From: Pocillopora damicornis
Taxonomy: Eukaryota
Direction: 5' to 3'
Assembly: GCF_003704095.1 (NCBI RefSeq)
Contig: NW_020844494.1
Coordinates: forward strand, 1 to 64,000
DNA length: 64,000 bases
Positions 1-64,000 of the stretch are shown here, piece by piece (within the stretch, counting starts at the first letter, position 1; each line of letters opens with the position of its first letter). A program made the translations under genes and the position numbers. Under the pieces are notes generated by a model. It saw only the letters and a list, made by a program, of their open reading frames with translations. It did not search any database and was not told where the DNA came from.

Positions 1-12894: not shown

Positions 12895-14823
12895 ATGGCG
12901 GCGTTACGATTTGTTGGCGTGTGTAGATGCGTAAACCTAGGACGGCGTTTTAAGCCTGTATTGACGACCACTGGTTGTCTGCCTTCAAAGAATGAGGTGC
13001 AATAGTTATTATTTATTTAATTCCGCTTAAATTTCATTGGTGACAGACCTGTGTGCGTTATTTTCTGCTCCAAGTTTGACGTTGCCTAGGGTTAGGGATT
13101 GTTAGCGAAATTTCATCAACACTGCTGGAAAGGGCTTCCAAAAAAAGAGTAGAGTGGCCAACTTCGTTCGCGTTCTGTCGAAAACTAACGGAGATGTCTT
13201 GGTCTACAAATTTATAAAATTATATGTCTGTATGGTGAATTACACAAACGTACCACTGCCATTAAAACACCTGCTCAAATTAAGCGATTATTGCATTGGT
13301 ATATGTTCGACATATTCTCAGCTGGCAATTTTTTTATGATTCCATGTTGCTCTTGGTAGTACTTCCTGTGGATGTTTGTACTAGCAAGTCCATCTCAAAC
13401 TTGAAACACCACCATCAATCAGTCGTTGACTTATCTTTGATCTATTACTTGTAACTTCTCAGGTATTAGAATTAACTGGTCAAACTTCACTTGTTGGACT
13501 TTTTCACCAACACAGGTATGTAATTTAATGAAGTGGAGGAATTTTGAGGCTGGAATTAACACATTTTTACTCCTTCCACCTGTTCAGAAATTACCTTTGT
13601 TTTAGAAAACAAATTAAAGCAGTTTACGCTCTGTACTTGTGAAATGGGAGACAATCAGTCCGGTGGGGCACATGTAAATTGTGTTGAGATCTTCTTGACT
13701 GTAGTCTCAGGGCAGCTAAGATTGATGATAAAAAAATTTTTGATTTTTAAGCCAGAATGTAAGTTTGCTTTCTTTGTTATAGGGGAAAAGGATTCTTGGG
13801 TAGTGAAAGGATCTGTGGTGAGACTCTCATTCAATTGTAAATGCAGTCATTATATGCATGCAAATTGTAAGGAATACTTTAATTTTTTTTTAAGAAAATG
13901 TCATTATCCTCATCGGAAGGCAAGCCATGTAACTTATGACACTAGTCTGGCCCAACGATGTTCATGTGTCATACTTTGATGCCCAAAATGACTGGTGATA
14001 ACTGTTTTATTCTCTCTCTTAAAGGTCTTGTATTTCCTTGAAAAACACCAGGAGAATTTAACAATGCATCAAAAGTCTTAAAGCCCCATCTGATGCATTC
14101 TTTAGTTGTATTACATTATTAATGGACAGATTATCTCAAAAGTCACTACTATCCACTAACTTCTCTCTCAGGGAACAAGCATCTTCATTCCAAGCAGTTT
14201 TCAACTGATTCTGGACATGTGAGTATTTCTCTAGGTACAAAATACATGCTCTCTTAGTTACTTTTAGTGGCTGAAAACTCATCTTTGAACATAAATGTTA
14301 GGTTGAGTTTCTACCTGCATCACAACACTTTATGATAGTTAAATTATTGTTTTTGTTGTCTCTTTTCAGTACAGTTCAAACCCTAAAAAGAAAACTCTGT
14401 ACTCACTGATTAACATTAAATACAAGGGAAGTGATGAAGCTGTGTTAAGGAGTTACACTAAGTTTATGACAATGGCTGCAGAACATCTAGACATTGATAT
14501 CTCTAACAGGTACATACTGCACAGAACAGGTACATACTGTACATAACAGATATTATGTAAGGTAATAAATGTCACAAATATTATGTAGGGCTGTTACAAA
14601 GACTTTGCCAATTTCAGATGCCTTAAATTACATACTTATTGCAAAATATCACATTTTCAATGCTCGACTTAATGATCACACCCCAAGTCATGAAAAAAAT
14701 GGCTATCAATTCACAAGTCACAAAGACTTTGTGACTCACTTTGGCCGTAAAATTAGCTAAGAAGTTGGCCACAAAACTAGAAACATACAGAGGTGCCAAA
14801 TCATGAAAATTTAAAATCTGGAA

Positions 14824-14854
<31 letters not shown>

Positions 14855-15861
14855 CATACATATATTGTTTTATCAGATCTGGGAGCAAAGAGTTGAAGGC
14901 TTCATCAAAATTTATTCTAATGCAGCTGTACTGTCGTGTAAATGTTCATCAGCATGGACAATAACGCTTGTGTATACGTTAACCAAAAAACTTGAATAAA
15001 ACATGCCCAAAATCGCATGCAATTGCAAATGAAAACAATCATGGAAATCAAAAAATTACACGTTCGCGCATAAGCTTGATACATCTACCTCATAAGTATT
15101 ACAAGGTAGTCCTTTTTTTCTATTGTTGGCGGTTTATCATTCTTAAGATAAGCAGAATAAGTAGTCACTTAGGTGTAGAGGAAGAGTCCAGTCTGTCTTT
15201 CTCTTTGCTTTGCTGGCTAGTTAAATAATTTTGGGCAAAATTTGCATTTCAATTTGCAGAATTTTACTACCAATAGCAATTGAAAGGCACACACTTTTGA
15301 AATCACCACACATTAACAAGAAGCACAGAGCACAGTATGAGGTTCGGACACATGGGCGCATGTTACAGGTTTGCATTACTTCATTATCAACAAATGGTAT
15401 TGTTAGTATGTTGTCTTTATCCTGTCACATTCTCTTTCTCTGTCCCTCTGTGTATTCTGATTATTTTAGTTTGTAGGTGTAGTGGAAAGTTGGTTCTAGT
15501 TTTCTTGCTGCCCTGAACACCTTTTTTTTTCTGTTAGCCTTCTCCACACTTGCTTTTAATGATTTGCTAGTGTTATCACACAACATCAAATATGGGGAAA
15601 ATTGTGTGACAAGGAAATGGTACTTGTGTTGAGGACCCGATGCAAAGCAGTTGTGATTGTTTTACTGTTGGTCTACAGGTTAGGAATGTAACCCAAGAAA
15701 CAGCAGATGTATTCCTTGAGTACATTCAACGTAACATACCAGAGGGAGTCAGTATGAAAGTAGAGCAAACAGAGCTGGAATCAATCTCAGACTACTTTGA
15801 GCTGCCTCCTGAAGCACAAGAATTCCTCAAACAACAGGAAAGCAATCAAAGGAAGACATAA
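12895..15861 (+). CDS. MRPS10: Mitochondrial ribosomal protein uS10m; exons 12895-12996, 13463-13515, 13783-13817, 14172-14218, 14370-14509, 15260-15368, 15679-15861; 222 aa
   Basis: TLLKSPHINKKHRAQYEVRTH and ADVFLEYIQRNIPEGV match uS10m. The small N-terminal exons were inferred from splice signals and phase continuity. Confidence 0.9.
14824..14850. repeat. (TA)n microsatellite
   Basis: Directly visible, in MRPS10 intron 5. Confidence 0.95.
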
Positions 15862-16808
15862 TAATTTTACTTCTGATCACACCTCATACTGAGAGCGATC
15901 AACTTTTGTTGAATATTGTGTATAGTTGTGAAGGAAATCAGTTTAGAATATAACAGTAAATTAAAGAGCTGGGTGTCACATATAACTAGCACTTTCTTAT
16001 AAAATATTTCTACCATTAGTAGGAAGGTTGAAATACTTGTGGCATTACTGTGATGTACTACAACCAAAGATACTGTGGACATTAAAATCAAAATGATATT
16101 TAGAGTTGAAGACTGAGAAATGTTGCAATTTTATTTTGATTTCCAAATACAATATGGAGTATATCTTTTGAGTACCTCATATTAAAGGCAAGATTTCAAA
16201 AATTGCAATGCAATCATTTTAGTTAGCTATTATGATGGGGCCAAAAATTACTGCGTGACTTCATCAAAAACAAGCCCTCGGCAGATCTCAAACCCCAAGG
16301 CTATTCAATCTGGAGTCCCTAAGGCACTCATCCTTACACCAATTCATCTTCCATAACCATGTGTTCACACCTTCTGAAAACTGTACCTGATTTACTCATA
16401 GAGTTGAGATGGAATTAAAAAAACAAACAAAGCTAACAATGAACAATAGTAAAATTTAGTGAGTTTCTATTTGAATAAAGTAATAACTTTTTATTTGTCA
16501 ATAGCTAGACAAGATTTGCCAAAAATTACATTTTGGTGAAAAGAAGTTGAGATATTGTGGTTTTAACAAGGAAAACAAGGACAATAGAAAAGATAATAAT
16601 TTAATAAGATAATTAAAACAAAAGCCAAAAGGAGGAGGGGTGAGGTAAATGTGCTATGGGAAGGGGGGAACAACCCCTTGCCCCCTACCATTTTCCTATT
16701 CAGTTTATGCCTGCTATGCAGGGTGAAAAAAATATTAGTATTTGTGCTACTGAAATTCAGGAGATGAGGTTTTAGCCAGGAACATCTTTTTCTGGTGCTG
16801 TTATGTTA

Positions 16809-19800
16809 TCACAACTTGTGGTATGGCATCTCAGCTCTCCATAGCTCTTCTAACACACTGTCTTCACTTGGAAAGCGAGTTGTGAATGACTTGATCATCC
16901 CAGCAGGGCTTGCTTCAAATTCTGTTAAACTAACATCATTGTCTCCTAAAGAGATAAATTGATAAATTTTGTTGGGTTTTTTTTTCTCATTTTTGGGTTG
17001 CATTTCTATACTTGATTCATATACTTCCTAGAAACTACTGCAGTGACACAATAACATTGTGTCTTTTGGGAGATTTCTTTTTGTCATTATTTTGACATTT
17101 CTCTAGGACACACAAAAAAATGGACTGAATACTTCAAAGAAACCTTAATAAGTAACTCTGAGTATGAGTACCACTTGAGAATTTGGTAGAGTGACTCTGA
17201 GTGCACCTGCATAAATAAGCTTTCACCTCCTTGTACCCCTTTGATTATTTTTGTAAGGAAAAGAAAAGTCCTTCAAGGCATAACACTTGGTGTAACCGAC
17301 TGAGCACATTTCTATCATAAGCCCATTGTTATTATAAGCTCCTCTCTACAAATACTATCAAGCCTACCTGTAATGCTTGTATGGCATTGAACAAACATCC
17401 TTCGTGGAGTCTTGCGAGCAAGAACTGTCTGACGCAGTGCTAAATATTCCTCATCTACGGCTGAGTATTGATCATACAAAGCTTTGCCAGCATCATAATC
17501 TGCTGTTGACTTGTACACCTATGAGGAGAAAGAATTTGATCAAAAGAAGATAAAAGCAGAGACCAATACAGTAGAGTTTCATCTTTCTATGGGTAAAATG
17601 AGATTTTATATCAGAGATGATGATAAGATGACAACAAATTGACCAAGCCTGGGTCTCCACTTAAGACTTATCAACCCAAATTCTAGCCCCCTGGTCATAG
17701 GGTAACCACCACATCTCCCATTAAGCATTCTACAGTGTCTCCTTTGAAATAAAAATACTCAGGAGGAAAATTGCTTACACAGAAAAGCACAATGGCAAAC
17801 CTGTAGTTTTCTGAGGAAGTTTCCAATAGCCGGCCTTCCCACAGATTCAATCTTTGTTCTATCCAGTGTCACCAACACATCTGGTTTACCATCTGACCCT
17901 GTGATACTGGTCACTTGTACTAAATTTTCACCTGCTTCAAGGAGAACTTGTAGAATGACATATCGTGCTTGCATGTGAGCCTACAATAACAACAAAATAT
18001 TTAGTTGTACTAGGAGACTTATAGTGGACCTTTTTCTACACTATCGTTGATGACACAATATTTTAGCTAGATTAAAGAATGCACTACCAAAAAATTCCAT
18101 AAATCTTTATGGCTGACTCTTAGGAGTGGGACACACTTGCAAATCCTAAATGACAGTAGAAGTGAATTAGCTTTGGGGCATCACTGTTGCCACTATTTTT
18201 AACTCATGCTGTAAACTTGTTGTGAAATGTTTCCCTGCAAAAATTGATTTCCTAGATTTTTTATGAATTTAATTGTGTATTAAGTGAGTTGTAATTTTAT
18301 TACCGTTAAAGTACAGAGTTAATGTTACAATTAGAAGTAGCATGTAATTGGGAGCAGTGTGGAATAGGGTTATCAAATCAGTTCTGCGAGCAGTGATGTA
18401 GGAAATTAGGTATTTGCAGGGTGTTTAAGCACATACGAACTTAGCTGCATGATTGTCAAGTAAAGCCATGATTAATAGGAAATTAGTGCCCATGAATCGT
18501 TGTAGAATGTGAGTGAATTTTAAATCCCACATGGAATTATGTATCTGGGTGTGGATTTCCTTAGCTAATATATGTAACATTTTTGTAACCCAAGGTTTAG
18601 ATTGTAATAGGGTAGACAGATTGCAGAACAGAACTTGTAATGCTGAACTGTTGTCAATAAAGCCTGAATCAAGAGAAAGTATACGGTCCAAGATTACTGA
18701 ACCAGCGTGTGCAGAATTCTCAGCAACACAAGTGGGAAATTCTGCAAAAAAACTTGCTTGTGTTGCTAATGCCAAGTAACAACAAGTACTAAAAAGTATA
18801 GGGGCAAGCACACCACTCAGATTTCATCTTTGATTTTTTACAGTGCAAGATGTGAGCAATTTTTAAAAGCCAATCACCTTAAAACATAACATAACCATCA
18901 GTGACATATGCAGAGATGACCACATGGAATAGATGATTGCGTGCTCTGGTCAAAGCAAATTTCTCTAACAGCATGCACCATACTTCCTGTTTACATTTTA
19001 AAGCTGCTGTTTAATTCTAACATACCTGCCGCCATTTGTTATTCTCAGGGGTATAAAATTCCAGTCCTAACAGACCTGCACGGACCATATTCAGCCAGTT
19101 GATGTAAATTATGTTATCAGCATCAGTACCTTCATGCCCAAATATTCTGCAGGTACAATAAGTAGAGACCTATTTTTAAAGCAGTGTGCATTAAAACAGA
19201 GATCATGAATAGCCTATTTTAATAACTTTTTCACATTGGACTGACAGAATAATTCAAAACATTGTTGAAATGCCTTGTTTCTACCAAATTAAAAGACCAT
19301 AGAATAACTTGGGCTGTTGAGCCCAATTTATCCCATGGCAGGTAATTTAGTGTTTACAACTAGTTAAAAATGTAAATTAGCCACTATAAAGGGTAAAAAA
19401 GCTGACCTTTCGAGCATTAGCCCTTTGTCAGAGCGATTGAAGGGCTAACACGAAGGGCTAACGAAGGGCTAACGCTCAAAATGTCAGCTTTTTTACCCTT
19501 TATGGTGGCCAATTTACATTTTCAACTCAGTTGATAACACTAAATTACCTGCTATACCCTCCCACCGATGCAGCAACACAGTTTATTTAGAAACTTACCC
19601 CTTTATCCCATTGCAGTTGTGTCATAGCTTGTGACCAATCAAAATCAAGAATTGCAATACATAGTTTAAACAGAAGATATGCATGGCACCCACCTCAGTA
19701 CTTCCGTAGAGGTACAAAGGTAGATTCCCACGCACTCTGCACGGCATTCCTCATAAGATGGACTTAATTCAGCAAACCGTGTGTACCAGGTCTCCCCGTC

Positions 19801-22800
19801 AGTATACCAGCTGGAGATCTGGAAACCACAATAACACCATTAATGTCTGATAGACCCAAGTGCTTGTGTCACTCAAAATAACAAAGTATCAGTGACAAAG
19901 AGAACTTTCCCTTTCACCTTTTCTCCAGTTTCTGTGTGCATCACACTGTCAAGGTCAAAATTATATGTGCCATCATTTTTCTGAGAAAAAAAAAAATGAT
20001 TACATGTGCTACACCAGCAAGTAAACTAAAACCAACTGCATAAAAATGTTTGGACAAGAAAGTACACTATGATTGCCAATATTTCTAAAAACAACTCCGT
20101 GTTAAACCAGACAGTTGAAACACTCACCTTAACAAAGAGCTTGCCACTTCCATGGCCCAAGAGTTCATGAAGGCCAACTTGTACCTCAAAGGATGGGGCC
20201 TTAAGCTTTGTAAACAGCTCCTACAGTCAAATGAAATAAAAAGATATCAATGAAATGTCATTTCAATGATAATGCTGCATACTGATGACAAGAGAAGAGG
20301 TTCAGAGGAACTTCTTCTTAACTATCCAAAGAAAAGTAAAATGTAAATTGAATGAATTTTTACTCAACAGTTTTGAAACTTTTACCAAAGGCAAGCTTGA
20401 TAACTATGGTTACAAATTCTGTCACAGTGGTTACTCTTAGAAAAAAGTGGGACATTGCATAAGGCAACTCACTTGATCCTCATCACTAAGGAAAGTGACC
20501 TTCTTGTCAACTGAATGAGCTGCCAGTACATTTCCCAAAGATACATTTTTAAAGCCTTCTTCTTGACGAATTTCATCATCTAAAAAGAGAAGAAAAAAAA
20601 ACAGAACAGCAGCAATTCATATGAATCTCATCTAACCATGCATCCTCCATTTTTGGGTTAATGACTTTGTTTATTCTCCCTACTTGCATGAAGGAATTCA
20701 TATTGATCTACTTGAGAGAACTAAGAATTTGATCTGGACTTACAATTAGGAATGTTAATTCCAGCTGGTATACCACTGCTTCCAAAGCCCAGCACATCAA
20801 GAGAAGTAAAGTCTGGTCTTAAAAACTTGTCCTTCTCATACGCAGGAGGCCATGGCAGCTCAGGAAGCAACTTCTCAGCTTTGGACACTAGTGATGCAAA
20901 CTTGGCACTCATCTCTTTGTTAACAACTGACACAAACCCTGCAAATGATGATTAAATCAAATCAGCTTTTTGAGTCTGTATTAATGATACTAACATTAAT
21001 TGTAATCTTGGTATGGAAACCATTGTAAGCCACAGGACAAGAGACATCTCTCTGGATATTTAGGTATTTCATTTAGCACTAAATAAAATAATATATTTAG
21101 ATGCATATTTGTTGTGTCCAGTAGCAGTAGGTATGAGGGTATTGTATGTGGTTTATTAAGATTGAAGATACACAAAGTAATTTGGTATTATCAACTGAGT
21201 TGATTATGTAAATTGGCCATCATTAAGAGTTTGAAAGCTGGCGTTCCAAGCCTTAGCCCTTCATCTCAAGTATTAGCCTTTCTGACAATGGCCAACTTAT
21301 ATTAACAACTCAGTTAATAATACCAAATTACCTGGTTATAATCTCCCACCAACGCAGAGTCACAGTTTCTTTAGAAACTTAACCCCTTTATTCATTTGAA
21401 GATACACAATCAAATTCACTGATAAGCAGGTGGATACAATGGGTAGCCAGGCAGCTATAGGCTGGTTATTTACAAGATGGGTACAAAAAAACAATTACCA
21501 TAAAACAAAATTATGTCTTCAATTACCTTCATACTCTGCTCGAACACCTGAAGGGTCTCTGTATGTCTCAATAAATCCTATGTAACTAAAACAATATTAT
21601 TATTAAGCAACATACTTAAACATGAACATTTCTACTATAGCTTTAATACCTCATTTACTGACCTCTGTGAAAACAGACAGTGGAAAAATTTTGACCCCTA
21701 CAATTAGGCCATCACACCCTCCCCTTTCCAAATTTTGGCTGTTTTGGCTCTGACATAAAAGAGGGCCTTCAGATTTTTAGTATCATTTTCCTTTCAATTT
21801 TTAAATCCATTGAGTTTGTCTAATCACCAAAAAGCCTTTATAAAGTTGTCGCACACATGCCAGCTCAAATTTTCTGACACTTAGTAAAGACATAGCTAAT
21901 TTCTTCTAAACAACCAATGCCAGCAATAAGGAGACTTCCCTTAAGAAATTCATCACAAAATACTATGTTTGCCTACGTTTCAACAATGGGTCCCTTATCT
22001 CTGATCCAGAACCTAGAGCCATCCTTATGAGCCTGAATGGAGCCTGTGTTGAAGCTGTGTATGTAGCTTTTTATCATGGACAGTTCATTGTTATTAGCAC
22101 TAAATTCCTAGAAGTAAATGCAAGGTATTGAACATATATTCATGTCATATCATCATTATCCATTAAATTTTCTTGCTTGACAATAACTGGTCAAAACAGT
22201 CCCATGACTGACTTTGCTCCACATATAACAAGGGAATATTGGAGTATTATTTATTGGCAAGGCAGATTGTTGTCACATTTAATCAGCCTTTTCTACTCCT
22301 CAATTTAACTAAGAGGTTCCATTATACCAATCATCTGTTCAGACAACATGACTTTTAAGATACAACAAGAACAACAAACATCACAATATGAAAAGAAAAA
22401 CATTCATTGCTGAATTAATCAAGTGAGAATTGTTCCAAAAGAAATTCTTCCATTTTACCTTAGCTTTCTCTAGATTTTCGACAACTCTTTTCAGTAGACC
22501 AGAATAATCTCCTCTCTCCACCCTGAAGGTGCAGCCTTTGAATTCATGAGAACCCAAAACTGTTACTACTTTGTCTTCTTCCCCATCTGCTCCAGGATAC
22601 GGCTCTGCTTTAAACAAAAGAATCACACAAAAAATTTCATGATGCGCAAAGACATATATACTGCATCAGGAATTTTTAGCAGAGTATTCTACAACAGGAA
22701 TATATTTAGTTAAGCACAATCATGTTTCACAACCAAATAAAATTTTTATATCCTCTGGGGAGGGGGAGAGGGGGAGAGAGAGAAGAGATCACAAAGCCCA

Positions 22801-25800
22801 CAGGACCCTCGCTAGGTCTTGGGACCTTGGCATCAATTGTAAATGACCAGGAAGTGCTCTTCACTAGCAAAAGACACACTAAATCAAGTGCAATGGTTGC
22901 AAAACAAGACATATTTCTTTGTTTCATGTTTTTTTTAGCATCCTACACTTGAACTCACCAGTTTTTGCCACTGAAGCTATGCGAAGAATGTATGTCACAT
23001 GACCATCTTTCTCCTCCTTAAATAATCTTGTGTTATAGGTTTCTATGTCCTGTGGGATAATATCAATTGCAAAAATAATAAACATGGTATCACAATGATG
23101 AAGTACAGGTCACATTTTCATACATATCTAATGTTACATATAATCATGAAAAACTTCACTGTTGTTGTAGAAAAGTATCTTTTATGTATTGAGTAAGGAA
23201 TACAATTTCAAGAAAATCAAATAATGGTTATTAAAGATGGAAGAATAAAGTGAAGAGATAGTGATGGAAATAACATCATTTTCCATAGTAATTAACATGA
23301 CGAGCACAGAATTAGGAGGAATCGTTTGCAATAAAGATGACAAACAGGTAAGAACAGTTCTAATGTTATACACATTAAAACTAATAGAGCATCTCAGTAC
23401 ACTCAACTATATATCCAGAACAGATGTAATCAATCTGCACTTTTGTCTTTAGTTATACTCTTTAGCATACTCTCAAACAGTTAATGAATGACATAAAACT
23501 TTTACCTGAAAGAATTCCTACAAAACATTTCTTGAGACATCCCATTCCTCTTATCATAAAATCATTTGGTAACTTGAAATTGCACTTACCTTTTCTTTCA
23601 TAAACTCTTGCGCCAATTCAGCATCAGCCTTTGCACAATTACTGGAATAATATGTGGAAAGACCCTGGTAAAAGGGAAATTAAGGTATAATCAGTGTTAA
23701 TCACAAGTATTTCACTTTTAGCAAAAGAATTAACAACACGTTAAACCAAGCACAACAAAAAGGTAACAAGAGGGTCTCATGAGTTTAGCAGTTCTTTGGC
23801 ATGAGAGAGCTTGTACTGGAATCCCCAAGACTAATCAACTTTATGTGTAGAGGAGTATCATTTCTCCTTCTTTGCAAAATGCTTATTCCTTGCAGGTACA
23901 ATTCCTATCAATTTCTCAGGCAGGTCTTCTCAACAATAACTGCAGCATGGTAAATATTTATACTCCTAGTTCAAGACAGGCACTGTGATAGTGAAACAAT
24001 TCACATAATTAGCCAAGAATGCAATTCAGTGACCCGACCAGAGCTGGAACCTAGCACTCTGCCAGTTCAAGATTTCAAAGCTCATACAGGCCATGATCAT
24101 TAAATCACAGCATCTTTCACCAGAAGGCAAAAAAATTAAGAAAGTTGTTGCAATTGCAAGATTTGATCAAAACATATCACTTACCTGCTCACCAAGGCCA
24201 AGTTGTCGACATTTGGGGGTAAGTGAATACATCATATCTCCACAGTCACCCCACAATTGCTCCACCCTTTTTGCATTTGTCTCGTAAGCTTTACTTGAGA
24301 AAACTACACTTTCCAATTTTTCCTACAGAATCACAAACAGAACAAAAAAAAAAAACAGAAAAACAAAACCAGGTCAAATTGAACCATAAGTTTTTCTTTA
24401 ACTCTACACAGGAAAATTTCATAAAAGACTCAAGAAGCAGCACATTAATAGGCCAATAAAGATACCTTTGGTAAATCAGGAACAAACTTTGTGTCGCCAA
24501 ATGATTTGTAGTTGCCAACATTACCATAGAATGCTGCAGCATAAATCAGAAAATTCTGCAAAACCAATGAGAAATTAAAGACATTAAAAATTACTTTGCA
24601 GGTCACTTACAACAGCAATGGTATTTAACTCTTTACACCCTAACATCAGTATGCATATTCTCCATACTGTTCATCATACATTTCTTAAGGTGCTGACAAG
24701 GAGAATTTGTTCAACAATCAAGAGCTCCTTTGGTTGGTGATCATTTCCTTTATTCTCATGACCTTCAGTGTGATTTAGGGGAGATATTGCTGGGAGAAAT
24801 TAGATGTTAGTTGCTATTAGGGGTGAAAGGGTTAAAAAGCTCTAAAGACACCTTCAGCAGGGACAAAAATTTTTGTGTGGAGTAAGTGCTTTCTGTTGTG
24901 GAAAAAGAATTACACCAAAAGGACATTGAAAAAATCCTTTTCCCCACCCCTGCATCAGTCTCCTCTCAGCAAAACTGAAACCAACAGCACCTCTCTGAGA
25001 GTCTTTCTAGAATTTAATTCAACATTGCAAGAGGGGAGCAAGGGACATTTGGCTGAGCTGTTTTCAAATACATCCAAAGACCAAAGAATTTCAATGAACA
25101 TTTGACTGTTTGTCAGTTTACCCTTCAGTCTTTCTATGGTAGGCTGGTTGAATTAGCTAGTACTTAAAATTACTCTGTTACAATTTGTATTATAGGTAAA
25201 TTTATCTAAGGCTACCCTCCAATACTTCATCAATTTAGTTAGGACAGTAGAGACATATGCTTAAAACTTAATAAAGTTGAATATTAATTTTCATCCTTTC
25301 ACCCCAGATCTCATTAGTAAATCTCCTTTCTGCCACACAATACTATTATAATGTTAGTTAGGAGAATTTGGAATCAGATCAACTAATAATCCCCTAATTC
25401 ATATTTTTCCTTATTCCCATCACTTGTCTGCTTGATGTTGTTAATATTGGTAATTTTAAGGAGAAATTGTGTCTCGGTCACTCATTGGAGTTAAACGTTA
25501 ATTAAGTTATTATTAATTCTTAATTCAATTTTCGATGGATTAGTAGAATTAACACCTGTATTTACTCCTGACCATATGTATTACCTCAAATTCTTCCTTG
25601 GAGGAGCCATTTTCGGATTTTAAAACTCTTGCTTGGAGCTCCTCGACGGATTCTGCTTGGAACAATTCTTGTAAAAGAAGGAAGATTCCAGGAGATTCCG
25701 GCGACGTTTGGAGCAAACAAATGAGAGCGCCCTCCCATGAGGCACAACACAGGTAATGAGCGTAGAGCTTTTCTTTCTCTGTGAGCCCAGAAAAAGCTGT

Positions 25801-25872
25801 TCTACAATTAAGAAGATTTACATCAACTTCCTTTGAAATGGTGTACTGGGACATATCCACCTCGCCGGCCAT
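16809..25872 (-). CDS. DPP3: Dipeptidyl peptidase III (M49), about 17 exons
   Basis: HELLGH (~20152-20169) and EECRAE (~19735-19752) catalytic motifs, plus [27 protein letters not shown] and the N-terminal [12 protein letters not shown]...QTSPESP. Confidence 0.96.
19338..19605. mobile_element. Foldback (palindromic) repeat with ~88-bp arms, in a DPP3 intron
   Basis: Arm 19338-19425 is the near reverse complement of 19464-19552. The centre has tandem gaagggctaac units, followed by the family tail ctcccaccgatgcagc..cagtttatttagaaacttacccc. Confidence 0.85.
21177..21395. mobile_element. Degenerate copy of the same foldback family
   Basis: gtaatttggtattatcaactgagttg ... caactcagttaataataccaaattac inverted ends, same tail. 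Confidence 0.75.
24625..24835. mobile_element. TTAA-flanked piggyBac-type MITE (~210 bp)
   Basis: ttaactctttacaccctaa ... ttaggggtgaaagggttaa; it is the reverse-complement relative of the 40868 copy. Confidence 0.75.
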
Positions 25873-25943
25873 GTTGGTTGAAGAGAAAGAGCTGATGCGA
25901 GCTCTTATTAGTCAGCGGTGTCCTATAATAGGAGATATTCAAG
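25873..25943. promoter_or_regulatory. Ultra-short bidirectional promoter DPP3/PMVK
   Basis: Only 71 bp separate the divergent ATGs at 25872 and 25944. Confidence 0.7.
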
Positions 25944-26552
25944 ATGGTGGACATCAATGAACAGCAGCATTTCCCAGAAGTTGTCTTCGTTTTTAGCGGA
26001 AAGCGGAAATCAGGAAAAGATTTTGTCGCTGAAAAACTAAAAGAAACATTGGGGCACAATAGATGCGTTATTATCAGGCTTTCTGGACCCCTGAAATACG
26101 AATATGCCCGACAACATGGACTTGAATTTGATCGCTTGCTTGATTCAACAACTTACAAGGAATTGTACCGTCAAGATATGATCCGCTGGGGAGAAGAGAA
26201 GAGAAGGGCGGATCCCACATACTTCTGCAAACTAGCGACAAAAATGGTATCCTCTACACTTCGTGAGGGGAGTCAAACAGTTCAAAAGCCCGTGTGGGTA
26301 ATATCCGATGCTCGAAGAAAATCAGATGTACATTATTTTAAAACAAGTTACGAAAAAGTTGTACATGTTCGGATTGCTGCTTCAGAGGACGTCAGGAAGT
26401 CAAGAGGTTGGATGTTTACAGCAGGGATTGACGATGCTGAGTCTGAATGTGGCCTAGATGATGAAACATTCGATTTCGTAATTCACAACGATGGTCACGA
26501 TCACGAGCAACTAAACAATGAAATTAATTATTTGCTTAAGTATGCTTTTTAA
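25944..26552 (+). CDS. PMVK: Phosphomevalonate kinase (animal type), intronless, 202 aa
   Basis: P-loop FSGKRKSGKD, RLSGPLK, YRQDMIRWGEEKR..DPTYFC and GIDDAESECGLD. Confidence 0.96.
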   Translation: MVDINEQQHFPEVVFVFSGKRKSGKDFVAEKLKETLGHNRCVIIRLSGPLKYEYARQHGLEFDRLLDSTTYKELYRQDMIRWGEEKRRADPTYFCKLATKMVSSTLREGSQTVQKPVWVISDARRKSDVHYFKTSYEKVVHVRIAASEDVRKSRGWMFTAGIDDAESECGLDDETFDFVIHNDGHDHEQLNNEINYLLKYAF

Positions 26553-28344
26553 TTCTTCTACTTTCATTGAACGAGCATACTTTGGTTAATGGACAGTCTT
26601 AAAATAATACAGTCGTCATAATAATTTATCAATTTAGAAACAAAAGATCAAGTCCTCAGAAATGGACACTGGGAATGATAAAAATTAAAAAGTTTCTTTT
26701 TTATACATTACTACAGAAAATCAGATGACAGAAAAGAAAACAGTGAAGACAGAAGTTGGAATTAGAACTGCTGAACTGGAGAATCGTTGTTCAGAAATCA
26801 AATGGCTGCTCTTAAAATAGCCAATAATGCCCTTCCCCCTCATTATCGCTGACTGTGTGTAAGTCATAACCAATCAAAGTTGATCTTTGACTCAAAAAAA
26901 AAATCCTGGCTTGACCTTGTAACAAGTCGTGTCATAGTCAAGTTCATAACTTATCCACACTAGGGGAGCAAATGTAGGACTCCTAATAAGATACTGAAAT
27001 CCCATGGGGATAGACAGGACCTTAATTTGTTGTTGTGATAGAGATAACTGGGATAGAGATGAACAGTTCTTTTAAACCATTAATCTACTTTAAAAGAATG
27101 GTCCAGGTTATTGGGTAGGCAAGCTATCTATGGGACTGGGGCAGTCAAGCAAGTGGTTGAACTATAAAGGTTCATTTTCCCAGCTGGCCCACAAACATGT
27201 TCTTAATTCTTGTAGCTCTCACTTGAGCACTTAAGGGGCAGGTTTGGTGATTAGTCCAAAATGCAAATCGTCTGATGTCTGTTACACTATCAGATCAAAA
27301 TTTCTTTCTTTATTTTCTAAGACACACATCATTAATAATATTTACTGAGTTGACGGAAAAAAAATGACTAGTATGATGCTCAGAGCTCAGTAAACCCCAA
27401 TAAATTGTGTTCCATTGGTTTTCCTTCCAAATGTCATTTATTTTCTAGTTCACCAGTTAACTGGTAATAGGAAACCTACCTAAATGTTAGAATTATTATA
27501 AGGATAATGTTCAAGATAGTATTATTAGTATACATTTATATAAAAAAATATTAATTATAAAAGAAGATAGTTACTTACATTTGTAAAAAAAATTTATAAA
27601 GAAATTTAATTGAGAAAAATATTCAGAAAGAGAATCTCTTATTGGAGAGATGTTAACCTCCAACACCATACCAATAAGTGCCAGCTCTTTGATAACCTGA
27701 GCTATAATTGAGCAGAAACATAAAATGACAATATTCCTCACTCTAAATTGTCACACTGTTTGGGTCATTTTAAATAATCACTCTAGACTATGACCCCTTT
27801 GAGTCCTAATAAAAAAAAAATCACTCTTAGCTGAAACCCTTTCACTCCAGAGATTGATATACTTACATACATATACTTACATACATATACTTTATTTTCG
27901 CTTAATATTCACAGAGTAGCTGTAGAGCTAATATCTTTGAGAAAATAAGCTAAAATAAAATAAAATATGCCATATTACAATTCCAATATTATTTATAAAC
28001 TATACACAACATTATGCATGCAGAGGGAAATATAACTAGTAGATATAGTTGTATATCTACTATATGTAGATATAGTTATTCTCTGCATTGTCTGCCATAC
28101 ATTTTGGCTCTGAGAATTTGTTGTTAAATCGAATATTGCTAACTGATATTTCTTCTCACTTCACTTTTCTCACAGAAAACGTACTGAAATTGAAAACAAA
28201 AATTTATTTTCCCATCAGTCCTTGGAAATATGCCTTATAGTGCACCTACCATAGCTACGAAATGTTCCACTTTTTCAAGATGCTTGAAGATAAATAAATA
28301 AATAGCACCTTACTTTGTAAGTGTCACTGTGAGAATGCACGCTT

Positions 28345-29316
28345 TCAAGTAGTTTTTTCTAGGCCAACCAAATCTGCGCTAACTTCCCAAAGCTTTTTAG
28401 CTGCTCTATCATCTTTTCCCTGATCAGCTGGTTCCTTAGGCTTGCAGTCACTGTAGTACAGTCCAGACTCAACGTCATCTGCTACAGCGCAATAAATTGT
28501 TGTTTGTGCTCCCTGAAGAGAAGTCTTGAAAAACAACCACGCAAGCGGAGCCAGAGTCAAAGACGCGATTTTGGACTTCGCAAAAGTTGTATGACGAGCT
28601 AATTCGGTTTTCACAACACCAGGGTGTACAGCAGTGACTAAAATATCGGTATCTTCCAGGCGTTTGCTCAATTCGCGAGTGAACAAGACATTAGCAAGTT
28701 TACTCTGTGAGTAGGCGGAACTTGGGCTGTACTCTTGTTCGCTTTGCAAATCATCAAAGTGAATCTTCCCTCTCACGTGCGCTAGAGAACTGACATTAAT
28801 GATGCGACTTGGTTGAGATCTTTCCAGCATGTCTAACAGAAGATTTGTCAGAAGGAAGTGGCCCAAGTGATTGACGCCGAGTTGCATCTCAAAGCCATCT
28901 TCTGTTTTCCAATATGGACAACGCATGATGCCTGCATTATTGATAAGGATGTCTAGTCGATCTTCAGTTTGGTGGAATTCCTCCGCGAATGTTCTCACTG
29001 ACTTGAGCGACGCAAGATCGAGCATTTTCACGAATACCTTGTCATTTCCTGTTGTTTTTCGTATTTCTTTAGCAGCAGTGTTTGCCTTCTCGAGGTCTCG
29101 GCAAGCTAGGATTACACGGGCGCCCCTTCGGGCGAGATCTAAGGCTGTTTCTCGCCCGATTCCTGTGTTTGCCCCTGTGACGATTACTGTCTTACCATTT
29201 AGTTTCTCTTTACAATTACAAACTCCTCCAGCGAAGTAATTTCTCAGCAGGAAAATGCCACCAGCACCAGCAGCTACAGTTGACAGAGGTCCTGCTAACT
29301 TCCAGATGCCCGCCAT
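28345..29316 (-). CDS. Retinol dehydrogenase 12/13-like short-chain dehydrogenase, intronless
   Basis: TGANTGIG, LINNAG, YSQSK catalytic YxxxK and VHPGVVKTEL. N-terminal LRNYFAGGVC resembles RDH13/RDH12. First ATG at 29316. Confidence 0.92.
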   Translation of the reverse strand: MAGIWKLAGPLSTVAAGAGGIFLLRNYFAGGVCNCKEKLNGKTVIVTGANTGIGRETALDLARRGARVILACRDLEKANTAAKEIRKTTGNDKVFVKMLDLASLKSVRTFAEEFHQTEDRLDILINNAGIMRCPYWKTEDGFEMQLGVNHLGHFLLTNLLLDMLERSQPSRIINVSSLAHVRGKIHFDDLQSEQEYSPSSAYSQSKLANVLFTRELSKRLEDTDILVTAVHPGVVKTELARHTTFAKSKIASLTLAPLAWLFFKTSLQGAQTTIYCAVADDVESGLYYSDCKPKEPADQGKDDRAAKKLWEVSADLVGLEKTT

Positions 29317-31177
29317 GTTAAGTTGACATTTCATTTTATCCTGACTGATATAAAGCGTCCTTGGAGTTTGACCGCTGCTAATAATGCCTGTAGACTCTAC
29401 CCCTTTCCNNNNNNNNNNNNNNNNNNNNNNNNNNNNNNNNNNNNNNNNNNNNNNNNNNNNNNNNNNNNNNNNNNNNNNNNNNNNNNNNNNNNNNNNNNNN
29501 NNNNNNNNGAAAGTCGTTTCTTGAAGCAGTCCTCATGTATGTGTGCTTTGTTATGAGTCTTTCAGAATTGTAAAGGATTTCAGGAATATTGTTTCGGTCT
29601 ATCTGAAAGTAACTTCCATTGGCAGACGTGCAGAGTTCGCCTGCTGGCCTTGGACCTACTTACATTAAATATTTGTTTGTGCTCTCACAGTCAAAGAGTT
29701 TTGATTATATTGGGAGCATCAAGCACGTTGCTATTCATTCTTGAGATCCACCTACTTACAACTGTAAGTCACTGAACTGTAGCAGAGAACAGCCGATTGA
29801 AGAAGAGGAACACTCTTCATCTACCTTTCATCTACACACGTCCCAACGAAATCTATAGAAATTTCTCGATGTCTATAATAATATTTGTGTCAGTAGGAAG
29901 GCTTGTGTGATTAGTTTTACTTTCTTATGAGCTGTTTTAAATACAGCGAACAAAAGTAATTATAGCAGTCTTTTAATTTATTTCTTTTTCTCGAGGCTAC
30001 AACCTACATTTTCTCTAAAAAAATGCGCTGTAAATAAAGTTGTTAAAATGAACTACATAATTATCCCTAAACAGCAAAAGATTGTGCTCTTGAGAGCACC
30101 ATTTGACCAAAGTAAAAGCAAATCAAATTATAAAAACGAGAAACGGTAAGAATTATGATCGACGATGATATTAACAAAATTAGCATAAGAACCATTTCAA
30201 AGTCAGTGTTTATCAACTTACTAACTTCCATAAAAACAGCTGCCACTTACTGTGTTGATAACAATTCGGCTTAGGAGAATAAGAGCATTTTCAATCGGAA
30301 ATCTTGATAAGAATTGCAGAAACTGACAATTTCGACGAATGACAAAAAAGCAAAAATTTAAGAAGTTGAAAAATTAGGATATAGAATGATGTAAATTTTA
30401 AAGGAAATGAAATAAAATATTAAAAAATTCCTATCCTTTGAGATTCAAATCTCAGCCAGATCAGAAATCGCTGTAAGAGCGGTAATTGATGATAAAAAAA
30501 CACTTAACATCATTTTCCAAAACTTTCCATTAACTGAAACACCATGGAAAACATATTAATTTTGGTTTGTGTCCTAGGGTTAATCATAACCTGTCAGAGC
30601 ATTTTAGATTTAAGTGTTTAGACTTAGACAAAACAATTTTGTCACGGTCTGTCAAATGATTGGTCAGATGATATTCAATCATCCGGGCTTGTTTTATTTC
30701 AGAGTCTTTTGACCAATCAGTGGTTATCTCTCAGACCTTTTACCTGAGCACTACCGGAATAAAGCAAGCAAATGCCTCTCGGAACTAATTTGCTTCAAGC
30801 TGAAACTATAAAGTTGATTTCTGGGGTTGTCTCGTTGTATAATGAGTGTTAAAACGTTAAAAGGATAAATAGAAATCAGTGAGTTTGAAAAATTGAGACT
30901 TCAAGAGGACAGTTTTGTTCTATCATCATTACTAAAGCGAAAATCTCGTCGCACCAGCAGTTGTAACGATAGCGACATTCCACATTCGCTGCGACTGGAA
31001 AGACTTACATTTTAAAATTATCCGTCCTAACGTAAAACAGCTGCATATTATCTCATTTAAAATCTGAGGTAAGGAGTATTTCTTCAACGATCGATTATCG
31101 TGTTTCGGTTATCGCAATTTTACAGTGCTTTTGATCCGCAGAATACATCAAAGTCAGTTGAACTTGCAGAGCACAAG

Positions 31178-32404
31178 ATGGTATTTGGTGGTCCATTGGA
31201 ATGCCGAAATTCGACGGCACCTCCAACGCTTTCTTTCTTCTCATCTGCTGTTTCTTCACTACTTATGCTGATAACAGTTCCAGGGAATCTTCTCATTTGT
31301 TTAGCAGTTGCTAAAGATCCTTACAAGACACTCAGATCACCCTTCAATCTATTTCTGTTGAACATTTCAGCAGCGGATCTTGTGGTGGGTTTACTCGTTC
31401 TGCCATTGTCCATAGCGTTTCACTTTCTGGAAGGAATAGGTATCATGTTCGCTCCACTGATCAAATCTTTGCATCTTTCCTTCTTCATTTCATGTTCAGC
31501 TTCTGTATTGGGCATCGCAGCTTTGAGTTTGGATCGTTATATTTGTGTTACATCTCCCATGAAATACCGCTTGAAGCTGAAATCTTTGCAAGTTAAGAGG
31601 GCATCGCTAATCATTTGGCTAATATCTGTGGTTTGTCCCATCACGTATCTGTATGTTGACTTTATAATATACACCTTTGTGTTCGCCAATGGAACTCTTC
31701 TTTTTACACTCCTGGTTTTAGCCTTTGTAAACCACAAGATTCACCGCAGTCTCCAAATTCAACGAAAACAGCTTCAAGCTCTCGCGGACGGCAAGGATTT
31801 TCAGACGACAGTAGCCAAGCGCGATGCAAGAGTTACAAAAACATTCCTATTCTTTCTTGCCTCATTCATAGTCTTAACCGTTCCTCCCTTGTCGTTCAGC
31901 TATGTGTTAAACTTCTGCTCAACGTGCAGCTGCAAAACAATCCATATTCTAAGAGATTTTCAGTTCCTCTCGATATTATTTCCCAGTTCAGTAAATCCTT
32001 TTATTTACGCTATAAGGCTGCCAAACTTCAGAAGAGCCATAGCAGTGATATGTTCCACAATCTCAAAATACCAATTTTTCTCAACGAACCCTGGACAACA
32101 AATGTGTGAATCTATCTCCAGTGAAGTGCTCGATAGACAGTTTAGAACGATTTCCAAATCCTCACTCGAACAGCCAGAACCAGTGGGCCTGTTCAAAGCT
32201 GATGCATCTGGAAGGGAAAAAGACGTAAAAATTGACGGAACAAAAAACGCTGAGCGATGGAGCAGCAGTGACACAGTTTTCTATGAGGATCATTTTAGCG
32301 AAAATAAGTTGCACTCGGAAAGAGATTTTTATGGGAGGAGTCAATCTCCACGCCAAGAAAGAATTAGTATCTCACAGTTCTACAAGGTTACAACAGTTGT
32401 ATGA
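31178..32404 (+). CDS. Rhodopsin-family (class A) GPCR, orphan, intronless CDS
   Basis: GN in TM1, ISAADL in TM2, LSLDRY, NPFIY and seven hydrophobic segments. First ATG at 31178. Confidence 0.92.
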   Translation: MVFGGPLECRNSTAPPTLSFFSSAVSSLLMLITVPGNLLICLAVAKDPYKTLRSPFNLFLLNISAADLVVGLLVLPLSIAFHFLEGIGIMFAPLIKSLHLSFFISCSASVLGIAALSLDRYICVTSPMKYRLKLKSLQVKRASLIIWLISVVCPITYLYVDFIIYTFVFANGTLLFTLLVLAFVNHKIHRSLQIQRKQLQALADGKDFQTTVAKRDARVTKTFLFFLASFIVLTVPPLSFSYVLNFCSTCSCKTIHILRDFQFLSILFPSSVNPFIYAIRLPNFRRAIAVICSTISKYQFFSTNPGQQMCESISSEVLDRQFRTISKSSLEQPEPVGLFKADASGREKDVKIDGTKNAERWSSSDTVFYEDHFSENKLHSERDFYGRSQSPRQERISISQFYKVTTVV

Positions 32405-33229
32405 GACCGCATACCTGATATAAAGCAAACTAGAAGATGATGATAATGCTAACGATGATCGAGATGGCAGAATTGATTAATGTCTGTAAACATACGGCAG
32501 ACAGATATTATCGTTAGGAACAAATTAAAACCAAGGAAATATATACATATATGACGTTTTGAGGAAAAATAAACTAATCCGTAAAAAGAGTAATATTTAA
32601 ATGGTTCTAAAATTGCGTAACTACGATAGATGCAGTAAAAAAACAACAACAACAAAATAAACTGTCTTATTACAAAGTCCCATGAATGGCAACCAGCTCA
32701 TTAGCTTGTTCCACGCGTTCAGTTTGTTGACGACGCGCAGGAGTAGCGGTGAAGTAAAAAAACGAGTGAGGCCTAGGTCGGGTCGACTCAGTCCAAACTT
32801 CCACCGTTTTTACACTCCACCACCACTACCGCGGAGTCGTCGACGAACCAGCAAACTTGTTGACCTGCACGTTGGCCGACAGTCGAGCAGAACTCGATTG
32901 ATTGTAGGGCGACGCGTTGAACAACATCGCGTTAAACAGCGTAAAAGGCTATTTTCATTGGGAACTACACATCTCTTGAAGAGTTGGCTACGAATGGCCA
33001 GATCGCACTTTCTTGGCTATGTTTGCGTGCAAACTTCTCCTTTATGGTGCATTTATTGAGGTAACTTGGCAAAAGCTTGCCGTAAGTGCAAATGATGAAT
33101 GCAGGTACAGCGCAAGTACAGTGTAGTTGGTCGAACTTGGACTGCAGCGGCGTGCGGGAAGGTAATGGCGACAGAGCGGAAACTAGGAACTAGCTTCAAC
33201 ATCGCTTGGCCAGGCCACCAAGCGGAAAT

Positions 33230-36200
33230 ATGGCGGCTTGCGTTAACTTGCTGCGGTGCTTAAAATGTCAGAGTAGTTTTAAGGTGAGTCCACAAAAATC
33301 TATTCATTTAATCAAAGAAATTAAACTGCATCATAAGAAATATTTCTATTCAGACTGCTAAACTTCAGGATACAATGCCACTTATTTGCATCTCATTATA
33401 TACACGCCGTGAACTTGTAATACTGTAGAATGCTGTATTGAAATTTGTTTTTTCTGCATGTTGTTGTCCATGTATTTGTTTATAAAAAGATTTGCTGTTT
33501 CTTTCTGTTTTCATTTATCATGTCCCCAGATGTCCTTTGCAGCAAAGTGTGCGCTCAGGAATTTTACAGGTCATCATTTCGGCTCTGTTTCCAGGTGAGT
33601 GTGAGAAAACTACGTGATGAATGAATAAGAAAAAAATTCACCTTCAGAAATTTCTATCCATAATTTAATCAAATGAATATAACTCCTCATTTACGCAATA
33701 TTTCCGTTTGTCATCTATACCATGGTAAGTTTTGGCTCTTCCTTGGGTGTTCCTCAAAGTAGTGCAAGTTTGCACATAAATTTTTTTCTCTGAGATGCTT
33801 ATCATGCTCTTCAGATTCTTTGTATTTCATAAATGAACTGGCATAGAAAGAGATAGTACTGCAAAAATGCAGGCCTGCTTATTGGTCATATTGCATGCAA
33901 CTACAGCATGGTCAGCATGCACTAGATCTTGTGAAGTTATACTCTGCAGGTTACATTCTTGGTGCAAAAAGCTTGTAAATTTTGCATATGACATAAAACA
34001 GAGAGGTAAAAAGGGCTGATGAAGATAATAGTGCTACAAAAAAGAAAAACTTCACAGATTTTTTTCAGGGAAACCTTAAGTCTTTGGCCAAAAGTGTAAT
34101 TACATGTGTATTTTTTTGTTTTTACAGATTAGTACTTTTCTCAACGAGGCCCCTGTCAGCCTATTGGCATAAATCAGGTGAGCAAGTGAGAATCATCTCT
34201 TTAAGCAAGAGACAAGATTGTTGTCTCAGTCAATAATAAATTAAAACACTTTTCCCTACACACATTTAGCATGCACCTTGTGATATCGATGTCTTAATCA
34301 TTTTGGCCAGGCAGCTGAGCATATGGACCCTCATGTATTTGTCAGCAATGCCACATACATGCATGCAAACTCCATGTTTACAAGACCTTTTAACACAAAT
34401 TACATTATTCAACTTGCTTTTTGTCGTGGACAGGAACATAAATGTAAAGTATCCCAGATAAAATGAATATGATCATTTTTCTTTACAAGAGTACAATGGG
34501 ACGCAGTTTTCCTTAATATTAAAATGTCATTTGTTAGATGTACCATTCAGGCCACTATTACACAGAAAACCAAAGAACAGGTGTGATTTTGCAAGCAAAG
34601 CTGATAGTGAGGTATTTTTGATTGTTGTTGTTTTATCCCGAAGCAGTACATGATCATCGGTCCAGTGCTCCAAAGAGGAAGCAAATCTAAGACTATTTGA
34701 TTATCTACATTTTATATTAAGTACTCTAAGAACTCAGAGGGATTATTTTGAGGAAAATGTAACAGTTTTGGTTTTTACTTAAAGATGTGTTCTGGTCATA
34801 ATCATGTACATTCCTTGTGAGGTTCTAGTTTCTGCAGTTGTGAATGAACAATTAAAGTTCCATGCCTGTTAAGCCTTTTCTCACACCTTATTTTCTCAGA
34901 AAAATCCCATGATAGATTAATTGTTTGGTGCCTAGATCGGCCTTCTTTTAAATACACAACTCTTTGTATTTTGTTATTTTTCTATATTGTTGGTGGTCAA
35001 GTAAAGTTGTTTCCTTGTGAAATTAGCTAGTGTATTTGTAACTGTTTGCAGATTGAGGAAAACCCGTTTGCCTATAACCATTTGCTGATCAAGCTGGAAG
35101 GGTTGGACGATGGTGTTCTGGACCATTACTGCCAGTTTGTAACCAGTGCTTCCAAAATGATGAAACTTGAAGTGAAAAAAAAGTAATATGTTTATTGGTT
35201 TTCATAATTTTAGCTTCAGCTTGCTTTCAAAATGTCAAATGATTATGATATTTAATGTATACCATTTTATTGTGGCTGATAACACTTTGAAGCCCTTTTA
35301 CTAGTTTTCTTTTTAGAGGTTCATACATTCCAGTGCCTCCTTCCTTGTGGTCCATTTATGAATGAATGTGTCTTTTCTTGTTTTAGATTCAACCTTGTAA
35401 CAGAGACCTTTCGTCAAACACTGGCCTACCCATTAGACAGCTACAAAAAAGATGGCATCACCTATGATTTTAAAAAGCATGGCCGCATGATTCAGGTTGG
35501 AGTTAAAACTGGCATGTAAATCTTTTTTTAGTCCCCAAAGATGAGACATATACATATATGGGTTCTTAACCAGTTTTGTGTGGTCAAGATGTCAGAATAC
35601 TTCACAAGTTTTTGCCAAAAAACAAACATTTTGTTTTGTAAATGTGACCAGATTAATTGCCCAACCTGGTTGACCAAACAAGGTCATAATTGATCAAGAA
35701 AGGATATGTTATATGGCTGAAAATTACACCAAAGAAATGCTGAACATATTTACCACACTCAAAACATGGCAGACGAAAACAAGGTTCCTCAAAACAGGCG
35801 ACTGTTAGGTTGTGCAACCCCATTGCTATAATATCATCTTGAAAACTTTTCTTTAGTAGGAAGAAAGGTTCTTCTTGATATAAAGCTGGCAAATTAGGCT
35901 CATCATGCTAGCTCAGATCAATTAGAATTTTTAGCATATTTCAAGACAATTTTCCAATGGTTAGGTTACTCTTTGGAATTCCAAACTGCATTAAGAAGTA
36001 AATTTTATCTTGAACTACATCTGGAGCAAACTTTTCCTTTTAACCTGGAACACCTGCGGAATTATCTCCACTAGTAATAGCTTAATAATTTAAGGTGACC
36101 CTAGAAGGAAAGTAAAATGCATGTAAAGGAATTCTTCTCCTACATGTATAATTCTTTGGATGTAATTTATCAAGATGCTCACTGTTATTCACAGGTTGCA

Positions 36201-36764
36201 GAGGTTCCATTTGACAAATTCGACTTCTTTGTTCAGTATCTACAAGACAATGTTCCTCCTGGTGTCACAGTCCACATGGAACTGGTGAGAAAATGAAGGG
36301 ATGCATGAAAAAGTCCCAAATTTATTCTGATAGACTGGTAGATTCCTTCATAAGTACCTTGTCTTCCCTTTTGAATGTTCAAAATGTTGATTTTTAAGAG
36401 AGGTTTCAACAAGTCATATTGTAAAAACTGGTAAAATTAACACTGACTTTGAGGTGTTCATGTTCTCAAAAAGATACAACTAAACATTTTTCCCTTTGAA
36501 GGGGAGGCAATCTCCCTCCATAAAATAATTTTGATGTAGGTGAAGGCGACAAATTTATCTTTATACCCAACTAAACATGCTCACTGATTATTCTTGGTAA
36601 TGTGTATTTCAGTAAAGTTTATCCATTTAAAACTTTCTCTTCAACTTCATCAACAGAAAAAGTGGCAAGACTTTGTTTCACCACCTGACCCCCTTCTTCT
36701 GGAGCTGGAAAGATTGGAGAGAGAAAAGATTGAAGCACGGAAGGGCAAAACCCCACCAAAATAA
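33230..36764 (+). CDS. uS10-fold mitoribosomal protein (mL48/MRPL48-like or an MRPS10 paralog); exons 33230-33283, 33530-33594, 34128-34177, 34538-34611, 35052-35182, 35387-35495, 36195-36284, 36657-36764; 226 aa
   Basis: Not in the ORF track; assembled by hand from GT-AG junctions into one stop-free frame. Contains YNHLLIKLEGLDDGVLDHYCQFV...KHGRMIQVAEV...FFVQYLQDNVPPGVTVHM...PDPLLLELERL, with a basic presequence-like N-terminus. Confidence 0.82.
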
Positions 36765-37931
36765 ATGAAACATTCGCAAATGAAGAGGCAGGTTGAAAAC
36801 AAAGTCCTAGTTGTAATGAAGTGACTTTGAAAGTCACTTCTTCTATTCAGTCTCTTCAAGATGGTCTCCAAGGAATTTTACACATATGGGCACCTTTTGT
36901 GGAAACAAATGATAGTATTCAAAAAAAGAGGAAAATAAAGTATCATTACAAGTGAATAAAATCTCAAAATGCACATGGAAAAGTGGGTATCGTTTTAAGT
37001 TTGGTATCCTCTACAATCTGGCCTGTACATGTGTAGCTTTTCCTCAGCTGTAAGTTTGAGTGGACAATCACCCCCAAGAGGGATCAGCATCTAATTTCCC
37101 CTGACAATATTACAGCTCAATAACACTTTGAGGTCAAGAGAATTAAAAAAATGATCACTAACCAGAGAAGCTCTTGATTGGTAAACTAATTCTCATTGTC
37201 AGCACCTTAGGAAATGTATGGAGAATATACATACTGACAGTAGGGTATAAAGGTTAAGAAGAGAACAAGAAGGACTGTTTTTCAACATTCTTGAGAAGCC
37301 CACTGATTTTCCTTCAGCTTATTTGTTTGTCTCCAGAGACTCAGTGCCTCCCATAAGCTACCTATCAAGCAAGCTGTAACTTCGCTATGTCACTTGATAA
37401 ATATGTCAATTGCTGATATTGCTTTTTGATAGACAACACAGAAGTTGAAGTTTTGACTTTATTAAGTGTCAGCAAAACTCAACAATATCACACACCACCC
37501 ATGCAAGTTGTATCTTTGGCAAAATGCCACCCAGCACTTGACTGAATTCAGCCCAAACTGGAAAACATTACACAAGTAAACATAAATGCTCAAACAAGAG
37601 AGGCAAGAAGCTTATAGAGAAGAGAAAATATTAGACAACGGAACTCACTGAAGATTATTGATGGGAACTAAAATAAAAATCATTCCTTTTCTTCTAACTG
37701 TTGGCAAGCTATGATAAACACCATTGAAAGTAAACATTTCTTCGGGTTGGAAAACTTACATTATTTAACAGACACTAACAATTGCATTAAGGTACAATTT
37801 AATTTTAATACCACAAAATTAGTTAGCCCAAATGAAAAACAATGCAAGTATTTTAGTTTTGGGGAAGAAGCAAGAAATCTTCAGGGAGGGTACTCATTTC
37901 AGTGATTACAGTACTTTAAGTTATATAGAAG

Positions 37932-37958
37932 TCATAACTGAGATGGTGCTGCTAGTCA
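37932..37958 (-). other. Stop-codon readthrough signal TGA-CTAG with extension X-LAAPSQL-stop
   Basis: Minus strand reads GAA TGA CTA GCA GCA CCA TCT CAG TTA TGA. Confidence 0.7.
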
Positions 37959-40900
37959 TTCAAGAAACGACTGACAGCTCTCTTTCTCCTGTAAAAGCTC
38001 TTCAGCGGTGGCATCCATTTTTTCACGTGAGAAGTCACTAATGGCCAGACCCTTCACTATTTCATATTTATGGTCTGGGGAAATTCTCACTGGGAATGAG
38101 TACACAATATCTTTTGGAATTCCATAAGAACCATCTGACACCACGCCCATGGAAACAAACTCCCCCTGTAAAGAAATGTTACAAGAGCTTAACAAAATCA
38201 AATCAAATACAAGCAAAGGACTGCTGACATGCAAATGAAATTGTTTCTATCGACAAGGGAAAAATCTTACTCTCCCATTTACAGTTGACCCCCTCTTGAT
38301 CGTATGTTACTGTTGCCCAATTATTATGGCATTCAATCCTGGCCAAAATTCAAGTTTAATGTTCACCATCCAAGTTTTGTTTTCAATATTCAAGATTTGA
38401 TGTGAACTTCACACTTGACTGACTCAGTCACTCCAGGGGATTTAGAAGTAGTCTACACAAAAACAGAGGATGCCATTGAAGGTGGGTTTTGATTGGCTAC
38501 TCAAACTCCCCCTATCCTCACCCCTGAAAAACTCATGCTGAATTTGTGCCCAAAAATATGGTAATGGTTGCAAGAATGACTGAATTAAAATCACATTTTT
38601 GTGCAATGTGATCTCTGTCACTGTTTCTGCACATACTTATACAACATTTCACCTCAGTGTTGGTGGTTAGCAATTGAAAGTTACCTCCCCCCTTTGCAGC
38701 TCAATCAATATCCATCACCAGCCACCTCCACTTTGGAGAAGAGTTGTTAAATGTTAAATCATTATGAGAGGGGATCCTATGACCCCTGATATAAAAGTTA
38801 CCTCAGCTGTTCCAAACCACCAGTTTCTCATGTGATCACAAATTGCCTTGGCAGCTGACATGGCGCTGGATAACTTACGAGCAGCAATGATAGCAGCACC
38901 ACGCTTTTGCACTGTCTGAAGAGAGAATCCATTTTAGTATTTCTCCCAATCAGTGGCACAAACATGCAGGAGTAATGACGTAAACTTCTGTTTAATACAG
39001 CTACTAACTTTGAGTAATTGCATTCAGTTGCACAAGCAAGCTTCATTTTGCACAGCATGACAGCTACTTTACCAAATGAGTTGATAAATAATTGTAAATT
39101 GGCCACTGCAGAGAGATTCTAAAGCTGAGGTTTCAAGCATCAGCCCTTCATCAGAGCCCTTTGTTGTAAGCCTGTTGCTCTGAAGAAGGACTAATGTCAA
39201 CTTTATAAACTCTTTACCCTGGCCAATTTTACAATAGCAACTCAGTTGATAAAACCCAGTTGTCCTGAAAATAAATTAGTCTACCTAGCACCACACCACA
39301 CCCCAAAACAACAAATGACTGCACCAGCTCACAATGTCAAGGAACTTACTGTAATGAATTCCCCATTCAAAAAACTGTCATCACTGACAGCCTCCCTGAT
39401 TGATATGCATCCCTGTGGCATATTAACAGTCCCATGATTGACATCTGGGTACTGAGTGGATGAGTGATTTCCCCAGATAATGATGTTTTTTACATCTTCA
39501 ACTTGAGTGCCCACTCTCATTGCAATCTGCAAAGGCCAAAAAAATTCTTCTTGCAATAAAATATTAATCATTTGTCATAGGAATAGGAGAGGAAGTATTT
39601 GCTTTCTTTGTCAAGTTGGATAATTCAGAAGTTTGGAATTTGAGGTACATGCTCCAAAATTTAGCAACATACGGCATAAAGGCCATGTAAATTAGTTTCT
39701 ATTGTCAAAGATTTTTCAAGGCTTTCATAATAATTGAAAAGTCTCTAATATTGCCTAAAATATGTTTGGTGAAGGGTACTCTCATTGAATTCAGTTACCT
39801 TATAAAGATATCACTCAGAAATCAGCACTGGTTGCAGCTTGGAAAACAATTCTTCACTATTTCTTATCTTAATGAGTTGGGATTTTATGTTCCAAACTCA
39901 TTCCAGCTCTTTTTCAAAACTTCAAGAGTGTAAAAACCCTGATATGACCAAGATCAGAATGGAGTGAATACAGAAGTTGTGCCTCCATCTGACTTACAAA
40001 CCAAGTGATTCAGGATAAATTACTCTCTTACTGATTTTTCTATCTCGTTTACCTGTGCCCTCGCTCTGTTCATATCCAGTCGCGTCAAGCATGTAAAATT
40101 TTCAGGAGGAATGGACGGAGCATTCATCTTGGCCATCATGCAGTTTGTGTTTGCTGGGTTTCCAACAACCAAAACCTGTGAAATTAAATCCATTAACAAG
40201 GAGTTATTAAGCACCATCAAAATATCTATATCATTCACAAATGTTCTCAGAGGGCTTCATTTAGTTTGTTCCTAGAAGAAACTGTCCTGTAAAAAGCATG
40301 GTCTCAATAAAATTTTTTATTGATGTGAATACTAAGTACCATTACAATTAAGATTTGAGGATTCAAGTGAAGCCAGTTTGGTTTTAATAAGCCCAGAATT
40401 AGGAGAAGACTTTGATCTCAGTTAACGCTTCATCTCCCATGAGTGACCAACACAGAATGTCTTCTCACAATAACAATCCAATATCAAGCTATGAAAACAA
40501 AAACAAAAATCTTTGAAGTGAAAGGGAAAACCAAGTAGTGGAGGATTTGGGTTGGGGGCTTATAACCATGAATTGTAGTAAAATGATAAACAACAACAAT
40601 AGAATGGTGGTTTTCACCAGCATAGTACCTTGACAGTCTTCTTGGCATAATCATTCAGAGCCTTTCCCTGTGCAACAAAGATCTTAGCATTGGCTTTCAG
40701 AAGATCTTTTCTCTCCATTCCTTGTTTTCGCGGCATGGCTCCAACAAGAATGGCCACATCAATGTTGGCAAATGCCACACTTGGCTCGGATGTCGCAATT
40801 ATGTCTGACAGAGATAAATAGAGGATACAACGTACATGTTATGTTCCTTGTATAGCAGATATCATTGTTAACCCTTTCACCCCTTAGAGTGACTAGCATC

Positions 40901-43013
40901 TAATTTCTCCTTACGATATCATCCTTAAATCATACAGTAAGGTCACGAGAGTGATGGAAATGATCAACAAGTACAAGAGCTCTTGATTATTAAGCAAATT
41001 CTCCTTATCAGCACCTTAGGAAATGTATAGAGAACAGTATGGAGAATGTGTATACTGATCTTAGGGTGTAAAGGGTTAACCTGACACAGGTGTGCTGGGA
41101 TGTAACTCTATTTTGTATATCCTCAACTCTACCAAATACACAAAGGATTGTAAAGAATTAAGTCCGAGGTGACTTTTCCTGCAACATCAAAATCTCCTTT
41201 AATTTCATATGAAAATTCAAGAAAATTTGCAGGGAGAATGTCTCAGTGCATCAGAAGTTTTTGGACAGCCTAACCCTAAGTACCCTTGAAATACAGAATA
41301 ACAAACATTAAGTCAAAGTCTAATAGACTATTATTTTACAAGATTGAGAGTTTCTCTTGTTTTAACCCTTTGACTCCTACGTCAAATTTGTAATTCTCCT
41401 TACTTCCAATCATACAATTCTTCTAATGTTAGTTCAGAGAATTAAGTGTTGGATCAACTAATTTTCCCTAATTCTATATTTTTCTCTATTCTCATCACTT
41501 AGCTGGTTGATATTGTATTGATATTGTAAGGAGAAATTCTGTCTTGGTCACTCATGGGAGTTATAGGGTTAAAGGATTCTTACTTTGCAACAATGGAAAG
41601 GCACAGTCCTGTAATTCCATCACTACGCCTTCCAAGACAGGCATCATAGGAACAATATCCAATAAGTGCACAATCAGTGGCTGAGGAAAAGAATATATCC
41701 ATTATTTATGGTCTGAAGACACCAAAAACATTGAAGAAATGTTGAGGAACCACAATAAGTGACTTCTATTGGCTCATTTTGTTTAAAAATTGGATTCATT
41801 TTCCAAAGCCTAACACTGATCTAGTTAGTGATATCCTTTATTCTTACCTGCTGCGTTCCAAACACATCTCCTTTGCAAATGGAATAAAGAAGGGAATAAG
41901 CAATCTGTCCAGCAGCACCAGTGATACAAATACACAAAGCTTCTTTCTCCTAAAAAATAAAAGTAATTGTGCAAATTTCTCTGGTTCTTTATTACATTCT
42001 CCAAAAAATTATCAATCACATAACATTATTTTGTGGACTTCTACACAAATTTTGGCTCTTGCACTCACCTGTGATTTTGAGAAGACAGACAGAGATAAAA
42101 TGTTGTGATTTCACTTTATCAATGGTACAATTTTGATATAGTTTCCCTTGTTTAAACAGGAAAAGTTCATTTAAATATGATATCAATTTGTTTAACACTA
42201 AGCATGCATAAACTGAAAAACATGCCAACCTTTACAAAAAAACACTTAAGTTTTGGACCTTTCTCATTCCTGTGTCCAACAGGAACATGAGCAGCAACAA
42301 CAGCCATGAACATTTGCCAAGATTTTTTTTCAGTGGTCTCTCTAAACTCACAGTCCAAAGGGGAGAAATGTAGCAGTAGAAGGGAAGAGGAAAGAACTGA
42401 TCCAACCATCCTCTTGGAGAGAGGGATCCAAAACACAGTATCACCCCACCCCTCCAAGATCTTCCCATTTTTAAATTCTTACTTTTAAAACACAATTTGC
42501 TTACCCCCAAAATCCCCAAAAACGTGCGACCCCATTCTGGTAATTCTATTGAAAATGCGCCTCTGTTCTTTTCACCCAGTAAAAATGCAGTTGCTAGTAG
42601 TTAATATAAATAAGCTTGTCTAACATCGAAAATTTGTCCTAAATGCATGGGTAAGTTTGTCCCATGCAAATTATATTTCAGAACTTGCGAAATGCAAACT
42701 ACGTGGTCAATGACTCAGAAAGAAGGCCATGTGGTAGATTATTCAGTAAGTAAACCTCAGAGCTTTAAGTAAAGTGCTTAATTTTCAGAAAATACATTTA
42801 ACCTTGAGGGGACGAAGTAAGAAACAAAGTCCAGAGTTAAGAAGTTACATATTCTAGTCACAGGGGCCGGGCTGCAGATCCGAAAAAATTCCCAGTCTTA
42901 AGCATAAGTCAAACCGTCGGATTATGGTAAAACTACGGCCAGTTAAGGCCTAATTAGTTGGAGCAAAGATGAAAAGAGTGCGTAAGGTATTAAAATTTTT
43001 GTATACCCACCAT
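37956..43013 (-). CDS. MDH1: Cytosolic malate dehydrogenase; exons 43013-43011 (ATG only), 41949-41848, 41680-41584, 40804-40629, 40175-40053, 39526-39350, 38915-38802, 38165-37956; 333 aa
   Basis: [35 protein letters not shown] and [13 protein letters not shown]. Exon lengths sum to 1002 nt. The ATG-only first exon is inferred from aagcgcgATG|gtgggt. Confidence 0.96.
39076..39256. mobile_element. Degenerate foldback-family copy in an MDH1 intron
   Basis: tgagttgat..gtaaattggcca ... tggccaattttac..caactcagttgat. Minus strand 39122-39158 reads CTCTGATGAAGGGCTGATGCTTGAAACCTCAGC. Confidence 0.7.
40868..41079. mobile_element. TTAA-flanked piggyBac-type MITE
   Basis: TTAA-CCCTTTCACCCCTTAG ... 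CTTAGGGTGTAAAGGG-TTAA. Confidence 0.8.
41362..41572. mobile_element. TTAA-flanked piggyBac-type MITE (related subfamily)
   Basis: TTAA-CCCTTTGACTCC ... GGGAGTTATAGGG-TTAA. Relatives at ~7313, ~9940, ~25296, ~37070 and 59855. Confidence 0.8.
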
Positions 43014-43630
43014 CGCGCTTGAGTTCGAGTCCACTTCGAGTAAAGACGTTAATAATCGAACCAAACGTGCCACGAAACACGATTGCAAGAATACTGGTAC
43101 TAGACACTAAGGAGGGCGAGGGGAACTGTGGGTACTAGGCGTGACTTGTCTGTCACGATAGAATCACATGACAAGGACAAAAACTGCTCCGATCGTTCTT
43201 TCCATAACATCAGCATGTGATCCTGATATCTACAGCATATGGTACAAATGAAATGTAAATTTTTCGTTATCAAACCTCGCACGTCAGCGAAAGCAGAGGA
43301 AATTGGTCCGGGGATCGAAGTCACCCAAGATAAATATTTCGTAATGTGTCACGCAACTTCAAAGTATAATTATCAAGTTATTTTGGCGAGAGGAGGCTGG
43401 GTCGAGACACACCCCAGACACTCCCAACTCGTCGCACCCGGCATCGTCTGTCTCCCGCTCCATAACGAGAGGATTTTTCTCTCTTTCCCGGAAATGATAC
43501 AGACAGTTAATAATGAAAGAGAACAGTGATCGTGTTTCAGCTCTCAGAGCGACAAGTTCGCTCCAAAAAGTCGAAAATTATTTCTGCTTTTTTATGCCGT
43601 TACTCGTTTGCAAAGTCTGATGTTGCTCAA

Positions 43631-44160
43631 AAACCTTTTCAGACTTTGGGGCATATTTTCGCCAAACCTAAGGATCCTGTCACGAAAGAACAACGAACCG
43701 ACGCCATTTATTCTATTCCTTGCAATGACTGTGATAACGAATACATCGGACAGACCAAACGCCAGTTTGGTACACGGTTAAAAGAGCACCAAAAAGCGGT
43801 TTTTCTTTGCAAAAAGGAAAATTCAGCTTTATCGGAGCATACTTGCCTAACCAACCATACAATTGGGTGGGATAATTCTAAAATGATCACTGCTAATCGG
43901 CGTTACCACCAGCGCCTTTGTTTGGAGGCTTGGCACATTAACTCCGCCCACGCTCCTTTAAATCGTGACGATGGCGGTCTGCTTCCTGACGCCTATTTAC
44001 ACCTCGTCAGAAAAAAGGCCGCTAATTAGTGATCATATAAAAGGACCTCTTGTTGCAGCGTTTAGATCACCCCTGATGAAGGCACTAGACAGGAGTGTCG
44101 AAACGTTGGGTCTATGAATTGTAACTTCCTCGGTTACATTCATTAAATCTGCAAACCAGT
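43631..44160 (+). mobile_element. 5'-truncated Penelope-like retroelement: GIY-YIG endonuclease end plus terminal repeat region
   Basis: KPKDPV...AIYSIPCNDCDNEYIGQTKRQFGTRLKEH...SALSEH...RLCLEAWHI..LNRDDG is the PLE GIY-YIG domain. No RT domain upstream. Confidence 0.88.
44063..44114 (+). ncRNA. Minimal type I hammerhead ribozyme motif
   Basis: CCC-CTGATGA-A-GGCACT-agacagg-AGTGTC-GAAA-CGTT-GGG: both core boxes intact, 6-bp stem II with one G-U pair, palindromic AACGTT stem III. Confidence 0.72.
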
Positions 44161-45501
44161 GTAGCTTCAAACTATGTCTGATTGTCCACCTGGTTGCCGT
44201 GTGAACTTTAATATAAAGTCTGATGTTATCAAGAACCCAAACCTTGGGGAGGAGGGGAGGGGGAAGTTGTCCTCTATTAAAAAGCTGAGTCAAGCTTTTT
44301 TATTTGCATATCAATGTAGATCATTCAAGCACATCTTAGTGCTTAATCAACGGAACGGTCCCCAATATAGGCTTAGTCATGTAGGAACAATGCGATCCTT
44401 TAACCCTTGTCTCAAACAAAATTCCTGAATCAAAAATCTTCACACATGAAGAATGCCGATTACATTTGTCGTCTTGAAGGGGTCGAGAGAGGGCTGGCAC
44501 TAGGCTCCATCTTAACCTAGGCCAGGAGCCCATAATGGGCTCCTGCCTAAGCTCAATTCTTTTTCGAAGCCTATTCATTTTTTTATTTTCTTCTTCATTC
44601 ACATATTAACAACGTATTTTACTATACGATGACGATAACATAGTTCAGGAACTCTTTGGAAGTATACTGTTGATATAGTCTACATTGCTTGAAAGTTTTA
44701 CGTTTGGATAACATACTCAACGACTGACAAGAATAAAACTGTAATCAAACGAAACAATGCCGCATGTATTGCGAGGGAAATAGCGATTTTTAATTGCATA
44801 TGTGAAAGATGCTTTTACTTTCAAGCGGAGTCTACAGTTGTAAGACGGTCTCAATGGGCTATAACCGCAAGCTGTAAAAACGGCAGAAGAAATAGCCGTT
44901 TGGAGTGAAAATTGACAAATTTTAGCCATTAGTCATAAGGAAGATTAACCGGAAAAAAGCTTTTTTTAAAACTAACGGGAAGAAATGAACCATTAGTTTT
45001 AAGATCCATCGCCCATTGAGGCCCTCTTGTATAATTTTACAAAGGTAATTCTACAATTGAAATTTACGCTTGTGTACTAAGTCGAGATACACGTGTAAAT
45101 TCCACCATGGAAATTGTTTTACTAAATTCTTGTAATTACAGGTCGGACTTTACCCGTGTATATCACACATGTAAAAATTAGTCTTTGAAACAACTCCGCA
45201 GAAGTTCCTTTTTTAAAAATAGGTGTCTTTATATATATCGACCCAGATCTAAAAATTTTGCTAGTTCTAAGTTATTTCGTTATTTATGCAAGTTTGCCTG
45301 GCTTCTAGGCGCGATGCAGGTTTGTAGGTACAAATGACCTAACTGATATATTTAATTTTGTTCTTGAGGAATCATTAAAATATATTCTGATAGTTGGTTT
45401 GTTTCTGTGCGCCAGCATATCATCAGAACAAAGAAATTTAGAACACCCTTTGAAGATAAAAAGTGCTATAATATTCCGCCCACTTCAGTGTCAAAGAGAA
45501 T

Positions 45502-48371
45502 TCAAACGTTACTTTCATACTGTTGAGTAACATTTTGTCCATTTTCTTTCTCTTGACCCGGTACAACTTTCTCGGGGGGTCGTAATTCGATTGGAAGAGA
45601 GGAAATAATGCGACAGGAACCAGCATCGTTTTGGTCTTTTAAGGAGGGATGAAAAACACCGTAATAAACTAATAAGGAGAGCTGACCAAAAAAAAATAAG
45701 CCCCACTCTGCTATCAACATCATCACCTTATAAGAATGCTTCCGGTCGCTATAGAAATACCACATCAACACTAAGATGGAGTTTTCGATGAACGTCACCA
45801 TATAATAAGGGCCTCCCCACTTTCGAGTGTCTTTGCCCGCCAATGGAAAGAAACAAAACACGTTTACGAAAGCAAACGCAAATCTGAGAATTTTGTCGTA
45901 TACCCATCCTTCTTCGAAGTAAACATTTGGCTGTCCACGTAAAAGCATGTAGGAGAACAACAAATGGACACAAACGACGGCGAAAACCCAGGCTTGGTAA
46001 AGAGAAGCGAAAAGCACCAAAGCCAGGATACGAGAAGCAACCATAGACAAACGCCAAGCGAAGTGAAAAAGAGAGGCAAAGCTGAAGAGTTCCAATAATT
46101 GGCTCTCTTCTCTTCCTAAGCGTAACATTCTGCCAAAATTGAGCAGATTAAAAGAGAAGAAACTTAAAGACTTGATGATGTTCACTAAAATAAACCAATC
46201 CGCAAAAGATGTCCAGTCCAAATTTGATTTCTGAACCAGGATGTACATCTGTAGGGCAACCTAAAGATAAAAATGATATTTAACAACTGTTCGCCGAAGT
46301 AGCTGGTGGTGGATATTTACCGAGCCGGGTGCGGCTAAGTAAATATCTACCGCTAGCCACTGACATTGAGGTGAATAATTCTCTCAGTATATATACTAAA
46401 ACAATGACATCATACCGCAAAAAGAGATGATTTTAATTCATTTATCCCAGCATACCTTGCGCACGTTGCTCGGAGGTGAATAGTAAAGGATATTCGCGGT
46501 TTGAGTAGCCAATCAAAGTGCGCCCACATTTCTATCCACTAGAGAAAGATGTTTTTCGTCTTTTCACGAGTATGGGATGAAGAAAAAAAAACCATCTGTC
46601 TTATTCTATCTCTATCCACTGTTTTAGTCCATACTTATTAGCTTTTTTTTTCACTTTGTTCGTCCAAAAAGTAAGCCGGTCTTTCTGATCAACCGCACAT
46701 GTTATAATAGCTTTCTTTGATTAAGGGAAACACCTACTGAAACAATTTTCGATTGAATTTTGAAATAGGCCCAATGAATGATTGGTTTTGCTTTACTTCG
46801 CTTGGTTTTACTTCGCTTGGTAATTAGTTCAGAAAACTGGCAACAATCTCTGAACCAATCAGATGCAGGACTCAAAACTTGCATTACATGTTTTTCCGCC
46901 TATCAGGTTGGCTGCTTGTTTTTACTTTGGGTTCTCAGAGGCTTTCAGGAAAATTTGCTTTTGGTTCCTTCGTAGTGATTACTCTCCTTTTAGTCTGGAA
47001 TTTTAATTCGGTTACTATGACTATTCGTGGCAAATTTGACGCTAGTCTCGTACCCTGGCCTTTCACGGCCAAGCGGTAAGGTCCCTACAATTCAGTTACA
47101 ATTACATGGTAGGATCTGAGTTCGAGATTTCTTTAACGCCTGTTTCCCATTTCAAGGGAAATCGATTCAAAACTTTCGCGAGGAGTAAAACAACCGCTAT
47201 TTCAAATTTAACGGATGGAAAACCCTACGCAGTTCCTCTCAGTTCCATTCCGGAGTCCTAACCCCTAACCCTTGAACGAAGAAAAGAAAAATTTTCCCCA
47301 GTCCCCTAACGGCTTCACCTACCTGGGGTGCTTCTTCGGTAAACGCTTCCACAACGCTCAATGTACTTGTGTCTACTTGTTGGGATATATACAACCGATA
47401 CAACTCACTATTTTCTTTATGCGGCGTAGAAATTCTTCTTATGAAACGCACAGTCTTGAGTATCTGAAACAATCTTTTAGAAAAACACACTTAAATTAAC
47501 TCCAAGAGCGTCCGAAAGCGAGGAAACTTCTAACAACAATCAATTTAAGAGTGTTTCTTTTGAAGTCGACAAACAGCAGTTTGAGCAAATCCTATGAGGA
47601 AAAAATAATTTAAAGCGTGTTGGACAAAACAGCTTTAAAAAGTACCATAGCTTTGGTGTAAATTGGGTATTAGTTAAGTGCACAGCTTACAAGCTCTGAG
47701 ATTGTCATTCATACAACAAGCGACCAAGAAAAATAATGACAAAATCATCCACTGCTCAGCATATCATGTAGGTAACGAGTGAATGAAGCCACACCAACAA
47801 CTAACTTTTGAAGAAAGGCTCATCTCTAAGAACCTCACCCTTACCGCAGGATCTTTACTGTGCTCGGAATCACCCATAGACGTGTGGCTCGGAAAAATTT
47901 TAACCAAGAAATTTAAAATCTCATTTGAGTTAAACTCTTTATCTAACCTTACCGTAGAAAACGACCGCAAAAGATCAAATGGACAGCATAAAACCAAGGC
48001 TTCACTTGTAATTGGAAATATTCCAGCCACGAACTTTTTCCTTCATTTGTTTGATCGTCACGGTAAAATATGGCTGACAAGACCTCAATAAAAACCAGCG
48101 AAAATATGACTACGGCCAGCGTATATGCTGCCCATTTGTGGTTCCCCTCTCTGTAGTGCGTTGCAGCCATTTCGCAGTCCATAACAACATCGACAAGGAA
48201 CATCAAGGCTGCAAATAAAGGGGTCACCAGGCCAAATCGGCTGCACTGTCCCCTCTGTTGCCAAAATTCCGCTTCAGGATCCACCTCCGTAAAATGGGGT
48301 CGACGGTCTGCAACTCGTTTAAAAAGTTCGCGGCAACATGTTTTTGACCTGGCATCGACAGATTCAACCAT
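45502..48371 (-). CDS. XK-related protein (phospholipid scramblase family), paralog A; exons 48371-47953, 47473-47323, 46260-45502; 442 aa
   Basis: EAFTEEAPQVALQMYI, WRLSMVASRILALVLFAS, YYMVTFIEN and YYGVFHP are XK-family motifs. Phases are consistent. Confidence 0.9.
46282..46545. repeat. Interspersed repeat (MITE-like), with further copies at ~38480-38750 and ~56210-56300
   Basis: taacaactgttcgccgaagt..ggtggtggatatttaccgag..accgctagccac..gaggtgaata recurs in reverse complement at the other sites. Confidence 0.65.
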
Positions 48372-48698
48372 TTTATTCTCTGCAGAAAAAAATACGAGTC
48401 AAGGAATACTCGAGAAGGCCCTCGGCCTCATAGACAAGGCGAGTAAAAGTAACCGATATCATGTTACCAGCACTAACAGTTTTGAAAATTGCGCTATTTT
48501 TTCTTAACGTGTGCTTTTCAAATAAGAAACACAAATCATAACCAAATTATAAATTTACTGTTAAAAAAGCATAATATTTCCGTCCTCTGTTAAAACACAA
48601 CGACTAACATTTTGTTCCTTATAAAGAGAGGAATTGGGACCAACGCAGTCTCTACTTCCAGTGCGCCCAGTCCTCTCAACAAGGGGCGACGCAACAAT

Positions 48699-48799
48699 TA
48701 GCCTGCGTGTAGCCGTACCCTCCCCCCCCCCCCCGCCAAGGTGAAACGGAGGCTTCCGTTTCACCTTGGGGGGGAAAGGGAACGGCTACACGTAGGTTA
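48699..48799. mobile_element. ~100-bp almost fully palindromic MITE
   Basis: tagcctgcgtgtagccgtaccct-C-run-ccaaggtgaaacgga ggct tccgtttcaccttgg-G-run-agggaacggctacacgtaggtta, with TA at both ends. Confidence 0.8.
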
Positions 48800-48960
48800 A
48801 GCAGCAATAAACGGATCTTAGAGATCAAGCTGGGGATGACTCTTGTGATCTAGTAAAATAAAAATGCTTATGCTAGCAGTGCTACTTTTATAAAAAGTGC
48901 AAAAATTATGCTCGTTTTTTTAAATTATGTCAAAAATTATGCCAGTATAATCTATGCAAG

Positions 48961-49105
48961 CACAGGCGGCCGAAGTTCACGTCTCGAGAGAAAGCAAACT
49001 ATTAATTCATGAAAGCGTCACGTTAATGACATGTAAATGAGTGGCAGGGTATTCTGCAACTTAGCCATTCCTGTTCTCTCGAGACGTGTGCTTTGGCCGC
49101 CTGTG
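48961..49105. mobile_element. MITE with ~30-bp terminal inverted repeats
   Basis: cacaggcggccgaagttcacgtctcgagagaa ... ttctctcgagacgtgtgctttggccgcctgtg. Confidence 0.8.
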
Positions 49106-50582
49106 ATATAAAGGCCTAACTCCGTGCTGATTGCATTTGATACTGCGAAACTGTATAAATTAAAAACACCAAGCACAGACATTCACTCAACCTTGACAAG
49201 TCTTGGGAAATACATCCCTGTTCAATTGCACGTGAAACTGAAACTAAGAAAGGTTCGATAATATTGTCATTCAAAAACTCACCAAAAAATTCCTATTTCA
49301 ATACAGCTTTCAGACCTCGGTGAAACAAATTCCTCCTTGGATTATCTTAAGAATGATTCGAGAAGAAAGTTTAAGTACAGTTTTGGCAAATTTGATCGCT
49401 GAAATTTCGATTTCCTGAGTCAATTTGAGATAGTTCAAAGTCTACATGACGAAGTCCAAACACACCGCTCATACTACAGCGTTTAACAATAAAATTTGTT
49501 AAGCTTGTACATTCCAGTTATCCTCTGAGTAAAGCACACGATTTCATCCATTTACCAACCTTTTATGAATGGCTCTTCTTTCCACACTAGCAGCGTCAAG
49601 CTGTTCTGGCAATTACCAGACTGCTTATAGGCCACCGGACGTGAAATATGATCGCTTTGAAATAGAAAGCTCATTCCTGATGACCGGAAGTGTGGTTGAA
49701 TTTAGAACTTCTGGGAATTTACCCAAAGTCAACACCCGAAAGCCTCTCCCATTCCTCTTTCGACTAAAAAGAGGAAGTCAGAGCTTAGCCAGATGGTATT
49801 TTCGGTTTCCATGAAAATAATTTAATTACAAGACTCGGGAAAGAAAATAAACACAGTTTGAATTGCATAAATTTTACTTTGCCGATAGGTGACAGTTCAT
49901 CTCGTTTATTTTCGATCTCAGCCTTGAAATTTAATGAACGAAGAGATAGGAATGACGAGAAAAAGATAGCACTTTAGAATCAGCACGTTCCTTGTCACGG
50001 CTCTTTGACTCGTGACCGATCGATTTTCATTGCGTGATGTGAAAGGAACGTGACTTATGAAGTCCAACGAACCAAAGACTAATCCGTCAGTGACAGCTAT
50101 TTAAAAGAAGGTAGATCAATCATACTTGGTCTTGTTCTGCGTGTGCAAACCTGCGTCCATGAGGATTTGATAGCTAAGATTTCAACCCTCGACTGACTGA
50201 GGATTTTATGAAAAACAAAAGAAGATGAAAATTGACTAANNNNNNNNNNNNNNNNNNNNNNNNNNNNNNNNNNNNNNNNNNNNNNNNNNNNNNNNNNNNN
50301 NNNNNNNNNNNNNNNNNNNNNNNNNNNNNNNNNNNNNNNGTGGACCAATACCACTAGGGTGACAAACATAAAATGACCGCCACGAAAAATGTCACAATAT
50401 TTTTCCAGAGCCTTTTTAAGGTTATCAATATTGATGAAGTGACAAGCAGCTGTAACACAAACAATTTTTATTGCCAGTTTTTTGTTGGTTTTGTATTCGT
50501 AGTTCTCAGTGAGCGGTAAAAGTTAGTCATTACTTAGGCTCCTGATCTGTACCACTCCCGGAAAAAACCATATTCTTTTCTC

Positions 50583-53362
50583 TCACACGTCATTGACATT
50601 ACAAGTCGAAGAACTTTGATGCATGGAGCCGTTTTCAGTCACGCTCTGGATCTGCCTCGCTGATCTTTCCGTAGTCAGATAAGATGAAGGATGAAAACAG
50701 CGATAGAATAACACTAGAGAAGCTATTCCGATTGCAAAAGTCGTCCATTCTGCAGTCAGCATTGTTATTCTGAATTTCAGGTTGTAACTGGCCACAAAGT
50801 TCCACAGAAGAACTATAGCACTGTTTTCGATAAAAGTCACTATGTAATACGGATAACCCCATTTCCGAGTGTTTTTGCCTTCCAGTGGAAAGAAGCAGAA
50901 CATATGGACATACGCAATAGCACATCTGAATAATTTCTGTTTAATCGGAGCGCCCTCGAAATATTCGCAATTCTGTCTCCATAGCAGGGCGTATGATAAA
51001 ATAAAGTGAATTCCGGCAACCACAAACACGAAGCGAGTGAAATGAGAGGCAAACAGAGCGAGAGCTAAGATCCTGGATGTGAGCATAAACAGACGCCACA
51101 CGAAATACAAAAGCGAACTAAAACTACACCAACTCATCTGCGGACTTTCTTCATCTCCGTCCCTGAGATATCGTGCATAGATCACAAGGTGTAAGGCGAA
51201 GAGAGCAAGGGATTTTGGGATACTGAGAACAACAATCAGATCTTCAAACGATCCTAAGTCTACGCTCCCTCGTCGCAGTAAGATGTAAATTTGTAAGGCG
51301 ACCTATTGGACAAAAACGGGAAGAATTCAGAGATTAGCTGTTGGATGAGGATTTTGAAGTTAAAATACCATAAAACATGTAGCACTTATCAGCTTTTATC
51401 TTACTTTATGTTTTTAAGATCAGTATACACTGGAAAAATTTTATAGAATTCGTTTTTTGAACTTTTCAGGGAGGTGGAAGAGCGCGGACTCATCTCCTGA
51501 AGAGAGGCGAGGAAACCCGATGCGCGCGCAAGGGGAAAGCCCGAAGGATGTAGAAAAGGGCGAGAGCCACTCTTTTTTCAGGCTGCAACCTAAGGCCTCC
51601 GAGAATTGTAGGAATGTCAATAAGTTTTTCCTACTTATTTGCATTGAATGATGATAATACGCAATTTTATGTTTGTCGGAGACTTTGTCATACGTGCGTG
51701 ACACATGTCAGATGATGAGTGTGAACATTATGTCAAGAGCTAGAAGTACCGCCTGTAGTGATTTTGGGACATTGATCGGTTTATATGATCAACGCAACCT
51801 TTAGTAACCTTTTAAATCAGTACTTAGCAACAACCAATCACAATGTAGAGAATATCGTGTAAGAGAGTGATTTCTTACAAATTTTGCAGAGTAGCTTTCT
51901 ACACACCCGTTGTACATAAGCGAATACGAGAGTGGAATAAAACAGTTTGATTGNNNNNNNNNNNNNNNNNNNNNNNNNNNNNNNNNNNNNNNNNNNNNNN
52001 NNNNNNNNNNNNNNNNNNNNNNNNNNNNNNNNNNNNNNNNNNNNNNNNNNNNNNNNNNNNNNNNNNNNNNNNNNNNNNNNNNNNNNNNNNNNNNNNNNNN
52101 NNNNNNNNNNNNNNNNNNNNNNNNNNNNNNNNNNNNNNNNNNNNNNNNNNNNNNNNNNNNNNNNNNNNNNNNNNNNNNNNNNNNNNNNNNNNNNNNNNNN
52201 NNNNNNNNNNNNNNNNNNNNNNNNNNNNNNNNNNNNNNNNNNNNNNNNNNNNNNNNNNNNNNNNNNNNNNNNNNNNNNNNNNNNNNNNNNNNNNNNNNNN
52301 NNNNNNNNNNNNNNNNNNNNNNNNNNNNNNNNNNNNNTATTGTGTGAGTCGAGTGTCTAGTCCAAGAACACAGCACAACGAATCTGTCAGGTCTGTCATC
52401 TGCAGTAGCCGATGATAAAAATAAATGAATTTAACAATTTGTGTCTAGCGCTCTGTTAGATAGTAAAGTAACTTGCGTCCAGTTACGCAAGTCACATCAC
52501 ACAAGATATGGACGAATTTATGTGTGAAAAAGCGTGAAGTTTGAGTTATGGTGTGTTTCTTTCTTTACCCTACTGGATAAATTTTTCGCTCAGGGTTAGT
52601 GTTACGGTATATGACTTTCAAAATATTCTCTAAGAACCGGCAGATGACCTTGCAAAACCAGCTCGTGTCATATGACAATGGATCTATCTCCTGTGTAAAG
52701 TGATTATTACACAATTTTATGCGATATTACATCATTCTAAATACTATAAACTTATCCTAAGAAAAGCCTATAGACTTACAGAATGTTACTTTAAATTTGG
52801 GGTTTGTACTAACTGCAGATCGAGTTAAACAGGTAAATATTTGCTTCTATAAAACTAAAACACAGAAGGATGGTCAAGAAACATTACGAGTTAAGGCAGC
52901 TATACTAAACTGTCCCTACCTTAAGAGAGTTCCACACAGGATAAAATGACACAAATAATGCCACTTTTTTATTTCCAATCCGTGTTTCTTAAGGATTTCC
53001 TTCTTATAACCCTTTTCATCCTCCAAATACCAGTTCGCAGACACTATTTCGATAATGACAACCGAAATTATTACAAAGGCGAGCGTGAGCGAAGCCCAGA
53101 TGTCGTCACCACGGCGATAATGAGACACCGCCACTCTCACATCCATTGCCGTATCCACTATAGCCAGAAGCAAAGTTAAAAACGGAAACATGAGGTTAAA
53201 CCGCGAGCATTTCCCACGTTCGTACCATCTCCTCGCCTCAGGATCTTTTGGGGGTATGTACGGTCGAGTGTCACTTATCCAGTTTAAAATCCGTCCACAT
53301 GAACCCGAGAAACATCGACACATGCAATCATGACCTTGCGATGAATAGTCTGTTTCAACCAT
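50583..53362 (-). CDS. XK-related protein, paralog B; exons 53362-52920, [middle exon probably in gap 51954-52337], 51302-50583
   Basis: VALQIYI, WRLFMLTSRILALALFAS, YYIVTFIEN and FYRCFHP. Same splice positions as paralog A. Confidence 0.88.
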
Positions 53363-54147
53363 TTGTCTCCTGCACTGCGAGCTAAATATTAGAAGGAGAG
53401 AACGAAAATCGTGTAACTGGAAAGCGAGCGAATGTAGAAAAGAGAAGATTGCATGTTTCATCGATTAGGACTCACCGCAAGGTTGCATGCAACAACAGAG
53501 AGCGACCAATGGCCTGAATGAGCGTTTATTACAGATTAAAGCATGCACAAACTCATCGCCAGATTCCATGATCAAATGTTGATTACGTGACTAGAGATAT
53601 TATTGGAAGATGTGGTCACTAGACAGTTTTTTCATATTAGGCATTGAGAACAAAATAAAAAACATTGTTATGCAACTGATCTGTATTCGTTACTTTTATC
53701 ATCATAACATCGTGTTTTGAATCAGGTGATACTGTACTATGTTGTTATTTCATTGAAACACTTTTTAAAGTAGTTGTTGACTCGGAATTTTATCTTTTGT
53801 TATTATGCTTTACATTTATGACACAAACTTTTTCGTTATAAAGCAATCTGCGGAATGGCAGTGTTACAGTCTTTTAGCGTAACACCGCACAAAACACTCA
53901 AGAAAGCTTAACTAAATAATGAAAGGTGTGAATAGGAAATACTACTTTAGTGACGCCATGTGTCACACAATAGGAAGTGAACGCCCTGATCACAAACACT
54001 TCCTGTTATTACCGGAAACTAGTCACACCAAACAAAAGCGACTCGCGCATTAGTTCTGTCTTACAAAACATACATTTCACTCGCAGAACCAAGTGAGACA
54101 CAAAGCAAGAACGTTAAAAAGGGCCAAGAGACGCAAAGACAGCAACG

Positions 54148-57100
54148 ATGGTGGAAAAAAGTATCACATCAGAGAGAACCTATCCTCGATCAGATGGTGC
54201 GTATTAAAATTAACATTTGCTATCTAATCCAACAAATATTTCGTTATCGTGCCGCTCCAGCGGAAGAAAGGACACATCATGCTTTCGGATGTGCCGTTTA
54301 TTCATTTATACGGTACTTAATCGTGAAGTTGTTTTCTTGTTTTATTTTGATGCATTGTGTCAGATTTTGGATAAAGCGAACTGATTTGTGTTGATCAGCC
54401 TCCAAATATTTCAATATGGTAACATTCAGTTGCATTGGCAATACGAGAGCAATGCATGACTTTCCTCGCTTTTTAAGAGATGAATTTATTACTTTATGCT
54501 TCTTAAACGGAAGTTGGTTGCCAGCTTGACTCTATTTATCGAGCCGCAATAGCCTCTGAGAATTGCTGAGAGCAATCGAATAAGCTTAATTGTTTCGTTT
54601 CAAATATTTAGTAGCGATTAGCGATGAGTGCTGTTTCGCAACATAATTACTTTTTCCTTATGTTTCTGTTTTTTGGAAAATCGATACGGAATGAATTGCA
54701 TCAATCTAACGACTTCTTCAGCGTATAAATTATATCCTATATTTTTTAAAATTGTGGAAACTAGCTAGTGCTCACAATGAATTACTATATTTCTCTCCAC
54801 CATATTGAATAATGCTTGGTAACCTGGCTGTTTACTACAGCGTTTAGAAGAATTTAATTTGCCAATTTTTAATTTTAATTTGTTTTGTTTGTTTGTTTTG
54901 TTTGTTTTGGAAGATTCACTAATCTGTGGAGTAAGCAAAATATAAACCATAGCTAAGCCACTCGAAAGTAAACGAAAACTACAAAGAACGAATGTTTAAT
55001 GACTCGAAACAAAACCGAACAAACGAAAGGGGAATGAAATGGCGAATGGTCAATTGTGTTACGCAAAATGTTCTTTCATTTCGCAGCCTTCGTTTTTTTA
55101 GTTTTGTTCGTTTGTTTGTTTGTTTTTTTCGTATGATTTTTTGTCTTTTGCAAAATTATCTTAATTTCTCAACGAAGAAATAAAATCAAAGACATAAATA
55201 ATCAAAGAGAGCTGCTCGATTGCTGCTCAGAGAGTCATGCCGGTAGAATATTCAAGAACTGTTAAAGCAAGACACGTGCATGGACGCGAGAAACCGTAAA
55301 TTAAAAGTGACAAAATTTACGAGCCTTCTCTGTTTTCGTTTAAAAAAAAATATAGCAACTGTCATCCAACCCAACACCAAATTTAGTTTCATAACATCAT
55401 TTCGTGAAATTGTGAGAAAAGAACTTTTCGTCTTGCTCTCAAAATTGCCATTGAAACTCGAGGAACGAACGGCGTCTAAATGCAAAAAGATTTTCCTTAA
55501 CTAAATCTGGCTGCAAAGCAGATAAGTATGAGCACCAAAGTTTGATTACAGGATTTTGTGGAAATAACCGCAAGCGTAACCGTTCTCTAACATGGATGTA
55601 TGTCTCTGATTTTACTCCATCGATTTAAACTTACCTTTTCGTTCGCGCTTCGTGATCAAGTGGCCGTTTTAGTCGTGTGCTTCTACAAGAGTCCGGCCAG
55701 CATTTGATGAGAGTCATGTTACTGCTGCTGCCTGTAACAACACGACGACTGAAGACAAACTTTGACTCCAGGACGGCCTAAAAAACGGAGTTGAATTGGA
55801 AAAAAAAACATTGGAATGGCAAATCCTCATGAAATAATTCCTTTCAAATTAATGCAGGGTTTATTTCAAAGTATAAGTTGACCACGTGACGAGTATTTTG
55901 ACGTACCACATGACTAGAGTGTGACTGATCGCATAGACAAAGCTAGTCACGTATTTTCACGTCACTTTAGGCCCCATCGTGAACACAAAAACTCTCCTCG
56001 CTAATCACCTAAACTACGAGCAAAAAAAAATCAACGATAGCGCACCACACGGAACCCAGGGAGTTAAACGGACGAAAAGTACTCCCACAGTTCCGCGCGG
56101 CGCGCCAACATCTTCTTTTCTTTTTTCTTTCACTTATTTTTTCTACTCGCGCGACGGACTTCGAGAGGGTTCGAGTTACCGAGGAGTAAATGTTTAACGG
56201 AAATCTGGGGTGTCGGTGGCTAGCGGTAGATGTTTACCTCTCCGCCTCGCGGTTTGGTAAATATCCATCACTAACCATTTCCACTTCGGTAAGTAGTAGT
56301 TAATTCGAATTTAACCAAAAATGAATTTGCACGTAAAATTTCACATATCTTATCTGTTACTTTTTCCAGACTCGGACGATTCAGATGATGAGATTATCGA
56401 GAAGACGCGAGAGCAGTTCCACTCCACAACACAAGGAGAACAAGAAAAAGTAATTAATTTGGACCCCAAAAATTACATGAGGGATTTTCAGAGTTGTTCG
56501 GAAAACTCAAGTGTTTCAAATGGCACCACAGCTTTTGGGGGCTTCACGCATCTTCAAGATGAAAGCGATGTCAGAAAAAATGAAAATTTCTTAGTTAACG
56601 GTGACTGTGGCGGTGAACGTGACACTGGCGAAGAAGAAGTGTTCGAAAAAGTACGAAGGGGTCGCTTGGATTTTCCAGTCAGGTCAGAAATAGACTCGGC
56701 ACCGATAGAGCGTGAAAATTGTGACCTNNNNNNNNNNNNNNNNNNNNNNNNNNNNNNNNNNNNNNNNNNNNNNNNNNNNNNNNNNNNNNNNNNNNNNNNN
56801 NNNNNNNNNNNNNNNNNNNNNNNNNNNNNNNNNNNNNNNNNNNNNNNNNNNNNNNNNNNNNNNNNNNNNNNNNNNNNNNNNNNNNNNNNNNNNNNNNNNN
56901 NNNNNNNNNNNNNNNNNNNNNNNNNNNNNNNNNNNNNNNNNNNNNNNNNNNNNNNNNNNNNNNNNNNNNNNNNNNNNNNNNNNNNNNNNNNNNNNNNNNN
57001 NNNNNNNNNNNNNNNNNNNNNNNNNNNNNNNNNNNNNNNNNNNNNNNNNNNNNNNNNNNNNNNNNNNNNNNNNNNNNNNNNNNNNNNNNNNNNNNNNNNN

Positions 57101-60100
57101 NNNNNNNNNNNNNNNNNNNNNNNNNNNNNNNNNNNNNNNNNNNNNNNNNNNNNNNNNNNNNNNNNNNNNNNNNNNNNNNNNNNNNNNNNNNNNNNNNNNN
57201 NNNNNNNNNNNNNNNNNNNNNNNNNNNNNNNNNNNNNNNNNNNNNNNNNNNNNNNNNNNNNNNNNNNNNNNTCTTTCTGAAACCACCGCCTCAGACCTAA
57301 ATTACAGTTATAAGTTAAGCTTCGTAAGGTTGTTCTGTCTTTTAATCTTTCATCCCAAGTTTTCAAGCTAATTCTTTATTTAAATTGTCGTTTTGAGTTG
57401 GCCTGTTCTCAATCGCCTTGTGCACTTTTTATGTTTTCAGGTCGAATCCTCGCTGAAGACAGAAAGGATAAGATGAATCAGAATCCCTCAAAGGAAAGTA
57501 AAAGGAATAAATCATCGTGTAGTCTCAACTGAGTAACTAAACCTGACCAGGTCAACCCGTTAATGTGAGCAACGTGAACGAACCGGACAACATTGAAGGC
57601 GTGATGTGATAAACGCGAAGAATAAGCGCGACAAGCGTTTAACTGATGAAGAGCGATTTATCAGGGTGTTAGGGGTACAGTAATAAAACATTGAATTCTT
57701 AAAGACAGAAGTACAGCTGGAAGATCACGTATATTCTCTAGAATCCAAATGGCGATGTCAATAAATCGAAATAAGCTACATTTATAAAACGCGAAATCAA
57801 ATTTAAATTGATGTTAAGGTGAATTGATATTCAAATTTCACGAAATGTCTGGAACGGGGAAATATGAAATCAATTAAAAAGAACATTAAAATATGACCCA
57901 ACCTTTACATTTTTGATGCTAATCTTGCCTCAAGGATGTCAACTATTTTAGACACTACTGATCTAAAAGACCTGCGGAGAAAACAGTTTTCTGACATATG
58001 TTTATCTGGGAGAATGAGCGACCAGTTTTGGCGCAAACTCAGAAACACCGTACTCTTGGTGCTGACCAAAACGATCGCATTCCCTAAAGCCATGCATTAG
58101 ACACTGTTTGTTCCTAATGGTAGCCACAGGCCTGTCACGACTAACAGGCGCCAATCTGAGAAACAGGACAAACACGCAGATTGATGGCTGAATAATCCAT
58201 TGAATAAAAGGATATACCTCAAGTAGTCACAAAAATAACCAAAAGTAAAAACTCAGGGTAGTCCTGTCAGAAGTCTAAGAGAAGACTTCCCTGCTATCAG
58301 TAGGAGCCCTTATTTTAAATGTATTCTGATCACAAATGCATTAAAAGTATCTATAAAAATATTTACAACATAAAAAAAAATTAATGGGAAAAAGAAAATT
58401 AACATGAACAGAAATTATTCTAAACAGTACAGCAACTTCCAGTCATGGTCAAGTCCTATTATTTTCTAACGTCAAGAACTCGATCGGGTTCGGGTTTTCC
58501 CGAATTCAGACCGAGCTGCATTTAGCCCGGGAAATATGAGATATGAATTTCAATTTCTATAAACAGACTTGAAGACTATTTATAAACATACGAAAAAGGC
58601 GTTTGGTGTACCGTAAATAACGTGTCCGACAGAATTAAAGAATGACAGCTCAGTCATTTTTATTTCACTTTCTGCTTCTCTCAGCGCTAGAACACACTTG
58701 TAACGCTTCCGTATCGGCTTTCGGAGACTAATTTTAACCTTCCGTGAATGTATCAGTGCTGAATGGGAAACTTTAAGATAATTAAAGTTTTGCGCTGTCT
58801 CGGAACGAGATCTATGAAAGACTGCCACAACTACGAAACGCGTCATTAGTTTTCCTCGGCTGAGAAACAACAATCTTAGGTGCTAACGACGATTTGGTTA
58901 TCATGGAAGAGATGTTGGATTTTGAACAAAATACCACTTACTCGGACATTCAAGGGAATACCACTTATTTATCAGGTGTAGGTCCTGTTGCACTCAGTTG
59001 TAACGACAATAACCCTGGTATGTATGATAATGACTCGTTCTACTCCTTTGAGGGCCACAAGTTTATTAGCCTTTGGTTATTAAGTGCTACCCTCTTTAAA
59101 TAAAGCTTACTTACATACCTATACTTACCTACTCCAATTACACTTAGTTTAGTCAGGGAGAACCATCAGATTTTTTTTCTTACTTTTGAAAAACGTCGGC
59201 TCACCAGCCTTAGCTGCTAACAACAACTTGATCTGAAAACCAAAACAAAAAAAAGATTTATTTATTCTTTGTTGAGCAGTCTGCTTCAAATTAACTCAAA
59301 ACTGGCCTCATTCGAATGCCTGGAATCTCTGACTACCTCCTTCATCACTTTAATTATCTACATGTTTATCTATTTGTTCCCGAAAAATAATGCATTCTGT
59401 GCACTAGCTTGACATGTTAGAAGGACTTTTGAAAGGCAAGTTAATTAGAAACTGAAATTTTCACCCTTTTAAGGCCATCTTCTTTCTCCGTATTCAATAT
59501 AAATTTACTGCTGTAAGCTGGTACCTTACAGACTTGTTGGCTCTTAATTAATCTGTGGCATCTTTTTCCTTATCGCAGGATTCTTCATGGGTCGGAATGC
59601 TTTGATAAATGAAACAACTGGTGATAAAATAATTCCATTTCCAATTATAAAACTACCTGTTTGGGATGGGAACCTCCATGTAAACACCTCACAAGCTCCT
59701 GACACAGGTGAATGTTTCATTTCAATCTAAGGCCGGTCGGGCCGTTTATATCCGATACGAAGACGAAGAGATTGATCGAACTGTTAATGTCACCAACCAC
59801 GATTACATCTTTCGATGTTTTAAGTTGCATATGATGCAGTGATCAATCGAGCTCTTAATTCTTTAACTCCCAAGATCTGATTGTTGATTCTCCAAACTAG
59901 CTGCTACACATTTCCTCATAAATTAATTATAAGAATTTGGTGTTAGATCAAGATAAAAACTTCTCCCTGACGAGTTTGGGAATTTTTTTACCCGTTTGTT
60001 GGATTATGTATGGATATTATAGGGAGAAGTCACATGTCAATCACTTCTGGGAGTTAGGGGTTAATTATGACCTGAGGTTGAAGGACACCGGTAAACGAAG

Positions 60101-62039
60101 AGAAAGCGTGTCGCATATCTATTCATTGTTATCGAATGGCTGATTCAATCGTCAACCTGTGAATGTATCTGGTGCCCAGGTGTCCTAGATTCTGTTTGGA
60201 AGGTGCCCTAGATTCTGTCTCCCACTTGGCCGTGGGAGAGTCAGGTTCCATCAGATGCGAAACCCGCGTTTTGGACCCGCAATCCTTTTGGTCAGCAACA
60301 CGTTTGGTGGCAATCCTAAGTAGGTCATGTATGGGGGATTAATACTGTATATATGTAAAGTATAGGACATAATATGTATTGAGAACATAATAATTCCCCA
60401 TACATGACATACCGACCGTGGCAATGTTATTGAGCAGGAGTGCGTCTTCGTACTCGTTCTTCGACCACCAATTCCCGACTCACTTGAAATATGGAGTTAC
60501 TTTTTTGTGAAAGGGGGAAAACCGGAGTGCATATACCTGAAGAAAAACCCGCTGAGTAAAGACCAAAATGAACTCCACATTGGATCCATATTTAATCCCG
60601 AATCACAATTTTAAGAACAGTTAAATGATCTAAGCCATTATTTAATTCAATATTTACAGCAAAATTTTAATACCTAAGGGTAGAATTGTTCCGTTTTAGA
60701 GCTGGCGTGATCTGAGCTGTGATTAATATGACAAAAACTCTTCTCAGGTGAGAATCTTTTCACATATCATGCTACTGTTGATGACACTGAGTCATTTTCA
60801 GCCTCAAAACCACCCGCTTGGACCACAAGTCATGAAGAAAAAATTTCCCGAGATGCATTTGGAGGTGAGGAGTGAATTTCTATGGATAATTTGTCATCTT
60901 ACTGTTTACGAGGTCCGCATTTGACAGTACTCGTATAATGTTTACAAAATTAGCTTGGTTACAAAAATCTCCTTTTTTTCAATTTGCGTTTTAAGAATTG
61001 GACAAATCACTAATATATTTTTTTCTACCTGCTGCGAGGCAAGAGAATGAACAGGGACAATTTTTATCGCCTTCCATAATGAAGAGATCGATTGAAATTC
61101 TGCTTGAGTACAATAAATTAATTTATATATAATCAGGTATAAGGGGCGCCATTAATATAATTATAAATATTGATAGATGATGAGAAATCACAGCGGCCGT
61201 ATTGGTTACCAAAACAATAGCATGGCGGCCATTTTGCTGTGCAGGTCAGTCTGGTGGGATTTGAACTGTTTTCTTAAATGAACAATATCTTTTGCTCAGC
61301 ACGTGACAGAAAACGTCTCATAGCATAATTTAACGGTGGCTCATGTTCAGAGTTGCTCTATGTTTCAGGCCTTCAGTGTCTTCAATGTCGACTTTCTTAT
61401 ATTTTGGCACCTTGACACAATGTTTTTTAAATACACTTTGTGAATCACTCTTGGTATTTTTTTGTTATTTTTTTTTATCTAGATTCCAATGAAGGTATTG
61501 CTACTTTATTGCATTGTGTTTCACGGGAAAGAATGAGATTTCCAACAAAACCTCCAAAATCACCTGAGAAGGACGCATATCCCCTTGAAAACATCTCATC
61601 AACTCAAACTAAAAGTAAGTGGTATTTTATTCACATTTTTCTTTCAATATTTGCAACTTTCCTTATCATTTTTGCTTTCGTATTTTGTTTCGTCTTCTGT
61701 GGATCTCTTGGATTACATCAATGTTTTAAAACTGATAAGATCTGAGGATTAGATTTAAATACACGCCCATGACTGATACTTTTCCTTTATTTCATTTTTC
61801 TTTTCTTTACTCACATGAACATTTCCCAATAAGATGTACAATATAAAATATCTTGCATAAAATCGATATGACATTTCTATTTTAAAACCTATATATTTAA
61901 TTTATTGATGAATCATTGTTTCATTTTATTCCACGGCACACTAGGCTTCAAACCAGAGAGCTCTGAGGGACAATGTAATTCAGATGATCAAGCTACTTCA
62001 CTGACTCAAGAGATGAAACGTAACTGGCTTTTCTTCTAA
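54148..62039 (+). CDS. Uncharacterised acidic, probably disordered protein; candidate exons 54148-54196, 56370-(gap), 57441-57497, 58880-59017, 59579-59707, 60748-60864, 61483-61614, 61945-62019 or 62039
   Basis: A run of AG/GT-bounded segments, all open in the phase-1 frame, with lengths 57, 138, 129, 117, 132 and 75 nt. No recognisable domain. Confidence 0.55.
59855..60064. mobile_element. TTAA-flanked MITE, same subfamily as the ~7313-7510 copy
   Basis: ttaattctttaactcccaagatctgatt ... ctgggagttaggggttaa. Body gctgctacacatt..agaatttggtgt.agatcaa is shared with 7313. Confidence 0.75.
60324..60408. repeat. Short inverted-repeat element
   Basis: gtcatgtatggggga ... ttccccatacatgac. Confidence 0.65.
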
Positions 62040-63313
62040 TCATGACTCAATTAATGATGAGAGAGTCTATGAGTAAAAACTAATCAGTATGAATTACAGC
62101 AAGGTTTCTTATTTTAAAAGCCAAATTATACTCGCCTGCGGACGCTATAAAAAGGTAGCAGCAGCCGATTCATACAGAGAGGCCATACTCCTTGTTGCTT
62201 CTTGCTTGTTACCTTGCTTACCTTCAGAAAACCGGGATGATCTCTAGCTGAAGTGTGATACAAGGCTTGTAGACGTTGTAGGTGGAGTCTGGGCCAGAAG
62301 TGAAGGACTTTCAACTTCTCAGTTGAAAAATAAAAATGGCTGGAGATCTCTGGAAAAATAAACAATCAGAAAGTCTATCCGTCACACTCTCCAAACATTT
62401 TGAGAAATGTGAGACAAACCCCAATCGCATTGATTAAACAAATGAATAAATAAATTAGATTGGCCAGACACCGGATGTCTGGCCAGACTCCGGATGTCTG
62501 ATATTCTTTCTAAGAAACACAGGAATCTGTTATCCGAGGTGATAAAATTTTAATCCCGACGTCGGTTTTTCGTGTAATTTATCCGACATAACCGCAAATT
62601 CTATCCAGTTTGACTGGATTTTCATCTTCGAGGAAACATTCCTATAGATCTCTTCCAATATTCAGCTGACAAGTTCGAAAGTATATCTATGCCTGAAATG
62701 TGTCCCCATGGCATTTGTTTTAACACACGGCGAATTCTCGAGACAGCAGTAATATGACCCACATTTCTAAGAAAAGACAACCCTAAAAACGCTTAAAAAC
62801 ATAACACCAATGATTATTGTTGCAGAAAAACGAATTAAGCGGGACATAAAGTTCATTTTAAAAGACTCAAGCGAGGAATTATGTAAAAAAAGCTGTGCAT
62901 GTATTGACTTGCCGACATGTGACCGACACGTGCTATGTTGTTTACATTAAAAGCTGTATTACGACTTGTAACGACAATCATTCCCTGAAATAGTACTGCA
63001 GGAAAAGGAAAAAGAAAGATAGAAAGACATTCACTAGTGTTGTTTTGACATAGACTGATGAGCAACTCTGCAAGCTTTGCATGACTTGTGGTATTTGGAA
63101 GAAATAAAGGAGGTTTCATGATACACATGCTTCCTTTTAAGGTGTTATCGATCAATCACAAAGGAGAATGACTTTTCTGAGAAAGAAGTATATCCCAACA
63201 GCTTATTACCATAAAGAGCTGCTGGGGCAACTGAGGTCACACGTCGACTCGCTCAAATCGTGCAGACGGACCCGTAGCTCGCTGAAAATCAGAAAGTTTC
63301 TCGCAGAAAAACA

Positions 63314-63425
63314 ATGGAAAATGGCGGAAGTGAGAAGGAAACAAACGAACCACTGAACACTGGCAAAGAAGAGGAGGAAGAAAGTAAGAAAGAATTCGAA
63401 TCTCATCCAAGGTCGATGAAATTTG
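63314..63425 (+). CDS. Possible first coding exon of a downstream gene (acidic N-terminus)
   Basis: acaATGG start, MENGGSEKETNEPLNTGKEEEEESKKEFESHPRSMKF, and a strong donor G|gtaagt at 63426. Confidence 0.35.
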
Positions 63426-64000
63426 GTAAGTTTCACTTGAACCAAATCTCGTTGTCCCCTCTGTTACCGTATAATCTAACCGTCAGAAAAACACTGCAAT
63501 CCTACAAATTCAACCACTTTATTAAACAACTCGTGATATTCTTAAGAGAGGATGTCAGCATCCATCGAACAAATTTGTAATATTGTGGCAAGTCGCCCAA
63601 AATTCATTTTCACCCCTACTTTCATACTTTGTAGCCCAATATGTTCTAATAATTGTTGTGTAGTTTTTTTTGTGAAAATATATTTCAGTTTTCGAGAAAT
63701 GATTTTTTTTCCTTCGACCGCTCAAATATGCAAATTTTCACCGTAAATATTACCCGAGTTGTGTGATCTCATGTAACGATTCCACTCGACCTCCGGTATT
63801 TTTGTCAACATAATCCTTTGTTTTATCGTCTAAACTTAAGGAAATTTTTACAGTAACTTTATAACCATCCTTTTGTCTTTTAAAAGCTTGAAGCTCAGTA
63901 AATTCTGTCATATCGGTCATTGTTAAAGCTGTCTTTGTTTTGATGCTACTTTTCGACATTGGCAAAGTATGTCGGACAAAAATATTCACCAAAAATAAAT

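Follow-up and report, generated by a model that had tools for sequence, protein, structure and literature searches.

Does MDH1 of the reef coral Pocillopora damicornis end only at its annotated stop codon, or do some ribosomes pass this codon and produce a longer enzyme with a PTS1 signal for peroxisomes? The question is raised by a stretch of 64,000 nucleotides (positions 1 to 64,000 of contig NW_020844494.1, assembly GCF_003704095.1; hereafter the window). An initial annotation had read the end of MDH1 in this window as a TGA-CTAG readthrough context followed by a cryptic PTS1-like extension.

The MDH1 gene and its transcript

The last coding exon (37959–38164, minus strand; GEFVSMG...ESCQSFLE) encodes 69 amino acids, which correspond to residues 264–331 of the 334 residues of pig/human cytoplasmic MDH with an E value of 4e-21. 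Matches with the cytoplasmic MDH entries 4mdh, 5mdh and 7rm9 ranged from 4e-21 to 3e-20, whereas the match with MDH1B reached 3e-7, and the exon also matched the Pfam family Ldh_1_C. By homology, the gene is a cytosolic-type MDH1 orthologue, and the genome contains one copy of it.

The other exons, all on the minus strand, bear MDH1 motifs in their ORF text. The last exon is connected through an RNA joint between 38164 and 38801 to the penultimate exon (38801–38915), and the exons at 39350–39526, 40053–40173, 40627–40804 and 41584–41680 were likewise placed by RNA joints and ORF text. The exon at 41848–41949 contains the NAD-binding motif; it is bordered by the acceptor ttttttag/GAG and the donor CAG/gtaaga, and is joined in RNA between 41680 and 41848. 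Our gene model extends from this exon to the last one, and the exon with the ATG lies upstream of it.

Contigs from three RNA studies and one DNA run were aligned to 37500–43400. Through this alignment, we found that the MDH1 introns are spliced with GT..AG-type ends on the minus strand, and that the last exon, the stop codon, the following tail and the 3'UTR are unbroken in the RNA contigs of the three studies. The 3'UTR (37500–37931, minus strand) was delimited by three RNA records that continue from 38164/38167 down past 37500. These contigs document the mRNA, not its translation, and for X17 and X19, two of the RNA runs, the distance to the window is only 0.6–1.7%, too little for a conservation test.

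The transcripts bear on a different explanation, in which the UGA encodes selenocysteine, or the stop codon is removed from some transcripts by alternative splicing or RNA editing. UGA is indeed the selenocysteine codon, and a peroxisomal MDH isoform of Yarrowia is cited in PMC5133446 as being made by alternative splicing. However, the RNA contigs of the three studies contained no splice joint and no base difference within 37932–37958, with the reservation that rare forms can be missed in such contigs. Neither a SECIS element nor any other Rfam family was detected in 36000–38300 at E values up to 1, and selenoprotein identity was rejected on the absence of SECIS. To our knowledge, MDH1 is not a selenoprotein. 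We consider this whole explanation hardly conceivable.

The intron stretch 40868–41572, between the exons 40627–40804 and 41584–41680, is a very high-copy repeat. Its summed contig depth was about 295,000, compared with 200–1,100 on the MDH1 exons, and hundreds of contigs with many loose ends and internal joints were found there in all four runs.

Our search of the genome yielded no further cytosolic-type MDH bearing a PTS1. The sole other cytosolic-type match is an intronless MDH1B-like ORF of 473 amino acids (G000:C4004, about 99360–100780; L017 292–1713), with an N-terminal extension, a degenerate MDH core and the end ...LNKLSSVS. It was considered as a second MDH with a plain PTS1 and was rejected because it ends in ...LSSVS. 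A further Ldh_1_C gene, on contig C521 and adjoining a masked N stretch, is probably the mitochondrial MDH2.

Elsewhere in the window, an ORF at 12327–12719 on the minus strand contains J-domain-like text (YQELGV...EIKRAYQRL ... VHPDKL) and seems to be broken by an intron; the gene is a small member of the DnaJ family.

The stop codon context and the in-frame tail

Read directly on the minus strand, the end of the last MDH1 exon is GAG AGC TGT CAG TCG TTT CTT GAA TGA. The final TGA at 37956–37958 (UGA in the mRNA) is the annotated stop codon and the candidate leaky codon. Together with the next four bases it forms TGA CTA G (37952–37958, minus strand), the 7-nt high-readthrough context UGA CUA G defined in PMC5133446 and PMC4973966. 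Translation of the minus strand beyond the stop gives CTA GCA GCA CCA TCT CAG TTA TGA in the same frame, which is a seven-codon extension LAAPSQL (37935–37955, minus strand) homologous to the tails of the relatives described below, and then a second in-frame stop TGA (37932–37934, minus strand). The terminal codons TCT CAG TTA (37935–37943, minus strand), which were placed by codon alignment with the closest relative, encode SQL, a weak PTS1-like tripeptide. It stands directly before the stop; the residues between it and the last Glu, LAAP, are non-basic, with Pro at position -4.

The initial annotation was therefore exact in its letters and coordinates (37932–37958) for a TGA followed by CTAG and a frame open to SQL. 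It had counted eight added residues, which holds if the residue inserted at UGA is included; the encoded codons are seven. Its description of SQL as non-canonical agrees with the literature, since Stiebler et al. (PMC4207609) did not include SQL in their PTS1 pattern, and it is named a "weak PTS1" in zebrafish Crot (PMC8919083).

The second stop, TGA CTT C, is itself in a mildly leaky context. If it were read through too, LLYNLKYCNH would be appended, which has no targeting signal.

Could such an arrangement be produced by chance? If there is no recoding, TGACTAG and the tail would be either a conserved RNA element of the 3'UTR or an accident, and the PTS1-like end would be coincidental. The context as such is not rare in the window, with 11 TGACTAG sites compared with 6.65 expected, which agrees with an accidental origin. 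Against it stand the joint figures: the probability of CTAG following a TGA is 0.004 in the window, mock tails with a PTS1-like end amount to 0.0099 when every TGA of the window is taken as a mock stop and the Stiebler pattern plus SQL is accepted, and the joint chance of context and tag-like ending is about 4e-5 for one given TGA stop in the window. The arrangement at the MDH1 stop exceeds chance expectation. Of the 11 TGACTAG sites in the window, the ten besides the MDH1 stop do not terminate any plausible coding ORF of at least 30 amino acids, which is consistent with the earlier remark that FH, DPP3, PMVK and the RDH gene lack this context.

Conservation of the arrangement in related MDH1 genes

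Relatives were found by protein search with the 69-aa exon, as last-exon ORFs on contigs of other eukaryotes, and their DNA was retrieved; JGI metagenome contigs were also scanned. The compared set consisted of 11 distinct last exons from the two nearest clades, whose C-termini are ...SFLE and ...FLQE, with 65–86% identity over the exon; the taxonomic spread of these relatives was judged from sequence identity alone. The tail of L098 and the comparison of L015 with L021 were read by eye. A representative search with the same exon returned only fragments and non-cnidarian full-length proteins, and no full-length cnidarian MDH1.

TGA-CTA was present in 11/11 related last exons, and it was invariant in the alignment; the next base was G in 10 of them and T in L021. 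Each of the 11 also continued in frame for 6–8 codons to an end of the form [S/A]-[R/H/S/Q]-L and then a stop codon. The tails are LDVSRL in L001, LASSSL in L003, LVSSRL in both L004 and L009, LASSRL in L018, LATSRL in L020, LVTSHL in L008 and LFSSQL in L021, all followed by TGA; LASSHL in L005 is followed by TAG, and LVTSQL in L015 and LVTSTAHL in L098 by TAA. The expectation that related orthologues keep both TGA-CTA and a PTS1-like end was accordingly confirmed in the whole set. Since the eleven relatives keep the same arrangement, it looks functional.

In several relatives, the public gene calls read the TGA as Trp, so that accidental "readthrough" MDH1 peptides exist in the database: ...SFLE-W-LASSRL-W, -W-LASSHL-W, -W-LASSSL-W, ...FMQE-W-LVSSRL-W and ...FLQE-W-LVTSQL. 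The entries concerned are P0154, P0156, P0162, P0163, P0165 and P0182, and the DNA confirms the TGA for P0162 and P0182. The last exon on one metagenome contig (L029, RHMF01074307.1) has an MDH1x tail of rodent type, ...RQPKAEESKCRL, which Stiebler Table S2 gives for mouse; we took this contig for animal contamination of the metagenome.

Among more distant MDH1 genes, three have tails without nucleotide similarity to the window. L014 has TGA CTAG and a 14-residue tail ending in ...SSKL before TGA, L022 has TGA CTGC and LPGKL before TAA, and L023 has TGA CTCT and LFDSKL before TAG. The device is absent from four others: tandem stops were found in L010 (TAG TAA) and L012 (TAA TAG), the tail of L013, after TGA ACTC, bears no signal, and L055 has TGA AAAA. 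The presence of SKL or GKL tails in some distant lineages and their absence in others indicate a widespread trait that was repeatedly lost.

A different MDH1 relative, L025 (JGI contig Ga0215184_1072309), has an ordinary C-terminus ...FISSEGKL followed by TAA, and this PTS1-like end needs no readthrough.

Coding signature of the tail

The codons of Ser (-3) and Leu (-1) showed identities of 0.86–1.00 at positions 1 and 2, and of only 0.29–0.34 at position 3. Ser is written TCT, TCA or TCG and Leu is written CTC, CTT, CTA, CTG or TTA, while Arg is CGG or AGG; the variation of Ser and Leu is thus purely synonymous, except for the AHL tail of L098, which has Ala at -3. Tail length changes only by +3 nt (window) and +6 nt (L098), while indels of 1, 2, 4, 5 and 8 nt are found in the 3'UTR just past the tail. 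The second stop stays at the equivalent place, and all three stop codons are used there among the relatives. At residue -2, the permissive position of a PTS1, no residue other than R, H, S or Q occurs. By this codon pattern, the tail evolves like coding sequence and is conserved as protein.

These features also bear on the reading of TGACTAG and the tail as an element of the 3'UTR without recoding. In its favor, the 3'UTR is also well conserved past the second stop: about 150 nt are 79% identical among the 'SFLE' relatives L001, L003, L004, L005, L018 and L020. Because these relatives share their 3'UTR too, nucleotide conservation alone is not diagnostic, and the case is made by the codon pattern and the frame. 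An RNA element or an accident does not account for Ser and Leu codons that vary at the third position only, for indels in threes that keep the frame, for the use of all three stop codons at a single second-stop position, for the limited choice of residues at -2, or for the unrelated SKL and GKL tails of distant lineages. In addition, no RNA structure was predicted, the fold after the stop being no better than that of shuffled sequences (z -0.42), and the same device was demonstrated experimentally in vertebrate MDH1 (PMC5133446; PMC4207609). We therefore judge the absence of recoding to be very improbable.

A part of the conserved 3'UTR extends beyond the 'SFLE' clade. The motif GGTCAGAGTGGAAC of the 'SFLE' relatives appears as TTTAGGTCA in the 'FLQE' relatives L009 and L021, and the window keeps just the distal part of the conserved region, TTTGGGCTAACTAATTTTGTGG, at about 37790–37826. 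This block could affect readthrough or the fate of the mRNA.

Upstream of the stop, Glu (37959–37961 in the window) is encoded by GAA in 12/12 sequences and by GAG in none, which fixes A at -1 and -2. In yeast, A at these two positions favors readthrough (PMC12233894). The invariant GAA may reflect selection acting on the bases before the stop.

Proposed mechanism of a putative peroxisomal isoform

Considering the context, the tail and their conservation together, the locus is probably the coral orthologue of MDH1x, in which readthrough of UGA exposes a PTS1 for a peroxisomal MDH1. In human MDH1, readthrough reaches about 4% with the 7-nt context by itself, unaided by downstream RNA (PMC5133446). 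Trp or Arg is inserted at the UGA in human cells, and the hidden PTS1 directs the extended vertebrate MDH1 to peroxisomes (PMC5133446; PMC4207609; PMC4973966). From the work on vertebrates and fungi, we infer for the coral the readthrough itself, the residue inserted at UGA, the binding of -SQL by PEX5 and the metabolic role.

According to this model, UGA-CUA-G would let a few percent of the ribosomes insert an amino acid instead of terminating. These ribosomes would append X-LAAPSQL and halt at the next UGA. The weak -SQL would then be recognized by PEX5, and a minor fraction of the enzyme would reach peroxisomes; as MDH1 is dimeric, unextended subunits may be co-imported. Inside, MDH1 would regenerate NAD+ for beta-oxidation via a malate/oxaloacetate shuttle. 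With no Rfam family nearby, an unremarkable fold after the stop and a fixed GAA, the coral data fit a mechanism that depends on the context only.

The SQL ending

The end of the window tail, TCT CAG TTA TGA, pairs codon for codon with TCT CGG CTC TGA of the closest relative, L001. From this codon alignment, the SQL of the window is SRL altered by one CpG transition (CGG to CAG). Compared with most relatives, the tail also contains a one-codon in-frame insertion (Pro) upstream of SQL.

Does such an altered signal still serve? The device could be ancestral and work in the related corals that end in SRL or SHL, while in Pocillopora the change of Arg to Gln and the added Pro codon made the signal too weak to be used; readthrough would then persist, and the extended protein would stay cytosolic with no function. 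Several observations are in line with such a loss. SQL falls outside the Stiebler pattern (PMC4207609) and carries the label weak (PMC8919083), the difference from the closest relative at the critical position -2 is a single CpG transition, which is a very common mutation, the tail has no basic residues, and the lineage of the window has lost most of the proximal 3'UTR block conserved in the relatives. However, the tail has kept its frame, its Ser and Leu and its closing stop, the indel is of exactly one codon, and TGA-CTAG with the preceding GAA is unaltered. SQL is also kept in two members of the other clade, the diverged 'FLQE' relatives L015 and L021, whose tails differ from each other at two further residues and close with different stop codons; its occurrence in both argues that SQL is acceptable to selection. 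A weakened signal in mammals, CRL compared with SRL, still works (PMC5133446). Weighing these points, we regard loss of function in this lineage as rather unlikely, and a weak signal that still works as the more probable reading of the same tail.

Going further, we might speculate that SRL, SHL, AHL, SSL and SQL form a natural series of signal strength on one tail, in which the passage from SRL to SQL with the added Pro was an adaptive down-tuning of the peroxisomal share, while some lineages abolished the tail by tandem stops and the strongly conserved short 3'UTR of the relatives acts as a second, hitherto undescribed regulator of readthrough or mRNA fate. We give this extended scenario little chance of being right.

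Comparison with known readthrough systems

The nearest known system is vertebrate MDH1x (PMC4207609; PMC5133446). It shares with the coral locus an orthologous enzyme, the UGA-CUA-G context, an in-frame tail with a PTS1-like end before a stop, the conservation of both context and signal across species, and a presumed role in a peroxisomal NAD+/NADH shuttle. The tails themselves differ. The coral tail has 7 codons (6–8 in the relatives), whereas vertebrate tails have about 19–20, and beyond the Leu from CUA they have no sequence in common; the initial annotation had called the coral extension shorter and unrelated, and 7 codons compared with the 20 of the mouse-type tail, whose end is as in Stiebler Table S2, bear this out. 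Vertebrate MDH1x ends in CRL, SRL or SSL, while the coral ends in SQL and its relatives in SQL or in one of the accepted PTS1 signals SRL, SHL, AHL and SSL. The coral case is made from sequence, in contrast to the experiments on vertebrates.

Within the phylum, a cryptic PTS1 of MDH1 has been described for Hydra vulgaris, as part of its conservation in animals (Stiebler et al. 2014, PMC4207609). The gene and the proposed mechanism are the same, but Hydra is a hydrozoan and the window belongs to a coral. The pre-bilaterian origin, which the initial annotation had suggested as an alternative to convergence, agrees with Hydra and is not new, because it was already published with the Hydra MDH1 signal (PMC4207609). 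In the literature searched, we found no description of MDH1 readthrough in corals or other anthozoans.

A second comparison is with LDHBx, the product that Schueren et al. in 2014 reportedly ascribed to readthrough of lactate dehydrogenase B in mammals. Both have UGA-CUA-G after the coding sequence and a short tail of similar length; LDHBx differs in that it belongs to a paralogous enzyme and to mammals only. The human LDHBx tail, LVSSRL (Stiebler Table S2), is letter for letter the MDH1 tail of L004 and L009. We take this identity as convergence, since CUA-G and the S-R-L ending dictate part of the tail.

Fungi offer a third case, with peroxisomal glycolytic enzymes that Freitag et al. are said to have traced to readthrough in 2012. 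There, too, readthrough at UGA-CU gives an abundant metabolic enzyme of the cytosol a short, otherwise hidden PTS1 (also Stiebler et al. 2014), but the enzymes are PGK, TPI and GAPDH, in another kingdom and of independent origin.

Compared with these systems, what is new here, at the level of sequence, is the minimal tail of 6–8 residues that is unrelated to the vertebrate one, together with the natural series of signal variants. The finding opens no new question, as both the principle and the pre-bilaterian age were published before.

Meaning for coral biology

MDH1x had been documented by experiment in mammals and from sequence in vertebrates and Hydra; the comparison made here extends it to reef corals. 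The variants SRL, SHL, AHL, SSL and SQL are a ready panel for studying PTS1 strength. Coral genome annotations should include the MDH1x isoform, and predictions of the coral peroxisome proteome miss MDH1 unless readthrough is considered. Corals are lipid-rich and depend on beta-oxidation. The minimal cnidarian tail supports the view that a peroxisomal NAD+ shuttle by malate/oxaloacetate is an ancient requirement of animals, kept under continuous selection.
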